Part shown: positions 1-64,000 of the stretch, piece after piece
Numbering within the stretch: the stretch's first letter is position 1
Layout of the letters: the number at the start of each line of letters is the position of its first letter
DNA from: Promethearchaeia archaeon
GTDB taxonomy: Archaea > Asgardarchaeota > Lokiarchaeia > Sigyniarchaeales > SOKP01
Direction of reading: 5' to 3'
NCBI GenBank assembly: GCA_029856105.1
Contig: JAHQWH010000015.1
Location: 32,001 to 96,000 of the forward strand
DNA: 64,000 nucleotides
The notes under the pieces: model-generated
The model's input: only the letters and a program-made list of their open reading frames with translations
What the model was told of the DNA's origin: nothing
Databases searched by the model: none
Made by a program: the position numbers and the translations under genes

Positions 1-26
1 ATTTAAAAAAAAATGAGTAAACCAAA

Positions 27-1118
27 ATGGATATACCAGGAATTAAAATTTTAAGAAGTAAAGAATTCACAGATAAAATAATTAAATCAATAAATAGAAC
101 TGTAAAGGAAATAAAAAAACCAGTTAAGTTTATGCACGTGTGTGGCACTCACGAACACACTCTTTCGAAATATGGGCTAAGACCGTTGTTACCTAAAGAG
201 ATTGAGATCCTTTCCGGCCCGGGGTGCCCTGTCTGCGTATGCCCCGCTGCAGATATCGACAAGGCAATTGAGCTTGGGAAACGAGACGACACTATAATAA
301 CTACTTTTGGGGACATGATACGCGTCCCAGCTTCCAACCTTTCCTTAGCAGAATTAAAAGCAATGGGAGCGGATGTAAGAATCGTATATGGCCCTCACGA
401 TGCGGTCGAAATTGCGAGAGAGAATCCCGATAAAGAAGTAATTTTTTTTGCCATTGGTTTTGAAACTACAGCCCCCCTAGTCGGTTACGAAATAAAAAGC
501 GAACCCCCCTCTAATTTTTCGGTGATTTGCGCTCATAAGCTCATTCCCGCAGCGTTGGAACTATTAATAAGTCAATCACAACTAAGAATTGATGGTTTTA
601 TTTCGCCAGGGCATGTATCTACTATAATTGGTTTAAAACCATTTAAAATATTTTCAGACGCTTATAAAGTACCAAATGTAATCGCCGGATTTGAGCCTAA
701 CGATGTTTTGTTAGGTATTTTAATGCTACTCCAACAAATTAAGAACAAAAAGTTCGAAACTTTGAACGAATATTCGAGAGTAGTAAAACCAGAAGGAAAT
801 AAAATCGCTCAAAATGTTATCTCAGAGGTTTTTGAATCCGTTTCCTCCCCTTGGAGAGGGATTGGGAGAATTCTTGATGGGGGTTTAGCAATACGAGATA
901 AGTACGAAAAATTTGATGCTGATAAAAAATTCGATATTAAAATTGAAAAGTCGCAAGATATCCCACCGGGATGTTCGTGCCATTTAATAATGGTAGGTAA
1001 ACTATATCCAAACGAGTGCGAGCTCTTTGGCGAAGTGTGTACTCCACTCAATCCTATTGGCCCATGTATGGTTTCTCAAGAGGGTACATGTGCAATATTT
1101 TATAATTATCATAGATAG
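27..1118 (+). CDS. hypD: [NiFe]-hydrogenase maturation protein HypD
   Basis: Motifs MHVCGTH, GPGCPVC, GFETT, PGHVS and C-terminal PIGPCMVSQEGTC. Confidence 0.96.
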   Translation: MDIPGIKILRSKEFTDKIIKSINRTVKEIKKPVKFMHVCGTHEHTLSKYGLRPLLPKEIEILSGPGCPVCVCPAADIDKAIELGKRDDTIITTFGDMIRVPASNLSLAELKAMGADVRIVYGPHDAVEIARENPDKEVIFFAIGFETTAPLVGYEIKSEPPSNFSVICAHKLIPAALELLISQSQLRIDGFISPGHVSTIIGLKPFKIFSDAYKVPNVIAGFEPNDVLLGILMLLQQIKNKKFETLNEYSRVVKPEGNKIAQNVISEVFESVSSPWRGIGRILDGGLAIRDKYEKFDADKKFDIKIEKSQDIPPGCSCHLIMVGKLYPNECELFGEVCTPLNPIGPCMVSQEGTCAIFYNYHR

Positions 1119-1171
1119 CTTAGATTAAACCTAAAATTTAATGTAAAAGATAAAAACTACAAAATATTTCA

Positions 1172-3577
1172 TTGAACGATCAAAGAACTGTAGAAATTAA
1201 TATCACAGGTATAGTTCAAGGTGTAGGCTTCAGACCGTTTTTGTATAATCTAGCTCGATCCTTAAACCTAACTGGATTTATATTAAACCGAGGGAATGCG
1301 GGAGTTCGATTAGTTTTGCAAGGTTTATCTCAATTGATTGACCAATTTTTCGAAGAAGTTAATCTTAAAAAGCCAAAAATTTCATTTATTGAAAAAATTG
1401 AGTATAAGGATTTAGATCCCAAAATACACTATAATAACCTTGAAATAAGAAAGAGTGAGCAAGGACGAGGAATTAGTTTAACTCTTCCACCAGATATTGC
1501 AATTTGCGACGATTGTTTAATAGACATGAATAATCCCAAACTACCGAAGTATTACAACTATCCATTCATAGCGTGCGCCGTTTGCGGACCGAGATTTACA
1601 ACGGTTAAGGATTTACCATACGATAGAGAGCGAAGTACGATGGTAAATTTTCCTTTCTGTAATAAAGCAGAACCAGAATCTTGCATACAAGAATATTCGA
1701 ATTTTAATAATAAGAGATTTCACGCTCAAACATTTGCTTGTTCTGTTTGCGGTCCTAATTATCAGCTTTACGATAAAGGAAAAAACTCTATTAAAACAGA
1801 TTCGATTGACGAGATATTAAAGATAACTACAAAAAGGATAAAACAAGGAGAAGTTGCGGCAATCAAGGGAATAGGTGGAGTCCATTTAGTTTGCCTTGCT
1901 AACGACGATAAAATAATTCTAGAGCTACGCAGGAGGAAAGGGAAGAGAAAACATAAACCTTTTGCTTTAATGGTTCCAAATTTAGAAATTATTGAGGATT
2001 ACTTTAGCATTTCAGAAAGAGAAAGGGAACTTTTATCTTCTTTTCGCAGACCAATTGTGGTTTTAGAGAAAAATAAAAACTTTAATAAATCTGACATAAG
2101 CGAATTCGTGGCTCCCGGTTTAAACAACATCGGAATTATGCTTCCATATTCAGGTATTCATTATTTACTTTTTGACCATATTGGAAAACAGCCATTAATT
2201 TATACAAGTGGGAACAAATCGAATATTCCTATGGCACTTGAAAACGAAAAGATATTTGATCAACTCAACAATTTAGCCGATTTCTTTCTACTTCATAATA
2301 GACCCATATACCAACGAGCAGACGATAGTGTGCTAAGAGTTCATAACTACAAAGTGAAGCTGATTAGAAGGTCGCGAGGTTATGTACCAGAATATTTACC
2401 ATTACATTTTGAAGTTAAAATCCCAAGTGCTATAGCTACAGGTCCAGAATTAGCAGTGACAGGTGCTTTATTGCGAAGAAATCGAATTTTCCAGACTCAA
2501 CATATTGGAAATGTAACGCACCTTGAAACATACGATTTTTTAAAAAATGCGCTTTTTCATATGAAAAAATTGCTTCAGATAAAAGATTCTGAAATAAAAT
2601 TTATCGCTTGCGACGCTCATCCAGCTTTCGTTACGACTAAGCTAGCAAAGGAGCTATCTGAACTATTAAACGTCAATTTATACCGTATCCAACACCATTA
2701 CGCTCACGCTTTAAGTTTAATGGCGGAAAATAAAATTGCATTAGACGAAAAAATCGTTTGCATAAGCACAGATGGAGTTGGTTACGGCGAAGACGGGAAT
2801 GTTTGGGGGGGTGAAATCTTATTAAGTTCTTATCACGGTTATACACGTCTCGGTCATTTAGAAAATCAGCCTATGATTGGAGGAGACCGATGTACTAAAT
2901 ATCCCGCTAGAATGACGTCTTCCATCGTCCTTAACGCTCTCGGTGTTGAAAAATCAGTAGAAGTATTCAAACAGATTGCCTTAGAAAACGATTTGGAGCA
3001 TAAAAGCACGGAATTGAAAACGATTATTTCTCAATTTGAGCGCGCCGATTATCAATTTCCTAACGAAAATATCCCATTAACAAGTTCCACCGGTAGAATC
3101 TTTGACGCTATTTCATATATTCTAGGAGCTTCGAAATTAAAAAGTTATAGAGGTGAACCTGCTATGAGGCTAGAGGGTTTGGCGTCGAAAGGAAATCCAG
3201 ATAAGATTAAATTAGACATTAAGTATTCGAAGAAAAATGGAATTTATCTTATCAATACTTCAGATTTAATTTTAGACGTAATAAATTTACTAGAAATTAA
3301 AGATTCCAAAAGACAAGATATTGCCGCAAAATTTCAAGTAGAAATTGGATTAGCATTTGCGAAAGTTGCGATTAAAATTGCCAAAGAAAACGATATAGAA
3401 ATGATAGGATTAACTGGTGGCGTTGCTTATAACGATGCTTTTTCAAAGGCGATAAAAGAACGAATCATTAAAGGAGGATTTAGTTTCATTGAACACAATA
3501 TAGTGCCACCTGGGGACGCGGGAATAAGCGTAGGTCAATTAATTGGGGGAACCTTCAAGTATAATAAAAATATTTAA
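1172..3577 (+). CDS. hypF: Carbamoyltransferase HypF
   Basis: Acylphosphatase GIVQGVGFRPF, CxxC zinc fingers, KGIGG, QHHYAH, DGVGYG, GGVAYN, PPGDAG. Confidence 0.96.
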   Translation: MNDQRTVEINITGIVQGVGFRPFLYNLARSLNLTGFILNRGNAGVRLVLQGLSQLIDQFFEEVNLKKPKISFIEKIEYKDLDPKIHYNNLEIRKSEQGRGISLTLPPDIAICDDCLIDMNNPKLPKYYNYPFIACAVCGPRFTTVKDLPYDRERSTMVNFPFCNKAEPESCIQEYSNFNNKRFHAQTFACSVCGPNYQLYDKGKNSIKTDSIDEILKITTKRIKQGEVAAIKGIGGVHLVCLANDDKIILELRRRKGKRKHKPFALMVPNLEIIEDYFSISERERELLSSFRRPIVVLEKNKNFNKSDISEFVAPGLNNIGIMLPYSGIHYLLFDHIGKQPLIYTSGNKSNIPMALENEKIFDQLNNLADFFLLHNRPIYQRADDSVLRVHNYKVKLIRRSRGYVPEYLPLHFEVKIPSAIATGPELAVTGALLRRNRIFQTQHIGNVTHLETYDFLKNALFHMKKLLQIKDSEIKFIACDAHPAFVTTKLAKELSELLNVNLYRIQHHYAHALSLMAENKIALDEKIVCISTDGVGYGEDGNVWGGEILLSSYHGYTRLGHLENQPMIGGDRCTKYPARMTSSIVLNALGVEKSVEVFKQIALENDLEHKSTELKTIISQFERADYQFPNENIPLTSSTGRIFDAISYILGASKLKSYRGEPAMRLEGLASKGNPDKIKLDIKYSKKNGIYLINTSDLILDVINLLEIKDSKRQDIAAKFQVEIGLAFAKVAIKIAKENDIEMIGLTGGVAYNDAFSKAIKERIIKGGFSFIEHNIVPPGDAGISVGQLIGGTFKYNKNI

Positions 3578-3611
3578 TAATTATTAATAAATAAAAAAAA
3601 ATAAATTTAAA

Positions 3612-4691
3612 ATGATTGCCTCAAAAGAACATAAGGAAAATTTAATTGAGTTTGCTAAAAAATTAAAATATAAAGCTCAATCATTTCCTAAGGACGAGAA
3701 TGGAGAGCCTACCGAAAAGTATCTTGAATATTTAAGTTTAATGTATGATCCAGAAATAATTAAGATTATTCTCCATTTAGATGTTTTCCCAAAATCTATG
3801 TCATTATCAAAGCTTTCGAAAAAGATTGGTATGGAAAAAGCTGATATATCAGCCAAACTTGCAGAAATCTGTAAGAGAGGATTTCTAATAAAAATAGGTA
3901 ATTATTACTCTTTACCAACGCCATTGTTTATTTACGACATGCCTTTTATTATAAAAGAAAATTATTCCAGAGACGAGATTGTTAAGTTTGCTCAATTAAG
4001 TAGAGAGTTTTACACTAACGATAAGTATTATAAGACATGGGAAAATAAAAGGGATGGTACGCCTCGCATGCGAGTCTTAACTGTTAGCGAGCAAGTTGAA
4101 CCTGGGCACCAAATAATTCCTATTGAAGAGGTTTATAATATAATTGAAACCAATACGGATTTTGCTGTAATTCCGTGTCCTTGCCGAAAAAGAGCGGAAG
4201 TTGAAGGGATTAGAGAATGTAAGGATAAATATCCCATTCACAATTGTATTCTGCTAGGACCAAACGCTAAAGCAGTATTAGAAATGGGAGATCCAGACAT
4301 AAAAGCAGCTAATAAAGAGGAGATAATAACACTTACTGAAGAGGCTGCTCAAATTGGATTAGTTCACGCTACAGATAACGATGCAACTAATTGCAATATA
4401 CTCTGTGCGTGCTGCGAATGTTGTTGTGGAATGTTAAAAGGAATCACTCGATTTGACAACCCTAGGGCTATCGCCAAAGCAAATTATATCTCACTTATAG
4501 ACGAAGAAAAATGTACGGGTTGCGAGACATGTTTAGAACGATGCAAATTTAACGCGATTACTATAGATGGCGTTGCTCACATAGACAGGAACAAGTGTTT
4601 AGGCTGTGGACTATGTGCTGTTACTTGTCCCAGTAATGCAATAACTATGGTAAGATTTGAAAGAGAGAACATTCCTGGAACGATTTCTTAA
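3612..4691 (+). CDS. 4Fe-4S dicluster protein with N-terminal wHTH-like region
   Basis: CPCR, CACCECCC and two C-terminal CxxCxxCxxxC ferredoxin motifs. Confidence 0.8.
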   Translation: MIASKEHKENLIEFAKKLKYKAQSFPKDENGEPTEKYLEYLSLMYDPEIIKIILHLDVFPKSMSLSKLSKKIGMEKADISAKLAEICKRGFLIKIGNYYSLPTPLFIYDMPFIIKENYSRDEIVKFAQLSREFYTNDKYYKTWENKRDGTPRMRVLTVSEQVEPGHQIIPIEEVYNIIETNTDFAVIPCPCRKRAEVEGIRECKDKYPIHNCILLGPNAKAVLEMGDPDIKAANKEEIITLTEEAAQIGLVHATDNDATNCNILCACCECCCGMLKGITRFDNPRAIAKANYISLIDEEKCTGCETCLERCKFNAITIDGVAHIDRNKCLGCGLCAVTCPSNAITMVRFERENIPGTIS

Positions 4692-4813
4692 AAATGATTC
4701 TTAACTTCTTATCATCTTTTTAGGAAATAATACTTCAATATCAAATTATCGGATTAATAATTTTATTTAAAAATTTTAATCAGATTAAATATATTGTGGA
4801 TGTGATTTAAAAA

Positions 4814-6211
4814 ATGGGAGGATTATTCGGAGTTTTTTCAAATAAAGATTGTATTAATGATTTATTTTACGGAACAGATTATCATTCACATCTGGGAACT
4901 AAAAGAGGGGGTTTGGCTGTAAAAAACTCTGGTGGTTTTCAAAGGTTCATCAAGGATATCACGACGAGCCAATTTAGATCTAAGTTTGATAAGGATATCA
5001 AGAAAATGCATGGAAATAAAGGTATCGGAGTCATTAGTGACTACGAAGATCAACCTTTAATTATCAGTTCGCGCTTAGGTGTTTTTGCCATTTCAACAGT
5101 AGGTAAAATTAATAACATAGAAGAACTCGCAAGCGAAGCCTTACAAAATGGAACTCATTTCTCAGAAATGCATGGAGGAGAAATTAACCCTACAGAAATG
5201 GTAGCAACAATAATTAGCCAAGCTGCTACATTTGAAGAAGGTATTCAAAAGGTTCAAGCTATGATCTATGGTTCTTGTACCATTCTTATCTTAACTGATG
5301 AAGGTATATTCGCTGCGCGCGATTCGCTAGGTAGAACGCCTCTCGTTATAGGTGAAAAGCCCGGTTCTTATGCTGTTGCAATGGAAACTTGTGCGTTCCC
5401 AAACCTTGGTTATAAAATCACAAAATATCTAGGACCTGGAGAAATCGTTTTTCTAAGTGAAAAGGGTTTCGAACAAAAGGTTGCACCAGGTAATAGATTG
5501 CAGATTTGTGCTTTCTTATGGGTCTACTATGGATATCCTGCTTCCAATTATGAAGGGATAAATGTTGAATCTGTACGGTATAAATGTGGTGCTTATCTAC
5601 GGAGAGAGGATGAACTGGAGATTGATCTCATAGCAGGGATCCCAGATTCTGGTACAGCTCATGGATTAGGTTATGCTAACGAAGCACATCTTCCTTATGT
5701 ACGACCCTTTGTAAAGTATACGCCAACATGGCCTCGAAGTTTCATGCCTCAGGAACAATCCATTAGAGATACCGTCGCAAAGATGAAACTTATACCGATT
5801 GAAGAACTTATCACGGACAAGCGTCTTCTTTTTTGCGAGGACTCAATCGTGAGAGGCACGCAATTGAGAAGGCAAGTTGAGAGGTTGTTTGAATCGGGGG
5901 CAAAAGAAGTACACATGAGACCTGCTTGTCCTCCACTTGTTTACGGGTGTAAATTTTTAAACTTCTCTCGATCTAGTTCTGAATTAGATTTAGCAGGAAG
6001 ATGGGCCATTAAAGAATTAATTGGAAAGGATCTCGAAAATCCCGTAGAGTATACCAATCCTGAGTCTGATAATTATAAAGCAATGGTTAATGTTATACGC
6101 GAAAAGTTGCATTTAACGACATTAAAATATCAGAAGCTAGAAAACCTAGTTAAAGCTATTGGATTACCTAAAGAAAAACTGTGTACCTATTGTTGGGATG
6201 GCGTAGAATAG
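4814..6211 (+). CDS. Amidophosphoribosyltransferase-like protein lacking the N-terminal catalytic Cys
   Basis: PurF fold motifs (ARDSLG, IPDSG, EDSIVRGT, C-terminal CTYC) but begins MGGLFG. Confidence 0.85.
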   Translation: MGGLFGVFSNKDCINDLFYGTDYHSHLGTKRGGLAVKNSGGFQRFIKDITTSQFRSKFDKDIKKMHGNKGIGVISDYEDQPLIISSRLGVFAISTVGKINNIEELASEALQNGTHFSEMHGGEINPTEMVATIISQAATFEEGIQKVQAMIYGSCTILILTDEGIFAARDSLGRTPLVIGEKPGSYAVAMETCAFPNLGYKITKYLGPGEIVFLSEKGFEQKVAPGNRLQICAFLWVYYGYPASNYEGINVESVRYKCGAYLRREDELEIDLIAGIPDSGTAHGLGYANEAHLPYVRPFVKYTPTWPRSFMPQEQSIRDTVAKMKLIPIEELITDKRLLFCEDSIVRGTQLRRQVERLFESGAKEVHMRPACPPLVYGCKFLNFSRSSSELDLAGRWAIKELIGKDLENPVEYTNPESDNYKAMVNVIREKLHLTTLKYQKLENLVKAIGLPKEKLCTYCWDGVE

Positions 6212-6228
6212 TTATTTTTAAAAAAATA

Positions 6229-7755
6229 CTAACTTCTATCTGATGATATAGCTCTTTCCATTTCTATTATTTTATTTACAGATTTTAGTGGATATTCCCC
6301 CGTTAGACATGCCATACACAACTGGTTTTTACTTTTTCCGATCGCACTAACAAGATCATCAATAGTTTGATATCGTAGAGAATCAGCACCAATTTTCTTT
6401 CTAATCTCTTCGACATAGTTTTCCACTCCATAAAGATTTTTGAAGCGTCCTGCGATTAATTCTGAGGTTGTAGGAAAGTCAATACCCATGTAACATGGTC
6501 TTATTACAGGAGGACAACTAATTCTTACGTTAACAGAAATCGCACCAGCTTCTCTAATCAAGTTAATAATCTTTTTTGTAGTTGTTCCTCTTACGATCGA
6601 ATCATCTAGTATGATTACATTCTTACCATTGATAAAAGCTTTAATTGGGTTTAATTTTTCTTTTACAGCCGCTTCCCTATTTTTTTGTCCAGGCATTATG
6701 AAAGTGCGCCATCCCACATATCGATTCTTCATTAAGCCCTCTACATAAGGTAATTGCGCTTCTTGTGCGTAACCTACAGCAACACTTCTCCCCGAATCAG
6801 GTACTGGAACCACGATTGTGTTTTTTTTTAATTGAAGGTCATCCAATAAGGGATCATTTTTAGCCAAATTTATCCCTAATTGCAACCTTGTCTGAGCAAC
6901 GGAAACTCCATCAATAATTGAATCAGGGCGAGCAAAATATACGAATTCAAACTGACATAGAGCTGTTCTTTCACTTTTCAACACCATTTCTGAATGTATG
7001 CCTTTTTGATGGCTTAAATGAACGATCTCTCCGGGTTCTACATCTCTAATAAGTTTTCCACCTAAAACATCAATACCGCAAGATTCAGAGGAAACAATGT
7101 AATGGTGTCTTTCTTCAGTTTTTAATTCGCCTATACACAAGGGTTTAAATCCCAAAGGATCTCTAATAGCGTAAATATCTCCTTCAGTTGTTAATATTAA
7201 AAGCGAATAAGATCCGTCTAAAGAACTACTTGCAGTCTTCAGAATGTTGGGCCAACCTTCATTTCTTAAAGCAATAGATGCTATCAATTGAGCTATTACT
7301 TCAGTATCTGTATTTGTGATAAAAATTCTTCCTTTATCTTCTAAGCTTTGTTTTATTTCTGCATAATTAGGTATAGTTCCATTAAAGGCTAAGGAAAATT
7401 CGATTTCATTGCTTTTGAAGTGAAATGGTTGCATGTAATCAGGAGATTCAAAGTCTTGAGCTCCAGTTGTAGCGTACCTATTATGGCCAATTCCAACATT
7501 GCCCCAGAACTTGGACAAAACTTTATCGTTTAACACATTGGAAACTAATCCTTTTTTCTTATAAGTAAAAATTCCTCTACCCGTTTTAAGAATAGAAATC
7601 CCCGTGGATTCTTGACCGCGATGTTGCTGAGAAATTAAACCGCTATATAACAATTTAGAAACAGAGTAGGCAGTATCTTTGCAAGCTATACCAAAAACCG
7701 CACATTGTTCTAAAGGTTTATCTCTCTTAAGACTGGTTTTATGCTTTAGAGCCAT
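6229..7755 (-). CDS. purF: Amidophosphoribosyltransferase with propeptide
   Basis: Propeptide then CAVFG; QHRGQES, GHNRYAT, RDPLGFKPL, DDSIVRGTT, CMAC. Confidence 0.95.
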   Translation of the reverse strand: MALKHKTSLKRDKPLEQCAVFGIACKDTAYSVSKLLYSGLISQQHRGQESTGISILKTGRGIFTYKKKGLVSNVLNDKVLSKFWGNVGIGHNRYATTGAQDFESPDYMQPFHFKSNEIEFSLAFNGTIPNYAEIKQSLEDKGRIFITNTDTEVIAQLIASIALRNEGWPNILKTASSSLDGSYSLLILTTEGDIYAIRDPLGFKPLCIGELKTEERHHYIVSSESCGIDVLGGKLIRDVEPGEIVHLSHQKGIHSEMVLKSERTALCQFEFVYFARPDSIIDGVSVAQTRLQLGINLAKNDPLLDDLQLKKNTIVVPVPDSGRSVAVGYAQEAQLPYVEGLMKNRYVGWRTFIMPGQKNREAAVKEKLNPIKAFINGKNVIILDDSIVRGTTTKKIINLIREAGAISVNVRISCPPVIRPCYMGIDFPTTSELIAGRFKNLYGVENYVEEIRKKIGADSLRYQTIDDLVSAIGKSKNQLCMACLTGEYPLKSVNKIIEMERAISSDRS

Positions 7756-7881
7756 ATTATTACTTTAATGAAGAATAAGGTTTTTAAAATCTACAATAAC
7801 TACAACTAATTTAAATGATTTATAATTTTTAATAATTGGTTTAATACAATATAAACAAAGTTTAAAGAAAGTTGGTAAAAA

Positions 7882-8553
7882 ATTAACGATAAAGATAAAT
7901 ACCTTGCTTTTGTTATCTTAATTGGCGGAAAAAGCTCTCGGTTCGGTTCAGATAAAGGACTCTTTAAATTTCGAGGAAAGGCTTTAATTGATTACCAACT
8001 AGAAACCCTCTCTCGCTTTAAATACGATATTTTTCTCGTTGCTAATTCAAAGCAACAAGTCCAAAATTACATCACTAATATTGATTTTAAAAAGGTAACG
8101 GGTTTTATTATTGACGATTATGACTTTATTCAAGATCAAGAATCGCGATTACCTCTGATTGGATTATATTCTGCCTTTAAAGAATTAAAAAACTTAGAAT
8201 ATGAAAAGATGTTCGTTCTTCCATGTGACACCCCTCTAATTAAACATGAACTAATAGATTTATTAATAACACAATGTAAAAAATTTGATTGTTGTATTCC
8301 AAAATGGAAAGAGAGTTATTTAGAACCATTATTTGCTATTTATCACGTTAATAAAGCCTACGAAACCTCGTTAAGAAATTTGCGACAAAAAGATTATAAA
8401 TTGACGAATATTATCGACCAAGATTGGAAAACAAACTACATCTCAATTGAACAAGACGTTAAAAAATTAGATCCTAACCTTTTGTCCTTTAAAAATATTA
8501 ACAAACTTGAAGATATTAAAATATTAGAGTCTATCTTAAACAAAACTCAATAA
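7882..8553 (+). CDS. mobA: Molybdenum cofactor guanylyltransferase; longer than the 8209 ORF call, start codon uncertain
   Basis: Frame is open from 7879 and encodes VILIGGKSSRFGSDKG ... PLIGLYSA ... PCDTP ... EPLFAIY ... FKNIN; no in-frame ATG/GTG/TTG before 8209. Confidence 0.88.
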   Translation: MNDKDKYLAFVILIGGKSSRFGSDKGLFKFRGKALIDYQLETLSRFKYDIFLVANSKQQVQNYITNIDFKKVTGFIIDDYDFIQDQESRLPLIGLYSAFKELKNLEYEKMFVLPCDTPLIKHELIDLLITQCKKFDCCIPKWKESYLEPLFAIYHVNKAYETSLRNLRQKDYKLTNIIDQDWKTNYISIEQDVKKLDPNLLSFKNINKLEDIKILESILNKTQ

Positions 8554-8580
8554 AAAAAAAAGAGTAGATTTTATTATTTC

Positions 8581-9060
8581 TTAATCTCGTGGCATAATTG
8601 AACCGATTAGTCCTAAAACGCCTCCACCAACTAGGAAATAAGTTCCTAAACCTAAAGTGCCAATATCTACAAGAATTGGATAAAAACCTCCGAAATGCTC
8701 ACCTGTGGTGAGAAGCATAAAAACGAAGGTCATCATACCTAAGATCTCTGTGTAAACGAATAACAAGAACATTACTCCAATAGCCAGTGGAACAAGCGAA
8801 AAGATAAGGCCAACAATTTTAACTTTTAAACCAACCAATTGTAGTACTCCGGAAACAAGCCAAACTATAAAAAGAACCAACATAAAGTAGAAAGCTAATG
8901 CATCAGCGCCAGGATCCACTCCAATTATATCAGGAAGATTCATAGCGAATCCTATACCAGAGCCTACATAACCAGGGGCAACTAAGAAAACAGCAAATAC
9001 ATAAGTTCCCAAGATAGTTAGGAGCGCTCCTAATATTAGTAAAATTTTACCTACTGCCAA
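8581..9060 (-). CDS. Hypothetical membrane protein (about 4 TM)
   Basis: Hydrophobic Gly-rich helices. Confidence 0.75.
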   Translation of the reverse strand: MAVGKILLILGALLTILGTYVFAVFLVAPGYVGSGIGFAMNLPDIIGVDPGADALAFYFMLVLFIVWLVSGVLQLVGLKVKIVGLIFSLVPLAIGVMFLLFVYTEILGMMTFVFMLLTTGEHFGGFYPILVDIGTLGLGTYFLVGGGVLGLIGSIMPRD

Positions 9061-9433
9061 ATTTTATCACTAAAAGTTATTTTTTATTTTTTGTAAAAGA
9101 AGTTCGTTAATTTATATTTATATCTTTTCACTCTTAAAAAAATTTAGTATGTGAATGACTTTTTAGTCCAGTTTTTAAGTTTTTTATTAAATTCTATTTC
9201 CATTTATTTAAAATCATAGATGCATCCTAATTTTTGGCTTATGAATTCAAAATTCACATCTTATTTTTAATTAAAACGATCTTTTAATACCGATAATCCA
9301 ATTCTCATATTAACTTAAATTAAATAATAAATCTTTATAAAAATCATAGATTTTTAATACTAATATTACAATTTCAATTTATTTATCAATTTAAGATTAA
9401 TCAAAACTTAACTTATAACTTAGGAAATTTACG

Positions 9434-11155
9434 ATGAGCGATTTAATAATAAAAAATGGCTTAGTTTACGACCCTTTGAACGATATCGACGGCGAGAAGA
9501 AGGATATCTACGTCAAAGATGGCGTGGTTGTTAATAAAGTTAATGGAGACGCCAAAGTTATCGATGCCACGGGCATGATAATTATGCCGGGAGGAGTTGA
9601 TATTCATTCACACATCGCCGGGGCAAAAGTTAATGCTGGACGAACATTACGACCGGAAGATAAAGTGCCAGAAAGTAACGAGAAAAAAACTAAAATAAGG
9701 CGATCTGGCACAGGATTTAGCGTACCAAGTACATGGGCTACGGGTTATAGATACGCCACGTTAGGATATACGACCGTATGTGAACCTGCTATGCCTTTAT
9801 TGGAAGCTCGACATACTCACGAAGAGTTTTTAGAAACTCCTATTATCGATAAACTCGCAATGCCAATCCTTGGAAATAACTGGTATGTCCTCAAATTTGT
9901 AAGGGAGAAAGATATCGAAAAGTTAGCAGCGTACGTAAACTGGATTATGAAAGTTACGAAAGGTTATGCGATTAAAATAGTCAATCCAGGAGGTGTAGAA
10001 AATTGGGCTTGGGGTAAGAATTGCGATAGCGTAGACTCTCCAGTTTTGCATTGGGATGTTACACCAAGGCATATTGTCGAAAGTTTAGCAAAAGCAAACG
10101 AATTATTAGGATTACCACATTCAATTCATGTCCATTGTAATAATTTAGGTCACCCTGGAAATTACGAGCATTCAATAGAAACCTTTAAAATTTGCGAAGG
10201 AATCGAACCCTATGGTGAAAGAGAAAGATCACTTCATGTTACCCACTGCCAATTCAATGCGTATGCCGGCACAAATTGGGGTGATTTTGAATCAGGAGCA
10301 TCCCAAATAGCAGAGTATGTCAATTCGCACAAACACATGTCTTTGGATGCCGGCCAAGTTGTTTTTACAAAATACGCTACGACAACGATGACGGGCGACG
10401 GTCCTTGGGAACACGCTCTCCACCATCTCGGAGGGATGAGTCCTTGGGGCGCAAAACCAGGTATGAAATGGATAAACGGTCAAGTCGAAGGGGAGTCAGG
10501 ATCGGGAGTAGTACCCTATTTCTTCTCTCCGAAAACGGGAGTAAACGCCGTCCAATGGGCAATTGCCCTCGAGTTAATGCTCTTAATCAAAGATCCTTGG
10601 CAGATTAGCCACACGACAGACCATCCCAACGGAGCGCCATTTACGACTTATCCTATTGTATTCAAATGGTTAATGGATCGCAAATCCCGAAAAGATATGC
10701 TAGAGAATGTTGTCTCAAAGAAAGCAAGTACAGCGTCAACGCTTCCAGATTTAGACCGAGAATACACTCTAAATGAGTTGTGCATCGTCACGAGAGCAGG
10801 AAACGCAAAAACCTTAGGGTTAAAAGATCGAGGTCATCTTGGCGTTGGTGCAATCGGTGATGTGGCGATTTATAAATTAGATCCTGAAAAGATGGATGGA
10901 CATTCAATTGAGAAAGCGTTTTCGAGAGCAGCGTATACGATAAAAGAAGGTCAAATAGTGGTAAAAAACGGAGAAATCATGGCAACACCTATGGGAACAT
11001 TAATTCGCGCTGAAGGGAAAATTAAGGAAAGCGTTCACGAAGATATGATGGAAGACGTGAAAGCTTCTTGGCGGGACCACTACAGCATTAATTTTAACAA
11101 TTACGCGGTACAAGACGCGTACGCTCCTAAAGAAAAGATTATTAATGGAGCTTAA
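9434..11155 (+). CDS. fwdA: Formylmethanofuran dehydrogenase subunit A
   Basis: PGGVDIHSHIAG, KIVNPGG, HSIHVHCNNLG, TTDHPNG. Confidence 0.95.
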   Translation: MSDLIIKNGLVYDPLNDIDGEKKDIYVKDGVVVNKVNGDAKVIDATGMIIMPGGVDIHSHIAGAKVNAGRTLRPEDKVPESNEKKTKIRRSGTGFSVPSTWATGYRYATLGYTTVCEPAMPLLEARHTHEEFLETPIIDKLAMPILGNNWYVLKFVREKDIEKLAAYVNWIMKVTKGYAIKIVNPGGVENWAWGKNCDSVDSPVLHWDVTPRHIVESLAKANELLGLPHSIHVHCNNLGHPGNYEHSIETFKICEGIEPYGERERSLHVTHCQFNAYAGTNWGDFESGASQIAEYVNSHKHMSLDAGQVVFTKYATTTMTGDGPWEHALHHLGGMSPWGAKPGMKWINGQVEGESGSGVVPYFFSPKTGVNAVQWAIALELMLLIKDPWQISHTTDHPNGAPFTTYPIVFKWLMDRKSRKDMLENVVSKKASTASTLPDLDREYTLNELCIVTRAGNAKTLGLKDRGHLGVGAIGDVAIYKLDPEKMDGHSIEKAFSRAAYTIKEGQIVVKNGEIMATPMGTLIRAEGKIKESVHEDMMEDVKASWRDHYSINFNNYAVQDAYAPKEKIINGA

Positions 11156-11278
11156 ACTAACTTCTTTTTTATCTTTTAATATTCAAGATAAGTCATAAAT
11201 AGATTTATATTTCATAATAAACAAAGAATCTTACTTCATGTTATTATTTTTTCTTTAAAGGGGGTAACTCAAGTAAGT

Positions 11279-11932
11279 ATGGATAATTTAGACGATTATG
11301 TCTTAAGTGTTCAGAATTATAAAGAAGGGAATTATGAATACGAGACTATAACTTCAATATTGGATGTTATAAAAGCTATAGAAAGCGGAAAGAAATTCGT
11401 TTTCCTTGAGGTTGGTGCTATATCATTAATTATAGTTGGATTCGTCTTTTTTATTTTAGTATTGATACTAACAACAATTTTTTATTATTTTATGTATATA
11501 TCTCTGGGTTTTATTCTATTTACTTTCTTTTTTTTTCTTCTACTTTTCGGAATTTTTGCTATTCCAATTCTTAAAATATTTATAATTCCAGGGTTTCTGA
11601 TGTTACGCACCCCCTTTATAGTTTTAGGCGCAGAAGGAATTGTATATAAATTGAAGACTGGTGGTATTAAAGGATTTAATTGGGAAGAGATTAGTATGGA
11701 TGTTGTTGAGGAAACATCGGACCTGAAGTTAAATTCTATGAGTTCATTTCAAATTTACTTCTCAATGCCAAATAGTGATTTTTTCAATTTTGGTGCAGGG
11801 GACTATTCATTGAAAGAATTTCCAGATATAAAGCAAATTGGATGCGGTAAAGCTAAAGCTCTATTTTTATTTACATTTGTGAATTATTATAATTATGGAA
11901 AAAAGGGATCGTTTGAAGCACAAAATTTTTAA
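11279..11932 (+). CDS. Hypothetical membrane protein (2 TM plus soluble beta-rich domain)
   Basis: TM hairpin followed by FIVLGAEGIVYK...FNWEEI; similar to next gene. Confidence 0.7.
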   Translation: MDNLDDYVLSVQNYKEGNYEYETITSILDVIKAIESGKKFVFLEVGAISLIIVGFVFFILVLILTTIFYYFMYISLGFILFTFFFFLLLFGIFAIPILKIFIIPGFLMLRTPFIVLGAEGIVYKLKTGGIKGFNWEEISMDVVEETSDLKLNSMSSFQIYFSMPNSDFFNFGAGDYSLKEFPDIKQIGCGKAKALFLFTFVNYYNYGKKGSFEAQNF

Positions 11933-11953
11933 ATTAATAGAGTTGTAAAAAAT

Positions 11954-12580
11954 ATGGTAAATAGTAATTCTTTAGATGAATTTAAAGAGGTATATTACAA
12001 ATATAAAAAAGGAAAATATACTTTTGGTAAATATGGGACAGGAGACCAAATTCAAAAGGCGTTCTTGGATGGAAAAATCTTTGTGTTAAGGGGAAGTGAT
12101 AAGATTTCTATCATTTGTATACTTATTATGTTAATTCTAGTTGTATCTTCGACTTTATACGTCGGTTTAGATGATGAATATATTATAATCGTTTTAACAT
12201 CACACGTAATCTCATCTTCTATTGTTGGTATTAGTGTAATTTTTATTCATATTATTTTAAAAAGGAGATTTATCGTTATAGGTCCTTCAGGAGTCTATTA
12301 TCGGAAAATCATTAAAACAGGCTACTTTCAATGGAGAGATGTGACCATTGCTGAAGGAACTATCCATACTACAAGAGGAGGAGGATATATGAGACCACCA
12401 ATGACAACCACCCAAATAACAATCATCTTGCCTAATGAAGAAAAAATTCGTTTCGAGTCAGGACCTTACGGAAACAAAGAATTTGTGAGAAAAGTCAAAC
12501 GAGTAATGTTTTTACGCCTTTTTCAAATTTATTCTAAGCTTGCAAAGGATACTATTGAAGCAAGGAGGACACAATATTAG
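11954..12580 (+). CDS. Hypothetical membrane protein, paralogue of 11279..11932
   Basis: TM hairpin then FIVIGPSGVYYR...FQWRDV. Confidence 0.7.
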   Translation: MVNSNSLDEFKEVYYKYKKGKYTFGKYGTGDQIQKAFLDGKIFVLRGSDKISIICILIMLILVVSSTLYVGLDDEYIIIVLTSHVISSSIVGISVIFIHIILKRRFIVIGPSGVYYRKIIKTGYFQWRDVTIAEGTIHTTRGGGYMRPPMTTTQITIILPNEEKIRFESGPYGNKEFVRKVKRVMFLRLFQIYSKLAKDTIEARRTQY

Positions 12581-12675
12581 ATTTCAAAACAAGCAACTGA
12601 TATTTTTGAACTATTTTTTTCCATACATTTTTATGAAGTGTTTATATATAACTAAAGCAATACTATATAATAGAA

Positions 12676-13365
12676 ATGTATAAAAAGACAGAACCAAGAG
12701 ATTATATCTGGGTAATTCCGTTAGTGGCGGGGGTTTTTGCAATAATTGCAATTTTATCCCCAACAGCTAATTTTAGTTATGAGGGTGTAACTTGGGCTTG
12801 GTGGATGTGGGACTTTACGACGATGGGTGTAGTGGGTTATGAGTCCATTAATTTATTCATTTCTGAGGTGGATTTTATTATACCTTCGATAATTGCTACT
12901 AGCGTTGTATTGCTTAGTGCGGTTAATTTATTGATACTTTCTATTAAAACAAGAAGGAGAAACTTAAGTATCAAGGGTTTTGAAGTAATGTCAATTATCA
13001 GCGCTGTTTTATCGATTGGTATAATGATCTATTACATTATTGCTATGGATATCGCATTTTACGATGGATTAACAATAGAAGGTACCATATTTCCAACAGG
13101 GTATCATTTTTGGGAAGTATTTAACCCAGGTTTTGGTATTATTTTGCCTTTTTTGAGTGCAATTTTATCTTTTGTAGGAGTTGGGGTATTTCGATATTAT
13201 TTAAAACGAAAAGAGGATATTATTCCACTTAAAACTGATACTATTAAAGAATATTTTCCAGTATCAAAAACAATAGGAAGTCTAAACTATTGTCCTGAAT
13301 GTGGATTTAAAATTCTACAGAATTTTGACGCGAAATTTTGCACTAATTGTGGCTTTAAATTTTGA
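12676..13365 (+). CDS. Membrane protein with C-terminal double zinc ribbon
   Basis: About 4 TM; CPECG...FCTNCG. Confidence 0.75.
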   Translation: MYKKTEPRDYIWVIPLVAGVFAIIAILSPTANFSYEGVTWAWWMWDFTTMGVVGYESINLFISEVDFIIPSIIATSVVLLSAVNLLILSIKTRRRNLSIKGFEVMSIISAVLSIGIMIYYIIAMDIAFYDGLTIEGTIFPTGYHFWEVFNPGFGIILPFLSAILSFVGVGVFRYYLKRKEDIIPLKTDTIKEYFPVSKTIGSLNYCPECGFKILQNFDAKFCTNCGFKF

Positions 13366-13537
13366 AATTCTATATCCAAAAATATTATCTTACACTATAA
13401 TCTTTACATCTAATAACTTAAAAAACTAAATAAGAGAAAAGATTTAAATAACAAAAAATTAATAGTTATGGTAAAGTAAGACAAAAGTAGGACACAACTT
13501 TTGAATCAAAATTTAAATAGTACGAATTAAATAAAAA

Positions 13538-13680
13538 AAATAAAATAGGGAAATAAAACCATGACTCCTGCACCGCCCTGGATTTTTGTCTTTTGGTAGT
13601 GCGTAAAGCACTCATCTAATACTCCCCCTATTTTATTTCTGACCTTCTTATTAGGTCTTGGTCGCAGGAGTCTCCCTTTT
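13538..13680. ncRNA. Candidate structured RNA element; strand uncertain
   Basis: GC-rich island in AT-rich spacer; stem 13563-13574/13660-13672 enclosing two hairpins. Confidence 0.4.
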
Positions 13681-13919
13681 CACATTGAAACTTCTTAAAG
13701 TCATTCTTTTTTAGATTTTAATTCAGAACTTTTTGATCTCGATCAATTATCAGAAAACACTTTTTAACTATTTTAACGCTTAATCTTAAAGAGATATAAA
13801 GATTTATTAGACAAATATTAAGAATTTGTGCTAAAATTTATATTATAAAGGCTCTTTTTTAAGCAATAAAGCTATTTCGAAAATATAATTTCATAATTAT
13901 TGAATAAACGTCAAGTTCA

Positions 13920-14324
13920 ATGAAAGGGTTAAAGAAAAGGCGGGAGTTTAAAACTTCGCTTGAAGACTTGTTAAAAGATATTATGGATAATATTGAAGGT
14001 GTGAAAGCAGCGCAACTAACTGCAGATACTGGTCAACCACTCGCCTCTATACTACCAACAAGTGCAGATGACATGCGATTAGCAGCCATGACTGCGGCAC
14101 ATTGTTCATTGAGTGAACGTGCTATTGGAGAAATGGGTCTTGGCGAATTTGAACAATCGTACATAAAAGGAAGTAAGGGATACATATTGATTTTACATGC
14201 CGGGGAAGATAAAGTTTTAAGTGTATCTACTACAAAAGACGTTAAACTCGCGCCAATCCTATACAAGCATTACAAACAACTAGAAGATGGCGACGAAATA
14301 GTAAGTAGTACGCCCCCTGTTTAA
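13920..14324 (+). CDS. Roadblock/LC7 (MglB-like) domain protein
   Basis: GVKAAQL...G.PLAS.LP...RLAAMTAA..SLSERA..E.G.GEFEQ.YIKGSKGYILI. Confidence 0.9.
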   Translation: MKGLKKRREFKTSLEDLLKDIMDNIEGVKAAQLTADTGQPLASILPTSADDMRLAAMTAAHCSLSERAIGEMGLGEFEQSYIKGSKGYILILHAGEDKVLSVSTTKDVKLAPILYKHYKQLEDGDEIVSSTPPV

Positions 14325-14342
14325 CGCCAATATTTCGTATAG

Positions 14343-15137
14343 TTAGGTCCTTAACCCTAATTCTTCTGGTGTTAAGTTATGAAATTTTTCATATCCAGGT
14401 AGAGTCATTCTTGTAAAAAATAGATATTTTAAATTATCCAAAAAATTATGCTTCTTTGGAAATTCGGAGTATCCCTCGTTAAATATTTGCTCCCGAAAAT
14501 TTTCTGTGAAGTGGCCTGTACTAAAAAATCTCCTTAAGAAAAGGAGTTTTCGAAAGATTCCTATTAATTTAGCACTGAATGGAGTTACTTGGCTTCTATG
14601 TTGAGACAATGCTTCAACGACGATTTGGATATCTTTCCATCTGCATTTTAATTTGAAATTGGGTTTGAAAGAGTAGTAATAAAAAACGCGTGTAGGTAAC
14701 TCGTTTTTGTTTAGTTTCTTAAGAGCAAAGAAAGGCAATCTACCAGCGTTTATGTGATCTGGATGATAATCAAGAGCATACCAAGGGTCTGGTGCAAATA
14801 AAATATCAGGTTTTTCAGTACGAATTATGTCAACAACTTTATTCAATGCCGATTTATTTATTGGAAGGTAACCATCGATATATCCTACTTTTAAAACTCG
14901 AACATGGTTTTTAGTGTATTTAGCGTACACATTATTTGCGTTTTCTAATTCTCTAGTTCGAATTCTTTTTAATCGAGCCCCCTTGAATTCTATGCGATGC
15001 GTTCCAAATTCACAATTAGTCATCAACACTTCTACAACTTCATTTCCTAACCTTAACGATTCTAGAAATGTAAACGGCACGCCAAATTCGATGTCGTCGA
15101 TATGTGGAGTAAAAAATAGAATTTTAAATCGCTTCAT
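14343..15137 (-). CDS. PIG-L/LmbE family deacetylase
   Basis: PHIDD, R..E, DG, YHPDH, HRSQ motifs. Confidence 0.85.
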   Translation of the reverse strand: MKRFKILFFTPHIDDIEFGVPFTFLESLRLGNEVVEVLMTNCEFGTHRIEFKGARLKRIRTRELENANNVYAKYTKNHVRVLKVGYIDGYLPINKSALNKVVDIIRTEKPDILFAPDPWYALDYHPDHINAGRLPFFALKKLNKNELPTRVFYYYSFKPNFKLKCRWKDIQIVVEALSQHRSQVTPFSAKLIGIFRKLLFLRRFFSTGHFTENFREQIFNEGYSEFPKKHNFLDNLKYLFFTRMTLPGYEKFHNLTPEELGLRT

Positions 15138-15161
15138 ATTCTTAAAAAAAATAAATTATAA

Positions 15162-16604
15162 TTATAACTTTTTATCTTCGATATCGATACCTAGTTCTCT
15201 TAACCGTTCGCGTATTACATCGCTTAGGTCGTAGAGTTTTTTATCTCTTAACTTAGCGCGTATTTCGATTATTAAATTAACGAGACTTTTGATGAGTTTA
15301 TCTTTCTCATCCATGCTTTTAAACGAGAAAGGTGTCATTTTAGCGTTTAAAGATGGAAAAATTCCGAAAATCTTTTCATTAAATTCTATAAATTTGAAAA
15401 ATCGATCCTTAAATTCTTGGTTTATTTTCAAGCCATCTTGTAGTATAGCTTTGTTAATTTCTCTAAATAACGTCAATAACTCTGCCAAGGCTACAGGAGT
15501 GTCAAAATCGTCTTCCATAGCGTCAATAATTTTGTTTTCTGCATTTTCGATTTTTGCAATTAACTCGTTAAGTTGCTTTGATTTCGATTCAGCAAATTCA
15601 GCATCGTTCACTTTTTTAATCGTGTTTATTAATCGGTTATAAGTATTTTTAGCTTGCTCCATGCTTTCAATAGTATAATTATTTGAACTTCGATAATGAC
15701 TCGATATCAAATACCAACGAATAACCATTGGGTCATATTGCTTGGCAATATCTGCTACTGTGAAAATGTTTCCGAGACTTTTAGACATTTTTTCATCTTT
15801 TACATTAACATAACCGTTATGAAGGAAATAATTCGCAATTTTTTTACCAGTGTAAGACTCAGACTGCGCGATTTCGTTCCTGTGGTGTGGAAATTTCAAG
15901 TCTTGACCGCCCCCGTGTATGTCAATTGTTTCTCCTAAAAAGTTCAAGATCATAGCAGAACATTCAATGTGCCATCCAGGACGCCCCTCACCCCAGGGGC
16001 TTTCCCAAAAAGGCTCTCCTTCTTTCATCTTTTTCCACAACGCAAAATCTCGACTATCTAACTTATCTTCTCCAAATGCAGTATCTTGATCCACTACATA
16101 ATCTTCTTCTTCGCTTTCCTTTCCTTCATCTTTACTCTTTTGAAGAATAGAACTATATCCAGGAAACGATTTAACTGAGAAGTATACGGACCCATTTTTC
16201 TCGTAAGCGTGTCCCTTAGAAATTAATTCTTTAATAAAATTAATTATAAAATCTATTACTTCGGTTGCGCGTGGATTTCGCGTATCATGCTCGACATTGA
16301 GCATTTCCATGATTTCCTCATATTCAGCGATATAATGATCGCTTAAAGTCCTGAAATCGATGTTTCTCTCTTTAGAACTCTTAATTATTTTATCGTCAAT
16401 ATCAGTATAATTTTTTACTATATTAACTTTATAGCCCTTAAACTTTAAATACCTGTGAATTAAATCAAAAGCGACTGCGGACTTTGCGTGACCAAGGTGA
16501 GGCGAACCATATACTGTAACGCCACAAACATACATCTTGACTTTTCCGGGTTCGATTGGCTTAAATTCTTCCTTTTTAAACGTTAAGCTATTATAAACTT
16601 TCAT
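15162..16604 (-). CDS. cysS: Cysteine--tRNA ligase
   Basis: YVCGVTVY, HLGH, DFALWK, GRPGWHIEC, HGGGQDLKFPHH, KMSKS. Confidence 0.97.
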   Translation of the reverse strand: MKVYNSLTFKKEEFKPIEPGKVKMYVCGVTVYGSPHLGHAKSAVAFDLIHRYLKFKGYKVNIVKNYTDIDDKIIKSSKERNIDFRTLSDHYIAEYEEIMEMLNVEHDTRNPRATEVIDFIINFIKELISKGHAYEKNGSVYFSVKSFPGYSSILQKSKDEGKESEEEDYVVDQDTAFGEDKLDSRDFALWKKMKEGEPFWESPWGEGRPGWHIECSAMILNFLGETIDIHGGGQDLKFPHHRNEIAQSESYTGKKIANYFLHNGYVNVKDEKMSKSLGNIFTVADIAKQYDPMVIRWYLISSHYRSSNNYTIESMEQAKNTYNRLINTIKKVNDAEFAESKSKQLNELIAKIENAENKIIDAMEDDFDTPVALAELLTLFREINKAILQDGLKINQEFKDRFFKFIEFNEKIFGIFPSLNAKMTPFSFKSMDEKDKLIKSLVNLIIEIRAKLRDKKLYDLSDVIRERLRELGIDIEDKKL

Positions 16605-16657
16605 GATAATTTTTACACCTTAAAAGAGCGTACTATTAGCGATAAGATGGGTATAAG

Positions 16658-16766
16658 AGCCAGCGATGGGATTTGCACCCATGATGCTGAAAGCAACGGC
16701 TCTGCAGGCCGCCTCCTTACTACTCCCGCAACCAAGATAAATCTTGGTCATCTCGGATACGCTGGC
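16658..16766 (-). tRNA. tRNA-Cys(GCA) with 29-nt D-loop intron (16723-16751) and long variable arm
   Basis: Acceptor GCCAGCG/CGCTGGC plus U73; anticodon arm GCGGC-CTGCAGA-GCCGT; T arm ATGGG-TGCAAAT-CCCAT; CCA not encoded. Confidence 0.9.
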
Positions 16767-16932
16767 AAATTTTTATTTTTTATTTATTTTTTTTAAAAAT
16801 CAATGTTTATTAATTTTAAAAAGTAAATTATGCTAAAAATTTTGTTGTTAATGTGATAAAAATGTTTGTTCTAACTCTTTAATTCTATTCATTAAAACTA
16901 GAAATAATATAAAAAAATTTAGATCAAATTGG

Positions 16933-17460
16933 CTATTTAAAACATTTTCCACAACATTGACCATTTAAATTTGAATTTAAACTACAACTATCGAAATTAA
17001 AATCAAATGGCAAAACAAAATCATTCGTAACATCGGTTATTATGTCCACATAAACCGAAGAGACGTTAGAATTCTTTCTAAAGTGATTATTAACCATCTC
17101 ATCAATATTAGCTAGTTTAGTACCTATTACAAGAACACTGAGATTATAAGTGCCACTTAATCGAAATGCGTTTAGCATGTAAGGACAGTGTTTAACTAAT
17201 TCTATGGTTTTGTTTGGTTCTAAAGATTGAATTTCAACTCGTGCAAGGATTAAATCCATGGTTTTAACATTTATACCCGCTTGAAATTTTAAGACTCCCG
17301 CTTTTTCAAGCTTCCGAATCCTCATTCCGATCGTTGGTTGGCTCCGATCAACTCTTTTTGCGATTTCTGTATGAGTAAGCGTAGGCTCCTTTTGAATTAT
17401 TTCAATTATATTCTTATCAATCTCGTCTATTTTAAAGACTTGACTTTCCATTATCTCCAT
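16933..17460 (-). CDS. Lrp/AsnC family regulator with Cys-rich tail
   Basis: IDEIDKNII...EIAKRV.RSQPTI..RIRKLE..GV HTH, RAM domain, tail CCGKC. Confidence 0.88.
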   Translation of the reverse strand: MEIMESQVFKIDEIDKNIIEIIQKEPTLTHTEIAKRVDRSQPTIGMRIRKLEKAGVLKFQAGINVKTMDLILARVEIQSLEPNKTIELVKHCPYMLNAFRLSGTYNLSVLVIGTKLANIDEMVNNHFRKNSNVSSVYVDIITDVTNDFVLPFDFNFDSCSLNSNLNGQCCGKCFK

Positions 17461-17625
17461 CTTAAATTTTTAATTTTTTACTTATATTCATTAATAACGA
17501 TATGCCGATATATAAATGTTACGATGGTTTATTAATAAAATATTAATTAATATTAATAAATCATTAAAAATATCTTTAAAAGCGATTAAAATCAATATAC
17601 CTAAAATACGATAGGATATTATTAA

Positions 17626-17961
17626 ATGAGTGAAAGTAAAATAGAGTTTATTGAGTTTTTAAGAGTTTTAGCAGATCAGACTCGATTAGATATACTAGAT
17701 TTATTGCGATATGAGAAAAAGACTTCTTCTGAAATTCAAACAGCCTTAGACAAGTCTCAATCTACAATTTCTCAACACTTAAAGGCTCTAAGTAACAAAA
17801 ATCTCATTATTTTTGATAAAAATAATAATGTTAAGTCCTATAAAATTAAGGATCCAAATATCTTTAAGCTCTTAGAAGAAATTAAATCTTTTGTTGTAAA
17901 AATTAATCAAGAAAAACTCAAAGACTTGAGAGATTTAGACGTAATAGATACGTTATCGTGA
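17626..17961 (+). CDS. ArsR/SmtB family regulator
   Basis: LADQTRLDIL...SQSTISQHLKAL. Confidence 0.9.
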   Translation: MSESKIEFIEFLRVLADQTRLDILDLLRYEKKTSSEIQTALDKSQSTISQHLKALSNKNLIIFDKNNNVKSYKIKDPNIFKLLEEIKSFVVKINQEKLKDLRDLDVIDTLS

Positions 17962-17988
17962 TTAATCGATTTTTAATCCCTTATTTAA

Positions 17989-18540
17989 ATGAATACAGCG
18001 ATGAGAGAAAACACAACAATTAACGCAAAAAAAGTATTAATCATGGGGTTAGATAATTCCGGTAAAACATCTATCGTATTATGTTTGAGGGGTGTGAAGA
18101 ATCTTTCGTCGTTTTCCTCGCTAAATCCTACGAGAGGGTTTAAGATCAATAAATTCCAAGCATTAGGCTCAGAATATAGCATCTGGGATTTCGGTGGGCA
18201 AGAACAATTTCGAGAGGGTTATTTAAACGACTTTCAAAACCACATAAAAAAAACTAATAAGTTCATTTATGTTTTGGACATCCAAGATCAGGAGCGGTTT
18301 AATAAATCGTTAGACTACTTAGATAAAATCGTTATCCTATTAAGGAAACATAAAGTAAATATTGATTTCTCTATATTTTTACATAAATACGATCCAGATT
18401 TGGAATTCACAAATAAAGAATTTATTGATAAACTGGTTTCTGATTTAATCAGAAATATAAAAGAATTAATTCCAAACGATTTTACGTATCAAATTTACAA
18501 AACATCGATTTATACTGTTTTTCAAAAATTTGGAATATAA
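17989..18540 (+). CDS. Small GTPase, Rag/Arf-related (start may be 18001)
   Basis: G1 GLDNSGKT, G2 PT, G3 WDFGGQ, G4 HKYD, G5 TSI. Confidence 0.92.
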   Translation: MNTAMRENTTINAKKVLIMGLDNSGKTSIVLCLRGVKNLSSFSSLNPTRGFKINKFQALGSEYSIWDFGGQEQFREGYLNDFQNHIKKTNKFIYVLDIQDQERFNKSLDYLDKIVILLRKHKVNIDFSIFLHKYDPDLEFTNKEFIDKLVSDLIRNIKELIPNDFTYQIYKTSIYTVFQKFGI

Positions 18541-18566
18541 AAAATAAGAAAAGGAATGGATATTTT

Positions 18567-20786
18567 TTGATTAGCAAAGTGAAAGATTCAGAAGCATCGA
18601 TAATTCGGGGTTTTTTAAACGATTATACAATATTAATAGTGATATTATTTCTTACCTATTTAACAAGTCTCTATAGTTACTTACTTTTTCATTCAATAAT
18701 TGAAATAATTAGTATTGTTATTTCAGGGGGGATTTTTATTGTTGGTTGGCACTCAAGAAAATACATGAATAGCTCCTTCTTTTTGGTAGTAGGTATTTCT
18801 TTTCTTTTCATAAGTATAATTGATTTACTTCACACCTTAGCCTACTCAGGAATGGGGATTTTTCTTGAATTCGACGCGAATCTTCCAACGCAATTGTGGA
18901 TTGTAGCCCGATATTGGCAAGCACTCTCCTATTTATTTGCTTCTATGGTCATAAAAAAAAAGATTAAAGCTAATTATTTATTCGTAAGCTATATCATTAT
19001 AATTCTTATTTTATTAACCACCATATTTCAAGGTTTCTTCCCTGTATGTTATATCAAAGGTTCGGGGCTCACTCCTTTTAAAATAATTAGTGAATACGCA
19101 ATTGATACAATTCTTTTTGTTACACTAATAGTATTATACAAGCATAAAGACGAGTTTGCTGAGAAAATATTTCTTTTAATTGTAATATCCATTATTGCCA
19201 CAATGATCTCAGAATTGGCGTTTACTTTCTATATTAGTGTATTTGGCTTCTCAAATTTTATTGGTCACATTTTTAAAATAATTGCCTTTTTCTTTGTCTA
19301 TAAGGCAATAATCGAATTGGGCATAGAAACTCCATTTGATTTATTATTTAGGAAGTTGAAGTTGAGCGAGGAATCTTCGATTGAAAAAGCGAACCAATTA
19401 GAACAAGCTTACTCTGAATTTAACCAAATGTTCAACGCATCTCTACCATTAAGGGTAATCAGTAATAACGGCGATATTTTGCGAGTTAATGAGACATACG
19501 CTTCTCTTTTCCACTTAACCAAAGAAGACCTTATAGGTAAAAAATGTTTTGACCTTCAATTAGGGTACGAACATCGATGTCATACAGAAATATGTTCAAG
19601 GAATCAAATTCTAGATGGAAAAGACTATTATGAATATGAATTAATCACAAAATTCGATGACGGTACTAAGATTGTTAGTCTTGTAAGATCAGTTCCTCAT
19701 AGAAGTGCAAATGGTGAAGTCATTGGACTGATACAAAATTTTACTAATATTACTGAGCGTAAATTTGCGCAAGAAAAAATTGAGGATATGGCAAGGTTTC
19801 CAATGGAAAATCCTAACCCCACATTAAGAGTAAGTAACAATTATATTCTTTTAGCAAATAAAGTGAGTCAATACTTATTCTTAGTCGGAGAAGGGAGTAA
19901 TATCCCTAAGTTTTTACAGGAACACATCCATAAAGCCTTTTCTGAGAACCTTAATTTAGAAATAGAGTTGAATATTAAAGATCAAATTTATTCTCTTTTC
20001 ATTGTACCAATGAAAGATAGAGGATATGCAAATATATACGGTATGAATATTACAGCTCGGAAAGAAGCTGAAAAAAGCTTGGAACGCTTTGTTTCAACGG
20101 TATCGCATGAATTAAGAACCCCAATTTCGGTTTTAATTATGTCGCTTGATTTTTTAGATAATCATTCTGAAAAAGTTACTCCAGGTATAGAAAAAAAATT
20201 GCAGGAAGGAATCAAAAGAAACATTTATCTTCTAAAAGAATTAGTTGACGATATTTTAACGTTATCAAGAATAGACGAGCGTAAATTAAAACTAAAGTGG
20301 GACGAGTATAATCCACTTAAGATTATGGGTGACATATTAACTTTAATGGAGCCTATTGGAAATGCGAAAAATATTACTTTTAGCGTAGATATAGATAAAA
20401 ACATTAAATTGTATGGGGATAAAACAAAAATTGACCAAATATTTCGTATTTTTATCGATAACTCCATAAAATATTCAAAGGAGAGTAACAAAATAGAGAT
20501 TAGAGCTATTAATCATTATAAAGGGAAATACAACATAGAGGAAAAAGATGGTGTTTTATTCCAGATTAAAGATTATGGAGTAGGAATTTTGGAAGAAGAT
20601 TTGCCATCTATTTTTCAAAGATTTTTTAGATCTGAACAAGTAAGCAATATTCCAGGTACGGGGTTAGGATTATCTATAGCAAAAGAACTATTAAAAATTC
20701 ATGGTGGCGAAGTATGGGTTCAAAGCGATTATGATAAAGGATCAACTTTTTCTATTTTTCTGCCGATAATTGAAAAAAGAATATAA
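18567..20786 (+). CDS. MASE3-PAS sensor histidine kinase
   Basis: YLLFHSIIE...DLLHTLAY.GM (MASE3), PAS, SHELRTP, DYGVG, GTGLGL. Confidence 0.92.
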   Translation: MISKVKDSEASIIRGFLNDYTILIVILFLTYLTSLYSYLLFHSIIEIISIVISGGIFIVGWHSRKYMNSSFFLVVGISFLFISIIDLLHTLAYSGMGIFLEFDANLPTQLWIVARYWQALSYLFASMVIKKKIKANYLFVSYIIIILILLTTIFQGFFPVCYIKGSGLTPFKIISEYAIDTILFVTLIVLYKHKDEFAEKIFLLIVISIIATMISELAFTFYISVFGFSNFIGHIFKIIAFFFVYKAIIELGIETPFDLLFRKLKLSEESSIEKANQLEQAYSEFNQMFNASLPLRVISNNGDILRVNETYASLFHLTKEDLIGKKCFDLQLGYEHRCHTEICSRNQILDGKDYYEYELITKFDDGTKIVSLVRSVPHRSANGEVIGLIQNFTNITERKFAQEKIEDMARFPMENPNPTLRVSNNYILLANKVSQYLFLVGEGSNIPKFLQEHIHKAFSENLNLEIELNIKDQIYSLFIVPMKDRGYANIYGMNITARKEAEKSLERFVSTVSHELRTPISVLIMSLDFLDNHSEKVTPGIEKKLQEGIKRNIYLLKELVDDILTLSRIDERKLKLKWDEYNPLKIMGDILTLMEPIGNAKNITFSVDIDKNIKLYGDKTKIDQIFRIFIDNSIKYSKESNKIEIRAINHYKGKYNIEEKDGVLFQIKDYGVGILEEDLPSIFQRFFRSEQVSNIPGTGLGLSIAKELLKIHGGEVWVQSDYDKGSTFSIFLPIIEKRI

Positions 20787-20850
20787 ACTAACTTCTCCTT
20801 ATTCTATCCTAATAGACATTTAAAACAATACAAATTCAGTCAGATTTGAT

Positions 20851-21747
20851 TTGAAACCTCTAATTCTTATTGTTGAAGATAATGTTGATTTGTTGTACAA
20901 TATAAATTTAGTGTTAGAATCGAATAATTATAAACCGATTACTGCTAAAAACGGAAAAGTAGCTCTAAAAATTCTTTCGGAACTTGAACAGATTCCTGAT
21001 ATTATCATTAGCGATATAATAATGCCTGAAATGAATGGTTATGAGTTTTTTAGAGTGATATCCAAAGAACCTCGATGGAATCGAATTCCTTTCGTTTTTC
21101 TTTCTGCTCGCACTACTCCTAAAGATATTAGACTTGGAAAGTTGCTAGGAGTAGACGATTATTTAACAAAGCCATTTGACGAAAAAGACTTGTTAGCTAT
21201 AATATCTGGTAAAATTGCCCGTATTAATAGAGTAAATGCTTTAAACAACAAAATCGATGAAGTCTTTTCAACCATGGATATCGAAATGAAGATGTCGGCT
21301 ACTAGTGACCATGGAGAATTTATATGCTTATTACTAACCTTTTGGGACGATAAGTTTGGTCCCAATTTAAATTGCTATTACCCTGAAGAAAAAGATTTTT
21401 CCATATCCTTAGACGATATTTCAAATCAATTGTTTACGGTAGCAAATTCCATTTATGGTCAAAACAAAATAACTAAGGCTGAAGGTGTTTTATTAAACAT
21501 TGAAAATTTAAATAGTCGTGGATACCTTTTTTTTGATTCGTATCCTGATAAAGAAGAGAGATTTGGAGAAAAACAATATATGATTGCAATTATCGCTCCA
21601 TTAATAAACTATTTTCATACTTTAAAGATTAAAGATGTATTTACTGATTTATCAGATAAGATTAAAAATAAATTGAATTGGAACATCAAAGAATATTGGA
21701 AAAGAGTTTACGATATTTTGTTGATTGAAACAATACAAATAGAATAG
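20851..21747 (+). CDS. Response regulator with C-terminal longin/uDENN-like domain
   Basis: REC motifs VEDN, SDIIMP, LSA, KPF; C-terminal CLLLTFWDDKFGP...YP. Confidence 0.85.
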   Translation: MKPLILIVEDNVDLLYNINLVLESNNYKPITAKNGKVALKILSELEQIPDIIISDIIMPEMNGYEFFRVISKEPRWNRIPFVFLSARTTPKDIRLGKLLGVDDYLTKPFDEKDLLAIISGKIARINRVNALNNKIDEVFSTMDIEMKMSATSDHGEFICLLLTFWDDKFGPNLNCYYPEEKDFSISLDDISNQLFTVANSIYGQNKITKAEGVLLNIENLNSRGYLFFDSYPDKEERFGEKQYMIAIIAPLINYFHTLKIKDVFTDLSDKIKNKLNWNIKEYWKRVYDILLIETIQIE

Positions 21748-21792
21748 TATAAAAAATCTTTAACTATTTTTAATTTTATTTAGTATTTTTAC

Positions 21793-22731
21793 CTAAAAGC
21801 GATACAATTCTGTTGAGAGATATTTTTCTCCTCCGTCAGGTAAGAGTGCAACGATATTTTCTCCTTCTACGAAATCTTTTGAAGCTTCGAAAATTGCTGC
21901 CCATGCACAGGCTCCTGCTGAAATTCCAATGAATATGCCTTCCATTCTAGCTAATTTTCTAGCCGTCTCGATGGCATCTTTGTAGTCAACCTTTATAATT
22001 TTGTCGTAAATTTTAATATTTAACACTTCGGGGATAAAACCAGCACCTATACCTTGGATTTTATGAGGACCTGGTCTCTCACCTGATAAGATCGCAGAAT
22101 CCTTAGGTTCTACTGCGTAAACCTTCATTCTCGCCCCAACCCTATCTTTTAATACCTCACCGACTCCTGTTATTGTTCCACCAGTCCCTATTCCAGCAAC
22201 AAACCCATCCACTTGACCGGCTAAATCGTTAAATATCTCTATAGCTGTAGTTTTTCGGTGTATATCTGGGTTAGCTAGGTTTTTAAATTGTTGAGGGATG
22301 AATACTTTTCCTTTTTCTTTAGCTATTTCTTCCGCTTTTGAAATCGATCTTTTCATACCACCTTCTTTTGGGGTTAAAACTACCTCAGCACCAAAGGCTT
22401 TTAGAATTTGGACTCTCTCGATAGTTACGCTTTCGGGCATTACTAAAGTTATTTTATATCCTTTTGACGCACACACAAGCGCTAGACCAATGCCCGTATT
22501 TCCAGAAGTAGGCTCTACTATGGTTGTATCTTTATCAATAAGACCTTCCTCTTCGGCTTTAAGTATCATGTTCATTCCAATTCTATCTTTAACGCTACCC
22601 CCAGGGTTAAAAGACTCCAATTTTACAAATACATTGGGCTTAACGCTTCCAACGATTCTGTTTAATTTCACTAAGGGCGTTTTCCCAATTGCTTCAACTA
22701 TATTTTTATAATAATTTGCCATTAAATCCAC
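21793..22731 (-). CDS. cysK: Cysteine synthase A
   Basis: NPGGSVKDR, EPTSGNTG, GTGGT, PHKIQGIG. Confidence 0.96.
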   Translation of the reverse strand: MDLMANYYKNIVEAIGKTPLVKLNRIVGSVKPNVFVKLESFNPGGSVKDRIGMNMILKAEEEGLIDKDTTIVEPTSGNTGIGLALVCASKGYKITLVMPESVTIERVQILKAFGAEVVLTPKEGGMKRSISKAEEIAKEKGKVFIPQQFKNLANPDIHRKTTAIEIFNDLAGQVDGFVAGIGTGGTITGVGEVLKDRVGARMKVYAVEPKDSAILSGERPGPHKIQGIGAGFIPEVLNIKIYDKIIKVDYKDAIETARKLARMEGIFIGISAGACAWAAIFEASKDFVEGENIVALLPDGGEKYLSTELYRF

Positions 22732-22765
22732 CTATTTATTTTACAATCATTAAAGATTTTCCACT

Positions 22766-23611
22766 TTATATTCCACTACCATTTTCTCCGTAAAATATTT
22801 CGATATCGTCTTCTGTTGGTTTCGAACTATGAGGAAAATGTTTCTCCAATTCTTTGATTCTTTTATTTAAACTCGAGAAAGCGATTGAAATTGGGTCGGG
22901 AAGTTCACCGTGGCGCAAATCAATTTTTTCGATTTTTTCTCCTTTTTTCGATACAATTTTCGCAGGAACCCCTACGACTACGCAATTTGAAGGCACATCG
23001 CTAACAACCACGGAATTTGCGCCAACTCTCACGTTTTCTCCAAGAGTAATAGGTCCTAAAATCTTTGCGCCAGTACCAACAACAACATTATCACCTAAAG
23101 TGGGGTGCCTTTTTTTTTGTTCCAAATTAGTACCCCCTAAAACTACGCCTGCGTAAATCGTTACATTGTTTCCAATCTCAGTTGTTTCCCCTATAACTAC
23201 TCCGGCTCCGTGGTCTATAAAGAATTCGCTACCAATCTCTGCTCCTGGATGAATTTCTACAGCAGTCAGATCTCGTGCGATACCAGAGATATATCTAGGT
23301 ATGTATGGTAATCCTAATTTCCAAAAGAAATGCGCAATGCGATATAGTAATACGGCTTTAATCCCAGGATAACTTGTTAAAACTTCAATTAAGGTGCGTG
23401 CAGCGGGATCTTTATTAAACGCAGCATTCACATCCGAAACAAAGAAATTTAAGATACCTTGAAGATACTTGTTAATTTCTCTGTAATCTAAATCCTCCGT
23501 TTTAAATTCTAATTTTAGCAAACAATCTGTGCATTGGTTCCTTCCACTTATTGGTTTAAAACCTAACTTTTTACCACAAGATAAACATCTAAGAAAATCA
23601 TCCGTTTCCAT
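22766..23611 (-). CDS. cysE: Serine O-acetyltransferase with N-terminal zinc-ribbon extension
   Basis: DPAA, EIHPGA.IG, FIDHG.GVVIGET, KRHPT hexapeptide repeats. Confidence 0.94.
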   Translation of the reverse strand: METDDFLRCLSCGKKLGFKPISGRNQCTDCLLKLEFKTEDLDYREINKYLQGILNFFVSDVNAAFNKDPAARTLIEVLTSYPGIKAVLLYRIAHFFWKLGLPYIPRYISGIARDLTAVEIHPGAEIGSEFFIDHGAGVVIGETTEIGNNVTIYAGVVLGGTNLEQKKRHPTLGDNVVVGTGAKILGPITLGENVRVGANSVVVSDVPSNCVVVGVPAKIVSKKGEKIEKIDLRHGELPDPISIAFSSLNKRIKELEKHFPHSSKPTEDDIEIFYGENGSGI

Positions 23612-23745
23612 TAAATTATCCCTCTCATTTTTTTGGAAATTTATTTATTCTTACTTAACTAAAAAATCTGTTTTATCAAATAATTTATGTTTATGAATAA
23701 TAAATTTTTAGAATAATCAAAATTTTATTAAATAGAGGTTTAAAG

Positions 23746-25608
23746 ATGGAATTTGGATATAGTGACAAAATATTAAGAGTTAATTTATCAAATGATAAGA
23801 TTAGTGTAGAACATCCGGAAGAAAAATTCTATAGGAAATATATTGGTGGAGAGGGTTTTGTTGCGTATTATCTTTTAAAAGAATTAAAACCTAACATAGA
23901 TCCTCTTGGTCCCGAAAACAAGTTGGTTTTTGCTACGGGTCCTATAACGGGCGTATCTATCGCAGGAGCGGGAAGAAATAGCGTTGGTGCAAAATCGCCC
24001 TTAACAAACGGATTTGGTGAAGCTGAAGTGGGGGGATATTGGGGGCCAGAGTTGAAAAGAGCTGGTTTCGATGCAATAATTATTGAAGGAAAAGCAAAAA
24101 GTCCAATTTTTATATGGATAAAAAATGAAAACGTTGAAATAAGAGACGCTAGTCTTATCTGGGGAAAAACAACCGGCGAAGCTCAACAAATAATAAAAAA
24201 CGAATTAGACGATAAACTTGTGCATATAAGTCAGATTGGCCCAGGAGGCGAGCATTTAGTGCGGTATGCTTGTGTAATAAACGATCTTCGTAGCGCTGCA
24301 GGTCGAACAGGTATGGGAGCCGTCATGGGTTCTAAAAATCTTAAAGCCGTAGTTGTGAGGGGTAATAAGAGACCTAAAGTGGCTAACAAGGAAAAGTTAA
24401 GAGAATTAAGGGATTCTTTTAGTAATAACTACTTGAAAAATTATAAAGAATATTACTCGTATGGAACTGGTGGAGGTGTAATGGAAATGTTTGCCACTAT
24501 AGGGAACCTTCCAACTCGAAATTTTAAAGCAGGGGGGACTAATAGGGCAAAGACTCTAGACCCTAAAATTAACAAAGAAGAAATTAATCTAAAAATGGAA
24601 ACTTGTTTTGCGTGTCCAATTAAATGCAAAAAGGTGGTACAAATTAAAGAACCGTGGGTCGTAGATCCAATATATGGTGGCCCAGAATACGAGACTCTTG
24701 CTGCTTTCGGCTCTAATTGTGGAATTTATGACTTAAAAGCTGTGTGTAAGGCTAATGAACTTTGTAATAAGTACTCAATTGATACGATCTCTACTGGTAT
24801 GAACATTAGTTTTGCCATGGAGTGCTTTGAAAATAACATATTAAACGAATCCGATACAGGAGGGATAGTCTTAAAGTTCGGTAATTCCCAAGCCATGATT
24901 CAAATGATTGAAAAAATTGCTAAGCGAGAAGGTTTAGGAGATATCTTAGCTGAGGGCGTAAAAAGAGCCGCCGAAAAAATCCAAAACGGAGCGCAAGAAT
25001 TCGCTATCCATGTGAAGGGTCAAGAACTTCCGATGCACGAACCACGCTTTAAGCAAGGATTGGGGTTAGGATACACGATTTCACCAACAGGAGCAGAACA
25101 TATGCATAATCTCCACGATACAGCTATTGCAAGTGAAGGCTCGATTGCTAATTTTAAGACTCTTGGAATTTTAACACCACTCCAACTTGATGATTTGAGC
25201 GCAAAAAAGGTTCGAGCCTTAATATATCAGATGAATTGGTGTGCTTTAGTTAATGCTCTCGTAATGTGTTATTTTGTGCCGTGGAATCCATTTGAGCTAA
25301 CAGAAGTAGTTAGAGCTGTTACTGGTTGGAATACCTCAACTTTTGAATTGATGAAAGTAGGCGAGCGAATAATGAATATGACCCGAATATTTAACTTAAG
25401 AGAAGGATTTACGAGTGATGACGATCGTTTACCAGACAGATTCTTCCAACCTCACACTTCAGGAGCTCTAGCTGAAACATCTATCGATTTAGAAAAATTT
25501 AGTGAAGCTAAAAATATCTACTACGAAATGATGGGTTGGGACAAAAATGGTGTTCCGTCAAAAATAAAATTGGACGAACTCGATATTAGTTGGGCTAATA
25601 GTTTTTGA
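23746..25608 (+). CDS. aor: Tungsten aldehyde:ferredoxin oxidoreductase family protein
   Basis: KSPLT, AAGRTGMGAVMGSKNLKA, CFACPIKC, GPEYET, DTIS. Confidence 0.92.
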   Translation: MEFGYSDKILRVNLSNDKISVEHPEEKFYRKYIGGEGFVAYYLLKELKPNIDPLGPENKLVFATGPITGVSIAGAGRNSVGAKSPLTNGFGEAEVGGYWGPELKRAGFDAIIIEGKAKSPIFIWIKNENVEIRDASLIWGKTTGEAQQIIKNELDDKLVHISQIGPGGEHLVRYACVINDLRSAAGRTGMGAVMGSKNLKAVVVRGNKRPKVANKEKLRELRDSFSNNYLKNYKEYYSYGTGGGVMEMFATIGNLPTRNFKAGGTNRAKTLDPKINKEEINLKMETCFACPIKCKKVVQIKEPWVVDPIYGGPEYETLAAFGSNCGIYDLKAVCKANELCNKYSIDTISTGMNISFAMECFENNILNESDTGGIVLKFGNSQAMIQMIEKIAKREGLGDILAEGVKRAAEKIQNGAQEFAIHVKGQELPMHEPRFKQGLGLGYTISPTGAEHMHNLHDTAIASEGSIANFKTLGILTPLQLDDLSAKKVRALIYQMNWCALVNALVMCYFVPWNPFELTEVVRAVTGWNTSTFELMKVGERIMNMTRIFNLREGFTSDDDRLPDRFFQPHTSGALAETSIDLEKFSEAKNIYYEMMGWDKNGVPSKIKLDELDISWANSF

Positions 25609-25804
25609 ATTATCAAATCTTATAATCTTTTCTACTCTCTAATTTTAAAAATAAAATTTATTTTAATTCCATATACAATCTTTACGAAAAAAACCTAAAA
25701 TTATACTAATATATAAATAAAAAAAATTTCACTTCAGTATTTGAAGAGTAATCACCAAATTTAGAGATCATAAAAAATTTGTTCTTATAGGTTGAGAAAT
25801 ACGA

Positions 25805-28669
25805 ATGATTTCCGACGATAACAAGCGCGAAAATGTTAAGACTCAATTTCAAATAATTATGGAAATTGTTAACGATTTGGTGATGATTATTGATCAAACG
25901 GAAGATTTCAAAATTGAGTTAATTAACGATTGCCCGTTATTGGAAAATTTAGGATACGCTGAAAGTGATTTGGTCGGGAATTCGTTTCTAAATATACTAT
26001 TTTCGGAAGATAAAAAAAAAGCAATAAGATTTTTAAAAAAGGGGATCGATACTTTTGATAATTTTCAAGAAGTAAAGTTATTTTCAGCGAAAGATGAAAT
26101 AATTTGGGTGGAAATAAAAGCAAGAAAATTTACGGACGAGGATAAAAACGAGAAAATATTAATTATTGTGAAAGATATCTCAAAACAAAAAAGAATCGAA
26201 GGAAATTTAAGAGAAACTGAAGATAGATTTAAAAAAATAACAGATACTATCCCAGAAATACGCTTTTGGAAATTATTTAATCCTAAAAAATATGAGGAGG
26301 CTTTGCAGAGCAGTTATGAAATGCTACAGATGGTAATAGAAAATATCCCACAATATATTATATGGAAGGATATTGATCAGAGTTATCTCGGATGTAACGA
26401 TAATTACGCAAAATTAATTGAGATTGAACACCCTGAAAATATTATAGGAAAAACTGACGAAGAATTGCTTTTAGATAAGAACCAAATACAATTTAACAAA
26501 GAACAAGAAAGGAAAGTTATCGAATCTAATAAAGTTGTTTTTCATACTAATGAATCATGGATCCTCAGAAACGGAGAAAAGATTTGGATTGATGTAAATA
26601 GAATTCCTTTGTTAAACTCTGATGGAAATGTTGCAGGACTTTTAATTACTTTTGAAGATATTACCGAACGGAAGAACGCTGAGGAGAATTTGCGTAAACA
26701 ACATGAGAGATTAGAACGAATTATGGAAACCAATCCCGCAGGAATCTTATCTGTTGATACTATCGGTCATATTATATATGTCAATTCTCAAGCTGAAAAA
26801 GTCTTACATTATCCTAAAGAAGAATTGTTAAAAAAAACATTTTTAACCACTAAATTTAAATTTTTAAACTCAGAAGGCAAACTTATTCCTAAGAATGAGC
26901 TACCTTTTCAGATTATTACGAAAACGAAAAAACCACTATTTGATTATCATGCGACTTTTAAGTCATTTACGAATGAAAATATTCTACTTTCTATCAATGG
27001 TACGCCTTTATTAAAGAATAACGGAGAAATCGAGAATATAATTTTTACAGTAGAGGATATTACTGAAAAAGAATTAGCTGAAAAAAAAATTAAAGATTCA
27101 GAAGAAAAATATAAGGACTTATTAGAGACATCAACAATTGGTATTTTAGAAATAGAGTTGGAAAATAATAGCGTTTCTTACATTAATCCAAAATTATTAG
27201 AATTTATTGGGTATCAAGATGTTGACTATGTCAACAAAAAATTGATGGATGAAATAATTCATCCAGACGATCTGCTAAAGTTGTTAAATTCAGAAGAAGG
27301 AAAGGATATCGAATTTAGAATTGTGACTAATAAAGGAAAAATAAAATGGTTACAAGGAAAAAGATTAAATCAATACGACGATAGAGATAATCTAATTAGT
27401 TTTAGATTATGGTTAGAAGACGTCACTGAAAAAAAAATGTACGAAGAATTGATTTATGAGTTAAATATTAATTTTTTAAACTACACAACGGACATTCAAC
27501 AAAATATCGAATTATTGTTAAAAACTTGCTTAAAATTACTTAATGGTGACATTGTACTATACATCACTAAAAGCGATCATGAAGAAGAAGAGCAATATCG
27601 GGTAATGAGTAGTAAAGGGGACATCACAATGTATCCTTCGGGAGCGTTTACGAAAGATTTGTTTGTAAGCGAATTATTTATAGAAAATCACGACTTTACT
27701 CAGGAATTCTTTGACATTCATAAAACGAAGTATGCCAAGTCTGATCGTTATATAATTGAAAACGGTATCGAAGCTTGTTATGGTAAATTAATCCTATCTG
27801 GAAACGACTTAAATAGTTTACTCTGCGTTTTGTTTAAACAAAATCCAACTATTACCAACCAAAATAAATTGGTGCTATTTTTAATATGCGATGCTCTCGA
27901 AATAGAGCAAAGAAGGTGGGAATCTCAACAACATTTGGAAGAACAAAACCGAATGTTAAGCGAAATAAATAAATTAAAAAGCGATTTGTTTTCAAGAACT
28001 TCGCACGAATTAAAAACGCCATTAATTTCTATTAAAGGATTCACCGAGTTATTGTTAAAACTACACTCAAATAAGTTGGACAGCGATGTTATTTCGATTT
28101 TAGAGGAGATTAAGAGCGGTAGTAAGCGCCTTGAAGATTACATTAACTCACTTGTCGAAAGCTCTCAATTAGATCAAGGGTTGTTGAAAATAAAAAAAAA
28201 GAGAGAGAATCTTACATTTTTAATTAAATATTGCATTAAGCAATTATCTGGTACGGCCAAATTAAGAGAACAGAAGGTTAAACTAAATATTAAGAATAAT
28301 ATATATGCAAATTTTGATAAAGAGAAAATTTACGAAGTTATCACCAATTTGTTGATTAATGCAATAAAGTATACTCCTATTGGGGGTACAATTACAATTG
28401 ATTCTCATCAAAAAAACCATTATTATATAATTTCGATAAATGACACCGGCATTGGACTAACTAAAAAAGAAATAGCGCAACTTTTTACGCAGTTTGGTAA
28501 AATTGAAAGATACGGCCAGGGATGGGACGTAGGCATCGAAGGGACAGGATTAGGATTGTACATTTCGAAAGAATTAATTGACCTTCACGACGGGAATATA
28601 TGGGTCGAATCAGAAGGCCGGAACAAAGGAAGTACTTTTTTCTTTTCTATACCAATAGAAAAAAAATAA
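25805..28669 (+). CDS. Cytoplasmic multi-PAS histidine kinase
   Basis: About 4 PAS repeats (DITE.K), SHELKTP, NAIKY, GTGLGL. Confidence 0.92.
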   Translation: MISDDNKRENVKTQFQIIMEIVNDLVMIIDQTEDFKIELINDCPLLENLGYAESDLVGNSFLNILFSEDKKKAIRFLKKGIDTFDNFQEVKLFSAKDEIIWVEIKARKFTDEDKNEKILIIVKDISKQKRIEGNLRETEDRFKKITDTIPEIRFWKLFNPKKYEEALQSSYEMLQMVIENIPQYIIWKDIDQSYLGCNDNYAKLIEIEHPENIIGKTDEELLLDKNQIQFNKEQERKVIESNKVVFHTNESWILRNGEKIWIDVNRIPLLNSDGNVAGLLITFEDITERKNAEENLRKQHERLERIMETNPAGILSVDTIGHIIYVNSQAEKVLHYPKEELLKKTFLTTKFKFLNSEGKLIPKNELPFQIITKTKKPLFDYHATFKSFTNENILLSINGTPLLKNNGEIENIIFTVEDITEKELAEKKIKDSEEKYKDLLETSTIGILEIELENNSVSYINPKLLEFIGYQDVDYVNKKLMDEIIHPDDLLKLLNSEEGKDIEFRIVTNKGKIKWLQGKRLNQYDDRDNLISFRLWLEDVTEKKMYEELIYELNINFLNYTTDIQQNIELLLKTCLKLLNGDIVLYITKSDHEEEEQYRVMSSKGDITMYPSGAFTKDLFVSELFIENHDFTQEFFDIHKTKYAKSDRYIIENGIEACYGKLILSGNDLNSLLCVLFKQNPTITNQNKLVLFLICDALEIEQRRWESQQHLEEQNRMLSEINKLKSDLFSRTSHELKTPLISIKGFTELLLKLHSNKLDSDVISILEEIKSGSKRLEDYINSLVESSQLDQGLLKIKKKRENLTFLIKYCIKQLSGTAKLREQKVKLNIKNNIYANFDKEKIYEVITNLLINAIKYTPIGGTITIDSHQKNHYYIISINDTGIGLTKKEIAQLFTQFGKIERYGQGWDVGIEGTGLGLYISKELIDLHDGNIWVESEGRNKGSTFFFSIPIEKK

Positions 28670-28774
28670 TTTTTGAAAAATTTTGGACTCCATATTTTTT
28701 ATTAACAGCCCCTTTCATACTTTATTAAATATAGTTGAGAAAAACATAATATTGTTTTTATCAAAAAACTATAG

Positions 28775-28999
28775 GTGATACTCGTGAGTAACAATGGTGA
28801 AGAAAAGGGATATGAAAAATTAGATGTAGTAAAAAGATATTTCCAAAAGATATTCACTGTAATGTCTAAAGATGTTAGAGAACAACTGATGGATTTAAAC
28901 CTATCAAAAGACGAATTAAAAGAAGTAAAAAAAGAACTAGTTTTTTTACCTGATGAAAAACAAAAAGAATACTTGAACGAACTATCTAAGAAAAAATAA
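28775..28999 (+). CDS. Small helical hypothetical protein
   Basis: 74-aa ORF, AGGTGA overlapping the start region, co-oriented with TPR gene. Confidence 0.6.
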   Translation: MILVSNNGEEKGYEKLDVVKRYFQKIFTVMSKDVREQLMDLNLSKDELKEVKKELVFLPDEKQKEYLNELSKKK

Positions 29000-29011
29000 A
29001 GCTGAGATAAA

Positions 29012-29491
29012 TTGATAAAAGACAAAAAAAATGCTTTGTATTGGTCCGAATTAGGAATGAAATATTTTAAAACAGGAGATTACCTAAAGGCAATAGAGTG
29101 CTTTGAAAGAGCAGTCAAAATTAACCCGTTAAGTAGCGTTTCCTGGAGTAACATGGGAGTTGCCTATGAAAAGTTAGAAAATTTCGACAAAGAACGAGAA
29201 TGCTGCAAAAAAGCAGTGAGTATCGATCCTTTGGATAATTGGGCGTGGTACAATTTAGGAGTAGCGTATGAAAAATTAGGTAAATCTCAAGATTCGATTT
29301 TGAGCTATAAAAAAGCCATTAAAATAGACCCGCAGGATAGTGCGACTTGGTTTAATTTAGGGCGATTATTCAAGTCGTTAGGTACTTTCAAGAAAGCAAT
29401 GCAATGTTTTGCTGAAGTCCTTAAAATTGACCCAGTAAATATTGAAGCTGAAAAACTATTAGGTGGTTTAAAAGAAAATAAAATTCAGTAA
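29012..29491 (+). CDS. TPR repeat protein
   Basis: Four W.N.G..Y...A..IDP repeats. Confidence 0.92.
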   Translation: MIKDKKNALYWSELGMKYFKTGDYLKAIECFERAVKINPLSSVSWSNMGVAYEKLENFDKERECCKKAVSIDPLDNWAWYNLGVAYEKLGKSQDSILSYKKAIKIDPQDSATWFNLGRLFKSLGTFKKAMQCFAEVLKIDPVNIEAEKLLGGLKENKIQ

Positions 29492-29494
29492 AAA

Positions 29495-29773
29495 TCATAA
29501 GAACGCGAAGTTCGTTTCCTTTTTTAGCCTTCTTTTAAGTTGTTTTATAGTTTTATCTTTTTCTTCGATAATTTTTTGATTTATTTGTTTTATTAAATTT
29601 ATCTCTTCTCTAAGAATTTTAATAATCTTTTCTTTTTCTTCTTCGGACTTATCCATATTATTTATGATCTTACTTACTTCAATAATTTTATTAATCTTTT
29701 TAGAACCATCACTTATTCCGTTCGCGTTTGGTTTCTTAAGATCGTTGTTACCTAAAATTGGTTCTTCTTTCAA
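29495..29773 (-). CDS. Small coiled-coil hypothetical protein
   Basis: K/E/I-rich heptads. Confidence 0.5.
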   Translation of the reverse strand: MKEEPILGNNDLKKPNANGISDGSKKINKIIEVSKIINNMDKSEEEKEKIIKILREEINLIKQINQKIIEEKDKTIKQLKRRLKKETNFAFL

Positions 29774-30080
29774 AATTTGATCTCTATCTAAAAAATAATT
29801 TATTCGCTCTAAATTTTATATAACAAGTTTTATTTTTAAATGTTTTTACGATTATGTCGAAAGCATTTACTAGGTTTTCGCTGAAAAAATTCTATGTTTT
29901 TTTAAAAAGTTAAACAAAAAAAGGCAGATTTTATCGAAATAACATAATTTTCTTATGAATTATTCCACTTAAAAAACATTTAGATATTGCAATTAATTAA
30001 TACTCTTATTTTAATTACTAAATTCAATAACAAATTTTTTATTAAAAAGTTCTTTTCACTTCTTAATATTATAAATTAAA

Positions 30081-30098
30081 ATTGTTTGATCAAACAAT
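30081..30098. promoter_or_regulatory. Perfect 18-bp palindrome, candidate operator for hdrCBA
   Basis: ATTGTTTGATCAAACAAT just downstream of TATA-like TTATAAA. Confidence 0.55.
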
Positions 30099-30173
30099 CA
30101 AAAAAGTAAAGTCTGTACTTTTTTACGCAATTATTTATCAATTTTAAAACTATAAAAGAGACTTGTATTTATT

Positions 30174-30788
30174 ATGAGCGAAAATATAGAAAAATATATC
30201 AAGCGCAAGGTATATAACGGCACGAGCTCTAAAATTGCTCAAAAATTCGTTGACGCTGGTTTAGAAAAGTTAAGATCTTGTATTAACTGTGGAACTTGCA
30301 CAGCCTCATGCCCGTCTGGAAGACGAACAGCGTTCCGAACACGTTCTGCTCTCAGACGTGCGTTAGCAGGGGATGAATCGGTTTTGAGTGATATTGACAT
30401 CTGGCTTTGCAGTACTTGTTATTACTGCTATGAGCGATGCCCACGAGACATACCTGTAACTGATATGATTATAAAACTTAGAAACATAGCTGTTGAAGAA
30501 GGCTATATCTTAGATAATCACTTTACTTTAGCCAAAGATATTTTTTATAAAACAGGTCATGGGGTACCAGCCAATGGTGAAAACAACAAAAAATGGAGAG
30601 ATTTACGAGAATCATATGGTTTACCAGCACTACCTCCAACGGTTCATTCCTATCCGGAAGCCGTGAAAGAATGCCAATTTTTAATGGACGAAGTTGGTTT
30701 CAAAGCTTTACTGGATAATGCGAAAAAATTAAAGGATGAAAGAATGTTAGCAGAAGAAAAAAAAGAAAACGAAAAGGATGGTAAATAA
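30174..30788 (+). CDS. hdrC: Heterodisulfide reductase subunit C
   Basis: CINCGTCTASCPS and WLCSTCYYCYERCPR. Confidence 0.93.
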   Translation: MSENIEKYIKRKVYNGTSSKIAQKFVDAGLEKLRSCINCGTCTASCPSGRRTAFRTRSALRRALAGDESVLSDIDIWLCSTCYYCYERCPRDIPVTDMIIKLRNIAVEEGYILDNHFTLAKDIFYKTGHGVPANGENNKKWRDLRESYGLPALPPTVHSYPEAVKECQFLMDEVGFKALLDNAKKLKDERMLAEEKKENEKDGK

Positions 30789-31740
30789 AGTGAGCGAACA
30801 AAAAGATTGGAGATACGCTTTTTTTTTAGGGTGCGTTATTCCAAATAGGTATCCAATGATAGAACGTAGCATACGCGATGTTTTCGAAGAGCTAGGAGCA
30901 GAACTATTGGACATGCCTGGCGCGTCGTGTTGTCCCGCCCCGGGAGTATTTAGGGGGTTTCATATTCCTACTTGGTTCGTTATTGCTGCTCGTAATATAG
31001 CAATAGCAGAAGATTTGGGCGTAAGTCTAATAACAGGGTGTAATGGGTGTTACGGTACGCTACGCGACGCTTGGTGGGACTTAGAACATAACAGTGAAGA
31101 AAAAAAACATGTAAACAAACTCCTTGCTAAAGTAGGTAAAAAGTATACTGGTAATTTTGAGCCAAAACACGTCATGCAAGCCTTATACTTAGATATGGGG
31201 AAAGAATACGTTAGAGGTTTTATTAAGCACAAATTTAAGGATTTAAAGGTTGCAGTGCATTACGGATGTCACATCGTTAAACCTAGCGATAAACGTCCTT
31301 GGGATGGAGAATACGAGAATCCAACTTTCCTTGACGAGATAGTTGAACTTACTGGGGCAACAAGTATCGATTATAAGGAAAAGTTTATGTGTTGTGGTGC
31401 TGGTGGAGCCGTCAGAACAGCCGTGAAAGAAGTCGCGGCCGATTTTACGCGTGAAAAATTAGTTAATATGCGAGAAGCTGGCGCAGATATCATAATAAAC
31501 TGCTGTCCCTTCTGTCACCTTCAATTAGACCTCGGACAGGTCGAAGTAAATAACTTTTATAAAGATATAATTGGAGAACCGTTCCATATTCCTGTAATTT
31601 ATATTACGCAGTTGTTAGGTGTCGCCATGGGAATGGATCCTAGCAGACTTGGACTCGTAAAGAACCACAATTTAAAAGGCGTGAGCCCATTTATTCCCAT
31701 ACAACCCTTTTTAGATATTGTAAAGGAGCAATTAATTTAG
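30778..31740 (+). CDS. hdrB: Heterodisulfide reductase subunit B
   Basis: Two CCG domains: FLGC, CCPAPG, CNGC, HYGCH, CCGAGG, CPFCHLQ. Confidence 0.95.
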   Translation: MVNKVSEQKDWRYAFFLGCVIPNRYPMIERSIRDVFEELGAELLDMPGASCCPAPGVFRGFHIPTWFVIAARNIAIAEDLGVSLITGCNGCYGTLRDAWWDLEHNSEEKKHVNKLLAKVGKKYTGNFEPKHVMQALYLDMGKEYVRGFIKHKFKDLKVAVHYGCHIVKPSDKRPWDGEYENPTFLDEIVELTGATSIDYKEKFMCCGAGGAVRTAVKEVAADFTREKLVNMREAGADIIINCCPFCHLQLDLGQVEVNNFYKDIIGEPFHIPVIYITQLLGVAMGMDPSRLGLVKNHNLKGVSPFIPIQPFLDIVKEQLI

Positions 31741-31752
31741 GAGGAATGAAAA

Positions 31753-33768
31753 ATGACGGAAAGTGAAAAGAAAATAAAAGTTACAAGAAAAACGAGACCT
31801 AAAATTGGAGTTTATGTGTGCCATTGCGGTATTAATATTGCTGGCGTGGTTGACGTATACGCACTTAAGGACTACGCATTAACCCTTCCCGATGTGGTGT
31901 TAGCGCGCGAATATAAATTTATGTGTTCAGATAACGGTCAAAATCTTATTAAAGAGGATATTGAAGCGGGTTTAATCAATCGCGTAGTTGTTGCGGCATG
32001 CTCCCCTAGAATGCACGAACCAACGTTTAGGTTGGTCTGCAAGGAAGCTGGGTTGAATCAATTTTTGTTCGAACAAGCGAATATTCGAGAACACGCTACT
32101 TGGGTAAACATGAACGACACTGAAGGTGCCTATCAAATTGCTCAAGATCATATCAGAATGGCAGTTGCGAAAGCGAGGACTTTATTACCTTTAGAAGTTC
32201 AAAAAGTAAGTGTAGAACCTTCGTGCTTAATTATTGGAGGTGGGATCGCTGGAATGAATTCTGCTATAGACTTAGCAAAAGAAGGATATAAAGTCTATCT
32301 TGTCGAAAGAACTCCGACTATTGGTGGCCACATGGCACAGCTTGATAAAACATTCCCAACCATGGACTGTTCTGCTTGTATCATCACCCCACGGATGGTT
32401 GATGTCGCCCGAGAGAAAAATATCGAACTTCTTACTTATTCGGAGGTTGTAGATGTTGCCGGTTATGTTGGTAATTTTGAAGTTACCATAATGAAAAAAC
32501 CACATTACGTCGATCAAGAAGCTTGTACAGGGTGCGGTGCTTGCGTTGAGCCTTGCCCAGTATCAGTGGGTAACGAATTTGAACTTGGATTGGCCCCTAG
32601 AAAAGCTATATACATTCCATTTCCCCAAGCGGTACCTGGAGAATACACAATTGATATGGAGAGTTGTATTCAATGCGGGATTTGCGCGCGTCCTGATGTG
32701 TGTGAACCAGACGCAATTAGATACGACGATAAACCAGAATATCTTAAAGTAAAGGTAGGTACTATAATTATTGCTACAGGTTGGGATCCTTATGACCCAA
32801 CTCCACTCAAGCAATACGGGTATGGCAGATACCCTAACGTTATCACAGCGTTTCAGATGGAACGGTTATTAAGTTCATATGGACCTGTATTAGGAAAGCC
32901 AGTTAGACCTTCAGATCTCAAAGCCCCACACAGTATTGCCTTTCTCCAATGTGTTGGAAGCAGATACTTTAGAGAAGGTGGAAATAAATATTGTTCTAGA
33001 GTTTGTTGCATGTATGCCACAAAACAAGCGAGACAATACAAAGAAAAACATCCAGAAAGCGAAGTCTATATATTTTACATTGATATACGAGCGTTTGGTA
33101 GGGGATACGAAGAATTTTACGAATCTGCTTCAGAAAACTACGGAATAAATTATATTAGAGGACGAATTGGTGAAGTTTGGGAAGATAAAGATCATAACAT
33201 TGTAATTAGAGCTGAAGACACTTTAATACAAACGCCAATCGAATTAACAGTTGATTTATTTATTTTATCTATTGGGTTAGAAGCTGTGGCAGACGCAGAC
33301 AAAATTTCTTCTTTATTAAGCGTTCAGCGATCGGAAGATGGATTCTTTATGGAAGCTCATCCAAAACTTAGACCCGTAGATACATTAACCGATGGTATTT
33401 TTATCGCAGGAGTTGCTCAAGGACCGAAAGATATCCCTGACACGGTAGCTCAAGCAAAAGGAGCTGCTTCAAGCGCAGCAGCGTTAATGGCGCAAGGAGA
33501 AGTCGAAATTGAACCATATTATGCCGTTGTATTGGATCACTTATGTTCAGGCTGTAGAACTTGTCAATCCCTATGCCCATTTGGAGCTATAGATTTTGAC
33601 GAATTTAAAAAGATTGCCGTTGTGAACTCAGCTCTTTGTAAAGGGTGTGGAACTTGCGTGTCCGCGTGCCCTTCCGGAGCCATGGTACAAAATCATTTTA
33701 CTAACATTCAACTCGATTCGATAATTAATATTGCAGTAAAACAACCTACTGTTAAAAACGGTCAATAA
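31753..33768 (+). CDS. hdrA: Heterodisulfide reductase subunit A (Cys form)
   Basis: IGVYVCHCGINI, GGGIAG, DKTFPTMDCSAC, YCSRVCCMY, C-terminal ferredoxin. Confidence 0.96.
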   Translation: MTESEKKIKVTRKTRPKIGVYVCHCGINIAGVVDVYALKDYALTLPDVVLAREYKFMCSDNGQNLIKEDIEAGLINRVVVAACSPRMHEPTFRLVCKEAGLNQFLFEQANIREHATWVNMNDTEGAYQIAQDHIRMAVAKARTLLPLEVQKVSVEPSCLIIGGGIAGMNSAIDLAKEGYKVYLVERTPTIGGHMAQLDKTFPTMDCSACIITPRMVDVAREKNIELLTYSEVVDVAGYVGNFEVTIMKKPHYVDQEACTGCGACVEPCPVSVGNEFELGLAPRKAIYIPFPQAVPGEYTIDMESCIQCGICARPDVCEPDAIRYDDKPEYLKVKVGTIIIATGWDPYDPTPLKQYGYGRYPNVITAFQMERLLSSYGPVLGKPVRPSDLKAPHSIAFLQCVGSRYFREGGNKYCSRVCCMYATKQARQYKEKHPESEVYIFYIDIRAFGRGYEEFYESASENYGINYIRGRIGEVWEDKDHNIVIRAEDTLIQTPIELTVDLFILSIGLEAVADADKISSLLSVQRSEDGFFMEAHPKLRPVDTLTDGIFIAGVAQGPKDIPDTVAQAKGAASSAAALMAQGEVEIEPYYAVVLDHLCSGCRTCQSLCPFGAIDFDEFKKIAVVNSALCKGCGTCVSACPSGAMVQNHFTNIQLDSIINIAVKQPTVKNGQ

Positions 33769-33780
33769 CGACTGTAATTT

Positions 33781-33799
33781 TTAATTTTCTTTTTTTTTT
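33781..33799 (+). terminator. Oligo-T archaeal terminator candidate after hdrA
   Basis: Long T tract just after the stop codon. Confidence 0.45.
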
Positions 33800-33883
33800 A
33801 AGTATCTTAAAAGTTTTTAAAAAGAATTTTTAAATCTTTTAAATAATTTCATTTTAATTAAAAGGAAATATTAAGGTGAAAAA

Positions 33884-34666
33884 ATGAAGATTTCGGGATC
33901 TAATCAATTCAATATTCAAAAATTTAAGGCACTTTTATCTTACTGGGTTATCCATAACAGTCAACACACGAAGGGAGTTGAAGAATGGCTTTCAAGATTT
34001 GAGAAATTGAACAATGATTATATAACTAAGAAATTGAGAAATGTTATCCATCTTTTTAAAGAAATTACTAAAGAATATGAATCAATAAAAATCAAAATAG
34101 GTAGTATTGAGAATGTACATCTTGAGAAGGAGCCACAACAAAAAGATACTTTAATCTCTAAATCCAAGGAATTACCTAATATCTTTGAATTTAAACAAAT
34201 TGGAGTGATTCATACACCTTATAAAGATAAAGCACCATTTCAGCCAATTAAGAGTGATAAAGGAGAATTTCGTATTGTTGTTAATCCCGAATATACAAAT
34301 GGTCTTTCTAAACTTGATACGTTCCAATATATTTATGTTATTTATTACATCCATCGTATAACTCGAAAAGTTAGAAATATTATCGCACCATCTTGGACTG
34401 GTGGTACAGAAGTAGGATTATTCGCAAGTAGATCTCCTGTTCGCCCAAATTTGATTGGAATTAGTATTGTTCCCATAAAAAGTATTGTAAAAAACACAAT
34501 ATTCACATCGGGTTTAGATGTTTTTGATGATACTCCTTTATTGGACATTAAACCGTATATAAAAGATTTGGATTCAAAATGTGACGCTAATTATGGTTGG
34601 ATTGAAAATCTTGACGGTTATGAACACCTTCTTTTACATATTAAAGGAATTCCTCATGACTATTAA
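33884..34666 (+). CDS. TsaA/TrmO-like SAM-binding protein with N-terminal His-motif helical domain
   Basis: IGVIHTPY, GLFASRSPVRPN.IG, LDVFDDTPLLDIKPY; N-terminal W..HN..H. Confidence 0.85.
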   Translation: MKISGSNQFNIQKFKALLSYWVIHNSQHTKGVEEWLSRFEKLNNDYITKKLRNVIHLFKEITKEYESIKIKIGSIENVHLEKEPQQKDTLISKSKELPNIFEFKQIGVIHTPYKDKAPFQPIKSDKGEFRIVVNPEYTNGLSKLDTFQYIYVIYYIHRITRKVRNIIAPSWTGGTEVGLFASRSPVRPNLIGISIVPIKSIVKNTIFTSGLDVFDDTPLLDIKPYIKDLDSKCDANYGWIENLDGYEHLLLHIKGIPHDY

Positions 34667-34705
34667 TTTAACATTTTATAGAAACTTAAAGAAACTTAAA
34701 AAAAA

Positions 34706-35332
34706 TTATTTTTTTGCTTTAATTACAACAAATGAGCCTTCTCCATAATTTGGTTTAATAGGTTCGATATCTTTTATTTCAAGTAAAGGTCGAAAGATAG
34801 TCTGAGAAAATTCAAATTTAGTGAAGTTTGCTATTTTTAAATAAGAAACCACCTCATCTACGGAATAGAAATTTGCTACATTATAGAACACATTTTCTTT
34901 TTTATGGCGCTGATATTTAATCCCAATTGAGCTATTTCTATCAATAAAACCAATAATAAACGATCCTTTTGATGTTAAGATATTATAAACTTCTTCAAAT
35001 GCCATTTTAATATCGTCAAGAAAGCAAATAGTCGTAACCATTAAAAAAAGACCAAATCTCTCCTTTCTTATGGGAAGTAGTTCTCCAACAGCATTAATTA
35101 CGTCTATTCCTCTTGTTAAAGAAAGCTGTCTCATTTTATTAGAGGGTTCAATCCCAACCATAATACCTAAAGGTGCTGCGAATTTACCACTCCCTACACC
35201 GATTTCTATACTCTTTTTTCTTTTTGGAAGTAAGCTCTTTATTGCCAAAAGTTCAGATTTGTACACATTTGGATTATCAATAAACCATTGTTCATATCGC
35301 AAAAAATATTTTTCAAAAGGTTCAATTCTCAT
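34706..35332 (-). CDS. Class I SAM-dependent methyltransferase
   Basis: EIGVGSGKF motif I. Confidence 0.88.
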   Translation of the reverse strand: MRIEPFEKYFLRYEQWFIDNPNVYKSELLAIKSLLPKRKKSIEIGVGSGKFAAPLGIMVGIEPSNKMRQLSLTRGIDVINAVGELLPIRKERFGLFLMVTTICFLDDIKMAFEEVYNILTSKGSFIIGFIDRNSSIGIKYQRHKKENVFYNVANFYSVDEVVSYLKIANFTKFEFSQTIFRPLLEIKDIEPIKPNYGEGSFVVIKAKK

Positions 35333-35471
35333 TTAAAATTCATCTTTATTTTAAAGCTTATATTTGTTATACATTAAAAGTAAGTTTTGGTATAGTATAT
35401 TTTGAAAAAAACTTAACATTTACCAATACTTCTCTTTATCAAACAAAATAATATGTTAAAATAGTATTAAA

Positions 35472-36077
35472 TTGATAAAAAATATAATATTTGATTTGGG
35501 AAATGTTCTACTGAAATTCAAACCAGAGGAATTCTTATTGCAGTATACAAACGATGAAGATTATATAAAACAATTCGTTCCAAAGATAACTCGTAGTAAA
35601 TTGTGGTTAGATTTAGATAGGGGTTTAGAATCGTTAGAAAACGCGGAAAGAATTTTTGTATCTAGATACCCTGAAGAAGAAGAGCTTATTTCGCTATTTT
35701 TTAAGCATTGGATGGAAATGCTTACTCCAATTGAGGAAAACATTAGTATTTTGTTGGATTTAAGCGAGTCAGGATATAATACCTATATTTTGTCAAATTA
35801 CATTAAGGAAGCGTTTAAATTTGTAAAAGAAAAATTCAATTTTTTTACATTATTCGACGGTCAAATAATTTCTGGAGAGGAAAACGTTATTAAACCAGAG
35901 AAAGCGATTTACGAGACTTTACTTAGACGCTACCAATTAATTCCAGAAGAAAGTTTATTTATCGACGACGTCTTTTTTTTTTTGAAGCCAGCAAAAAAGC
36001 TAGGAATAAGTACTATTTGGAATCGCCCTCATACGGATTTACGCAAAGAATTAAAAAAATTTAATATATCGATCTGA
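35472..36077 (+). CDS. HAD family phosphatase
   Basis: IFDLGNVL, LSN, KP, FIDD. Confidence 0.9.
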   Translation: MIKNIIFDLGNVLLKFKPEEFLLQYTNDEDYIKQFVPKITRSKLWLDLDRGLESLENAERIFVSRYPEEEELISLFFKHWMEMLTPIEENISILLDLSESGYNTYILSNYIKEAFKFVKEKFNFFTLFDGQIISGEENVIKPEKAIYETLLRRYQLIPEESLFIDDVFFFLKPAKKLGISTIWNRPHTDLRKELKKFNISI

Positions 36078-36170
36078 ATAATTACGACTTGTTTTTAATG
36101 CAATTTTTATTTAGATGAAAGACATTAAGTATTAGTAGACTAAAAACATACAAAAAACGTTAATTTATTT

Positions 36171-36800
36171 ATGATAGATAGTTGGCTCTCTAAAACGAAA
36201 TTTAAAGAAGGTTACGAGAAGTTTGTAAAGAAAGTCTTTCTTGGGAAAATATCTGCCAATCAACTTACTACTCTTGGATTGGTTTTTGGTTTAGTAAGCT
36301 CATTTTTGATATACCTTAGTGGTATTTTTTTAGCATTAGCAATAACATTTATGGTATATTCCGCAATTGTTATGACCGTTTCTTTTTTCATTGATACTCT
36401 TGATGGCTCTATAGCAAGATTAGAAGGTCCTACTATCTTTGGAGGAATATTAGATATATTTTGCGATCGGCTCGTCGAGATTTCCATAATTATAGCGATA
36501 GTAACAACAGACCCTACGAATCTAATTTGGCCGGGTTTGTTTTCTTTAGCCGCCATCGTTTTATGTATCTCTATGTTTCTTATTGTAGGAGGAATTATTA
36601 AAAGAGACAATATAGAAAATAATTCAAAAGTAATCACATATCAAAGTGGATTGATGGAGCGATCTGAAACATTTTTCTTTTTATTGGCGTTAATTGTTTT
36701 TATTCCATGGCGTTTGATTATATTGTGGATTTTTACGGTTTTAATATTCCTCACAGCGTTATTAAGGTTGAGAGACGCACACAAAATCTTTAAATCGTAG
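36171..36800 (+). CDS. CDP-alcohol phosphatidyltransferase
   Basis: DTLDGSIAR...GGILDIFCD. Confidence 0.92.
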   Translation: MIDSWLSKTKFKEGYEKFVKKVFLGKISANQLTTLGLVFGLVSSFLIYLSGIFLALAITFMVYSAIVMTVSFFIDTLDGSIARLEGPTIFGGILDIFCDRLVEISIIIAIVTTDPTNLIWPGLFSLAAIVLCISMFLIVGGIIKRDNIENNSKVITYQSGLMERSETFFFLLALIVFIPWRLIILWIFTVLIFLTALLRLRDAHKIFKS

Positions 36801-36971
36801 TCCCTAATTTATTTTTATTTTTAATACAATTTTAGATATTACATATTTAGTTCGTGATATATCCTAAGAATTCTATTGAAAAAATTAAACTTATAAATGT
36901 AAAATAAATGATTTTACTATTGATATATCATTTTATTATTGTTTTTTCTAAGCTAAACTAAATTTGTAAAA

Positions 36972-38273
36972 ATGTTCGAAAATAATTCATTTACAGAAAA
37001 AACTATTGTTTCTCGATTAAAAGAAATTAGTGAGTCCAAATACGGGTTAATCAGCATAAATTATATCTTAATAAATTGTCGAATGGAGGATTTATTAACA
37101 TTTATAAAAAATTATGGAATTTCGCTTCCGGATAAATCTTTTATTACTCGTTTTGAATACATAATAATAATTGCTTTGCACCTTACAGAAATGTATTATA
37201 CTACTGAAATTCAAAAAAAGTACGAAGATCCGTTAGAATACATAGGATATGCGATATTAAACGAAGACATATTTACTAAATATCTAATTAACCTCGACTT
37301 TATAGTTAAACAAGATCTAATTGATACATTTGCTGACTTATATGCAGATTTAGGAATTACAGTGTATAATACATCAACTGATTCCATTAGACCTAAAATG
37401 GATATGTATTCAGTGAGGAAAAAATCAGCGCTTCGAACAGAATCGGTGTTTGCAATGACTGGTTTTGATATGAACGACAAAAATTATTTAGAAATTAAAA
37501 ATTTGATTGAGAAAGCCAGTTCAGTTGCAAATGGTAGTGTTTTTGTGACTACTCCTATTGGTGTTTCTAAAATTGGATTAAGTAAAATGATATATGATAT
37601 GAATAAATTAAACTGTCAGCTATATGTAATCGACCCTTCAAGGAAGATAGTTTATGGTCTTACTAAAAACAAGAAAAATGAAGTACTAGATGATTTGAGA
37701 GAAAAATTAATTCGAAAACTTCCTAGAGCGCCCATGAGAGCGCCTTCTCATGTTTTTGACCTATCAGACTATTATTTTAATGAGTCAAACTCATTTAATC
37801 CGATTGATTTTAGGCTTTTTGATATTTATAACGATTTAGAACATAATAAATTGCTACTTAAGGAAGAAGAGACTCCTAAATACGCAGAAGTGTTCAGGGA
37901 TTTGATTATTATGGAAATAACTTCTGGAACGCCAATTATCTCTTACGCAAGTGATAATTTTAAAGAGCTAGCTTTGGCATCAGGATTTTTAGCAGCTATG
38001 GATTCCTTTGTTACACAAATTGGAGGCTCAAAAATGGAGGAGATTAATTATAAAGGGTTTTATGTCCAAGCCGCTTACGGAAAATTTACAAAATTAGCTT
38101 GTATTCTGTCTATCCCGGCAGACAAAAGTTTAAAGGAGAGATTAAAACATCTGATAAGATTATTCGAAGAACATTACGAAGATGAGATTGAAAAATTTAA
38201 GTTATCTGGCAATACCGAATTATTTGACAGTCGTGAAATAATTTATCTAATAAAAGAAATTATTGACATTTAA
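36972..38273 (+). CDS. Hypothetical protein with C-terminal longin-like domain
   Basis: SG.PII...SGFLAAMDSF...EINYKGF; full-length paralogue of next gene. Confidence 0.75.
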   Translation: MFENNSFTEKTIVSRLKEISESKYGLISINYILINCRMEDLLTFIKNYGISLPDKSFITRFEYIIIIALHLTEMYYTTEIQKKYEDPLEYIGYAILNEDIFTKYLINLDFIVKQDLIDTFADLYADLGITVYNTSTDSIRPKMDMYSVRKKSALRTESVFAMTGFDMNDKNYLEIKNLIEKASSVANGSVFVTTPIGVSKIGLSKMIYDMNKLNCQLYVIDPSRKIVYGLTKNKKNEVLDDLREKLIRKLPRAPMRAPSHVFDLSDYYFNESNSFNPIDFRLFDIYNDLEHNKLLLKEEETPKYAEVFRDLIIMEITSGTPIISYASDNFKELALASGFLAAMDSFVTQIGGSKMEEINYKGFYVQAAYGKFTKLACILSIPADKSLKERLKHLIRLFEEHYEDEIEKFKLSGNTELFDSREIIYLIKEIIDI

Positions 38274-38361
38274 AAAAACATTTCGACAACTAAATCACTA
38301 TTTCTGCTATTTTTAGTTTATTATAAAAATATTTTAAAACTCAAAAGATATTATATCACTA

Positions 38362-39672
38362 ATGAGTTCTGAAAAATTGACTGAAGCAGACGAATTTTTA
38401 AAGATTATAAGAAGTGATAGCGAAGGTAAAAAAGGTATTATATGCCTAAATTGTCTTATTGTTAGAAGTCGGTTTAAAGAAATTTACGGATTTATGAACA
38501 GACACAATATTCCACTTCCAGAAGAAAAAATTTTTTCAAAACTAGATCTCCTTGATTACATTAGTATTCATTTTTATAAACAATATCAAAAAAGCCCAAC
38601 GCTTAAAAAACAATTTAAGAGTCCCATTGAATACATTGGAAATTTTATAATTACCGATGAAAAATTAAGCGATTATTTAACAAGGTTTGATTTTATATCT
38701 AAACAAGAACTTATCGATGCGTTTGCTGATTACTGTGCTGATTATGGAATTTCTGTATTCAATACAGCTGATATCAAAGATTTTTCGTTAGATTTATACC
38801 TAATTAAGAAAAAACCTTTTCTGAGAACTGAGGCCGTATTCGTAAAAACAGGGGCAGAAATGACAGAAGAAAACTATAAAGAAACTTTTTACTTAATTAA
38901 CGAAGCGTCAAAAGTAGCTATATGGACGGTTTTTGTAACTACACCTCGAGGAGTTTGTAATATCGGTTTTGAAAGACTAAAGAACGATATGACAAATTTA
39001 AATGCGTGGATGTATGTAATTGATCCAATTCATCAAAAAATCTTAGGAATTTTTAAAGGTAAAAAATCAAAAACTCATGATTCCTCAATTCGAGACGAAT
39101 ATATCAAGAAATTACCTCACGAACCAATAAGAACACCTTCACAGTTAGCTAAAATTTCTGAGTATTATTTCAAAGAAAACGAGTCGTACAATCCGAAATA
39201 TTATGTGATGTTTGAGCTTTTTCCAAAGGAAAAATTAATTATGGAAGAACACGCTGTAATCGTAAAACCAAAATATAAAGACTTGTTTAGAACACTACTA
39301 ATTATCGAAAAGGCTTCAGGTTTAGCTATGATATCGCATTCCAGCGAGGAGATTCCAATGGATAAAGAATTAGTCTCTGGATTCCTATCAGCAATGGATT
39401 CATTTGTTTCAGAAATAGGCGGAACTACATCAATGAATGAAATTAATTACAAAGGTTTCTATATTCATGCAGTTTATGGAGAGTACATTAAATTAGCTCT
39501 ATTTCTCTCAAGACCGGCAAGTCAGAGTTTAAAAGAGAGGTTAGCTTATTTTTTAAATCATTTTGAAGAACATTACCACGATCAAATTTTAGATTTTAAA
39601 GAAATTGGGAATACTGCTATTTTTGATAGAGAAAGAATAATTGAACTCATTAAGGAAATTTTAAGCGTATAA
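38362..39672 (+). CDS. Hypothetical protein with C-terminal longin-like domain
   Basis: SGLAMI...LVSGFLSAMDSFVSEI...EINYKGF. Confidence 0.75.
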   Translation: MSSEKLTEADEFLKIIRSDSEGKKGIICLNCLIVRSRFKEIYGFMNRHNIPLPEEKIFSKLDLLDYISIHFYKQYQKSPTLKKQFKSPIEYIGNFIITDEKLSDYLTRFDFISKQELIDAFADYCADYGISVFNTADIKDFSLDLYLIKKKPFLRTEAVFVKTGAEMTEENYKETFYLINEASKVAIWTVFVTTPRGVCNIGFERLKNDMTNLNAWMYVIDPIHQKILGIFKGKKSKTHDSSIRDEYIKKLPHEPIRTPSQLAKISEYYFKENESYNPKYYVMFELFPKEKLIMEEHAVIVKPKYKDLFRTLLIIEKASGLAMISHSSEEIPMDKELVSGFLSAMDSFVSEIGGTTSMNEINYKGFYIHAVYGEYIKLALFLSRPASQSLKERLAYFLNHFEEHYHDQILDFKEIGNTAIFDRERIIELIKEILSV

Positions 39673-39807
39673 TAAATAAAAGGAAAAAAATCTCAACATA
39701 ATTCAAATAAATTATTTCAATTTATCGATAAAATTTATGAATAATAAGGAACAGATTAAAATTTTCAGTTAATTTCTAATTATTTAGAAAGGTTTTGTTT
39801 ATCACGG

Positions 39808-40185
39808 GTGATTATAATGAGTGAAAATAACGAAGAAAAGTTGGTTTTTGTTTATAATGCAGATTCGGGAATGGTAAATACTGTTAAAGATTTCTGGCAT
39901 AAGGCTTTAAGACCTAGCACTTATAAATGTAATCTTTGTGCTCAAACATTCAGCCCCTTCGGTATGAAGAAAGAATGGAAATCTTTTCTTGGCACGTTAA
40001 ACATAGAGACTGAATTTCTGCATAAAGACGAATTTTTGAATAACTACGACATTCAAGATGCTAAATATCCTTCTGCTTATCTATTAAAGAACGGTACTCT
40101 AAAGTTATTGATAACGCAAGAAGAGATGGATAAAGTACCATCAATTAATGAAATGGAAAAACTCGTCTCGTCAAAATTAAAATAA
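39808..40185 (+). CDS. Conserved hypothetical protein, possibly thioredoxin-like
   Basis: FVYNADSG, Y.CNLC, FLHKDEF. Confidence 0.7.
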   Translation: MIIMSENNEEKLVFVYNADSGMVNTVKDFWHKALRPSTYKCNLCAQTFSPFGMKKEWKSFLGTLNIETEFLHKDEFLNNYDIQDAKYPSAYLLKNGTLKLLITQEEMDKVPSINEMEKLVSSKLK

Positions 40186-40248
40186 GCTATAAATCTTTTT
40201 TTTATGTCCCTACTTTTGAAAAAATTGAAAATTTTTATTCCAATTTGT

Positions 40249-42354
40249 TTATCCTTTTGAACTCAAATATTCTAAAGCTTTGTTCACATCATTTGTTGGT
40301 ACCTTACAAGTTTTATTAATGCATACGTACGCAGTAGCCTTTCCGTCGAATTTATCAAAATATTGAACGAAATTGGAAAGTTCATCTATTTCTGGACCTA
40401 TTTTTTCTGTGGGTCGAAAAATTAACGATTTATTAGGCAAAAAATGTTTCTTTATCTCAGACAACATATTATTAGTATCTTCTTTGCCTGTATCTCCTGC
40501 AATAACAAGAGAATAAGTTGGTCCAACGGCGTAATCTACGGCTGTCAAAAGAAAAGTATGTGCTACGGGCGACTTTCGAACGTTTTCAGCAAAAACTCGA
40601 CTGATGTGATCAGCTTTTTTTTCGTAATCTTGATTTCCTGTTAGTTGAGCTAATTTGAGTAGGTTCAACATCGCAACAGAGTTTCCAGAAGGAATAGCAC
40701 CGTCGTAAATCTCTTTCTGACGAGCTAACAATTTTTCTCCGTCTTCCGCGGTAAAGAAGAAACCCCCTATAAAAGAATCCCAAAAATGATTTATTTGGTC
40801 TTCAGTTAAATCTATAGCAGTTTTTAGGTAGAATGTGTCAAATGTAGCCTCATATAAATTAATTAAACCCCAGATAAGAAACGAGTAATCGTCTATGTAA
40901 GCGTCAATTTCAGCAGTCCCGTCGCGATACCGATGTAAAAGACGGCCATTTGACTTCCGTAAATCTTTAAGGATGAAAGAAACGGCTTTTTTCGCGGCTT
41001 CAATGTATTTTTGCTCACTCAATACGAAACCAGCTTTAGCTAACGCGGCAATCATTAATCCGTTCCAATCCGTTAATATTTTATCGTCCCGATGAGGTTT
41101 AATCCTGGTTTCTCGTGAATTGAAAAGCTTTTGTCTCATAGCTTTTATAGAGTTATGAAAATCCTCCTTCTGAGGATTAGCTAGCTCAGATAGCCCAATC
41201 TTCAAATGAAGGATATTTTTGCCAGTTTTCTCTTTAGTAGCTTCATCTAAATAATTACCGCTAGTTTCAACATTATAAATACTTTCTATTAGTTCAGCAT
41301 CCTCTTTTTCTAAGATATTTTCAATTTCTTCTTTAGTCCAAACGTAAAACTTTCCTTCCTCTCCTTCGCTGTCCGCGTCTTGGGCCGAATAGAATCCTCC
41401 TTCAGGAGAACTCATATCTCGCAAAACATATGTAAAAATCTCTTTAACAGTGTTTCCGTACTCAATATTTCCAGTCGCTTGATAAGCTTCTAAATAGCTG
41501 AGCGCTAATAGGGCTTGATCATACAGCATCTTCTCGAAATGAGGTACTAACCAGTTAACATCAGTAGAATAACGATGAAATCCAAAACCAATTTGATCGT
41601 AAATACCTCCTCGCCTCATAGCCTTAAGAGTGCTTTCAACCATATTTAAAGCGTTTTTGTCTTCTGTTCTTTTCCAATATCTTAATAAGAATAATAAGTT
41701 ATGAGGAGAAGGAAATTTTGGTGCGCTACCAAAACCGCCTTTTATTTCGTCAAATCGCATACTTAACCGAGAATAGGCGTTTTCTATAACTTTTTCTTCA
41801 AGACTTCTTCCCGGAGACTCAATGTTGATGTCTTGTAACGCAAATGTAATTTTTTCGCTCGACGACATCAACTCTTTTCTTTCGTTTTTCCACAAATGAT
41901 TCACGCGATTTATTAAATCAATTAAGCCAATTCTTCCAAAACGGCTTTCTTTGGGAAAATATGTACCTGCAAAGAAAGGTTTTTTATCTGGAGTCATTAG
42001 AATTGTTAGTGGCCAACCCCCGGAATTAGTCATTATTTGACAGACGGTCATATATATTTTATCGATGTCAGGTCGTTCTTCCCGGTCGACTTTAATAGAT
42101 ACAAAAACATCGTTCATAATTTTAGCAACAGTAGGGTCTTCAAAAGATTCGTGCGCCATAACATGGCACCAATGACAAGTAGAGTAGCCAACTGAAAGAA
42201 ATATCGGTTTATCTTCCATTCTTGCTTTCTCAAAAGCCTCTTCCCCCCAAGGATACCAATCTACTGGATTCTCAGCGTGTTGTAGTAAATAAGGGCTTTT
42301 TTCAGTTATTAATTTATTGAATTTTCTATTTTTGTTTTCTTCTATGTTTTTCAC
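40249..42354 (-). CDS. Thioredoxin-domain protein, YyaL/SPATA20 (DUF255) family
   Basis: [37 protein letters not shown]. Confidence 0.94.
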
Positions 42355-42929
42355 CTTTTAGACTTATTAAATGGTTTGGTAAATTCATCTATAAAAATGA
42401 ATTCTTTAAATTGTTTTCTTTCTGGTCTTTTATTCTCTTTAGATTTTTGTATATCAGTTAACCCTTCTTTAAATTCTTTAGAGCGTTTACCGATAACGAT
42501 TAAGGAAATTAGTCTCATATGTTCTGGAATGCCGAGCACTCTCTTCGCTCCATCTTCATTAAAACCTGCGATAGGGTGCGCAACAAGACCCAATTCTGTG
42601 GCTCGGAGTATTATAAAAGCGCTTGCTAAACCCGTATCGAAAAGATAATATTGCCTTTCTTTGATAACACAATCGTTTTTTACGTCGCTAAAAGCTGCGA
42701 TAATTAACGAACTTAATTCTACCCACTTATTAGTTGTTGATAACGACTTGTGAAGTTTTTCTAGTTGCTCTTTATCGCGAACAAATACATATCTCCATGG
42801 TTGTTTGTTAAAACAAGATGGAGCTAATCGCGCTGATTCAGCTAAATCTTCTATTAGTGTGTCGGAAACCTCAATTGGTTCAAGGGATCTATATGCTCTT
42901 CTTTTTTCAATCGCATTTTTTACATTCAA
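42351..42929 (-). CDS. Nitroreductase family protein
   Basis: [15 protein letters not shown]. Confidence 0.9.
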
Positions 42930-43135
42930 ATTTCAACACCCTTAAAAAGACCTTTTAAAACCTTAATTTTTAAGATTTCATTTATGATTGAAACCTAATT
43001 AATTAAGAAATATTTAAAGAATATCAATATAAGCCTTATTAGTTATTAACTTTCTAAATGAATTATTTTGAGTTATAACTCTTTGAATTGGAATATAAAT
43101 ATTTCATAAAGAAATTATTAGGAAAAAAATAAAAA

Positions 43136-43567
43136 TTACTTTGATTTCAGGGCTATAACTGCAGAACCTTGAGTAGTAATTCTTTCGTCTTGAGTTTCGC
43201 TTAGAACGCTAATTTCGACCAGATTTTCGTCGTTTTCAGAGTATTTTTTCAATATCTTTCCCTTTAATGTTAAAGTATCGTTCTCATTTGTCATACCAGC
43301 AAATCTTATTTTGTAGTCTTTTAACACGCCCCCCTTTGCCCAATCAGTAATGTAGGATCCGACTATTGACATAACAAGCATTCCATGGGCGATACATCCA
43401 GGTAGTTTTGCTACTTTCGCAAACCCCTCGTCGTAATGAATTTTATTATAATCTCCAGATGCTGATGCGTAATCTATTAATTGTTGTCGAACAATTGGTC
43501 CCCTTTTTGATGTAGGTAATTCCATTCCCGTTGATATATCTTCAAAAAACAATTCTTTTTTAGACAA
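43136..43567 (-). CDS. MaoC-family dehydratase
   Basis: YASASGDYNKIH, IAHGML. Confidence 0.9.
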   Translation of the reverse strand: MSKKELFFEDISTGMELPTSKRGPIVRQQLIDYASASGDYNKIHYDEGFAKVAKLPGCIAHGMLVMSIVGSYITDWAKGGVLKDYKIRFAGMTNENDTLTLKGKILKKYSENDENLVEISVLSETQDERITTQGSAVIALKSK

Positions 43568-43588
43568 TTTTCAAATCACCTTTTAAAT

Positions 43589-44029
43589 TTAATGGAACAC
43601 GATTAACGAAATGATTAAATCAAAAACTTTTTCGCCAGTTTCCTTGTTTTTTCCACTTGTGACTGCCGTGATTAAATCCATTTTACCTCTTTTTCCTTCC
43701 TTTTCTACAATATTTTCGACTTTGGTTTGATATGTAATGGTATCTCCGGCACAACCTTGAGAGTAATACTTAATTTCTCTGCCACCATCTAATAATTTTC
43801 TAAAATCTATCCCCAAAGTTGAAAAAAAATTATTATCTGAGAAGGTCATTCTCGTGTAAAATGTAGTAGGAACAGGTATGTCATTAAAACCTTGATTTTT
43901 GGCTTCATTGACATCGTAATAAATTGGGTTCGATTCCCTTATCGCGTTAGCAAAATGAGAGATTCGCCAACGAGTAATAACCATTTCCTTTGGTGCAAAT
44001 TCGTAGCCAATAAATTTTCTATCAATCAT
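43589..44029 (-). CDS. MaoC N-terminal-like hotdog subunit (HadA-like partner)
   Basis: FANAI.E.NPIYYD...PTTF; adjacent to MaoC gene. Confidence 0.85.
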   Translation of the reverse strand: MIDRKFIGYEFAPKEMVITRWRISHFANAIRESNPIYYDVNEAKNQGFNDIPVPTTFYTRMTFSDNNFFSTLGIDFRKLLDGGREIKYYSQGCAGDTITYQTKVENIVEKEGKRGKMDLITAVTSGKNKETGEKVFDLIISLIVFH

Positions 44030-44095
44030 GTAAATTCTTAGTTCTCATTTAATTTAAATTAATTTTAATATGTTTAGATGTTTTAAAGGTTTTAT

Positions 44096-44575
44096 TTATA
44101 AACCCGCTAAAAAATCTTTAACTTCTTCAACATGTCCTTTCACTCGAACTTTTGGCCACATATGAGAAATTTTACCTTCCGGATTTACTAAATAAGTGCT
44201 TCGAGTAACTCCCATATAAGTCTTACCTCGATAAGCTTTTGATCCCCACGCTCCATATTTTTTTAATATTTCTTTTTCCACATCACTTAATAAAATAACT
44301 TTCAGATTCTTTTTTTCAATAAATTTAGCGTGAGATTCGGGACTATCAGGGCTTATACCAATAACCTCTGCGTTTAGTTTTTGAAATTCGGGTAAAATTC
44401 CTGTAAAACCAATTGCCTCAATTGTGCAGCCGGGAGTATTATCTTTAGGATAAAAATATACGATAACATATTTACCTTTGAAATCTTTTAGACACCATTC
44501 CTTGTTATCTTTGTCTGGAAGACAAAATTCGGGAGCAGCATCTCCAACCTTTAATATAACTTTTTTCTCGTTCAT
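44096..44575 (-). CDS. bcp: Peroxiredoxin, BCP/PrxQ family
   Basis: FYPKDNTPGCTIEA. Confidence 0.93.
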   Translation of the reverse strand: MNEKKVILKVGDAAPEFCLPDKDNKEWCLKDFKGKYVIVYFYPKDNTPGCTIEAIGFTGILPEFQKLNAEVIGISPDSPESHAKFIEKKNLKVILLSDVEKEILKKYGAWGSKAYRGKTYMGVTRSTYLVNPEGKISHMWPKVRVKGHVEEVKDFLAGL

Positions 44576-44755
44576 AATGATTCTCCTCTTGAAGATTTTG
44601 GATTTTATTTTTATTGTTATTATAGAATTTTATGAAAAGAATTTCAATCTTCAGATTATCAATTATAAAAGTTTTAGATACATTTTATTAATTAATAGTA
44701 TTACAAAATTCGAAAATTAATAAAATATAAATTTAATAACACCGTGAGTTAAGAT

Positions 44756-45376
44756 ATGGAAAAAAAAAGTTTAGGACTATTCTTAGTTGTTCTGGGATTT
44801 ATCTTTCTTGGCATTGCTGTGGTTACGATTTGGAGTATGTTTTTCGGCTTTGATGCAACTAAAGGGTTATACATCATTTTAGCAATTCCCTTAATGGTTT
44901 TTAGTGTAACCACTATATTTTTCGGGTTTTATTTAATAACACGAGTTAATTTAGGTTTAAAGACTAAAGGATTAATCTTATTAGTTGATGGGCTAATTCC
45001 AATAATTGCTTCCGTGTATGCTATGTTAGATCCCCGACTTAGCGTGATTAATGACATACGAATTCTGGTATTACTACCTTTAACGCTAGTAGGCATATTT
45101 ATTGTAGTTTATAGCGTTTTTCTATTAACTGCTGATGTATATATAGACGGAATTAAAACCAGAAAAAGAGCAAACAAGATATTAGGAATAATTTCCATTG
45201 CTATAGGACTTGCTAATATAGCTGCGTTTATTGTATTAATATCAATCTCTGGGGAACAACCAGTTATTTTATCGGTATTTTGGTTATTAATTGGGGTGAT
45301 TTCGATTTATTTTGGCGTTCATTTATTTATCAAGAAAGTCGAAGAGAAACAAAAGTATACAAAAAGAAAAAGATAA
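44756..45376 (+). CDS. Hypothetical membrane protein (about 6 TM)
   Basis: Hydrophobic helices. Confidence 0.7.
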   Translation: MEKKSLGLFLVVLGFIFLGIAVVTIWSMFFGFDATKGLYIILAIPLMVFSVTTIFFGFYLITRVNLGLKTKGLILLVDGLIPIIASVYAMLDPRLSVINDIRILVLLPLTLVGIFIVVYSVFLLTADVYIDGIKTRKRANKILGIISIAIGLANIAAFIVLISISGEQPVILSVFWLLIGVISIYFGVHLFIKKVEEKQKYTKRKR

Positions 45377-45418
45377 AAGAAATATAAAAAAATATATTAT
45401 TTATTTTTAACATTCTAA

Positions 45419-46924
45419 TTAAGGATCGTTCCTAAAGGGATGACGCGCATTTTCAGCGTTTTGAATACCGTCATCTACCGTTGGTAACCCTTCCATAGCC
45501 TTTCGAATGGCGTTTCTTGTAGCTTTATAGTTATTAATAAATACGCGTTTTCGAGCGCTCGCGCTAGGATGTACAAATACATTTACAATTATTACGATAT
45601 CCTCTGCGGCTTCTTTAGGAAGAATTCCATCCTCTACGCATTTCATTACCGCTTTTGCTACTGCTGCTTGAGCAGGACCATAAGTTAAACTTGCGTGGCG
45701 CATGGAAGTTATTTTAACAGTAGGGATCATAACTGTCGCAGGTTTGACTTGCATGTTTGGTTCGAGAATCACCTGTAACCCTTCACGCCCTTTCGCGGGA
45801 TGTGTTAAAGCACGAGCATAAGCATCACCTACGGGTCCCTTCTTATTTCCTATTAAAAGATCAATATGTGCTAACTCTGCTCTACTGCCAACGAGCGATT
45901 CACCAACTTTTAAGCTGAAATCAGAGATTTTTTCAGGTGTAACACCCACTGCGTAAAAACGGCTCGTTAATTCTTTATCATCTATCTCGAACTTAACTTC
46001 TTTCTTTTCGATATATCCTAACTTTTCAAGTTCAACTCTAAATTCGTCTTGGAGTTCGTAGGAAAGAGCGTCTCCTAAAATGATCGGGCGTCTAGTTGTG
46101 CCTACTGGAACGCCCATCAAATTCAAGCACTCTTTGGCACCTAAAGCTCCAGAATTGATTAGCATTCGAGCTAACTTTTGTACTTTTTTTTGTAGAGTCT
46201 GTGCTTCAAGTAACCGATTGTTTTTTACATGGTCGTAAATTTCGAGCCATACTTTAGGAATAACATTAGCAGAACCAAGTATGCAACCCGCAGCACCACC
46301 AGCTAAAGCACCTAATACATTTTCGTCCCACCCTATTAGAACGGAAATTTTATCACTTACTTTCTCTAAAAGCGCAGAGAAATATTTGTAGTCACCGCTA
46401 GAATCCTTTATCGCAACGAAATTATCAGTATCAACAAGATCTTCTACAACAGTCCAAGGTAATTCTACCCCCGTACAGACGGGAATATTGTACAACACCA
46501 ACGGTATATCGGTTTTTTCTGCGATCCTAAAATAATGGTCATACAACCCTTTTGCCTTAGGTTTGAGATAATAGGGTGTTACGATTATAGCCGCGTCTGC
46601 ACCGATGTCCGTTGCAGCTTTAGTAGCATCAATTACCAATTTTGTTCCAGTTTCTCCAGTCCCAGCAATTACAGGAACTCTACCATTCGTTTCATCGACG
46701 ACTATTTCTATAACTTTCAAACGTTCCTCAAAAGTCATGTTAACGAACTCTCCAGTCGTTCCTACCGGAACAAGGCCCGTAACTCCTTGATCTATGAGAT
46801 GGTTTACTAAATTTCTAAGGTTTTCTTCGTTAATTGATTCATCTTCTTTATTAAAAGGAGTTACTAATGCGGGCATAACTCCTGTTGGTCTAAAATCAAA
46901 TTTTCCCATTTTAATTAACCTCAA
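45419..46924 (-). CDS. DapA-family aldolase fused to formaldehyde-activating enzyme (Fae)
   Basis: GTTGE, YNIP, IKDSSG; C-terminal VGESLVG...AHIDLLIG, KP.T, GPAQAAVAKAV, VFVHP, NY.AT..AI. Confidence 0.9.
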   Translation of the reverse strand: MRLIKMGKFDFRPTGVMPALVTPFNKEDESINEENLRNLVNHLIDQGVTGLVPVGTTGEFVNMTFEERLKVIEIVVDETNGRVPVIAGTGETGTKLVIDATKAATDIGADAAIIVTPYYLKPKAKGLYDHYFRIAEKTDIPLVLYNIPVCTGVELPWTVVEDLVDTDNFVAIKDSSGDYKYFSALLEKVSDKISVLIGWDENVLGALAGGAAGCILGSANVIPKVWLEIYDHVKNNRLLEAQTLQKKVQKLARMLINSGALGAKECLNLMGVPVGTTRRPIILGDALSYELQDEFRVELEKLGYIEKKEVKFEIDDKELTSRFYAVGVTPEKISDFSLKVGESLVGSRAELAHIDLLIGNKKGPVGDAYARALTHPAKGREGLQVILEPNMQVKPATVMIPTVKITSMRHASLTYGPAQAAVAKAVMKCVEDGILPKEAAEDIVIIVNVFVHPSASARKRVFINNYKATRNAIRKAMEGLPTVDDGIQNAENARHPFRNDP

Positions 46925-46943
46925 TTTTTATTATCATCATCAT

Positions 46944-48236
46944 CTAACGATGATGTAAATTTTTAGCAGCTATAAATGTAAGTCCCTTTTTGGTTAAAGC
47001 TTCAGCTGTAGTATTAATAGCTTCATATCGGTCGAGAAGGTTTACGCGTAATGCTTCCCATATTCCCGCTTCTTCAATAGCCTCCTTAGTCATGAAATAT
47101 TCAAGAATATCCGTAGGATGTTCCCGTTTTTCGTCAACATCAACATTTGCTCCCTCATGTTTCGCACTTACATTCTTAACTTTCTTAGCTAATTCCATTA
47201 ATTCGTCTCGGCGGTCATAAGGCTGCCTTACAATACTTTTCCATGTTTCAGTTATATGGTGTTCTATTCGTACTACATCTTCAAAGCCAAATTCTTTTCT
47301 TATATAGGCAGTTACTTCAATAGTTTCGTTATTAACTGAATTGGCAAGGTTAAAGCCAATCAAGGGGCTAGTTCCATCTTCACGGGCAAACAATTTGGCA
47401 GTCATTAACGTCCATAGACAAGCGTAAGGATTATCGTTTCCTAAATAGACTGAAATTTTAAACTCATTATTAATACCAAGTTTATGGATGATATAGCCCA
47501 ATAAAACGGTACCAAGATTCACATTAAGAACTTGTTGGATTCCGTAGTTAGTATAATAATAAAGATATTCATCAAACCATTTTAATGGAAAGTTGTTTGG
47601 CATTCCAACGCCTCCAAAATAGCCAGTAATAGTTTCAGGTCCACCAAGATGTACATTTACAGGCATACCATCTGGACCAGGGGCAGTTCCCTTAGTGTCA
47701 AGAGTTTCGACCCAGGTCGAACCAATAATTTGCATTGCCGCAGCCATAGCTAGTAAATCCCCGTCTTCTTCCTGTTCTTTCATGTATCTCACGCGAATAA
47801 TTCTACCAGGTATTATCTTTTGATTTTCAACGGCGTCTCTTACCATATCCATCAAGAAAGGAAAGTATTGACACGCAGAAAGTTCTAATGTTATAGCATA
47901 GTCTTCGTCGAAAGTCATTTCAGATGTTTTGTCACCTAAAATCTTTTTTCTATAATCTGCTATGCTAATAAAAGAATTATTGTCGCGTTGAGAAATTAAC
48001 CACTCAATATCCTTAACATATTCTGGCTTTTTCTTTTTTAACTTTTCGAGCAAGTTTTCTACTTTACTGGCCTCTTCTGCCTTTCTATTAATCTCTTCTA
48101 TTCCGCCATATTTATCTACTATATCTAAAAGATCGTTTATCAATGGATTTTTTTCGTCCAATAAGAAATCGTTTATTACTTTTAATGCGTCGTCTGGAAT
48201 TTTCAATTTTTTTCTTAAATCGTTCATTTTTATCAT
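46944..48236 (-). CDS. Conserved hypothetical protein
   Basis: 430-aa ORF with enzyme-like Gly-rich motif NVHLGGPETITGYFGGVG; co-oriented with dapA-fae. Confidence 0.75.
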   Translation of the reverse strand: MIKMNDLRKKLKIPDDALKVINDFLLDEKNPLINDLLDIVDKYGGIEEINRKAEEASKVENLLEKLKKKKPEYVKDIEWLISQRDNNSFISIADYRKKILGDKTSEMTFDEDYAITLELSACQYFPFLMDMVRDAVENQKIIPGRIIRVRYMKEQEEDGDLLAMAAAMQIIGSTWVETLDTKGTAPGPDGMPVNVHLGGPETITGYFGGVGMPNNFPLKWFDEYLYYYTNYGIQQVLNVNLGTVLLGYIIHKLGINNEFKISVYLGNDNPYACLWTLMTAKLFAREDGTSPLIGFNLANSVNNETIEVTAYIRKEFGFEDVVRIEHHITETWKSIVRQPYDRRDELMELAKKVKNVSAKHEGANVDVDEKREHPTDILEYFMTKEAIEEAGIWEALRVNLLDRYEAINTTAEALTKKGLTFIAAKNLHHR

Positions 48237-48435
48237 TTTCCTTATTTTTTTGTTAATATTTTATATATGAATTTTGAATTCTACCCAAAGAATTCCCATA
48301 ATTCCAACTTTCATTGGAAGAGATCATAAATTTAATACATTTCATTATATTATAAATTTATTTGTACAATTGCAAAAAGTTTTAACGATATCCAAAATTG
48401 ATAATTAAAAGAATTTAATTTCAAGAGTAAAGAAA

Positions 48436-49794
48436 ATGTATAAGTATAAAGTATCGATTTTAGGGACTGGATTTATCGGTTTATGTAGTGCTGCGTGTTT
48501 CGCTGGGAAAGATATACAAGTCTTAGCGTCCACTCATAACGAAAAGAAAGCTAAAATGATTAACGAAGGAAAGGCCCCCTTTTACGAAGCGGATTTACAA
48601 GAAATAATGGACGATATTAAAGCTAACAAACCAGAACTATTACACTGCTTGCTGGATCCCGTAAAAGCGGTGCTAGAAACGGATATTTCTATGATTACTC
48701 AAGGTACTCCCATGCGAGAAGATAAAAGCATAGACTTAGACTACATTGAGAGCACAGCTAGGGAAATAGGAGAGGCTTTAAAGCAAAAGGATAAATATCA
48801 CTTAGTTGTTGTAAGATCTACGGTAGTTCCAGGTACTACAAGGAATTTGATAGGAAAAATAATTACTGAGATATCTGGAAAAGTTCCTGGAAAAGATTTT
48901 GGCTTATGCATGCAACCCGAATTTTTAGCGGAGGGCCGTTCGATTGAAGATACACTTCACCCAGATAGGATCGTAATAGGTGAAATTGACGAAACGAGTG
49001 GCGCTATGCTCCAAGAGTTTTACGAATATTTCTATGGCGAACACTTACAAAATTGCCCTATTTTAAGAATGAATCTAGAAAGCGCTGAACTAGTTAAATA
49101 TGGCAACAACTGCCTTTTATCTACTAAAATCAGCTATGCAAATGAATTCGCGAATCTTGCTGAGTTAGTGCCAAATGTAGATGTAGCTCAAGTTATGAAA
49201 GGAGTAGGTTTAGATTACAGATTAAATTCTCGATTTTTAAATGCTGGAGTTGGTTTTGGAGGTTCTTGTTTTCATAAAGATGTGAACGCAATAAAAGCAT
49301 GGTCTAAATCAAAAGGATATACTTCAAGATTATTAGAAGCGGTTCTAGATATAAATGATGATCAAGCAATTCATATTGTAGATATTGCCGAGGAATTAGC
49401 AGGAAAATTAGAGGGTAAAAAAGTTACGCTATTAGGTCTTGCTTTCAAACCAGGTACAGATGATATGCGAGAAGCTGCTAGCATTAGAGTATTTAGCGAA
49501 TTAAGGAAAAGGGGAGTGACTGATATAATTGGATATGATCCTAAAGCTCTTAAAACTGCAGAAGAAGAATTAGGAAATAAAATTATATATGTTAATTCCA
49601 TCGAAGAAGCATTAAAAGACTCTGAATGCGCCTTATTAATAACAGAATGGGATGAGTTTAAAAATTTAAAACCTAAAGATTTCAAAACATATATGAAAAC
49701 GCCCAATTTAATTGATGGAAGAAGAATTTATGATTATGATCAATTCAATAAATCTATACCTTTCAGAGCAATTGGTAGAATAAATTTAGAATAA
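48436..49794 (+). CDS. UDP-glucose/GDP-mannose dehydrogenase family protein
   Basis: GTGFIG, STVVPGT, PEFLAEG, GFGGSCF, GLAFKPGTDDMRE. Confidence 0.93.
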   Translation: MYKYKVSILGTGFIGLCSAACFAGKDIQVLASTHNEKKAKMINEGKAPFYEADLQEIMDDIKANKPELLHCLLDPVKAVLETDISMITQGTPMREDKSIDLDYIESTAREIGEALKQKDKYHLVVVRSTVVPGTTRNLIGKIITEISGKVPGKDFGLCMQPEFLAEGRSIEDTLHPDRIVIGEIDETSGAMLQEFYEYFYGEHLQNCPILRMNLESAELVKYGNNCLLSTKISYANEFANLAELVPNVDVAQVMKGVGLDYRLNSRFLNAGVGFGGSCFHKDVNAIKAWSKSKGYTSRLLEAVLDINDDQAIHIVDIAEELAGKLEGKKVTLLGLAFKPGTDDMREAASIRVFSELRKRGVTDIIGYDPKALKTAEEELGNKIIYVNSIEEALKDSECALLITEWDEFKNLKPKDFKTYMKTPNLIDGRRIYDYDQFNKSIPFRAIGRINLE

Positions 49795-50036
49795 TCAATT
49801 TTTAATTTTTTCCATCTTAGTTTATTATCAATTAAAAAAAGCTTATATGAATTAATTAAAATCAACGATTTCTAAAGAGACGCCATAAAAAGTTGAAGCA
49901 AAGTATGATTAGAAAGAAAGGTAAAATTGGATCTGTTGGAAAAATAGTAAATCCAATTACAATTCCAACTGTAAAATACACGATACCGTAGTAGGTTATT
50001 TTATAAGTGATGTAATTAGAGATTTTAAGTTTCTTT

Positions 50037-50936
50037 TTAAGGTTTCAAAATCAAATTTATCTTTTCTAATCTTTTTTCTCTTGACATGCTGTTTTTTACT
50101 GGATTAAAACTCCCGTAAAGACTTTTATGATAAACTTCTCTTATTTCTTGGTAAAAAATTCCTATCGTAAAACGATGTGCCTGCCTAGCAATCTTTAAAA
50201 CCTCATCTTTCGACTTACCATTATTATCTATATATTCAATATTATCTTTAAATTCCTCCCATTTATGATAGGGCATGGCAGGTTGCAGGATTTCGATAAA
50301 GGAAAAGCCTTCATGCTCTATAGCTTTTACAAGAGTGTTCGTTAAATGTTTAACTTCACCAGCATAACATCTTGCCACGAATGTTGCTCCTACTTCAATA
50401 AGTAAAGATATGGGATTGAAAGGAATCTCAAAACTTCCCTTTGGAGTTGATGGGCCTTTCCAACCCTCTTGAGTTAAAGGAGAAAACTGACCTGTTGTGA
50501 GAGCATAGACTCCATTATTATGCAGTATCATAGTGATATCCATGTTGCGTTTTGCTGCAAAGAGAGTATGGGCTAACCCTTCTCCTAATCCACTCCCATC
50601 GCCAGAAAAAGTTATTACTTTTAAATTAGGATTAGAAATTTTGAATCCAGAAGCAGTGGTTATTTCTCTTCCATGCAATGAATAAATTCCACTTAAATTA
50701 AGATAATCAAACATTTTCGCATGGCACCCTATACCCGCTGTCATAACAATATTCTCTCTTTTGATCCCTCTTTGCTCTAATAGAGGAATTGCATTTCTTA
50801 TCGCAGTAAAAATTCCAAAATTTCCGCATCCTGGACACCATGTAACTTCAGCATAAGTTTTTAGATCTTCCATCTTATTGAAGCACCTCCTTAATCTTTT
50901 TTGATAATTCAATTGGATCAAATGGGCGTCCATCAT
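50037..50936 (-). CDS. 2-oxoacid:ferredoxin oxidoreductase beta subunit (true start probably near 50873)
   Basis: WCPGCG, GIGC, GDG, NNGVYALT.GQ.SP. Confidence 0.92.
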   Translation of the reverse strand: MMDAHLIQLNYQKRLRRCFNKMEDLKTYAEVTWCPGCGNFGIFTAIRNAIPLLEQRGIKRENIVMTAGIGCHAKMFDYLNLSGIYSLHGREITTASGFKISNPNLKVITFSGDGSGLGEGLAHTLFAAKRNMDITMILHNNGVYALTTGQFSPLTQEGWKGPSTPKGSFEIPFNPISLLIEVGATFVARCYAGEVKHLTNTLVKAIEHEGFSFIEILQPAMPYHKWEEFKDNIEYIDNNGKSKDEVLKIARQAHRFTIGIFYQEIREVYHKSLYGSFNPVKNSMSREKRLEKINLILKP

Positions 50937-52536
50937 ACTTTTTAATCGTAGTTCTTATTTTTAACCTTGCTTTTTCTTTTAAAAGAGTTGTAAATTGTCC
51001 TGTAGAGCTTTGTTCAATTACTATATTATCTTGATTTTTAAATTCCGCTAATTCCCAAGTTGGTAATGGACTTAAAAATATTGGTTGAACGATTGTAGGG
51101 TTTAATCCCCCATACCTTAGAGCTTCTAAAACGCTCATGTAAGTCGAACCATACGCAAAAAGATTGGTGTTCATCTCTCCTCGAATAATATTAACAGTAT
51201 ATTGACTCTTTAAATATTCTACAAGCGCTTTAAGTTTTTTATTTCTCTTGTCATGCATTTTTGCTATCATCTCGGCATTCTCAGTCGTTACGCCAAATTC
51301 GTCGTGTTCGTAGCTATTCCACTTAATTACTTCTTTCGAGGGTGGAAATAACATTGGAGAAATTCCATCTTCAGCGTTATGATATCTTTTATAATTTTCC
51401 CCTTGATACATTTTAGGTTTTGCCCATTTTGCCTTATCTACATCGATATCAATTGTCATGCTACATTCTGATAAGTGTTTCTCTGTGAGCAGAATTCCTG
51501 GTGTTTGAAACTTCCAAACAAGATCTAGCATTTCCGCAGTTAAATAATAAGAGTCTTCTATCGTTCCCGGAGATGCTACTATTCGCAAAAAGTCACCGTG
51601 ACCAGCAGAAAGAGCAAAACTTAGATCAGCTTGTTCGGTATAAGTAGGTACCCCTGTAGCAGGTCCTGGTCTTTGTGATAAGACTATGAGAATAGGAGCT
51701 TCAGTAATCCCTGCTAAGGAAATACCTTCGGTCATAAGCGCGAAACCTCCACCACTGGTTCCAACCATTGATCTTGCCCCAGTAAATGTAGACCCAATTG
51801 CCATGTTAATTACAGCAAGTTCGCTTTCAGCATGAACAACTGCTAACCCAAAGTTTTCTGTTTGCTTTGCTAAAAAGTGCAATATTGAAGATGCTGGCGT
51901 CATAGGATATCCAAAATACGTATCTAAACCGCCAGCTATAGCTCCCAGACTTATTGATTCGTTTCCTGTAATAATTGGTCTTACTTTTTCTCCTTTAGTT
52001 AATAAAAATTTACCTTGACACCCGCCTTTTACCATATCGTAGATGGTATTTGCAAATTTAACGTTATCTTCGATACCTCTTGGATATTGATTCTTTATAC
52101 TTTCATTCATTTGCTCTTTTTTGAATCCTATTGCTGATGCTAAGATTGCTACAGCCCCTACACCGTACATCAGGTTTTTCATGGGATATTTTTCAGCTTC
52201 TGAACTGAATGGAATTCCAACGCCATCAACATCTTCTAGTTCGTCTGAGTTATAGATAATAAGTCCTCCATCAGCTAGATCGTTAATGTGAGTTTCGCAA
52301 CTTCGCTTATCAAAGTTAACTAGAAGATCCGCTTTCATGTAATAGCTACTAATCCATCTAGTGGAAGTGCTAACTATAGAAAAATTGTGTCCTCCTCTAA
52401 TTAGGCTCATATAATCGTCCATTTGAAATACACGCTGTCCTATACTAGCAAATATATGAGCTGCCACAGATCCAGCTTTTTTTACGCCTTCTCCCGCCTT
52501 TCCTCCAACCAGAAACGTAAAGATGTCATTAACCAT
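50875..52536 (-). CDS. 2-oxoacid:ferredoxin oxidoreductase alpha subunit (gamma-alpha fusion)
   Basis: GGKAGEG, IRGGHN, YPMTPAS, TSGGG, RPGPATG. Confidence 0.93.
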   Translation of the reverse strand: MVNDIFTFLVGGKAGEGVKKAGSVAAHIFASIGQRVFQMDDYMSLIRGGHNFSIVSTSTRWISSYYMKADLLVNFDKRSCETHINDLADGGLIIYNSDELEDVDGVGIPFSSEAEKYPMKNLMYGVGAVAILASAIGFKKEQMNESIKNQYPRGIEDNVKFANTIYDMVKGGCQGKFLLTKGEKVRPIITGNESISLGAIAGGLDTYFGYPMTPASSILHFLAKQTENFGLAVVHAESELAVINMAIGSTFTGARSMVGTSGGGFALMTEGISLAGITEAPILIVLSQRPGPATGVPTYTEQADLSFALSAGHGDFLRIVASPGTIEDSYYLTAEMLDLVWKFQTPGILLTEKHLSECSMTIDIDVDKAKWAKPKMYQGENYKRYHNAEDGISPMLFPPSKEVIKWNSYEHDEFGVTTENAEMIAKMHDKRNKKLKALVEYLKSQYTVNIIRGEMNTNLFAYGSTYMSVLEALRYGGLNPTIVQPIFLSPLPTWELAEFKNQDNIVIEQSSTGQFTTLLKEKARLKIRTTIKKYDGRPFDPIELSKKIKEVLQ

Positions 52537-52837
52537 TATTAATATACCTTAAATTAATCTATCAAATAAAAATTTTAAAATCTATATTATATTTACTCTT
52601 TTCGAGTAATATTTAAAAATATGCCTTATAAGTTCTTAAAATAAGGGTTTATTTTTTTTAATATCTGAGAAGGTTTTAAAGTTATAATGATATAAATTCT
52701 TATTAAGCTGACTTGATAATTTATATCCTAAATTTTTTAAAATAATCTACTTTCTAAAAATTAATTTTATATCATAATTTTTATAGACTATAAACTTATT
52801 AACTAATTTATCTCAAAAATTATATTATTGAATAACA

Positions 52838-53260
52838 ATGACCGAAAGCGAATTTAATCCGTTCATTTTAGGTATATGTTGTAATTGGTGTACATACGCT
52901 GGCGCTGACCAAGCTGGAACATCTCGCATGCAACGACCCGCAAATTTAAGGATTATGCGCGTAATGTGCGGAGGAAGAGTAGAACCACATTTTGTCTTGG
53001 ACGCACTTAGAAATGGAGCAGATGGCGTATTAGTGTCTCATTGTCATCCAGGCGACTGTCATTACGTTGAGGGAAACTTAAAAACAATGAGAAAAATTCC
53101 AATGCTTCATTTGTATTTAAAACAGTTCGGTATTAACCCTAAACGAGTTAAGTACACGTTCGTTTCTGCTTCAGAAGGTGCAGAGCTGACCGAAATTGTT
53201 GAAGAATTTGTCCACGAATTAAAAGAATTAGGACCTAATCCTATGAAAAAGGAGGCATAA
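52838..53260 (+). CDS. mvhD: MvhD/FlpD [2Fe-2S] subunit
   Basis: CCNWCTYAGAD, RVMC, GADGV, CHPGDCHY. Confidence 0.94.
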   Translation: MTESEFNPFILGICCNWCTYAGADQAGTSRMQRPANLRIMRVMCGGRVEPHFVLDALRNGADGVLVSHCHPGDCHYVEGNLKTMRKIPMLHLYLKQFGINPKRVKYTFVSASEGAELTEIVEEFVHELKELGPNPMKKEA

Positions 53261-53264
53261 AACT

Positions 53265-53522
53265 ATGCAAATTTACGAATTAAAAATTAATAGAAATACT
53301 TGCACTGGTTGCAATGCGTGTGTTGTATCTTGTCCAATTAACTTTAACCAATTGAGGAAACAAAGTTATTTGAACGAAGAAAATGCAGTTATATTAGTTA
53401 AAAATGGTATTGCGGTACCAATTTACAATGGAGAAAGAAGTGTTAATTGCGACGGCTGTGGAGTATGCGTAAAAATGTGTCCTCAAGTTGCAATCAGAAT
53501 TGAAGTTATGGAGGGAGTTTAA
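53265..53522 (+). CDS. 2[4Fe-4S] ferredoxin (FwdG/H-like)
   Basis: Two CxxCxxCxxxCP motifs in fwd operon. Confidence 0.88.
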   Translation: MQIYELKINRNTCTGCNACVVSCPINFNQLRKQSYLNEENAVILVKNGIAVPIYNGERSVNCDGCGVCVKMCPQVAIRIEVMEGV

Positions 53523-53527
53523 AAAAA

Positions 53528-54238
53528 ATGTCGTTTCCTAAAATATCTAGAACGTTAACTCAAGAAGAGGAACATGTAAAAGTTCAATTTTTAACAGAAA
53601 GTTTAGAACTTATTTTAAATAGATCTAAATGTGTTGGATGCGGGACATGCGCAAGAGTTTGCCCAAAGGAGGCTATTTCTCGCGGACCTGTTGGAGCTTC
53701 ACGTCGATTTCCAACAACCGAAGATATTGTATCAGAATTATACGATCCTCATAAATGTGTTTTCTGTGGCACTTGCGTAGTTATGTGCCCATTTGGCGCA
53801 TTGACGCTAAAAAAAGACGGAGAAATTATCAATTTAGCAGATATTCCTATTGTTGCTCAAAAAGTAGTTCCTAAAATCGAATTTGAAGCGAAAAAGCTAA
53901 AAAATGATAGAGTAGTAAAACAATACGCTAAAGCAACTGTGAAGGTTATTGACGAAGAATGTGCTAAAGGATGTGGATCGTGCGCTGAAGTGTGTCCCTC
54001 AGGAAGTATTGAAATAGCTAAAAGACCTGAGCATGGTTGGGAAATGTCTAAAAATGTAGAAGTTGTCGACCCAGATGCTTGCGTGGCTTGCGGAGCGTGC
54101 GATAACGCTTGTCCAACGGGAGCGTTGCAGCTTGAAATTACCGAAGTGAAAACTTCTGGTGAATTTAGCAAGTTATTTTGGCCACCATTGTTAGAAAGAT
54201 TGAAAACGTTAAGATGGAGTAAAAAGGAGGGCTCTTAA
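53528..54238 (+). CDS. Polyferredoxin (FwdF-like, 4 clusters)
   Basis: Four ferredoxin motifs. Confidence 0.88.
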   Translation: MSFPKISRTLTQEEEHVKVQFLTESLELILNRSKCVGCGTCARVCPKEAISRGPVGASRRFPTTEDIVSELYDPHKCVFCGTCVVMCPFGALTLKKDGEIINLADIPIVAQKVVPKIEFEAKKLKNDRVVKQYAKATVKVIDEECAKGCGSCAEVCPSGSIEIAKRPEHGWEMSKNVEVVDPDACVACGACDNACPTGALQLEITEVKTSGEFSKLFWPPLLERLKTLRWSKKEGS

Positions 54239-54240
54239 AA

Positions 54241-54636
54241 ATGAGTTTAGAAAATTTAATTTTATTAACTGGTCGAACTATTAATCAGGGAGTAGCTCTT
54301 GAAGGTGGAAAAGTAACAAAAGAGAATGTCCGAGCTGCGGGCATATGTGCCTTCGATAGAGTCGATTTTAAGAAACTAGATTGTCTTGTTGGAACTCCCG
54401 TTAAAATTACAACTGATTTTGGAGAAGTTATAGTTTATTCTACAATTTCAGAAGAGGGACCTCATCCCGGGATATTATTTGTTCCGATGGGTCCATGGGC
54501 TAATCAGCTTGTGAATCCCGATTCGCAAGGGTGTGGCACTCCAACATATAAAGGGATGAAAGCAAAGGTTGAAGTTATTAAAAGCGGAAAGGTATTAGAT
54601 GCTTTGGAATTAATAGGAAAATTGAAAGAAGCTTAA
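54241..54636 (+). CDS. fwdD: Formylmethanofuran dehydrogenase subunit D
   Basis: TGRTINQG, FVPMGPWAN, G.P.YKG. Confidence 0.93.
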   Translation: MSLENLILLTGRTINQGVALEGGKVTKENVRAAGICAFDRVDFKKLDCLVGTPVKITTDFGEVIVYSTISEEGPHPGILFVPMGPWANQLVNPDSQGCGTPTYKGMKAKVEVIKSGKVLDALELIGKLKEA

Positions 54637-54640
54637 AGGA

Positions 54641-55975
54641 GTGAAAAGTATGGTAGAAAGAAAGCTTAAGACGATATATGACGTTCCGTGTCCATTTTGT
54701 GGAACTTTTTGTGATGACCTAGAAATTGATATGGATGTTAAAGAAAATAAAGTTGTTGAAGTTAGAAACGCTTGCCAAATCGGTACTAAAAAATTCTTAT
54801 CCTCAAATAGCGAGCATCGTTATTTAAAGCCTTTAATTAAAAAGAAAGGAGAGTTTAAAGAAGTTTCATGGGACGAAGCACTTGATAAAGCTGCCGAGAT
54901 ATTAATTAAAGCAAAAAGACCTCTATTATATGGGTTTTCTAGTACTGAATGTGAAGCTCAAAGTAAAGGCGTTGAGTTAGCAGAAACTTTAAATGCTCTT
55001 TTAGATAATACGGCTTCGGTTTGCCATGGTCCTAGCTTATTAGCAATTCAAGATGTCGGTGCGCCATCGTCAACATTAGGAGAATATAAAAATAGAGCCG
55101 ATTTGGTAATATTTTGGGGATCTAATCCAGTTCATGCCCATCCTCGACATTTAAGTAGATACAGCAGTTTTGTAAGGGGTTATTTTAGAAATGACGGTAG
55201 AAACGATAGATTTATCGTAGTTGTAGATCCAAGAAATACTCACACTGCCCAAATTGCAGACTTATACATCAAGATAAATCCTAACGAGGATTATCAACTA
55301 CTAAATGCAATTAGAGCTATGATAAGAGGTACAGAACTAGACGTAAAAGAAGTTGCTGGCGTTCCAATAGAAAAAATGAAAGAACTAGTGAAAATATTAA
55401 AATCGTGTAAGTTTGGAGTAATCTTCTTCGGCATGGGTTTAACGCATACATTAGCACATCATCGCAATGTTGACACAGCAATATGCCTAGTTAGGGAGCT
55501 GAACGATTATACTAAATTTCTTTTAACTCCCATGCGAGGGCATTACAATGTAGCTGGAGCAAATCAAGTTTTTACTTGGAATACAGGCTACGCGTATTCT
55601 ATCGACTTTTCAAGAGGATATCCGCGTTATAATCCTGGAGAATTCTCTTCTGTCGATCTTCTAACGAGAGACGAAGTAGACGCCGCATTAATTGTAGCCT
55701 CTGATCCAGCAAGTAATTTTCCCGCAGCGTCAGTAAGAAACTTATTCAAACATCCGCTAATTTCAATAGAACCGCATGAAACCCCGACATCTGCATTTGC
55801 CGACGTAATTTTACCTGCAGCGTTTGCCGGAATTGAGTGCGAAGGAACTGCTTACCGTATGGATAAAGTCCCTTTAAGATTGAGGAAAGTAAAGGAACCA
55901 CCGGGAGAATGTTTGCCTGATAAAGAAATATTAGAAAGATTAATTGAAAAAGTGAAAGAAAAGATGGGTGAGTAA
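54641..55975 (+). CDS. fwdB: Formylmethanofuran dehydrogenase subunit B (Cys ligand)
   Basis: CPFCGTFCDD, ASVCHGPS, HAHPRH, MRGHYNV. Confidence 0.95.
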   Translation: MKSMVERKLKTIYDVPCPFCGTFCDDLEIDMDVKENKVVEVRNACQIGTKKFLSSNSEHRYLKPLIKKKGEFKEVSWDEALDKAAEILIKAKRPLLYGFSSTECEAQSKGVELAETLNALLDNTASVCHGPSLLAIQDVGAPSSTLGEYKNRADLVIFWGSNPVHAHPRHLSRYSSFVRGYFRNDGRNDRFIVVVDPRNTHTAQIADLYIKINPNEDYQLLNAIRAMIRGTELDVKEVAGVPIEKMKELVKILKSCKFGVIFFGMGLTHTLAHHRNVDTAICLVRELNDYTKFLLTPMRGHYNVAGANQVFTWNTGYAYSIDFSRGYPRYNPGEFSSVDLLTRDEVDAALIVASDPASNFPAASVRNLFKHPLISIEPHETPTSAFADVILPAAFAGIECEGTAYRMDKVPLRLRKVKEPPGECLPDKEILERLIEKVKEKMGE

Positions 55976-55978
55976 AGT

Positions 55979-56827
55979 TTGACCGATATTAAGTTAAAAA
56001 TAAAAAAGAAACTAAAATTTCCTTTAGAAGCAGATAGTATAACACCAGATAATTTCGCTGGGAAAACTTTAAGCGATATCAAGAAATTACCGTTATATTA
56101 CGCTAAAGAACTAAAGACTATTGGCGATTTTTTTGATGTTTCTGGAAAATCAGCTGAAGTTGCTAACACTAAAATTGTTATAGATGGCGATGTCTCTAAC
56201 GTAAAGCGTATTGGCGAAAAAATGAAGGGAGGAGAAATAGTGATTAATGGTGATGTCGGTATGCACGTGGGAAATAACATGTCTGGGGGAAAAATCGTAG
56301 TTAATGGAAATGCGGACGATTGGGCTGGAGCTATGCTTAAAGGTGGTGAACTTGAAATCAATGGAGATTCTGGGCATTATACGGGCTCTGCATATAGAGG
56401 ATTCTGGCAGGGAATGAGAAATGGTGTGATTCGAGTTAAAGGAAAAGTAGGTAGCGAATCAATGATATGGGCAAACGGTTCTATAATTGCTAAAAGATTC
56501 CCTACTTTATATTGTGGCGGAGCAGCAGCTTTTTTAGGGCTTCATTCACATGGTGCGACAATCGTAGTTGAAGGCGATGCAGACCGCTGCGTTGGAGCAG
56601 ACCAAATAAAGGGAACTATAGTGATTAAGGGAAAAACCCCCGTATTACCATCATTTGTAAAAATTGGGGAAGTTAAAGAAATCGAACTATTCAATGGTGA
56701 AAAAATAACCGGAAAGTTTATTGAGTACAGTGGAGACCATTCTGTAAAGAAAAACCATTCTGCTATTAGTAAAAAGACTGGGGAACTTAATATAGGTGTC
56801 AATGGTAGGTTATTTGTAGCCGCATAA
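55979..56827 (+). CDS. fwdC: Formylmethanofuran dehydrogenase subunit C
   Basis: LEADSITPD and GXGXG beta-helix repeats (M.GG.I.ING). Confidence 0.93.
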   Translation: MTDIKLKIKKKLKFPLEADSITPDNFAGKTLSDIKKLPLYYAKELKTIGDFFDVSGKSAEVANTKIVIDGDVSNVKRIGEKMKGGEIVINGDVGMHVGNNMSGGKIVVNGNADDWAGAMLKGGELEINGDSGHYTGSAYRGFWQGMRNGVIRVKGKVGSESMIWANGSIIAKRFPTLYCGGAAAFLGLHSHGATIVVEGDADRCVGADQIKGTIVIKGKTPVLPSFVKIGEVKEIELFNGEKITGKFIEYSGDHSVKKNHSAISKKTGELNIGVNGRLFVAA

Positions 56828-56956
56828 ATTTTAACATAAAAAATATTATTCGTTACTTTTTTTAAAAAAATTTTATAAATTAGAGTAATAAACTCTTTAT
56901 TACTAAATTGAATTAATATTTCAGCAGTTTTAGTTAAATTAAATTCGGTTTTTAAA

Positions 56957-57766
56957 TTGTATAAAAGAAAAGTAAATATTACTAAAATTCGCAAGGATCA
57001 AAGAAGCGAAGAGATAGATGTTGTTCTAATAGAGAGCCCAATCGATATTATTGTAAATTCTGAACCTTTAGTAAATATAATATGTTTAAATAAAGACTTA
57101 ATTGAATTGGCCACAGGGTTCTTGTATTCTATAGGAGTAATAAACAGTATAGAAGATATTAAAACTATCAAAATTGATAATATTGAAGGACGGGTTTACG
57201 TTGACTTAGTAGAGACTATAAATTTCAGTTCAAAAGCTTTAGATGTGAATCCCGTTAGCAGAGTGATTGATACTACGTGTGGAATTCCCTCGCCTTGGCG
57301 CGATTTAATTAAAGAAAAATTGAAGGAGACCAAATCAACATTTGATCTTAACAAACAAGAGACAATAAGCCAAGAAGTGATTTTTTCGATTATTGTTAAG
57401 ATGCAACAAGAGACAAAACTATTTAGAGAGACAGGCGGTTGTCACGGAGCTGCGATCTTTGATATGAAGGGAAATTTATTAACTGTCAGAGAAGATATAG
57501 GAAGGCACAACGCGATAGATAAAGTAATTGGGTATTTGCTATTGAAAGGAGAATCTTTCGACAATAAAATTTTAACCTCAACCGGTAGGTTAACGGGTGA
57601 TTCGGTTCTCAAGGCTGTAAGAGCGCAAATCCCTATTGTTACTTCTCTATCTGCCGCTATTGAATCTGGCATAAGATTAGCTTTTTCCTATGGCATTACT
57701 TTAATTGGTTTTGTCAGGGGTGGTACGATGAATATTTATACTCACCCCAAAAGAATTAAAATTTAG
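56957..57766 (+). CDS. fdhD: Sulfurtransferase FdhD
   Basis: TGGCHGAA, EDIGRHNAIDK, TGRL, LIGFVR. Confidence 0.93.
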   Translation: MYKRKVNITKIRKDQRSEEIDVVLIESPIDIIVNSEPLVNIICLNKDLIELATGFLYSIGVINSIEDIKTIKIDNIEGRVYVDLVETINFSSKALDVNPVSRVIDTTCGIPSPWRDLIKEKLKETKSTFDLNKQETISQEVIFSIIVKMQQETKLFRETGGCHGAAIFDMKGNLLTVREDIGRHNAIDKVIGYLLLKGESFDNKILTSTGRLTGDSVLKAVRAQIPIVTSLSAAIESGIRLAFSYGITLIGFVRGGTMNIYTHPKRIKI

Positions 57767-57842
57767 TGATGTAAAAACTCAAACTTTTATTTTTATATTA
57801 TTGATGTTATTGATATCTTAAATAAAAAAAAAATTTAAAAAA

Positions 57843-58454
57843 GTGGGATTAATGAAAAATATAACATGGATTTTATTGTGTTTTCTAGGTGGAATTTTAA
57901 TGGTTATAGGCTCAGCAACTGGGAGTGCCGTGTTTTACGTCTATTTGGCTAATCTTGCATCTTCTTATATTAGTCCAGATTTTATGCCATTAGTTGCCTC
58001 AATATTAACTGTTTTAGAGTATATTTCCTTTTTTGGGGGATATTCTGTTATCGTAGGAGCTATCCTGATATTGATCAAGCAAATTAGATTAGGTAAAATT
58101 ATCATTACGGTTGCCACGGGTTTTGGAATGTTAGGGTTAGTCTTTTATGCGGGTACTTGGATCTTGGGAATTTCGGGTATTGCTGTCAGTCCTGCCGTTC
58201 AAGCAATTTTAAATCAAATGTACAGCCTATTTACTTACAATTCAGGGATGGCGTTTACTGGAACTGTCCTTGCTGTTCTTGGTAGATACGGAATTAAGAA
58301 ACCTAAGAAAAGGGAAAAAGAAGATTCTACAGAAAAAGCAAAAAACGACGATTCTACCACGGAAACCCTTGATAGCAAATTTTGCCCAAACTGTGGCGAG
58401 AAATTGCCTATTACAGCCAATTTTTGCAACCAATGTGGAACTAATTTCGATTAA
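57843..58454 (+). CDS. Membrane protein with C-terminal zinc ribbon
   Basis: About 4 TM; FCPNCG...FCNQCG. Confidence 0.78.
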   Translation: MGLMKNITWILLCFLGGILMVIGSATGSAVFYVYLANLASSYISPDFMPLVASILTVLEYISFFGGYSVIVGAILILIKQIRLGKIIITVATGFGMLGLVFYAGTWILGISGIAVSPAVQAILNQMYSLFTYNSGMAFTGTVLAVLGRYGIKKPKKREKEDSTEKAKNDDSTTETLDSKFCPNCGEKLPITANFCNQCGTNFD

Positions 58455-58572
58455 TCAATCCTTTCTTTTATTTTTTTATTAAATTTAGTAAAGGTTTATA
58501 TCTCAATTGTTTTATAATTCTATTTAGGGTTATTATATTTATATCTACAATTGATTTATCCATAGTGTAAAA

Positions 58573-60156
58573 ATGAATCTTGAAATTTTTGGTGGATTGA
58601 ACGAAATTGGAGGAAATAAAATCTTCATTAATATAGGAGATAAAAAGTTTCTCTTTGACTTTGGTCTTTCTTTTAGTGAGAATCAAAAATATTTCTCAGA
58701 ATTCCTCACTCCACGCAAACTAAATGGAATTATTGATTATTTGTATTTAGGTCTTATACCCTCTATTAATAAATTATATCGGAACGATCTAATTACCCCA
58801 TTTTCTGATATTTTGAATTCAGAACCATATAAAATTATTACTACTAATGAAAATATTGTGGATGCATTTTTTCTTACGCACGCACATATGGACCACTACA
58901 AATTCATATGCTTTCTCAAACAAAACACACCAATCTATATGAACTGGATTTCAAATACGATAATCGAGCATATCACAAGCACTTCAAATGACCCTCTCTT
59001 ACATGAAGTTTTAAATTTTTATGACACTTTTAAAATCGTACCAAAAAAAAGACAACGTAAAGATAGTGAAATTGAATATAAGAGAGCAACCAAACCGGAT
59101 TACAAACAATCAGAAATTAAGAGACCAATTAAGATTATAAAAGAAGGCATACCTATATCGTTTAAATCGTCTCAGGGAGAGGTCATTATTACTCAGTTTC
59201 AAACGGACCATTCAATTCCAGGCGCTTGTTCCTATATTATTGAGTGCGATGGGAGAAGTGTCATTTACACAGGCGATTTTAGACGGCATGGATCTCATAG
59301 TGCTTGGGTGGACGATTTTATTAAAAAAGCTTGTGAATCCAACCCAATAGCAATTATTACTGAAGGCACAAGAGTTCCGAATATTGAGGATTTCAAGAAA
59401 GGCAAATATCGTAGGGGTGAACAATCTGAAAGCGATGTAGAAGTTCGCTCAAGAGAAACTATTAGGAATCATCCGGGGTTAATTCTCGTGAGATGTCCTT
59501 CTAGAAGTCTCGATAGGATTTTATTATATTATTCGCTTGCAAAAAAGTTCAATCGAAGATTCGCGATTACTCCCAAAATATTTCACTTAATCGATTGCTT
59601 TAGAATGAGACTTGATAATATGGACGAAAGCGTTATAAAACAATATTATAACAATTACGATCTTCCTGATTTTAGTGATAAAAACTTCGTTATATATCTA
59701 CCGCGAAAAGGTTGGGGCATATTCGAATCCGCAGATTATAAAGGGTATCAAAAAGATATCCTTAAAATTGGTAACTATGTTACATACAAGGATGTTAAAA
59801 AAGAACCTGAAAAATATTTACTCTATCTTGATTATTTTATGCTGAGTGAATTAATAGACTTAGATCAAAAACCTGGTAAAACTCTATTTCTAAACTCTGT
59901 TACTGACCCATTTAATGAAGAGATGACAATAAAAGAAGAGAAGTTAGATATGTGGCTAAAAAGATTCGGAATATCGAAAACTGAAACAGTTCATTCATCA
60001 GGGCATTGCACCGTAGATGGCCTAATGGATTTTCTTCAAAAAATTGATGCCGAAAATATAATACCCGTACATACGGAACATCCCGAAACATTTCAAGAAT
60101 TTGGATTATCTGGAAAAGTAATTTTGCCTGAAAAAGGAAAAAAATATACATTTTAG
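58573..60156 (+). CDS. MBL/beta-CASP nuclease (RNase J-like)
   Basis: EIGGN, DFG, THAHMDH, DHSIPG, YTGDFR, HSSGH, IPVH. Confidence 0.88.
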   Translation: MNLEIFGGLNEIGGNKIFINIGDKKFLFDFGLSFSENQKYFSEFLTPRKLNGIIDYLYLGLIPSINKLYRNDLITPFSDILNSEPYKIITTNENIVDAFFLTHAHMDHYKFICFLKQNTPIYMNWISNTIIEHITSTSNDPLLHEVLNFYDTFKIVPKKRQRKDSEIEYKRATKPDYKQSEIKRPIKIIKEGIPISFKSSQGEVIITQFQTDHSIPGACSYIIECDGRSVIYTGDFRRHGSHSAWVDDFIKKACESNPIAIITEGTRVPNIEDFKKGKYRRGEQSESDVEVRSRETIRNHPGLILVRCPSRSLDRILLYYSLAKKFNRRFAITPKIFHLIDCFRMRLDNMDESVIKQYYNNYDLPDFSDKNFVIYLPRKGWGIFESADYKGYQKDILKIGNYVTYKDVKKEPEKYLLYLDYFMLSELIDLDQKPGKTLFLNSVTDPFNEEMTIKEEKLDMWLKRFGISKTETVHSSGHCTVDGLMDFLQKIDAENIIPVHTEHPETFQEFGLSGKVILPEKGKKYTF

Positions 60157-60227
60157 AAATAATTGAGAAAAAAAAATACTTTAACACCTAAAAGGTGCTA
60201 ATGTTAATTTGTTGGATTTTTGATTTG

Positions 60228-61355
60228 TTATCTGGATCCACAGACAATTTGGCGTTTTTTGGTAAAAATTAACCAAATTACGCTAAATCCAATGAATAAT
60301 AAGAAAGAATTACCAAATGGAATTATCGGGTCGGAAATATCAAAGACCGCCAAACCGGAACGATCATCCGCCACATAGGCGTAATCTCCGCTCACGTAAA
60401 CACCAATTGCATATCCTGTCGTGTCTTCGTAGATGGGTGTTCCCGGGTTTGTCGGGTTAGAAACATCAATGATCGCCAAACCGGAATCGCCATCCGCCAC
60501 GTAGGCATAATTTCCACTCACATAAACGCTCCATGCATATCCGGTCGTGTCTTTGTAGACGGGTGTTCCCGGGTTTGTCGGGTTGGAAACGTCGATGACT
60601 GCCAATCTATCGGTACATGCCATGTAGACGTAATCTCCCCTCACATAAACGCCTCGTGCATTTCCAGTCGTGTCTTCGTAGATGGGCATTCCTGGGTTTG
60701 CCGGGTTGGAAACATCGATGACTGCCAAACCAGAATCGTAATCTGCCACATATGCGTAATTTCCGCTCACATAAACGCCATTTGCACCTCCGGTCGTGTC
60801 TTCGTAGACGGGCGTTCCTGGGTTTGCAGGGTTGGAGACATCGATGACCGCTAAACCCGAATCGTAATCTGCCACATAGGCGTAACCTCCGCTCACGAAA
60901 ATGCCACGTGCAGATCCTATCGTGTCTTCGTAGACGGGCGTTCCCGGGTTTGCCGGGTCGGAAACATCGATGATCGCCAAGCCCGAATCGTAATCTGCCA
61001 CAAAGGCGTAACCTCCACTCACATAAACGCCACGTGCAGATCCTGTCGTGTCTTCGTAGACGGGCGTTCCCGGGTTTGCAGGGTTGGAAACATCGATAAC
61101 CGCCAAACCCGAATCGTAATCTGCCACATAGGCGTAACCTCCGCTCACATAAACGCCACGTGCAGATCCTGTCGTGTCTTCGTAGTAAACAGTAGATGCT
61201 TGGAGTGGTTGCGTATTAATATTCTCGTTAGGATTCTTCTCTTCAATGGGAATTAAGATATCTCTCTGTAAACTTATTAACAAATTTGGAATTACGATAA
61301 ACATTGAAATAAATAAAATAATCAGCGAGATTTTATTTTTTTTTGATTTCTGCAT
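60228..61355 (-). CDS. Cell-surface LVIVD-repeat beta-propeller protein with C-terminal membrane anchor
   Basis: N-terminal signal/TM; seven YAYVAD..SGLAVIDVSNP repeats; IPFG-hydrophobic-KKR tail. Confidence 0.9.
   Translation of the reverse strand: MQKSKKNKISLIILFISMFIVIPNLLISLQRDILIPIEEKNPNENINTQPLQASTVYYEDTTGSARGVYVSGGYAYVADYDSGLAVIDVSNPANPGTPVYEDTTGSARGVYVSGGYAFVADYDSGLAIIDVSDPANPGTPVYEDTIGSARGIFVSGGYAYVADYDSGLAVIDVSNPANPGTPVYEDTTGGANGVYVSGNYAYVADYDSGLAVIDVSNPANPGMPIYEDTTGNARGVYVRGDYVYMACTDRLAVIDVSNPTNPGTPVYKDTTGYAWSVYVSGNYAYVADGDSGLAIIDVSNPTNPGTPIYEDTTGYAIGVYVSGDYAYVADDRSGLAVFDISDPIIPFGNSFLLFIGFSVIWLIFTKKRQIVCGSR
60325..61190 (-). repeat. Intragenic tandem repeat, 7 x 126 bp (one unit 123 bp)
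   Basis: GTGTCTT anchor at 60421, 60547, 60670, 60796, 60922, 61048, 61174. Confidence 0.95.
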
Positions 61356-61822
61356 TTATTTACACCACCGTCTTAAATTTTCTTAAAGATATCTTTTTAA
61401 TATTAAGATGTTATTATTTTTAAAGAATGTGATCAGTAATTGAAAAATGACAGTTATGCGTTGCCCCCGATATAATAGAAAGAAAATTACAGCGGAATTT
61501 TCGAACGTGCTGAATATAATTTAGAATTTAAGAAAGGCGTTTTAGAAAAGTTTGGTAAATTGAACATATTAGCCATTGAAGAAAAGAAAAGTACTTTAGA
61601 AGTGTTAAAGAAAATGAAGAAATTAAGGAATAAAAGTAATTTTATATTTATTTAGTCAAGTATTGAAACATATATTAGAAAAAGATTTCTTCTAATTTCA
61701 GAAGTAAATAAAAGAGATTAAACTAAATTTTGATTTACCAAATTTTTTAATAAATTTTGCATTAAAACAATATAATTATTATATAAAATAAGATATATGA
61801 TTGTATTGAGGAGATTATAAGA

Positions 61823-63226
61823 ATGCCTGTACCCGTTGCGTTTATGCAGTTAAGTTCGTGTTGGGGTTGTCATCAGAGTTTATTAAACGCCCATCTAGGA
61901 CTACTCGATATTTTACCTAATTTAGATATCGTCTATTGGCCGGCTGTAGTTGATTTCAAGCACGATTCATTGAAAGCAAGGAAAGATGGAAGTATTGTTG
62001 TTGGATTCTTAGAAGGTGTAGCTAGAACTAAACAAGATACAGCCAATATTAAATTAATGAGAAAGAAATGTAGTATAATAGTTGCTTTTGGGACTTGCGC
62101 TTGTTACGGAAGTGTAGCAGGTTTAGCAAATTTGTTTGATAAAGACGAATTGATAAAAAGAAAATTTATGGAAACCGAATCTATTACTGATAAAGAACCT
62201 AAGGAACCAAGCCAACATGTACCTGGAATCGAGGAATTTATTGTTAATGTAAAAGATATAATTGATGTAGATGTATTTATCCCGGGATGCCCACCAACGA
62301 CGGATAACATAGTAGCTGCGATAACCTATTTGTTTACATTAGTTGGCGAGGGACCAAGCTCTCTCGACAAAAATAAGTGCGTATGCGATAATTGCGACCT
62401 TTTCAAAGAAGGCTGTTTTTTAGATAAAGGTAAATTGTGTTATGGTCCAATTACAGCTGCGGGATGTGAATTAATGTGTCCCCACGAAGGAGATATGTGT
62501 CTAGGCTGCTTTAAACCCACAAATAAGCCGGGTGAGAAGTTTAAGCTATTAAAACAGATATTAGATGGTGTAGAAGAATTAGACGCTGAAACAGGAGCTA
62601 GTTTACAGCATTTTCTTAATCTGTACTTAGGCGCGTCAAATATTACCAACTTTTATTTTAGGGGAGATTTATTGCAGCGACTAGCCTACGAACCCGATAG
62701 TTTCAAAGTAAAGGAAATTGAAACTGAGAAAGGCCCAAAACTAATTTTAGATGTCGAACCAACTGGGACTAATGCTATTGATGAAATTGTAGGAGCTTCA
62801 TTGTTCCTATTAAAGAACGATCCATATTTTAAATTCAGTTCTAAAACGGTTTGTAGCCATTGCGATAGAGAAGTTGCTGATAAAGTTCCAACTGAATTGA
62901 AAAGAGACTACGAAGGATTACCCTCCATGGATACGTGTTTTTTAGAGCAAGGTTATATATGTTTGGGACCTGTAACACAAGCCGGTTGCGGTGCAATTTG
63001 TCCAAATAAAGCGAACGCACCTTGTTTAGGATGTTATGGCCCTCCAGTGGGAGTAGAGGATCAAGGTCTAAAATTTATTAGTTCTTTAGGTTCTCTCTGT
63101 GCCGACCGCGATGTCGACGAAGTAATGAAAGCGATAAAAGATCCAGCAGGGTTGTTTAATAGATTTACTTTAGCAGCTAGCGTCTTGGGTCATAAATACC
63201 ACGATAAGATAGAGGAAGAAGAATAA
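61823..63226 (+). CDS. MvhG-like hydrogenase small subunit with duplicated distal Fe-S domain
   Basis: SSCWGC, GTCACYG, IPGCPP; two copies of CxxC...CFL..G..C.GP.T.AGC...CP....C.GC. Confidence 0.85.
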   Translation: MPVPVAFMQLSSCWGCHQSLLNAHLGLLDILPNLDIVYWPAVVDFKHDSLKARKDGSIVVGFLEGVARTKQDTANIKLMRKKCSIIVAFGTCACYGSVAGLANLFDKDELIKRKFMETESITDKEPKEPSQHVPGIEEFIVNVKDIIDVDVFIPGCPPTTDNIVAAITYLFTLVGEGPSSLDKNKCVCDNCDLFKEGCFLDKGKLCYGPITAAGCELMCPHEGDMCLGCFKPTNKPGEKFKLLKQILDGVEELDAETGASLQHFLNLYLGASNITNFYFRGDLLQRLAYEPDSFKVKEIETEKGPKLILDVEPTGTNAIDEIVGASLFLLKNDPYFKFSSKTVCSHCDREVADKVPTELKRDYEGLPSMDTCFLEQGYICLGPVTQAGCGAICPNKANAPCLGCYGPPVGVEDQGLKFISSLGSLCADRDVDEVMKAIKDPAGLFNRFTLAASVLGHKYHDKIEEEE

Positions 63227-63723
63227 TGGTAATGATCGATTACGAATTAAAAAAAAAGGTAATGGATGCTAACATTCACGACGCTTTAAAATATTGCTAT
63301 CAATGCAATCGTTGCACAGATGTTTGTCCCGTTGCGGATCTCGCACCAAATAGATACAACCCTCGAGATTTAATCTTAAATTCTTTTCTGGGATTGAGAG
63401 AGAACATATTTAGAGGGGACGATAATTTTAATATATGGGGTTGTACTATGTGCGACACATGTGACGAGATATGTCCTCAAAAAATCGAATTAACTGGCAT
63501 ATTTACTGTACTAAAAAATATGTCAATTGCTATGGGTGAAGGACCAGAATATTATACGATTCAAGCTTCAGCGATTTACGATAGTGGAAAAGCCATCCCA
63601 CCCCAACCCGCAATTGAAAGAAGAAGAGAACAATTAGGACTTCCTAAAGTTGAAACTCCAAACATTGAAGAAGTCAAAACAATATTAAATGAAACTAAAT
63701 TAAATAAAATTATAAATAAATAA
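63226..63723 (+). CDS. hdrC: HdrC-like subunit
   Basis: CYQCNRCTDVCP, WGCTMCDTCDEICPQ. Confidence 0.88.
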   Translation: MVMIDYELKKKVMDANIHDALKYCYQCNRCTDVCPVADLAPNRYNPRDLILNSFLGLRENIFRGDDNFNIWGCTMCDTCDEICPQKIELTGIFTVLKNMSIAMGEGPEYYTIQASAIYDSGKAIPPQPAIERRREQLGLPKVETPNIEEVKTILNETKLNKIINK

Positions 63724-63739
63724 GAAAAGAGAATTTATT

Positions 63740-64000
63740 ATGGCTAAAGTTGAAGAAGAATATAAACTGTTTCCTGGTTGCACTATTGGCAACAGAATTC
63801 CGTTCATAGAAGCTAGCGCCCGTAAAGTATTTGATAAGCTAGGAATAAAGACTTCTGACGCTGCTTTTGCGTGTTGTCCCGATCCAGTTGGCTTTAATTC
63901 TGTTGACCATACGAGTTGGTTGGCAATGGGCGCTCGTAACCTAACGCTTGCCGAAGCTGAAGGAAAAGATATTGTTTCGCTATGTAATGGTTGTTTTCAA
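63740..64000 (+). CDS. hdrB: HdrB-like subunit, truncated by window edge
   Basis: Manual translation MAKVEEEYKLFPGCTIGNRIP...ACCPDP...ARNL...LCNGCFQ. Confidence 0.9.
   Translation, partial: MAKVEEEYKLFPGCTIGNRIPFIEASARKVFDKLGIKTSDAAFACCPDPVGFNSVDHTSWLAMGARNLTLAEAEGKDIVSLCNGCFQ

Follow-up and report, generated by a model that had tools for sequence, protein, structure and literature searches.

Textbooks restrict long variable arms to the tRNAs for serine, leucine and selenocysteine and to bacterial tRNA-Tyr, and the variable arm is a main identity mark for SerRS. A tRNA gene that combines the cysteine anticodon GCA with just such an arm, and that lies next to the CysRS gene cysS, raises the question of which amino acid its product carries and of what the arm does there. 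The gene in question lies within the window, the whole stretch of 64,000 nucleotides analysed here, which comes from the metagenome-assembled genome of an uncultured Asgard archaeon of Loki type (Promethearchaeota).

An intron-bearing tRNA-Cys gene and its spliced product

The gene for a 109-nt pre-tRNA-Cys(GCA) occupies positions 16766..16658 on the minus strand and encodes no CCA; the sequence quoted for it in a previous sequence-only reading of this DNA is found exactly there. ARAGORN detected no tRNA in the whole window, nor did Rfam at its gathering threshold, the gene being invisible to both because of a 29-nt insertion in the D loop. Likewise, ARAGORN run on the unspliced gene with its intron option, which handles anticodon-loop introns only, found nothing, while Rfam in E-value mode returned for the unspliced gene only a mis-registered tRNA match (21.4 bits, with the wrong 5' strand), the false register again being due to the D-loop intron. 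When the 29 nt at 16751..16723 are deleted, an 80-nt body remains which is the same as the spliced body proposed previously, and ARAGORN then calls tRNA-Cys(gca). The score of the window gene with covariance model R1 is 91.7 bits.

In the spliced molecule the 5' strand of the acceptor stem (GCCAGCG, 16760..16766, this and all following elements of the tRNA being on the minus strand) pairs at seven out of seven positions with 16665..16659. The 3' strand (CGCUGGC) and the discriminator base together take up 16658..16665, so placed that U73, at 16658, follows a perfect 7-bp acceptor stem; U73 is invariant in all homologues. U8, A9 and the first-exon part of the D arm (UCCGAG) lie at 16752..16759, where UCCG doubles as the central 4-bp helix of the splicing motif. 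The intron itself (16723..16751) is followed in the second exon by the remainder of the D loop, the 3' strand of the D stem and G26 (UAGUAAGGAG, 16713..16722), which gives the spliced tRNA the D arm UCC-GAGUAGUAA-GGA. The anticodon arm (GCGGC-CUGCAGA-GCCGU, 16696..16712) presents GCA (16705..16703), followed by G37, in a loop of 7 nt on a 5-bp stem. Next come the variable region of 13 nt (UGCU-UUC-AGCA-UC, 16683..16695), whose stem-loop spans 16695..16685, and the T arm (AUGGG-UGCAAAU-CCCAU, 16666..16682). The MFE fold of L005, a natural 80-nt allele, is a five-armed cloverleaf with an acceptor stem of 7 bp, a D stem of 3 bp, an anticodon stem of 5 bp, a variable arm of 4 bp with a 3-nt loop, and a T stem of 5 bp. 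The GCA anticodon, U73 and the position of the variable stem (16685-16695) had all been given correctly in the sequence-only reading. The 3-bp D stem that it described is likewise present, whereas its view of this stem as a Leu/Ser-style mark of the long-arm form has to be abandoned: the 3-bp D arm is not a class II adaptation, because short-loop alleles share it.

The elbow of the tRNA is also altered. The D loop has AG in place of G18G19, with A18 at 16721 and G19 at 16720, and the T loop UGCAAAU has G55 (16676) in place of U55, which is kept by all other tRNAs detected in the window genome. Across Asgard families (L001-L120 and L189-L198) AG is found with UGC, and GG or CG with UUC, with a single ambiguous case (L115). 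The association of AG with UGC looks like covariation of the 18:55 tertiary contact.

The limits of the intron were located by an exhaustive scan for a 4-bp helix with two 3-nt bulges and a cut behind the second nucleotide of each, the definition being that of PMC4090602. Exactly one solution exists in the window gene, with the helix U10CCG13/CGGG, the bulges AG|A and AG|U and an inner helix of 9 bp. The junction that it specifies is also the junction of natural intron-less alleles: in two sister genomes (L005 and L006) the gene lacks the intron and is letter-for-letter identical to the spliced window product, and further intron-less genes are present in sister genomes (L008, L009 and L012-L020). 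Without any editing, intron-less genes are called tRNA-Cys by ARAGORN and tRNA by Rfam (54.7 bits). At the level of sequence the splice junction is confirmed by the natural intron-less alleles together with the unique BHB solution, and excision of the 29-nt intron is predicted to restore a functional tRNA. The genome contains two ORFs of the EndA family (PF01974), of 200 and 202 aa.

Introns with non-canonical BHB motifs were reportedly described in archaeal tRNA genes by Marck and Grosjean in 2003. The strict BHB search gave no fit for five other loci (L003, L004, L010, L011 and L027), each of which has a mismatch in the central or the inner helix; their introns are relaxed motifs. In relatives the intron has another sequence, is absent, or has moved, to 10/11 in L007 and elsewhere to the anticodon loop or the T loop. 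Across genomes, the orthologous tRNA-Cys gene carries introns at no fewer than six positions, sometimes two together, and in sister genomes it has none. The sites include 10/11 (L007), U33/G34 (L065-L067), the T loop (L081, L082, L099, L100 and L102) and the border between variable region and T stem (L069-L075). These positions illustrate rapid intron turnover, and such variability agrees with the report that Asgard tRNA genes are heavily loaded with labile introns, many of which are missed by standard tools (bioRxiv 10.64898/2026.10.13.758758).

The extra arm and its distribution among relatives

Of the 13 nt in the variable region, 11 form a hairpin in the MFE fold. In structure the tRNA therefore belongs with class II, which is recognised by a variable region of more than 10 nt forming a stem-loop, and not with class I, where a variable loop of 4-5 nt is expected; in isotype it does not, the GCA anticodon and U73 setting it apart from the Ser, Leu, Sec and bacterial Tyr tRNAs that make up class II.

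A covariance model built from intron-less genes was used to search 151 genomes of the order, and some 100 loci were fetched and read. The four pairs of the arm stem are standard pairs in 100% of cells (24 distinct 3' halves, from two families of the order). Two of the four change on both sides (CG<->UA and UA<->CG) and the other two change to wobble only. None of 500 shuffles matched either the observed pairing or the observed covariation, and when the partners were slid out of register the pairing dropped to 38-71%. The arm ends in a loop of 3 or 4 nt, which in many cases is a tetraloop of GNRA type (GCAA or GAAA): variants with a 3-nt loop are UGCU-UUC-AGCA and UGCU-UUU-AGCG; those with an AUUA loop are UGCU-AUUA-AGCA and UGCC-AUUA-GGCA; those with a GNRA-type loop are UGC-GCAA-GCA, UGC-GAAA-GCA, UGCC-GAAA-GGUA and UGUC-GCAA-GACA; and a further variant is UGUC-AUCC-GACA. 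The arm is present in intron-less genes too, and its sequence is kept like that of an exon, in contrast to the gene's true introns, which are free to differ in both sequence and position. From these comparisons the extra arm is judged to be real and, where present, under selection for pairing. The strictness with which pairing is conserved argues that the arm is not purely neutral, and some function may exist. The principal claim of the sequence-only reading, that a genuine tRNA-Cys(GCA) bears a long, base-paired and lineage-restricted variable arm, is upheld by compensatory changes in two families.

As to the source of the arm, derivation from the organism's own tRNA-Ser or tRNA-Leu arms was considered and rejected, as the sequences are not convincingly related in the window genome. 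The tRNA-Leu arms of some relatives (UGCUUAGUGCAUC) match the tRNA-Cys arm at 10 of 13 positions.

The gene was found in 35 of the 60 relatives searched, and more than 40 genomes in all have conserved it, with changes that are compensatory. In the window's own family, four genera have variable regions of 12-14 nt, namely g1 (20 genomes), g18 (at least 15), g22 (3) and g23 (1), and in a second family, f4, so do all four genomes; the proposal of a lineage-specific class II tRNA-Cys is thus sustained by the presence of the arm in two families of the order. In other species of the same genera the variable loop is an ordinary one of 5 nt (UAUUC or UUAUC), the gene being otherwise near-identical. 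Short loops only are found in family f2, three closed genomes included, and in family f3, as well as in all ten tRNA-Cys genes read from seven other Asgard families. On a tree of CysRS from 56 loci, which as a gene tree is a proxy only for the species tree, the state of the arm changes at least four times, and three of these changes are forced by well-supported branches. Sisters of opposite state may be only about 0.09 substitutions per site apart (L074, short, and L066, long; L085 and L080). The arm has apparently been gained, lost or exchanged several times, identical arms across genera leaving allele exchange as an alternative to repeated loss. Cysteine identity does not appear to require it, near relatives with nearly the same CysRS using a 5-nt loop.

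Charging, synthetase partners and rival readings

Whether this is the cell's only tRNA-Cys was a check that the sequence-only reading had called for. No second tRNA-Cys was found in the 3.66-Mb assembly by two structure-based scans together with BLAST searches using seven divergent tRNA-Cys variants. The gene is the sole GCA locus in three independent scans of an assembly that is 92% complete, where a tRNA-Cys on the missing DNA or one hidden by several introns would escape detection. The assembly contains one CysRS, with its DALR anticodon-binding domain, and a normal SerRS. SepRS and SepCysS are absent from it, their only matches falling far under the curated cut-offs (71 versus 381 bits and 25 versus 365 bits), and a SepRS/SepCysS route was rejected on these scores. 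The only cysteines in CysRS, C27 and C215, are invariant and zinc-binding, and both are encoded by TGT. U73 and GCA are major CysRS determinants (PMC9976931), and the window gene probably encodes the organism's working, and apparently only, cysteine tRNA, which would be charged accordingly.

The tRNA complement of the window genome (G000, 3.66 Mb) comprises 23 tRNAs by ARAGORN and 29 by Rfam. Among the ARAGORN calls, Phe(aaa) with an intron of 1171 nt, Pyl(cta), and a Ser(CGA) called as Leu(caa) are suspect and look like intron-caused artefacts or mis-assignments; the set as a whole is badly under-annotated by standard tools. At C71:6359-6430 and C163:24160-24231 there are two identical 73-nt tRNA-like pieces whose 5' part and anticodon arm (loop CUGCGAA) are normal, but whose 3' end breaks off past the T loop into AT-rich sequence. 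They may reflect a split tRNA half, duplication at an integration site or redundancy in the assembly.

Production of the tRNA is proposed to involve, first, transcription of the gene together with, or just ahead of, cysS, and then cleavage of the 29-nt D-loop intron by the archaeal splicing endonuclease at the BHB, where the D-stem strand U10-G13 would pair with the 3' end of the intron. The exons would be ligated and CCA added, and the single canonical CysRS would charge the 80-nt body with cysteine by way of U73 and GCA, the 13-nt variable region staying in the mature tRNA as a short hairpin of 3-4 bp. Class I synthetases bind tRNA with the variable region facing solvent, and tolerance of the arm by CysRS is most likely explained by an approach from the side away from that region. 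Because relatives gain and lose the hairpin freely, it most likely represents an addition that an otherwise ordinary cysteine tRNA tolerates, and the genetic code is most likely unchanged. It is unlikely that the arm is instead a recognition handle, and not a passenger, giving the sole tRNA-Cys a second partner. Candidates for that partner would be SerRS or LeuRS, with regulated ambiguity of the cysteine codons, or else a factor for modification or quality control, particular to the lineage, that makes up for the altered A18/G55 elbow. If the handle were real, Loki-type archaea would stand midway through a transition of tRNA identity from class I to class II.

A dual identity, in which the arm makes tRNA-Cys a substrate of SerRS (or LeuRS) as well as of CysRS and so leads to ambiguous decoding of UGY or to a Ser-tRNA-Cys intermediate, is very unlikely, even though several features lend it some colour. 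The variable arm is the chief basis of serine identity (PMC9976931), and the tRNA-Cys arm (13 nt, 4 bp) is only slightly shorter than those of the organism's own tRNA-Ser (15 nt, with 4 bp and a GUAA or GAAA tetraloop) and tRNA-Leu (14 nt), so that cross-recognition would not be sterically barred. The pair G30-C40, a secondary determinant for archaeal SerRS (PMC9976931), is present in the window tRNA-Cys. Bacterial allo-tRNAs with U73 are proposed serine acceptors (PMC5389517), and tRNA-Ser with U73 or A73 exists in some other Asgard families. Against this, the strongest determinant for archaeal SerRS is G73 (PMC9976931), which in the window genome is found in all three tRNA-Ser detected, while all tRNA-Leu have A73 and tRNA-Cys has U73. 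Of the combination that would mark a SerRS substrate, G73 with a long variable arm, the tRNA-Cys thus has the arm and not the base. The discriminator, U73 as against the G73 of the serine tRNAs, is the expected barrier to serylation, which U73 would disfavour. Further, neither SepRS, SepCysS nor any other conversion route was found in the genome, essential conserved cysteine residues are encoded by UGU, and turnover of the arm among near relatives would be hard to tolerate if it changed the meaning of the cysteine codons.

In other Asgard families, class II tRNAs whose anticodons are those of serine (GGA, UGA, CGA and GCU) carry U73 in f10 (L180-L188) and A73 in f28 and f25 (L179, L183 and L184). 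The acceptor stems of those in f10 (GCCAGGA) resemble that of tRNA-Cys. This pattern of bases suggests that Asgard SerRS enzymes differ in their use of the discriminator.

Equally doubtful is the idea that the arm is an identity or efficiency element that has co-evolved with the neighbouring CysRS. What recommends it, besides the selection for pairing, is the position of the gene. The only cysS of the assembly (15162..16604, minus strand) starts 53 nt downstream of the tRNA on the same strand, so that the tRNA does lie directly upstream of it, as the sequence-only reading had said. It encodes a CysRS of 480 aa with catalytic and DALR_2 anticodon-binding domains, 96% identical to the CysRS of Loki_b31. 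Yet the gap between the two genes is about 40-55 nt in most of family f1 in both arm states, and the genes adjoin in f2 and f3 too, in varying orientation, the same synteny thus accompanying short-loop tRNA-Cys in three families. Conversely, for most of the long-arm genes in g18 the 1.5-2.5 kb retrieved to either side contain no cysS. The adjacency must be older than the arm, because it occurs throughout the order with short-loop genes too, and it appears to be independent of the arm. The synthetases tell against co-evolution as well: no column or indel in CysRS tracks the state of the arm, the best columns (19 of the 23 rows with a long arm, none of the 16 with a short loop) mark the g1 clade only, no column changes consistently in five contrasted pairs, and sister CysRS carry opposite arm states (L074/L066 and L085/L080). 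With an adjacency that predates the arm, at least four flips of state and no CysRS residue that follows them, the co-adaptation with the adjacent CysRS proposed previously does not hold.

The tRNA gene and cysS form part of a conserved block comprising an Lrp/AsnC-type regulator (16933-17460, minus strand), tRNA-Cys, cysS and a PIG-L family deacetylase (14343-15137, minus strand). The regulator adjoins the tRNA in 53 loci, and the deacetylase adjoins cysS in 10 loci; PIG-L enzymes act beside CysRS paralogues in bacterial low-molecular-weight thiol synthesis. The flanks of the locus (13920-14324 and 17989-18540) encode a Roadblock/LC7 protein and a Gtr1/RagA/Arf-like small GTPase, typical Asgard 'eukaryotic signature' genes that fit the taxonomic placement.

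Removal of the arm after transcription, as a second and very short intron or by other processing, would leave a mature class I tRNA. Introns abound in this lineage and interrupt its tRNAs at many positions, the border between variable region and T stem among them (L069-L075), and standard tools overlook many Asgard tRNA introns (bioRxiv 10.64898/2026.10.13.758758). Nevertheless, this is a highly improbable account of the arm: the 8-9 extra nt are too few for a 4-bp helix between two 3-nt bulges, a loop of 3-4 nt that is often of GNRA type provides no conserved bulge, the only BHB-like register would take out C48, and the arm is exon-like in its conservation where true introns are free to vary. 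With no BHB register that fits and with a loop of varying length, a second intron was rejected. Finally, that the gene is a decaying or unexpressed copy, with a functional tRNA-Cys elsewhere, is scarcely credible: the low Rfam score of the unspliced gene, the unusual G55/A18 elbow and the incompleteness of the assembly (92%) could be cited for it, but all stems pair perfectly, the gene is kept with compensatory changes in upwards of 40 genomes, three independent scans gave no other GCA tRNA, and the A18/G55 elbow is common to the tRNA-Cys of many Asgard families.

Significance and comparison with known systems

The locus is an example from nature of a class II arm on a class I tRNA, here the primary and sole tRNA-Cys of many Promethearchaeota (Loki) genomes; sister species whose CysRS is nearly the same do without the arm. 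Such sisters amount to a natural paired experiment on how freely a class I tRNA can acquire a class II arm, and on how SerRS, LeuRS and CysRS discriminate between tRNAs once arm length no longer separates them. There is also a consequence for annotation, in that ARAGORN and Rfam overlook the gene on account of its D-loop intron and the genome would seem to have no tRNA-Cys.

The intron has close counterparts. It shares with the non-canonical BHB introns of archaea (PMC4090602) the 4-bp helix and two 3-nt bulges, and differs from them in nothing unusual, its outer helix being weak or absent (HBh'-like). In its D-loop site, and in being overlooked by standard tRNA finders, it resembles the introns of the Asgard census (bioRxiv 10.64898/2026.10.13.758758).

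For an archaeal tRNA-Cys with a long arm, no published description was found in full-text literature of incomplete coverage. Bacterial allo-tRNAs, like the noncanonical V-arm-containing tRNAs known from eukaryotes (Hamashima, Tomita and Kanai 2016, cited in PMC5389517), combine a long variable arm with an anticodon of a class I family. These have Ser or Leu identity elements and are extra, mistranslating or recoding species, whereas the window tRNA has the full cysteine identity set and would be the main decoder.

The selC* tRNA-Cys of bacteria (Mukai et al. 2017, PMC5389517; reviewed in PMC7609411) is a cysteine tRNA with a long variable arm, U73 and often GCA, sometimes encoded near cysS (PMC5389517). 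Its body is nonetheless like that of tRNA-Sec: the acceptor/T geometry is 8/4, A51a is bulged and the anticodon stems are longer. Moreover, selC* tRNAs serve as minor, additional isoacceptors, associated with selB* and with a second synthetase, CysRS*, which has no anticodon-binding domain (PMC5389517). The window tRNA by contrast has 7/5 geometry and is the only tRNA-Cys, served by a single normal CysRS with a DALR domain. A selC*-type system was rejected on that geometry, on the one tRNA-Cys locus and on the single CysRS with DALR_2.

With the class II tRNAs (Ser, Leu, Sec and bacterial Tyr) the window tRNA has in common a paired arm between the anticodon and T arms and a D stem of 3 bp; it departs from them in an anticodon and a discriminator that are those of cysteine, and in an arm that is dispensable within its lineage. 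To the canonical class I tRNA-Cys(GCA) of archaea it corresponds in GCA, G37, U73, G15...C48, the 7-bp acceptor stem and the 5-bp T stem, in being the sole isoacceptor, in adjoining the sole CysRS gene and in having short-loop alleles in sister species. It differs in its 13-nt variable region with a 4-bp hairpin in place of a 4-5 nt loop, in its A18/G55 elbow in place of G18/U55, and in the BHB intron of its D loop. The canonical archaeal tRNA-Cys is its closest known relative.

Follow-up and report, generated by a model that had tools for sequence, protein, structure and literature searches.

The locus lies on a Lokiarchaeal contig, within a window of 64,000 nucleotides (the whole stretch of DNA analysed here), and comprises four co-oriented plus-strand ORFs encoding an ArsR-type regulator, a small GTPase, a sensor kinase and a response regulator (Table 1). 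The intergenic gaps of 27, 26 and 64 bp given in an earlier, sequence-only reading of this DNA agree exactly with the ORF list. An AsnC/Lrp gene, whose product ends in a Cys-rich tail, is transcribed divergently from this cassette, and the region between them is presumably the promoter/operator site for both the AsnC gene and the cassette. A stand-alone Roadblock/LC7 gene is situated 3.3 kb upstream; its orthologues, at 83-84% identity, adjoin cysS in two loci of the same genus (L037 and L043). Its product is a possible accessory partner, with only putative membership of the cassette.

Table 1. Features of the locus, with positions counted from the first nucleotide of the window
Feature	Position	Strand	Evidence
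Stand-alone Roadblock/LC7 protein	13920..14324	+	Pfam Robl_LC7 4.8e-13
AsnC/Lrp-family regulator	16933..17460	-	Pfam HTH_24 8e-14, HTH_AsnC-type 5e-10, weak AsnC_trans_reg match
AT-rich divergent intergenic region, 165 bp	17461..17625	.	Sequence read
ArsR/SmtB-type winged-helix regulator, 111 aa	17626..17961	+	Pfam HTH_5 1.1e-13
Small GTPase, 183 aa, Rag/Arf-like	17989..18540	+	Pfam Gtr1_RagA 4.7e-22, Arf 9.1e-21
MASE3-PAS histidine kinase, 739 aa, TTG start	18567..20786	+	Pfam MASE3 2.7e-79, PAS_4 1e-10, HisKA 2.6e-13, HATPase_c 6e-25
REC-longin response regulator, 298 aa, TTG start	20851..21747	+	ORF; Pfam REC and AF2 longin
REC domain and long α5 linker helix, residues 1-~141	20851..21249	+	Pfam Response_reg 4.9e-22; AF2
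Longin output domain (predicted), residues ~157-298	21319..21747	+	AF2, Foldseek, VIA

The cassette's GTPase carries HKxD and TSI, two motifs typical of Rag GTPases, as the sequence-only reading had pointed out in calling it Rag-like: besides G1 (GLDNSGKT, residues 20-27) and G3 (DFGGQ, 67-71), it has HKYD as G4 (132-135) and TSI as G5 (172-174), and all four motifs are kept in its orthologues. The Rag-like label holds for these motifs and for the Gtr1_RagA match, yet Pfam scores Gtr1_RagA (79 bits, cut-off 22) and Arf (74.5 bits) about equally, the former match spans only model positions 1-161 of 232, and the chain ends just after G5, lacking the C-terminal roadblock (dimerisation) domain of Rag/Gtr proteins. 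The marks of Arf are absent as well, with no N-terminal Gly2 and with HKYD instead of NKxD in G4, so that Arf-likeness in the motifs is limited to G1 (GLDxxGKT). The closest solved structures are Lokiarchaeal GTP-binding proteins, namely 8yl2 (6e-29) and 8zla/9m28 'LokiRagM' (6.5e-20), followed more distantly by Arl3/Arf (~5e-14) and then Gtr1 (~1e-10). Because the roadblock domain is missing and the Arf score nearly equals that of Gtr1_RagA, the protein is a Rag/Arf-like bare G domain and not a true Rag. The catalytic Gln of DxxGQ (Gln71) is present, and nothing in the chain suggests an arginine finger of its own.

The ArsR-type protein (NCBIfam HTH_metalloreg, NF033788, 62.8 bits, cut-off 55) lacks the metal ligands of the ArsR/SmtB α3 or α5 sites, having no Cys and a single His. 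Of the 17 loci with a GTPase orthologue, 16 have the ArsR gene immediately 5' of it, the exception being L061, where none was detected, and at almost every related locus the AsnC/Lrp gene is next to the ArsR gene. ArsR-GTPase is the tightest conserved pair of the cassette; the sequence-only reading did not weigh it. The kinase possesses an H-box HELRTP (514-519) with the phospho-acceptor His514, together with N, G1 and G2 boxes, and NCBIfam MASE3_PAS_HK scores 370 bits on it, under the cut-off of 560. Kinase orthologues retain MASE3 and the kinase core but have swapped the PAS module; the Cys-rich motif in the PAS of the window's kinase was seen again only in L051. In the response regulator, the Response_reg match covers residues 5-118 with E9, D10, D55, S85, Y104 and K107 all present, which bears out the earlier description of an intact REC domain, and AF2 predicts a helix at 111-141 that would form its long α5 linker. 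D10, D55 and K107 are each at least 90% conserved; every related locus keeps D55, and only L049 lacks K107. The catalytic residues of both REC and kinase are thus intact.

No Pfam domain was found on residues 125-298 of the response regulator in the Pfam scan. In a longin fold, ordered β-β-α-β-β-β-α-α, the five strands form a sheet that carries a single helix on one side and a pair of helices on the opposite side. AF2 models the output domain at pLDDT 87 with topology ββαβββαα (strands 159-166, 170-177, 211-217, 222-232 and 240-249; helices 187-202, 254-272 and 279-291). Its best match in VIA is the Lokiarchaeal longin 8yqg (Z 14.3, rmsd 2.5 Å over 130 residues), followed by FLCN (11.8), C9orf72/SMCR8 (11.7) and Lst4 (11.4); the longins of TRAPP, Mon1-Ccz1 and DENND1 also match, at Z 8-10, and roadblock proteins score about 8. 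Foldseek places FNIP2, GATOR1-complex chains, a Loki longin and Lst4 on top, all six matches at E<=1e-3 being longin-containing chains, and the Atlas neighbours of the domain carry PF11704 or PF06218. None of the 54 longin-family members matched Pfam Folliculin (PF11704) or NPR2 (PF06218) at E<=1. The only link to these models is indirect, through an Asgard protein with a sub-threshold Folliculin match (1.2e-4), to which hhalign related the family at 95.5% probability. Topology and structural matches support the longin fold proposed in the sequence-only reading, and the modelled C-terminal domain is of FLCN/NPRL2/SMCR8/C9orf72 type. A DENN or NPRL2 C-terminal domain is absent, the protein ending at residue 298 directly after the longin helix α3.

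The segment quoted earlier as the start of this domain is found at residues 157-180, with six residues, rather than the five of the pattern then given, between P171 and P178. It carries W165-D166-D167 and the anticipated GP motif (G170-P171) in the β1-β2 loop, and the spacing of W165-D166…G170-P171 is identical to that of W33-D34…G38-P39 in C9orf72. In addition, the AF2 model places an arginine, R237, between β4 and β5. Among 69 family members W165 is conserved in 65, G170 in 63, P171 in 62 and R237 in 47; about 28% of the longin-family representatives are without the arginine, and W-D…G-P is more widely kept. All four residues are retained in every REC-longin orthologue lying a few kb from a GTPase orthologue, with one exception: L057 has two copies, and the first of them departs from this pattern. 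A GP motif ending the β1-β2 loop together with an arginine finger has been described as characteristic of GAP-type longins, including Asgard examples, and longins that are not GAPs reportedly lack the GP motif (PMC12290439); in DENN/longin GAPs the arginine finger is located between β4 and β5 (10.64898/2026.01.05.697756). The assignment of R237 to this site draws on secondary structure and literature, not on residue superposition onto FLCN R164, NPRL2 R78 or SMCR8 R147.

The cassette with its divergent AsnC/Lrp gene was found across several Lokiarchaeal genera, and 11 of 20 related loci share the order ArsR-GTPase-kinase-response regulator (protein identity 42-79%). This recurrence shows that the arrangement is not due to chance and gives the synteny check suggested in the sequence-only reading a positive outcome. 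In 16 of the 20 relatives examined in both the GTPase and the REC-longin searches, the best GTPase orthologue is encoded <=5 kb from the REC-longin gene, in three gene orders, and the two genes are adjacent even where no kinase lies between them (L056, L057, L061, L040 and L049). Both were missing in these searches from four genomes of one genus. The same longin family also occurs in single-chain fusions: a Ras-like GTPase with a longin, an Arf-like GTPase with longin, PAS, GAF and kinase, and a kinase-REC-longin protein. Linkage is not uniform, however. The ArsR-GTPase pair has no nearby REC-longin in L059 and L060 and lies 25 kb from it in G144; since within one genus this pair is either 25 kb from the kinase-response regulator pair or without it, the kinase link is looser than the ArsR-GTPase link. 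REC-longin paralogues without a GTPase nearby were found in L042, L044-L046 and L048.

In eukaryotes, longin GAP complexes and their clients include FLCN-FNIP (RagC/D), GATOR1 NPRL2-NPRL3 (RagA/B) and C9orf72-SMCR8 (Arf). The output domain shares with these the modelled longin fold and the β1-β2 GP motif, R237 of the β4-β5 loop is a candidate for their arginine finger, and the co-encoded candidate client is likewise a Rag/Arf-type GTPase with a catalytic Gln. Unlike them, it has REC in front, no DENN/NPRL2 C-terminal domain and no Pfam-level match, a second longin subunit was not found in the source genome, and the proposed control is His-Asp phosphorylation instead of lysosomal scaffolds. The statement in the sequence-only reading that no characterised system of this form was known is overstated. 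Fusions of REC or kinase domains to NPRL2/FLCN-type longins in Asgard archaea are an already published class: the accessible part of Liu et al. (bioRxiv 10.1101/2020.10.19.343400; Nature 2021) reports many fusions of NPRL2-like longins with two-component domains, and suggests growth regulation via two-component systems with 'eukaryotic' regulators. What that part offers is a list of fusions, whereas the present locus adds a conserved operon with a specific GTPase, an ArsR partner and a motif analysis. Asgard longins with GP motif and arginine finger have also been described, along with the question of which Asgard GTPases partner them (PMC12290439); these and 8yqg, the closest structure, follow the same motif logic, but the former are stand-alone, Roadblock-longin or FLCN-like and were assigned no partner GTPase. 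Links of bacterial small GTPases to two-component parts are known from MglA/RomR and the Streptomyces conservon (PMC4316618), and both Myxococcus MglA-MglB-RomR/RomX and CvnA-D resemble the cassette in combining a prokaryotic small GTPase, two-component parts and a Roadblock/longin-superfamily regulator. However, MglB and CvnB consist of roadblock rather than longin domains and have no REC fused to them, the output of RomR is not a longin, and the GTPases are MglA-type in contrast to the Rag/Arf-like protein here. The cassette was considered as a conservon and rejected: CvnABCD consists of kinase, Roadblock, DUF742 and MglA-type GTPase with no response regulator, whereas here a response regulator is present, no roadblock or CvnC gene lies inside, and the GTPase is Rag/Arf-like. 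Thaumarchaeal REC-NitrOD3 regulators (Galperin et al. 2018, PMC5847659) similarly join an archaeal REC to a Roadblock/LC7-superfamily output, but that output is roadblock-related and not a FLCN-type longin, no GTPase neighbour is reported, and they belong to another phylum.

The gene and domain content, the fold and motifs, and the conserved linkage and fusions are what is established above; the most likely reading of them is that the output of this two-component pathway is small-GTPase control instead of DNA binding. More specifically, REC-longin may act as a longin GAP on the co-encoded GTPase, gated by phosphorylation; to this we give about an even chance. The MASE3-PAS kinase would sense a membrane or cytoplasmic cue, autophosphorylate at His514 and pass the phosphate to Asp55 of REC-longin. 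Phosphorylation would then alter the pairing of two REC-longin chains through REC and the long α5 linker helix, forming or releasing a longin-longin dimer that could cradle the Rag/Arf-like GTPase, as C9orf72-SMCR8, FLCN-FNIP and NPRL2-NPRL3 do. Arg237 of the β4-β5 loop might enter the active site beside Gln71 and stimulate GTP hydrolysis. The GAP model needs a homodimer because only a single copy of the family was found in the source genome; homodimeric longin GAPs are not known from eukaryotes. Each chain has the C9orf72-type W-D…G-P and the SMCR8/FLCN-type arginine, and therefore a homodimer could perform the role of the eukaryotic heterodimers. The nucleotide state of the GTPase would be read by an effector, for which the always-adjacent, Cys-free ArsR-type repressor is the leading candidate. 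The GAP reading is favoured because the best longin matches act on Rag or Arf GTPases, because the GP motif and the β4-β5 arginine are kept near GTPase orthologues, and because of the conserved linkage, the joint absence in four genomes and the longin-GTPase/kinase fusions. Further points in its favour are the hhalign link to the protein with a Folliculin match, the GTPase with its catalytic Gln but without an evident arginine finger of its own, and the intact REC and kinase residues. It is weakened by the representatives without the arginine, by the placement of R237 from secondary structure and literature, by the missing DENN/NPRL2 C-terminal part and Pfam match, by the looser kinase link, by the need for a homodimer, and by the many longins that are GEFs or passive platforms.

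Precedents for a role other than GAP are indeed at hand in the GEF longins of TRAPP, Mon1-Ccz1 and DENND1, in MglB and in the MglA-GTP-binding RomR/RomX. REC-longin might likewise act on the GTPase as a phosphorylation-controlled GEF or as a nucleotide-state-specific platform or effector, which we consider rather unlikely. GEF-type longins and roadblock proteins do rank among the structural matches, at Z 8-10, the arginine is less widely kept than W-D…G-P, and linkage and fusions would suit any direct partner role; moreover, RomRX has lately been reinterpreted as an effector, not a GEF (PMC13408092). Against this, the top eukaryotic matches are the GAP-type FLCN, SMCR8/C9orf72, Lst4 and NPRL, and both the GP motif, a feature that non-GAP longins reportedly lack, and the loop arginine accompany the GTPase with the one exception in L057.

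It is less probable still that the GTPase works with ArsR, or upstream of the kinase in a conservon-like manner, while kinase and REC-longin form a separate unit whose longin binds another partner. The constancy of the ArsR-GTPase pair, its loci with a distant or no nearby REC-longin, and the paralogues lacking a nearby GTPase all agree with such a split, and conservon GTPases interact with their own kinase without any response regulator (PMC4316618). The split is harder to reconcile with GTPase and REC-longin genes that stay adjacent without an intervening kinase and were jointly missing from four genomes of one genus, and with a longin family fused in single chains to Ras- and Arf-like GTPases. 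A last proposal, which we hold to be improbable, takes the neighbourhood as a cysteine/amino-acid-sensing unit that reports amino-acid or sulfur status, a functional analogue of Rag-GATOR nutrient sensing. It draws on the cysS and cysK-cysE genes, found in the flanks of the cassette at all five loci from the same genus and at two from a second one (L034 and L035), on the AsnC/Lrp gene adjacent almost everywhere, and on the starvation-signalling link that Liu et al. (10.1101/2020.10.19.343400) proposed for Asgard NPRL2-like longins. Yet no cys genes border the cassette in L032, L033, L038 and L051, the PAS sensor is not conserved, and MASE3 has no known ligand. The proposal adds a signal and no mechanism, and is compatible with the GAP reading.

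In eukaryotes, longins of the FLCN/NPRL2/SMCR8 type switch Rag/Arf-type GTPases off. Here, a Lokiarchaeal (Asgard) archaeon encodes a sensor kinase and response regulator of bacterial style together with a Rag/Arf-like GTPase in one conserved cassette, giving the putative longin regulator a fixed candidate substrate. The locus is of interest because it is directly testable, the putative regulator and its likely target being available as a defined pair.

Four co-oriented genes, encoding an ArsR-type protein, a small GTPase, a MASE3 kinase and a 298-aa response regulator with a C-terminal longin output domain behind its REC domain (REC-longin), follow one another at intergenic distances of 27, 26 and 64 bp in a Lokiarchaeal (Promethearchaeota) MAG of 3.66 Mb, and this arrangement, already proposed in the sequence-only reading, is borne out by the ORF listing. 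Kinase and regulator both begin with TTG, a start supported in each case by orthologues that align from residue 1. Across genera, no neighbour of the ArsR-GTPase pair is more constant than the divergent AsnC/Lrp gene beside the cassette, a gene that is nearly always present. Its product carries five cysteines in the C-terminal tail, and the gene occurs in two or three copies at some related loci. Orthologues of the upstream Roadblock/LC7 protein (83-84% identity) adjoin cysS in two same-genus loci, and a C-terminal kinase match is found in several related loci at an offset similar to that of the 954-aa kinase downstream.

Features of the cassette, its surroundings and related Asgard loci (positions within the window unless a locus is named)
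Feature	Position	Strand	Basis or remark
ArsR/SmtB-type wHTH	17626-17961	+	Pfam, NCBIfam
Small GTPase	17989-18540	+	Pfam, NCBIfam
MASE3-PAS-HisKA-HATPase_c kinase	18567-20786	+	Pfam, NCBIfam
REC-longin regulator	20851-21747	+	Pfam, REC at residues 5-118
AsnC/Lrp-type regulator	16933-17460	-	Divergent gene beside cassette
cysS	15162-16604	-	Flanks cassette
cysK	21793-22731	-	Flanks cassette
cysE	22766-23611	-	Flanks cassette
Stand-alone Roadblock/LC7 protein	13920-14324	+	Pfam 4.8e-13; 3.3 kb upstream of cassette
Second large kinase, 954 aa	25805-28669	+	PAS-like repeats; 4 kb downstream of cassette
446-aa folliculin-like protein	L054:2001-3338	+	Genome G102, another Asgard family
Roadblock/LC7 gene	L054:1129-1617	+	Adjoins the 446-aa gene
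1130-aa fusion	L053:2111-5500	-	Genome G049, contig C11, same family; Arf-like GTPase at 153-314
REC-longin paralogue beside GTPase	L057:4491-5348		Genome G186, contig C300
Second REC-longin paralogue	L057:9079-9939		Genome G186, contig C300

Residues 125-298 of the regulator received no annotation in the Pfam/NCBIfam scan, and the output-domain start quoted in the sequence-only reading is present at residues 157-180. Of the 178 close matches to this domain, nearly all are 298-aa proteins of Loki/Promethearchaeota with a fused REC domain, and the family comprises 166 clusters at 50% identity. No Pfam family was matched by more than one of 54 members at E<=1, and a search of PDB chains with the 54-member profile gave no meaningful match, the best being a designed helical protein (E 8.9). 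AlphaFold2, supplied with a 69-sequence alignment, modelled the whole regulator at pLDDT 87.4 and pTM 0.83, and the output domain alone at pLDDT 87.4. The modelled elements (β159-166, β170-177, α187-202, β211-217, β222-232, β240-249, α254-272, α279-291) follow the order of the longin topology, and the domain as predicted is a longin. In an exhaustive structural comparison, with which Foldseek agrees, the best match was the solved Lokiarchaeal longin 8yqg (Z 14.3, rmsd 2.5 Å over 130 residues), followed by FLCN (Z 11.8), C9orf72-SMCR8 (11.7), Lst4 (11.4), FNIP2 (10.6), and an NPRL subunit and DENND1A (both 9.8); roadblock proteins such as MglB scored about 8. Neighbours in the ESM-Atlas included Asgard clusters annotated with Pfam Folliculin or NPR2, SMCR8, C9orf72 and FLCN of eukaryotes, and an Asgard fusion of an Arf GTPase with a longin. 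Profile-profile comparison (hhalign) gave a probability of 95.5% for a link between the output domain and the longin at the N terminus of an Asgard protein of 446 aa, which itself matches Pfam Folliculin at 1.2e-4, just under threshold. An attempted bridge from this protein to FLCN through PDB sequences yielded only a spurious ribosomal S2 match and was dropped. With its Roadblock/LC7 neighbour, the 446-aa protein resembles a pairing of a folliculin-like with a roadblock protein.

A GP motif just before β2 and an arginine finger are reported to separate the GAP longins FLCN, NPRL2, SMCR8 and C9orf72 from other longins, and one class of Asgard longins has both (PMC12290439). In the family alignment, the β1-β2 loop of the output domain is well conserved at W165 (65/69), D166 (53/69), D/E167 (56/69), G170 (63/69) and P171 (62/69), with the same W-to-G spacing as W33-D34 and G38-P39 of C9orf72 (numbering of PMC12290439), in which W33/D34 are required for Arf GAP activity (PMC8213707). 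R237, found in 47 of the 69 members, lies in the β4-β5 loop of the model, a position that would fit the arginine-finger site of DENN/longin GAPs, which lies between β4 and β5 (2026 preprint 10.64898/2026.01.05.697756); its equivalence to FLCN R164, NPRL2 R78 and SMCR8 R147 is positional and not proven. W, GP and R occur together in 76 of 111 cluster representatives, and most REC-longin orthologues that stand beside a GTPase orthologue keep all three as well as D55, the predicted phospho-acceptor, and K107.

The GTPase bears the motifs read from its sequence, G1 GLDNSGKT, G3 DFGGQ, G4 HKYD and G5 TSI, and these are strongly conserved among orthologues. Its Pfam scores for Gtr1_RagA (4.7e-22) and Arf (9.1e-21) are almost equal, and among solved structures it is closest to two GTP-binding proteins of Lokiarchaeal origin, of which one is titled as a Rag-like GTPase, with Arl3/Arf and Gtr1 after them. 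Whereas true Rag/Gtr proteins have a C-terminal roadblock domain and Arf proteins an N-terminal helix, the window's GTPase is a bare G domain with neither. The candidate kinase-longin-GTPase switch envisaged earlier is partly supported, in fold, motifs and linkage, and its "Rag" label needs qualifying. The Roadblock/LC7 protein upstream could be a partner of this GTPase. The presence of the catalytic Gln of DxxGQ (Gln71) agrees with an arginine being donated by a GAP. With a single histidine and no cysteine, the ArsR protein probably does not sense metals; a protein partner or simple autoregulation is the likelier control of its activity. Orthologues of the kinase keep MASE3 and the catalytic core, and the PAS module is swapped, seemingly between lineages, which means that the sensor does not reveal the signal. 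In the PAS module (window 19400-19800, residues ~285-410), a Cys/His-rich stretch (C…C-H-x3-C) was considered as a marker of the signal and rejected as a conserved trait, since the PAS modules of orthologous kinases are unrelated and L051 is the one related locus that shares the motif.

A profile search of 201 genomes of the phylum detected the output domain in 51, concentrated in the window's own family (34/40) and one other family (10/10); in four genomes of one genus this search and the one for GTPase orthologues found neither gene. The complete order ArsR-GTPase-kinase-REC-longin with divergent AsnC/Lrp recurs in 11 of 20 fetched loci, across three genera and at protein identities of 42-79%. 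When distances were compared in the 20 genomes common to both profile searches, the best GTPase orthologue lay within 5 kb of REC-longin in 16 and apart from it in two, and two were undecidable at contig ends. Variant orders include ArsR-GTPase-regulator without the kinase in between (L056, L057), GTPase-regulator where ArsR was not detected (L061), ArsR-GTPase facing kinase-regulator in convergent orientation (L058), and the regulator with a more distantly related GTPase immediately after it (L040, L049). Longins of the same family are also fused to a Ras-like GTPase, an Arf-like GTPase, kinase-REC, a kinase alone or an RsbRD_N domain, and, in relatives of the same family, a 1130-aa chain joins an Arf-like GTPase, longin, two PAS domains, GAF and a histidine-kinase ATPase domain (L053). 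The fused longins retain the arginine and W-D…G-P, except that the largest fusion has another residue in place of the proline. Through the fusions, this type of longin is linked independently to small GTPases as well as to His-Asp signalling. Open frames comparable to the 1130-aa chain, 614-1148 aa in length, were matched in more genomes of the window's family.

The model best supported, to which we give about an even chance, is that a phosphorylation-gated REC-longin dimer acts as a GAP on the cassette GTPase. The kinase would phosphorylate Asp55, the REC domain and the long α5 helix (111-141) would alter the pairing of two REC-longin chains, and the resulting longin dimer would bind the GTPase and supply R237. 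The window's genome has one REC-longin copy only, and a homodimer could suffice because one chain joins C9orf72-type and SMCR8-type elements. Beyond the genes, fold, motifs, linkage and fusions, these are steps that we infer. A GEF or platform role for REC-longin is possible but considerably less probable. W and GP stand without the arginine in 21 of the 111 cluster representatives, and the REC-longins of L045 and L046, from another family, have neither the arginine nor a neighbouring GTPase. At L057 the GTPase-adjacent copy lacks GP and R and a second, 4 kb downstream, has both, which recalls the catalytic and non-catalytic subunit pairs FLCN-FNIP and NPRL2-NPRL3.

That the GTPase acts chiefly with ArsR, or upstream of the kinase, and that REC-longin is no more than a neighbour, is unlikely. 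ArsR-GTPase is indeed the most constant pair, because it stands without nearby REC-longin in L059 and L060, two loci of one genus. More improbable still is a cysteine- or amino-acid-sensing overlay, compatible with the GAP model: cysS, cysK and cysE lie around the cassette in the genus of the window and in part of a second one, and are absent there in other genera.

A broader but doubtful proposal is that the cassette represents the whole Rag-GATOR/folliculin axis in an early, prokaryotic form that preceded it. Here a single-gene, phosphorylation-gated homodimeric longin GAP, with C9orf72-type W-D…G-P and SMCR8/FLCN-type arginine in one chain, would switch the bare G domain of Rag/Arf-like type, and the nucleotide state of that domain would control the cysteine-free ArsR-type repressor. 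Small-GTPase signalling would in this way lead to transcription, possibly as a report on amino-acid or sulfur status.

The novelty first claimed for such a system was overstated, as this class of fusions and the idea behind the motifs had both been published. By the account of Liu et al. (10.1101/2020.10.19.343400), fusions of NPRL2-like longins with two-component domains are already many in Asgard archaea, and growth control via two-component systems has been proposed for them. In bacteria, MglA/MglB/RomR and the conservon wire small GTPases to two-component parts and roadblock regulators, and REC joined to a roadblock-like output is known from Thaumarchaeota (PMC5847659). As a rule, the GTPase genes of Asgard archaea are reported not to share operons with genes for longin or roadblock proteins (PMC10933270). 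To this the locus adds a conserved cassette in which a GTPase and its candidate regulator are defined as a pair, together with the kinase and the ArsR partner. The earlier publication of fusion class and motif idea tempers its value. Asgard archaea have dozens of small GTPases and longin/roadblock proteins, almost none with an assigned partner or function; the cassette names a specific GTPase, a candidate GAP, a presumed gating kinase and a possible read-out in transcription, each of them a small soluble protein or domain suited to in vitro reconstitution. If GAP activity of REC-longin is confirmed, longin-type GAP chemistry for Rag/Arf-like GTPases would be older than eukaryotes, its control before TOR-type signalling would be revealed, and the cassette would bear on whether one homodimeric longin does the work of the eukaryotic heterodimers.

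Follow-up and report, generated by a model that had tools for sequence, protein, structure and literature searches.

A response regulator with a predicted longin output domain encoded close to a Rag-like small GTPase in a Lokiarchaeial genome

The window analysed here, a stretch of 64,000 nucleotides of Lokiarchaeial DNA, contains a response regulator gene whose product carries, behind its receiver (REC) domain, a 140-aa C-terminus that matches neither a Pfam model nor a PDB sequence, and the question raised by this locus is what such a regulator would act on. On balance, the gene probably encodes a two-component response regulator that has, in place of a DNA-binding domain, a longin of the FLCN/NPRL2/SMCR8-C9orf72 type as its output and that works by the mechanism set out below. 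The best reading of the locus is that this protein serves as a phosphorylation-controlled GAP, or at least as a binding platform, for the neighbouring small GTPase. The features concerned are as follows, in window coordinates.

17626..17961, + strand: ArsR-type winged-helix regulator, first gene of a four-gene block (Pfam HTH_5, E 1.1e-13)
17989..18540, + strand: Rag/Arf-like small GTPase, 183 aa, stand-alone (Pfam Gtr1_RagA, E 4.7e-22; Arf, E 9.1e-21)
18567..20786, + strand: membrane sensor histidine kinase (MASE3-PAS-HisKA-HATPase_c by Pfam), presumed cognate kinase
20851..21747, + strand: REC-longin response regulator, 298 aa plus stop codon
20863..21204, + strand: receiver (REC) domain, residues 5-118 (Pfam PF00072, Response_reg)
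21322..21744, + strand: predicted longin domain, residues 158-298 (AlphaFold2 model, pLDDT 88.6, and structural matches)
21343..21363, + strand: WDDKFGP loop, W165-P171, between beta1 and beta2 (GP motif of GAP-type longins)
21559..21561, + strand: R237 in the beta4-beta5 loop, conserved (candidate arginine finger)

The response regulator and its family

The REC-longin open reading frame starts with TTG, and an in-frame TAA is found at 20821-20823 without any alternative start codon between the two. The homologues are likewise 298 aa long, and their alignments cover 100% of the length. The receiver domain matches the Response_reg profile over positions 1-110 of 111 (E 4.9e-22; 78.6 bits, cut-off 30.2). 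The original prediction, made from the sequence alone, had held that all the catalytic residues of a receiver are present, and this was borne out: E9 and D10 as the acidic pair (VEDN), D55 as the phospho-acceptor (SDIIMP; codon at 21013-21015), S85 (LSA) and K107 (KPF) are all in place, and 59-62 of 67 similarly long homologues retain the motifs. In the databases the homologues are named only 'response regulator' or 'CheY-like'.

The family defined by the C-terminal domain amounts to 167 representatives when clustered at 50% identity, across which W165, G170 and P171 are near-invariant. It is found in 123 of the 134 genomes of the host's taxonomic family, the host genome itself having a single member, and tandem REC-longin pairs are seen in another taxonomic family of the phylum. 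The domain is also found by itself, as a stand-alone protein, and fused to other partners, including PAS, RsbRD_N or DUF1638. Judged from its sequences, the C-terminal domain is real and under selection.

The fold of the C-terminal domain and its conserved motifs

Searches of the domain against PDB sequences by phmmer and profile hmmsearch gave chance matches only, such as designed TIM barrels (E 0.026) and a jagunal chimera (E 0.36). When 101 family members were compared with Pfam at E <= 0.01, the matches were limited to REC, GTPase, PAS and similar domains, and none was to NPR2, Folliculin, uDENN, DENN, Avl9, Afi1 or Longin; the profile check proposed with the original prediction (NPR2, uDENN and Afi1/Avl9) therefore came out negative for all 101. 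The Pfam NPR2 model (PF06218) had no match at the REC-longin locus, none over the cut-off in the host genome and none above the cut-off in 400 genomes of the phylum. A protein-language-model search placed the domain beside a Promethearchaeota cluster whose members have a Pfam NPR2 match in 19% of cases. Because none of these Pfam models matches the family by sequence, the longin assignment rests on the predicted structure and on motifs.

Residues 137-298 were modelled by AlphaFold2 with the 101-sequence alignment as input, which gave a pLDDT of 88.6 and a pTM of 0.83, all five models reaching at least 87.4. This alignment-based C-terminal model was used instead of a single-sequence model of the whole protein, whose pLDDT was 34.7. 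The predicted elements (E23-30, E34-41, H51-66, E75-81, E86-96, E104-113, H118-136 and H143-161 in segment numbering) form a beta-beta-alpha-beta-beta-beta-alpha-alpha topology that lacks an N-terminal helix and closes with two helices at the C-terminus, the protein ending at the second of these, at residue 298. The strand-GP-strand-helix-strand-strand-strand-helix pattern read earlier from the letters is matched by this model, with the second C-terminal helix in addition.

Foldseek against the PDB placed FLCN-FNIP2, GATOR1, the Lst4 longin and a Lokiarchaeal longin at the top (E 1.7e-4 to 1e-3), and PAS/LOV domains did not appear before E ~0.03, with TM values of 0.28-0.41. A VIA-align search, independent of Foldseek and covering 48,161 representative chains, returned longin or roadblock folds in all of rows 1-49. 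The best of these was 8yqg (Z 12.2), followed by FNIP2/FLCN (11.6 and 10.6), C9orf72 (11.5) and Lst4 (11.5), with SMCR8 (Z 10.6) and NPRL (Z 10.0) among the further top rows; the first PAS/GAF-like chain had rank 50 and a Z of 6.8. Longins of GAP complexes and a Lokiarchaeal longin aligned with the model over 112-137 residues at Z 10-13.4 and an rmsd of 2.6-3.3 Å. Values for the other classes were Z 9.0-10.1 for the uDENN modules of DENND1A/B, over the longin (uDENN-like) part alone, 7.5-9.2 for SNARE-like and adaptor longins (Sec22b, Ykt6, VAMP7 and the AP sigma/mu subunits), 7.4-8.7 for roadblocks, over ~100 residues, and 8.1-8.5 for MglB.

A longin fold for the C-terminal domain, as originally proposed, is supported by the model and its structural matches. 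Longins came first in both searches, ahead of the PAS, GAF or HalX best match that had been named as the refuting outcome, and HalX did not appear among the structural matches at all. A PAS/GAF domain was rejected, since the fold searches place such chains below 49 longin or roadblock entries. A roadblock of the MglB kind was also rejected, on the topology, which starts without a helix and ends with two, and on the lower Z scores; the REC-longin protein has no Robl_LC7 match in Pfam.

The WDDKFGP loop is strongly conserved in the 101 sequences (W in 97, G in 95 and P in 93), the WD..GP motif is present in 44/44 genome-derived members, and the family consensus is a near-invariant WD(D/E)xxGP. 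In the model R237 falls between the strands E86-96 and E104-113, and its position is occupied by R in 71 of the 101 alignment rows and in 43 of the 44 genome-derived members. The GP motif of GAP longins, situated where the beta1-beta2 loop ends, was defined in PMC12290439, according to which non-GAP longins (adaptins, TRAPP subunits, DENND proteins) lack it, and the rule that the arginine finger of longin GAPs lies between beta4 and beta5 was given in bioRxiv 10.64898/2026.01.05.697756. As far as sequence can tell, the WD(D/E)xxGP loop and the beta4-beta5 arginine are both marks of the eukaryotic longin-domain GAPs. Convergence within the longin fold may be an alternative to homology with these GAPs, to which no sequence-profile link was found.

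Linkage to a Rag-like GTPase and a proposed mechanism

The ArsR, GTPase, kinase and REC-longin genes all lie on the same strand. The ArsR gene is 27 nt upstream of the GTPase gene, a gap of 26 nt separates the latter from the kinase gene, and the REC-longin gene follows the kinase gene at a distance of 64 nt. The kinase is assigned by Pfam matches to MASE3 (E 2.7e-79), PAS_4 (1.2e-10), HisKA (2.6e-13) and HATPase_c (6e-25), and its gene is syntenic in related genomes. The ArsR gene adjoins the GTPase gene in 9 related loci, and the whole block is kept in at least 9 loci from two genera of the family, down to a GTPase identity of 44%. The GTPase is Rag-like without a roadblock tail, and its five motifs, GLDNSGKT (G1), PTRG (switch I), WDFGGQ (G3), HKYD (G4) and TSIY (G5), are invariant in 48 homologues. 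Among solved structures it is closest to 8yl2 (E 6e-36) and 8zla (E 7e-27), both Rag-like GTPases of Lokiarchaeal origin, and after these to Arl3, Arf6, Gtr1 and RagC/D.

More broadly, a small-GTPase ORF was found no more than 4 kb away in 29 of 40 family loci, a count that overstates the independent associations since related loci are kin. At least three arrangements were seen, in one of which the GTPase gene lies 4-67 nt downstream of the REC-longin gene. The background, from 17 small-GTPase ORFs in the 3.66 Mb host genome, is ~4.5% per ±5 kb. The other 11 loci had no GTPase in the stretch examined, several of them (L117 and L128) ending at contig ends. Three family members are direct Ras/Arf-GTPase-longin fusions. 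An operon link of a REC-longin with a Rag-like GTPase was not found in the literature searched.

The complex was predicted from two longin copies, the GTPase, GTP and Mg in three runs, with three controls. The ipSAE was 0.81 in all three runs and 0.00 in the best of the controls. In the calibration, from which these runs depart by their custom alignments and added ligands, 58 of 80 solved complexes attained the ipSAE mark, as did 2 of 110 mismatched pairs. The three runs share at least 79% of their contacts, with a partner pLDDT of at least 82. On the longin side the predicted interface is made of segment residues 29-36 (WDDKFGPN) and 101-102 (R237 and F238), and on the GTPase side of the P-loop (22-23), switch I (46-50) and switch II (Q71-F74), the WDDKFGP loop contacting Q71-F74 and D22. 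The GP loops of both longin copies touch the GTPase in the predicted complex, for which two copies were supplied and the dimer was not scored. The prediction may recall the solved FLCN-RagC, GATOR1-RagA and C9orf72-SMCR8-Arf1 complexes, and it should be taken as an indication of likeness, not of binding.

The mechanism that we propose would begin with the upstream MASE3-PAS histidine kinase, which would phosphorylate D55 of the receiver. By analogy with the general behaviour of receiver domains, this would alter the dimerisation or the exposure of the longin. The Rag-like GTPase, whose gene lies two genes upstream, would then be bound at its switch regions by a longin dimer, as the in silico prediction and the gene linkage suggest. 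The motifs and the predicted geometry suggest that the WDDxxGP loop and R237 would enter the nucleotide pocket and stimulate GTP hydrolysis. In this way the operon, with which the ArsR-type regulator would be co-transcribed, could let a signal from the membrane or the environment set the GTP/GDP state of a small GTPase. That the longin forms a homodimer is an assumption, made because the genome has a single family copy and the DENN part is absent; it is plausible in the light of 8yqg, which was solved as a longin homodimer. In its most specific form the proposal is a tentative one, namely that the protein acts on the Rag-like GTPase of its own operon as an arginine-finger GAP gated by phosphorylation, that it uses the catalytic device of FLCN, GATOR1 and C9orf72-SMCR8, and that this pairing already existed in Asgard archaea.

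The linkage and the fusions back a partnership with the GTPase and give no direction of regulation, so that the longin might instead bind the neighbouring GTPase as a GEF, a GDI-like holder, an effector or a localisation platform, phosphorylation then controlling exchange or recruitment. TRAPP, Mon1-Ccz1, DENND1 and Ragulator are cases of this kind, and MglB combines both functions. Longin and roadblock platforms are mostly GEFs or scaffolds (PMC10933270, PMC13408092), and TRAPP, Mon1-Ccz1, DENND1 and MglB are among the structural matches of the domain (Z 8-10). We nevertheless consider such a role unlikely, although it has to be taken seriously, in view of a GP motif that is near-invariant in the family and missing from non-GAP longins (PMC12290439), of a conserved beta4-beta5 arginine of the kind that marks longin GAPs, and of a predicted pose that sets both at the P-loop and at Gln71 of switch II. 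The longins of GAP complexes also score higher (Z 10.0-13.4) than those of GEFs (Z ~8-10.9).

It is less probable still that the C-terminal domain is unconnected with the GTPase, being a generic protein-protein or small-ligand module for another target, either a SNARE-like longin or a PAS/GAF-like sensor, with a gene order that is merely inherited synteny. The longin fold does serve many purposes (Sec22b, Ykt6, VAMP7, AP sigma/mu), and the PAS, RsbRD_N and DUF1638 fusions, the weak PAS/LOV matches in Foldseek (E ~0.03) and the 11 of 40 loci without a GTPase in the stretch examined all fit such a module. However, several of these loci are cut by contig ends (L117, L128), and the GTPase association recurs in varied gene orders and in fusions, far above the 4.5% background. 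In addition, the conserved loop residues fall on the predicted GTPase interface, and 49 longin or roadblock entries outrank the PAS/GAF-like folds. That the receiver alone is functional, as a CheY-like single-domain regulator whose C-terminus would be a fast-evolving tail with an artefactual modelled fold, has in its favour the database names of the homologues and a tail without a Pfam match. It is nevertheless hardly credible, and effectively refuted by the conservation of the tail, which is 70-100% identical over 120 clusters. The tail also occurs on its own and in other fusions with its motifs invariant, and all five AlphaFold2 models of it have a pLDDT of at least 87.4.

Relation to known systems and significance

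The REC-longin architecture is not new. Liu et al. (bioRxiv 10.1101/2020.10.19.343400; Nature 2021) had reported NPRL2-like longins fused to two-component domains, so that the earlier statement that this fusion lies outside the standard output classes holds for bacterial classifications and not as a claim of novelty. Those Asgard proteins come from the same phylum, join a longin to receiver or kinase modules in the same kind of architecture and embody the same idea of eukaryote-like regulators wired to prokaryotic two-component signalling. In contrast, their text is silent on a linked Rag-like GTPase gene, on the WD..GP and arginine motifs and on a GAP mechanism.

The eukaryotic longin GAPs FLCN-FNIP (acting on RagC/D), GATOR1 NPRL2-NPRL3 (RagA/B) and C9orf72-SMCR8 (Arf/Rab) share with the REC-longin protein the predicted fold, with the best structural scores, as well as two loop features, the GP motif between beta1 and beta2 and the arginine between beta4 and beta5. 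In C9orf72 (W33-D34/G38-P39; PMC12290439) the WD even stands at the same five residues upstream of the GP. The client is a Rag/Arf-type GTPase in both cases, here a predicted one, and both GP loops face it in the predicted pose. The eukaryotic proteins differ by a DENN (or NPRL2-specific) C-terminal domain, which the REC-longin protein lacks, and by the absence of detectable sequence-profile similarity between the two. They are obligate heterodimers controlled by nutrient-sensing complexes, whereas the REC-longin protein, present as a single genome copy, is presumably a homodimer and has a fused receiver and a histidine kinase for its control. Compared with the uDENN/DENN modules of DENND1 and Avl9/Afi1, it is devoid of the tripartite uDENN-cDENN-dDENN organisation.

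Among prokaryotic proteins, the Asgard longins of the FLCN/SMCR8 type (Traffic 2025, PMC12290439) are likewise archaeal and have the GP motif and the arginine. They are 15 mostly Heimdallarchaeial proteins from UniProt and AlphaFold DB for which no receiver fusion or operon partner was described, whereas the REC-longin family offers, through gene linkage, a candidate GTPase partner; the authors of that study ask whether ArfR or Rag/Gtr GTPases partner the Asgard GP-motif longins. The Lokiarchaeal Roadblock-Longin 8yqg, from the same phylum, is the top VIA-align match (rmsd 3.3 Å over 134 residues), but it is only 8% identical and is fused to a roadblock instead of a receiver. The MglA-MglB system of Myxococcus xanthus, with RomR/RomX and Frz, similarly combines a small GTPase, a dimeric roadblock-fold GAP and a receiver protein, RomR. 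However, receiver and GAP are there on separate proteins, MglA belongs to another GTPase family, and MglB is a roadblock, with an N-terminal helix and one C-terminal helix, that lacks the GP and arginine-finger marks. The REC-NitrOD3 proteins of Thaumarchaeota (Galperin et al. 2018, PMC5847659) are also archaeal response regulators, with an output related to Roadblock/LC7, the sister fold of the longin, but they differ in phylum and domain family, and neither GAP motifs nor a GTPase linkage was reported for them.

The locus bears on the question of the GTPase targets of the many Asgard longin and roadblock proteins; in the cultured Lokiarchaeon, the GTPase genes generally lie outside operons with longin or roadblock regulators (PMC10933270). 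The 183-aa Rag-like GTPase and the 298-aa REC-longin protein form a conserved, small and soluble pair that is amenable to standard GTPase assays, the REC-longin protein having the D55 switch built in and two predicted catalytic elements. Should the GAP reading fail, the family would still be among the commonest response-regulator outputs in Lokiarchaeia. If it is true, the longin-GAP mechanism would be older than eukaryotes, and the locus would encode a complete prokaryotic pathway from sensor kinase through receiver and longin GAP to small GTPase, the first two-component system to have the nucleotide state of a small GTPase as its output. The pairing of Rag GTPases with longin GAPs, which in eukaryotes feeds mTORC1, would then be a two-component output in Asgard archaea, and the operon is a directly testable candidate for a prokaryotic forerunner of Rag-GAP signalling.

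The REC-longin gene and the predicted fold of its product

The REC-longin gene closes a block of four same-strand genes, which are separated by gaps of 27, 26 and 64 nt.

Genes of the block (window coordinates, strand, product)
17626-17961 (+), ArsR-type regulator, first gene
17989-18540 (+), small GTPase of 183 aa (Pfam)
18567-20786 (+), MASE3-PAS-HisKA-HATPase_c kinase (Pfam)
20851-21747 (+), REC-longin, last gene

The REC-longin ORF comprises 298 codons with a TTG start, and an in-frame TAA lies upstream at 20821-20823 with no alternative start in between. In Lokiarchaeota/Promethearchaeota metagenomes, more than 120 protein clusters align with the product over 100% of its length with 70-100% identity, and these homologues are mostly exactly 298 aa long; the gene model is therefore sound. 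The G+C content of the window is 33.7%, and the sources named for close homologues point to Lokiarchaeia. The Pfam scan of the protein detected a receiver domain (residues 5-118, 78.6 bits against a cut-off of 30.2) and no other domain. As originally predicted, the catalytic residues of the receiver are complete (E9-D10, D55 in SDIIMP, S85, and K107 in KPF), and the motifs are kept in ~90% of the homologues of similar length.

The single-sequence prediction of the protein had a pLDDT of 34.7; AlphaFold2 with a 101-row alignment gave a model of the C-terminal domain with a pLDDT of 88.6 and a pTM of 0.83, in which the elements follow the longin arrangement beta-beta-alpha-beta-beta-beta-alpha-alpha. 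The top ranks of a Foldseek search against the PDB were FLCN-FNIP2, GATOR1, the Lst4 longin and a Lokiarchaeal longin, with PAS/LOV proteins appearing only at E ~0.03. The Foldseek matches were re-scored with VIA-align.

VIA-align scores of the longin model (match, Z, rmsd, residues aligned)
Lst4, 13.4, 3.0 A, 128
FLCN GAP complex (chain 8dhb_J), 13.3, 2.7 A, 130
Lokiarchaeal longin (8yqg), 12.2
C9orf72, 11.5
GATOR1 subunits, 9.4-10.5
DENND1B, 10.1
TRAPP and SNARE longins, 9-11
Roadblocks including MglB, ~8.5

In a Foldseek-independent search of 48,161 representatives, rows 1-49 were all longin or roadblock folds, and the first PAS/GAF-like chain came at rank 50 (Z 6.8). The best structural matches in both searches are thus longins and not PAS, GAF or HalX domains, which upholds the longin/uDENN-type reading as far as predicted structure goes. 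The original prediction was borne out here by structure prediction but not by profile search, as the Pfam profiles NPR2, Folliculin, uDENN, Avl9 and Afi1 gave no link to the family. A protein-language-model search put the domain next to a cluster from Promethearchaeota with Pfam NPR2 in 19% of its members (score 0.92-0.93), the only hint of such a link, to be taken as a lead and not as a test. The likeness to the eukaryotic GAP longins is claimed here at the level of the fold and not as homology.

The domain family and its small GTPases

Residues 137-298 had no significant match among PDB sequences. When 1.84 billion cluster representatives were scanned in full with HMMER, 167 belonged to the family at E <= 0.001, 107 of them at E <= 1e-10. 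An N-terminal receiver is present in 70 of the 101 aligned members. The domain also exists as a stand-alone protein of 130-200 aa, fused to PAS, RsbRD_N or DUF1638, in hybrid kinases (PAS-HisKA-HATPase-REC-domain) and, in three members (P0138, P0182 and P0265), fused directly to a Ras/Arf-type GTPase domain. It was found in 166 of 400 genomes of the phylum, including 123/134 genomes of the window's taxonomic family and 22/22 of a second one, usually in 1-7 copies per genome and mostly in ORFs of ~300 aa; the window's own genome has one copy.

Three long ORFs of 415-696 aa (L122:7001-8695, L129:1797-3887 and L143:6989-8236) end in the family domain, and a quick scan found neither receiver nor kinase in their N-terminal parts. 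In another taxonomic family of the phylum, two genomes (L135:1162-3039 and L136:6539-8413) have REC-longin genes in tandem pairs flanked by histidine kinase genes, with the WD..GP motif and the arginine kept in both copies; the two copies may pair as heterodimers, as in FLCN-FNIP or NPRL2-NPRL3.

When 40 family loci were scanned with HMMs built from our own alignments, 29 had a small-GTPase ORF no more than 4 kb away from the longin gene, a count that includes related genomes and hence not independent samples. The same HMM detected 17 small-GTPase ORFs in the window's genome (3.66 Mb), which puts the chance of one lying within +-5 kb at ~4.5%. One gene order is GTPase-kinase-REC-longin; in a second, tighter operon type (loci L125, L142, L144 and L149-L152), the GTPase gene lies 4-67 nt after or before REC-longin. 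A stand-alone longin lies beside a GTPase in L130, and in L124 and L139 several GTPase genes are clustered. That the association recurs in different gene orders, and also in the form of three direct fusions, argues for a functional partnership between the longin family and small GTPases. In the cultured Lokiarchaeon, GTPase genes as a rule do not share operons with longin or roadblock genes (PMC10933270), and the partners of GP-motif Asgard longins were left open (PMC12290439).

At least nine loci, spread over two genera of the family, share the four-gene block, with identities falling to 44% (GTPase) and 46% (longin). The GTPase of the window matches Pfam Gtr1_RagA and Arf with similar strength, and has Rag-type G4 (HKYD) and G5 (TSIY) motifs and the catalytic Gln in WDFGGQ. 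The closest solved relatives are Lokiarchaeal Rag-like proteins (8yl2, E 6e-36; 8zla, E 7e-27), followed by Arl3, Arf6, Gtr1 and RagC/D; the PDB titles of 8yl2 and 8zla/9m28 name RagA-like and monomeric Rag-like GTPases of Asgard Lokiarchaeota. Those Lokiarchaeal proteins are longer and have a roadblock-like C-terminal part, whereas the window GTPase lacks a roadblock tail. A stand-alone Roadblock/LC7 gene (13920-14324, +; Pfam Robl_LC7, E 4.8e-13) lies 3.7 kb upstream of the GTPase gene and might provide in trans the dimerisation domain that the GTPase lacks.

The block is flanked by opposite-strand cysteine-related genes: a cysteinyl-tRNA synthetase and an AsnC/Lrp regulator at 15162-17460 (-), and a cysK-like PALP enzyme and a cysE-like hexapeptide acetyltransferase at 21793-23611 (-). 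Both flanks are kept in same-genus and some second-genus loci (L112, L113, L116, L121 and L127); in L118-L120 and L131, which have the block, only the AsnC gene stays. A PIG-L family gene (GlcNAc-PI de-N-acetylase-like; 14343-15137, -) separates the roadblock gene from cysS, and an aldehyde:ferredoxin oxidoreductase gene (23746-25608, +; AFOR_N and AFOR_C, E 1.7e-123) lies downstream and is syntenic in same-genus loci.

The GP motif and the predicted complex

The 101-row alignment contains a near-invariant W165-D-D/E-x-x-G170-P171 in the beta1-beta2 loop (W in 97, G in 95 and P in 93 rows), and R237 lies in the beta4-beta5 loop. The 40 genomic loci yielded 44 family ORFs, all of which have W[DHN][DE]xxGP and 43 of which have the arginine. 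The GP motif is present in FLCN, NPRL2, SMCR8 and C9orf72, absent from non-GAP longins, and adjoins an arginine finger (PMC12290439), which in DENN/longin GAPs lies between beta4 and beta5 (bioRxiv 10.64898/2026.01.05.697756). The family WD, five residues before GP, has the spacing of W33-D34 and G38-P39 in human C9orf72 (PMC12290439). Both elements thus appear to correspond to the eukaryotic longin-GAP marks, as judged from model positions and published residue numbers.

A complex of two longin copies (segment residues 19-162), the neighbouring GTPase, GTP and Mg was predicted with an ipSAE of 0.81 in each of three runs, against 0.00 for the best of three controls; 58/80 solved complexes and 2/110 mismatched pairs reach this mark in the tool's reference, from whose calibration own alignments and co-submitted ligands depart. 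The score refers to the GTPase partner and not to the longin homodimer. The runs agreed in at least 79% of contacts, with a partner pLDDT of at least 82. From one longin copy, segment residues 29-36 (WDDKFGPN) and 101-102 (R237, F238), and from the second copy residues 31-35, would touch the GTPase at its P-loop (22-23), at switch I (46-50) and at switch II (Q71-F74), so that the predicted interface is made up exactly of conserved longin elements. Solved structures exist for FLCN-FNIP2 with RagC, GATOR1 with RagA and C9orf72-SMCR8 with Arf1, and the score may therefore reflect likeness to these complexes rather than binding of this pair.

A candidate phosphorylation-controlled GAP

The observed composition, motifs, linkage and predicted fold of REC-longin lead us to lean, somewhat, towards a phosphorylation-controlled longin GAP for the neighbouring GTPase. 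As two-component systems generally work, D55 would be phosphorylated by the adjacent kinase, and this may alter the dimerisation or exposure of the longin output. The GP loop and R237 would dock on the switch regions, according to the in silico prediction, and R237 would stimulate GTP hydrolysis as in eukaryotic longin GAPs. The main alternative, in which the longin domain would bind the GTPase but serve as an exchange factor or a platform, the role of most longin and roadblock proteins, we regard as rather improbable.

In the literature searched, which covered few subscription papers and whose silence weighs little, we found no conserved REC-longin operon with a Rag-like GTPase, no recurrent GTPase adjacency of the family and no WD..GP plus arginine signature in the REC-fused family. 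The original prediction fairly called the fusion notable, but the architecture is not new: Liu et al. (bioRxiv 10.1101/2020.10.19.343400) described NPRL2-like longin domains fused to two-component domains in Asgard archaea and suggested that Asgard growth regulation is still centred on two-component systems with eukaryote-like regulators, so that both this class of architecture and the broad reading of it had already been published. What the present finding adds is a testable, putative GTPase-GAP pair.

Follow-up and report, generated by a model that had tools for sequence, protein, structure and literature searches.

A DapA-annotated gene of Lokiarchaeia encodes a pyruvate aldolase fused to a formaldehyde-activating enzyme and may supply homoserine

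On the evidence of its sequence, a gene labeled DapA (4-hydroxy-tetrahydrodipicolinate synthase) in the databases is not DapA but a distinct pyruvate aldolase, joined in a single polypeptide to a complete formaldehyde-activating enzyme (Fae) domain. It is encoded in the window, that is, the whole 64,000-nucleotide stretch of a Promethearchaeia archaeon (Lokiarchaeia; contig JAHQWH010000015.1) that was analyzed. The proposed role, to which a probability of about 0.4 is assigned, is that of a bifunctional enzyme that would shuttle one-carbon units between methylene-H4MPT and the C3 position of pyruvate and would mainly feed homoserine. 4-Hydroxy-2-oxobutanoate (HOB) as the substrate, the use of H4MPT, the channeling and the direction of the reaction are predictions from sequence comparison and genomic context.

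The reading frame is open over 45419..46924 of the minus strand and would comprise 501 codons if TTG at 46924 were taken as the start; residue numbers given here follow this 501-aa numbering. The gene most likely starts at the ATG at 46909, since the 120 closest orthologs are 495–496 aa long with their N-terminus at residue 6 of the 501-aa reading, and since a GAGGT motif precedes this ATG (Table 1). The motif lies in the 34-nt spacer between the stop codon of P0122, the barrel gene upstream, and the fusion, and the TTG falls within this ribosome-binding region. In the protein, a disordered linker connects an N-terminal DHDPS-family barrel to a complete Fae domain.

Table 1. Features of the fusion locus (positions in the window; residues in 501-aa numbering)
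Feature	Position	Strand	Remarks
Aldolase-Fae fusion gene	45419..46909	-	496 aa from ATG at 46909; likely start
Ribosome-binding site GAGGT	46918..46922	-	8 nt 5' of ATG 46909; sequence read
Class I (Schiff-base) aldolase domain, DHDPS family, residues 13–282	46079..46888	-	Pfam PF00701, E 1.5e-74
Cys150 codon, at the position of the DHDPS ASA-binding Arg	46475..46477	-	Alignment to DHDPS structures
Lys173 codon, Schiff-base lysine in IKDSSG	46406..46408	-	Invariant in 31-member family alignment
Interdomain linker, flexible, residues 310–337	45914..45997	-	AF2 pLDDT <50; variable length and gaps (family alignment)
Complete Fae domain, residues 340–497	45434..45907	-	Pfam PF08714, E 3.6e-58
Partner gene P0122, 430 aa, N-terminal helical bundle and TIM barrel	46944..48236	-	AF2 pLDDT 87

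The initial annotation, made from the sequence of the window, had described a DapA-family Schiff-base aldolase fused to a complete Fae domain, and Pfam, NCBIfam and the open reading frame bear this out. The fusion is not an accident of assembly, because both domains are joined in more than 120 clusters at 84–98% identity and in about 12 clusters at 50% identity. The aldolase domain is modeled by AF2 as a TIM barrel (pLDDT >90), and C-terminal helices continue the chain to about residue 305; the best solved relative of the domain is the DHDPS of M. jannaschii (2yxg, 8e-52). The translation confirms that the catalytic motifs are intact: GTTGE (55–59), PYY (117–119), YNIPVCTG (145–152) and Lys173 in IKDSSG, which together hold the DHDPS catalytic residues K173, Y145, Y118-Y119 and T56-T57. 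KDSSG occurs in nearly all of about 100 family members, and Lys173, Tyr145 and the GTTGE threonines are retained in almost all of them across deep divergence.

The protein thus shares with DapA/DHDPS (TIGR00674; 2yxg, 1dhp) the fold and the catalytic Lys, Tyr and Thr, and these enzymes are its best sequence match. It is unlike DapA, however, in several respects. The Arg of the DHDPS motif YN.P.R(T/S)G (R138 in E. coli), which binds aspartate semialdehyde (ASA), had been reported missing; this was confirmed, since the segment aligned to YNIPVCTG in 2yxg reads lynvpsrtav, Cys150 takes the place of the Arg in the fusion and none of the roughly 100 relatives has an Arg there. The initial annotation had also suggested looking for a separate dapA: the genome has a canonical one, with the motif YNVPSRTG and 334.1 bits on TIGR00674, and it is this paralog, not the fusion, that adjoins dapB. 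All fusions form one clade (support 100, FastTree) apart from free DHDPS, and 14 of the 16 fusion-bearing Bathyarchaeia lack Asd and therefore have no ASA to condense. These four lines of evidence, together with the Fae domain itself, set the fusion apart from DapA.

The Fae domain matches positions 1–158 of the 159 of the Pfam profile and scores 193.2 bits on the equivalog_domain model TIGR03126 (fae; cut-off 118.05, profile 2–160 of 160). M. extorquens Fae (1y5y) matches it at 1e-30 over residues 6–166, and the motifs AHIDLL, EPN..KP, YGPAQ and the ARHPF tail all align with this structure; the His and Asp of AHIDL are presumably the catalytic residues. The domain is predicted to condense formaldehyde and H4MPT. 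Genes for H4MPT occur in the same genome (RFAP synthase, 315 bits; Mch, 357 bits), and Mch was present in all five other archaeal carriers tested. The search for Mch and RFAP synthase found neither in a closed Thermoplasmata genome nor in two Anaerolineae genomes with the tandem forms of the family described below, so the claim of H4MPT use is restricted to the single-gene form.

The family is wide, as the survey of its distribution proposed in the initial annotation has shown: it occurs in Lokiarchaeia, other Asgard archaea, Bathyarchaeia, Thermoplasmata, Korarchaeota-labeled contigs and Anaerolineae, and within one genus its presence is patchy and accessory-like. Two forms are found, a single complete gene or tandem A/B paralogs whose Fae motifs have decayed in a complementary way, the latter for example in the closed Thermoplasmata genome and the two Anaerolineae genomes. 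In one lineage the Schiff-base Lys is lost in both A and B, and GTTGE and the YN motif are lost in one of them.

The fusion had also been linked to the fwd operon encoded nearby, a link that is not supported, as this proximity is confined to Lokiarchaeia and the only neighbor conserved across phyla is the 430-aa barrel gene P0122. Other neighbors were considered as conserved partners and set aside as lineage-specific synteny, namely a TrmI-type methyltransferase downstream in Bathyarchaeia and peroxiredoxin, nitroreductase and DsbH-like genes nearby in Lokiarchaeia. The single-gene form has no linked aminotransferase gene.

P0122 is probably co-transcribed with the fusion. It adjoins it in Lokiarchaeia, Bathyarchaeia, a Heimdallarchaeota-labeled locus and an Anaerolineae locus, so that the linkage spans three phyla and several orientations; the two genes co-occur exactly within the family of the organism studied here, and two Asgard families have the fusion without P0122. 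The protein is 55–67% identical between Asgard archaea and Chloroflexota. Where Asgard genomes lack the fusion, P0122 is the first gene of tight operons that also encode a class I aminotransferase, homoserine dehydrogenase (Hom), an aldehyde:ferredoxin oxidoreductase (AOR) and, in some cases, a PatB C-S lyase; the Hom of these operons is bona fide (424 bits, cut-off 373). In one family P0122 overlaps a free DHDPS-like gene, in a Thorarchaeota-type genome a ThrC-like gene lies about 1 kb away, and in Chloroflexota P0122 follows PanB or faces Asd.

No match to P0122 was obtained in Pfam (including hits up to E 10), NCBIfam, PDB (including a profile search) or the Atlas feature search. Structure comparisons gave class II FBP aldolases (Foldseek against PDB; E 1e-4 but TM 0.3–0.48), a flat list at Z of about 11–12 (VIA-align; Kce/DUF849, CutC, U32, IspG and chitinases) and a U32-annotated cluster (Atlas structure search; TM 0.56/0.75), although P0122 is devoid of a U32-like Cys set. 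Two candidate identities were considered. P0122 occupies the position of the B gene and might have been a decayed aldolase-Fae paralog; this was rejected, as BLASTP gave no similarity and the protein is modeled as a helical bundle with a different barrel. For a role as the missing homoserine kinase, canonical ThrB is above cut-off in just 11 of 151 Asgard genomes, but the joint distribution (77 genomes with neither gene, two with both) is uninformative.

The fusion and Hom (scored as PF00742) are strongly anti-correlated in two phyla. In the Asgard sample Hom occurs in 10 of 70 fusion-bearing genomes against 46 of 81 others, which leaves ten genomes with both and 35 with neither, and in Bathyarchaeia in 1 of 16 against 44 of 55; related genomes are not independent in these counts, so Fisher p values overstate the signal. 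Within the family of the organism studied here Hom is found in 4 of 18 carriers and 7 of 8 non-carriers, and the pattern flips between and within genera. Among Anaerolineae, three of four carriers have Hom. The genome analyzed (a 92% complete assembly) yielded Asd and no Hom. ThrC is above cut-off in four of five Hom-less carriers. Asd is kept in Lokiarchaeia, and loss of Hom alone is therefore no obvious gain there. In one Bathyarchaeia locus (L082) the fusion gene is frameshifted and the genome is Hom-positive; a sequencing error may be the cause, and the locus was left out of the evidence. Among the papers searched, none mentions a DapA/DHDPS-Fae fusion or the missing Hom in these lineages.

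In the proposed reaction sequence the Fae domain would interconvert methylene-H4MPT and water with H4MPT and formaldehyde, and the aldolase domain would form an enamine of pyruvate on Lys173, which would add formaldehyde to give HOB or, in reverse, cleave it. The flexible tether may hold formaldehyde local, as in Fae-Hps. Transamination of HOB would yield homoserine, and most likely this precursor of Thr and Met would thereby be supplied independently of homoserine dehydrogenase; in Bathyarchaeia the whole aspartate-semialdehyde branch would be bypassed. P0122 would join in at the 4-hydroxy-2-oxoacid/homoserine node. HOB is suggested as the simplest adduct of pyruvate and formaldehyde on the basis of the fusion, the gene linkage and the complementarity with Hom and Asd. 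It is favored because P0122 is tied elsewhere to aminotransferase, Hom, AOR, ThrC-like, Asd and PanB genes and because of the anti-correlation with Hom in two phyla. The Fae equilibrium lies far towards methylene-H4MPT, and the forming direction therefore needs a pull by the aldol step.

The initial annotation had already named HOB as a candidate substrate, and this part of its claim gains comparative support from the neighbors of P0122 and the Hom distribution; the catabolic direction, which was its main reading, fares less well, as the phyletic pattern favors formation of the keto acid of homoserine. In that direction HOB, from salvage of homoserine, methionine or threonine or as the product of P0122, would be split into pyruvate and formaldehyde, and the Fae domain would trap the latter as methylene-H4MPT, to be oxidized or used for acetyl-CoA synthesis. 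The catabolic reading is considered unlikely, even though Fae thermodynamically favors capture (and Fae-Hps acts so in archaea), the patchy occurrence would suit an accessory pathway, a 2-oxoacid:ferredoxin oxidoreductase lies 3 kb from the fusion in Lokiarchaeia, and the fusion-less genomes that pair P0122 with Hom and AOR could oxidize homoserine via ASA to aspartate, as an alternative branch of catabolism. A catabolic role does not readily explain why the fusion should be so strongly anti-correlated with biosynthetic Hom and Asd in two phyla, Hom-less carriers retain ThrC, and the neighborhood comparison found no conserved transporter or homoserine-producing enzyme gene adjoining the fusion. 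Rather improbable is the use of other substrates, with another 2-oxoacid donor (such as 2-oxobutanoate or, as for PanB, 2-oxoisovalerate) or another small aldehyde, and a product destined for a cofactor or some other pathway instead of homoserine. DHDPS-family acceptors do vary widely (NCBIfam matches extend to the NAL, KDG aldolase and KdgD families), H4MPT genes were not detected alongside the A/B forms, and the P0122 of Chloroflexota is paired with PanB, which makes the dimethyl analogue of HOB. Most carriers nevertheless possess PanB (10 of 12 in the genus studied here, 24 of 26 and 18 of 19 in two other fusion-bearing Asgard families), and it is specifically the C4 aspartate-family node that is indicated both by the complementarity with Hom and Asd and by the Hom, ThrC and Asd genes beside P0122. 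A replacement of PanB by the fusion was dismissed on the same counts; the assembly analyzed lacks PanB, probably owing to its incompleteness.

Two further readings would deny the aldolase its proposed chemistry. The barrel might mainly be an oligomerization scaffold and the protein a second Fae for formaldehyde detoxification, as could be argued from the lineage that keeps both tandem genes after loss of their Schiff-base Lys; the near-universal retention of the catalytic residues and the separate Fae-Hps (426 aa) already encoded in the genome make this highly improbable. That the database annotation is right, and a true 4-hydroxy-tetrahydrodipicolinate synthase is incidentally fused to Fae, is in our view scarcely credible: the fusion does pass the equivalog cut-off of TIGR00674, if marginally (232.6 bits against 206.15), and DHDPS enzymes are its nearest relatives of solved structure, but against this stand the family-wide absence of the ASA-binding Arg, the canonical dapA-dapB pair, the separate clade and the Asd-less Bathyarchaeia.

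Among known systems, Fae-Hps (NF009833, 5,6,7,8-tetrahydromethanopterin hydro-lyase/3-hexulose-6-phosphate synthase) is likewise a fusion of Fae to a formaldehyde-linked C-C lyase and occurs in H4MPT-containing archaea. Its partner domain is a C-terminal Hps of the OMP-decarboxylase type acting in sugar-phosphate chemistry, whereas the present fusion carries an N-terminal class I Schiff-base pyruvate aldolase of the DHDPS family and belongs to 2-oxoacid chemistry; against NF009833 it matches in the Fae part only (model 2–161 of 392; 159.8 bits, cut-off 274), and this search found no Hps domain in it. PanB (ketopantoate hydroxymethyltransferase, PF02548) does work analogous to that proposed: a one-carbon unit passes from a methylene-pterin to C3 of a 2-oxoacid, which thereby becomes a 4-hydroxy-2-oxoacid. 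In Chloroflexota PanB holds the place beside P0122 that the fusion has in archaea. It is nevertheless unrelated in fold and mechanism, being a metal-dependent single-domain enzyme that uses methylene-tetrahydrofolate directly, and it co-occurs with the fusion. The promiscuous HOB aldolases, such as E. coli RhmA, catalyze the same reaction as that proposed here; unlike the fusion, they are class II metal aldolases working outside their natural role and on free formaldehyde. In engineered homoserine cycles pyruvate and formaldehyde are converted to HOB and then to homoserine by endogenous aminotransferases, HOB being termed a non-native metabolite in the engineered E. coli (PMC8879981).

It is tentatively proposed that Bathyarchaeia, many Asgard archaea and some Thermoplasmata possess a natural, ATP-free route to homoserine, and hence to Thr and Met, in which the fusion would lead from methylene-H4MPT and pyruvate through HOB to homoserine, with displacement of Hom or of the whole aspartate-semialdehyde branch, and in which P0122 would be a new enzyme. 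If this is true, hundreds of archaeal genes named 4-hydroxy-tetrahydrodipicolinate synthase would be misannotated, and the tandem A/B forms would be a clear example of a fusion that was duplicated and then, it seems, had its interface active site divided between the two paralogs. P0122 itself, so conserved from Asgard archaea to Chloroflexota yet belonging to no assigned family, is a good target for enzyme discovery. Synthetic methylotrophy, which has so far depended on promiscuous aldolases for the pyruvate and formaldehyde step, would gain a natural enzyme that is dedicated to this reaction and manages its own formaldehyde, and the engineered homoserine cycle a natural counterpart. Certain archaea that rank among the most abundant in sediments would make their aspartate-family amino acids out of pyruvate and Wood-Ljungdahl one-carbon units, a route that would save ATP and reductant in energy-starved settings and would change metabolic reconstructions and isotope-labeling expectations for Asgard archaea and Bathyarchaeia.

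The aldolase-Fae fusion is read from one open frame in which Pfam places a DHDPS-family domain at residues 13–282 (1.5e-74) and a full Fae domain at residues 340–497 (3.6e-58; numbering of the 501-aa reading), with NCBIfam scores of 193 bits for TIGR03126 (fae; cut-off 118) and 232.6 bits for TIGR00674 (dapA; cut-off 206.15). The union of a DapA-like aldolase and a complete Fae in one protein, proposed in the initial annotation, is thereby borne out, and the feature is a real, new fusion variant among known enzyme families. The nearest solved relatives are M. jannaschii DHDPS for the aldolase part (2yxg, 8e-52) and M. extorquens Fae for the Fae part (1y5y, 1e-30). The AlphaFold2 model, computed with 31 family members as input (mean pLDDT 82), comprises a TIM barrel, whose C-terminal helices run to about residue 305, and a separate Fae fold (338–490), with a disordered linker between them (310–337). 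Since the orthologs (495–496 aa) begin at residue 6, where an ATG (46909) follows GAGGT by 8 nt and lies 34 nt from the stop of the upstream gene, the true gene most likely spans 45419..46909 (minus strand). Judged by the names of the homologs, the host belongs to Lokiarchaeia (Promethearchaeota).

Coordinates of the fusion, its neighbors and related loci (L, locus; G and C, genome and contig compared)
Feature	Location	Strand	Remarks
Fusion, single open frame	45419..46924	-	501 codons; ORF and translation
P0122	46944..48236	-	430 aa; just upstream of fusion
UDP-glucose/GDP-mannose dehydrogenase-family gene	48436-49794	+	also L077:11916-13283, L096:3-1196
Two-subunit 2-oxoacid:ferredoxin oxidoreductase	50037-52536	-	POR/POR_N, TPP_enzyme_C; 3 kb from system
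Aldolase gene remnant	G186:C35:3542-4513 and 5190-5705		Bathyarchaeia, near Hom; four stop codons
Tandem B-A pairs	L008:5528-8479, L009:5628-8479, L010:5715-8398, L011:5544-8449		also many of L085-L103
P0122-aminotransferase-Hom-aldehyde:ferredoxin oxidoreductase operon	L104, L105, L110, L111		PatB C-S lyase added in L105, L110

Public annotation of the fusion as DapA is wrong. Pipelines name its orthologs “4-hydroxy-tetrahydrodipicolinate synthase” because they barely exceed the TIGR00674 equivalog cut-off (206–257 bits). The Arg of the DHDPS motif YN.P.R(T/S)G binds aspartate semialdehyde (ASA); the fusion reads YNIPVCTG, with Cys150 at the Arg position by structure alignment. The initial annotation had remarked on the missing Arg, and the absence proves general: of about 100 members of the family, drawn from 86 loci, none carries Arg there, and nearly all keep KDSSG with the Schiff-base lysine. 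The separate dapA that it had suggested looking for is present in the same assembly (3.66 Mb, 92% complete, 6% contaminated), directly adjoining dapB on another contig (YNVPSRTG, 334 bits on TIGR00674), as is a canonical Fae-Hps gene. The FastTree phylogeny of aldolase domains unites every fusion in a single clade (support 100) and leaves free DHDPS, including the genome's own DapA, outside it. This genome has a third DHDPS-family domain (76 bits) at the N-terminus of a 693-aa protein (L003:1492-3573, contig C191), the C-terminal half of which was judged kinase-like by eye only; its gene comes after a 2-hydroxyacid dehydrogenase/class II aldolase fusion gene.

The survey of fusion distribution recovered full-length proteins in about a dozen clusters at 50% identity among 1.84 billion representatives, and genome scans placed the hosts in Lokiarchaeia, other Asgard families, many Bathyarchaeia, Thermoplasmata, Korarchaeota/Thermoproteota-labelled contigs and several Anaerolineae/Chloroflexota MAGs. 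A single form with all Fae motifs intact (TIGR03126, 193–219 bits) is represented by the window gene, most Bathyarchaeia, one Heimdallarchaeota-labelled locus and one Borrarchaeum locus. Tandem pairs also occur, in which the downstream paralog A keeps AH(I/V)DLL and the ARHPF tail and has lost EPN..KP..GPAQ, and the upstream paralog B keeps the middle motifs (EPN..KP..GPxQ) and has lost the His motif and tail. Both branches are nested inside the fusion family (FastTree) and therefore derive from duplication of a single-type ancestor. As the Fae active site sits between subunits, this complementary decay points to a possible heteromer in which A and B would share one composite site. In the L011 pair (GCA_003560875.1) the Schiff-base lysine is gone from both paralogs (K->A, K->L) and one has also lost both GTTGE and the YN motif; the two reading frames are still open.

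The strongest new evidence is the complementarity between the fusion and homoserine dehydrogenase (Hom). Among 151 Asgard genomes Hom occurs in 10/70 carriers of the fusion vs. 46/81 others (Fisher p 5e-8), counts that hinge on a hand-set presence criterion (for the fusion, a match that was strong or spanned two domains, with partial genes at contig ends counted as well). The corresponding figures are 4/18 vs. 7/8 in the window's own family (p 0.003) and 1/16 vs. 44/55 among 71 Bathyarchaeia (p 1e-7), all these p values exaggerating the signal because related genomes are non-independent. Of the genera in the window's family, two carry Hom alone and two the fusion alone, and the window's own genus is mixed; Hom was not found in the 92%-complete host assembly, nor in most fusion-bearing congeners. 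Three complete chromosomes among the Bathyarchaeial carriers tested lack Hom, and the one of these within the sample also lacks the ASA-forming enzyme gene (Asd), which is found in 2/16 Bathyarchaeial carriers and 39/55 non-carriers. One Bathyarchaeial non-carrier retains a stop-riddled fusion remnant 0.7 kb from its Hom gene. In a Bathyarchaeial chromosome with Hom, the fusion is frameshifted inside the Fae domain (L082:6001-7486); the gene could be a true pseudogene, or the assembly could carry a sequencing error. Lokiarchaeia retain Asd (37/41 genomes, the host included), consistent with their dapA-dapB. ThrC exceeds its cut-off in 4/5 Hom-less Asgard carriers, the host scoring 152 bits vs. 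167. Anaerolineae are an exception, with Hom in 3/4 carriers.

The partner protein P0122 has no sequence matches in Pfam, NCBIfam or PDB. Its model (pLDDT 87) shows an N-terminal helical bundle followed by a TIM barrel, with a Gly-rich, strongly conserved loop (183–211) that is disordered, and fold searches returned generic barrels only. Sequence comparison and the model ruled out a decayed fusion paralog. P0122 lies upstream of the fusion on the same strand in every Lokiarchaeial locus examined, and adjoins it in about 27 Bathyarchaeial loci (mostly divergent, 130–300 bp apart), the Heimdallarchaeota-labelled locus, Bathyarchaeial A/B loci and one Anaerolineae locus; in the window's family it is present or absent exactly with the fusion, even inside the genus. 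In two fusion-less Asgard families P0122 is the first gene of a tight operon with a class I aminotransferase, Hom (NF004912, 424 bits vs. cut-off 373) and an aldehyde:ferredoxin oxidoreductase. The latter is unusual within an aspartate-family operon and could either oxidise ASA or reduce aspartate. In another such family P0122 overlaps a divergent free DHDPS-like gene by 1 nt, and a Thorarchaeota-type genome has a ThrC-family gene about 1 kb from it. Homologs with 55–67% identity to the archaeal ones occur in 13/121 Chloroflexota genomes; a PanB-family gene directly precedes P0122 in 2/10 loci (L123:2880-3737, L126:2864-3730) and in a third (L122:1561-2940) an Asd gene faces it. From these neighbors where the fusion is absent, the partners of P0122 are enzymes that either attach a C1 unit to a 2-oxoacid or belong to the ASA/homoserine node.

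Other neighbors are less constant. The link to the nearby fwd pathway drawn in the initial annotation was not supported, as this proximity is not kept outside Lokiarchaeia. The UDP-glucose/GDP-mannose dehydrogenase-family gene adjoins the system or lies 2.6–4.4 kb off in Lokiarchaeia, a Thermoproteota MAG and an Anaerolineae MAG, and may be a chance neighbor or a further pathway member. The 2-oxoacid:ferredoxin oxidoreductase is also found in the related locus L006.

In the proposed mechanism the Fae domain would interconvert methylene-H4MPT + H2O and H4MPT + HCHO, the Lys173 enamine of pyruvate would react reversibly with HCHO to 4-hydroxy-2-oxobutanoate (HOB), and an aminotransferase would interconvert HOB and homoserine. 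Engineered homoserine cycles run the same reaction pair, HOB being described there as a non-native metabolite from a promiscuous class II aldolase (PMC8879981). The proposed reaction mirrors PanB, which uses a pterin-bound C1 donor on a 2-oxoacid. PanB was not found in the 92%-complete host assembly, probably an assembly gap given its presence in 10/12 congeners; a role of the fusion as PanB replacement was rejected by a survey of carriers. Mch occurs in 5/5 further archaeal carriers tested and, with RFAP synthase, in the host; neither was found in a closed Thermoplasmata genome or in two Anaerolineae carriers.

The direction of the reaction can be argued both ways. Cleavage of HOB with capture of the formaldehyde would agree with Fae thermodynamics and with Fae-Hps, likewise a lyase fused to Fae; the phyletic pattern, however, favors HOB formation, and the catabolic reading appears unlikely. 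Formation of HOB is tentatively preferred on this pattern (probability about 0.4). The putative link of the fusion to the homoserine node is well supported by the genome comparisons, and the proposed route would spare two ATP and two NAD(P)H per homoserine, by pathway accounting, compared with that from oxaloacetate through aspartate and ASA.
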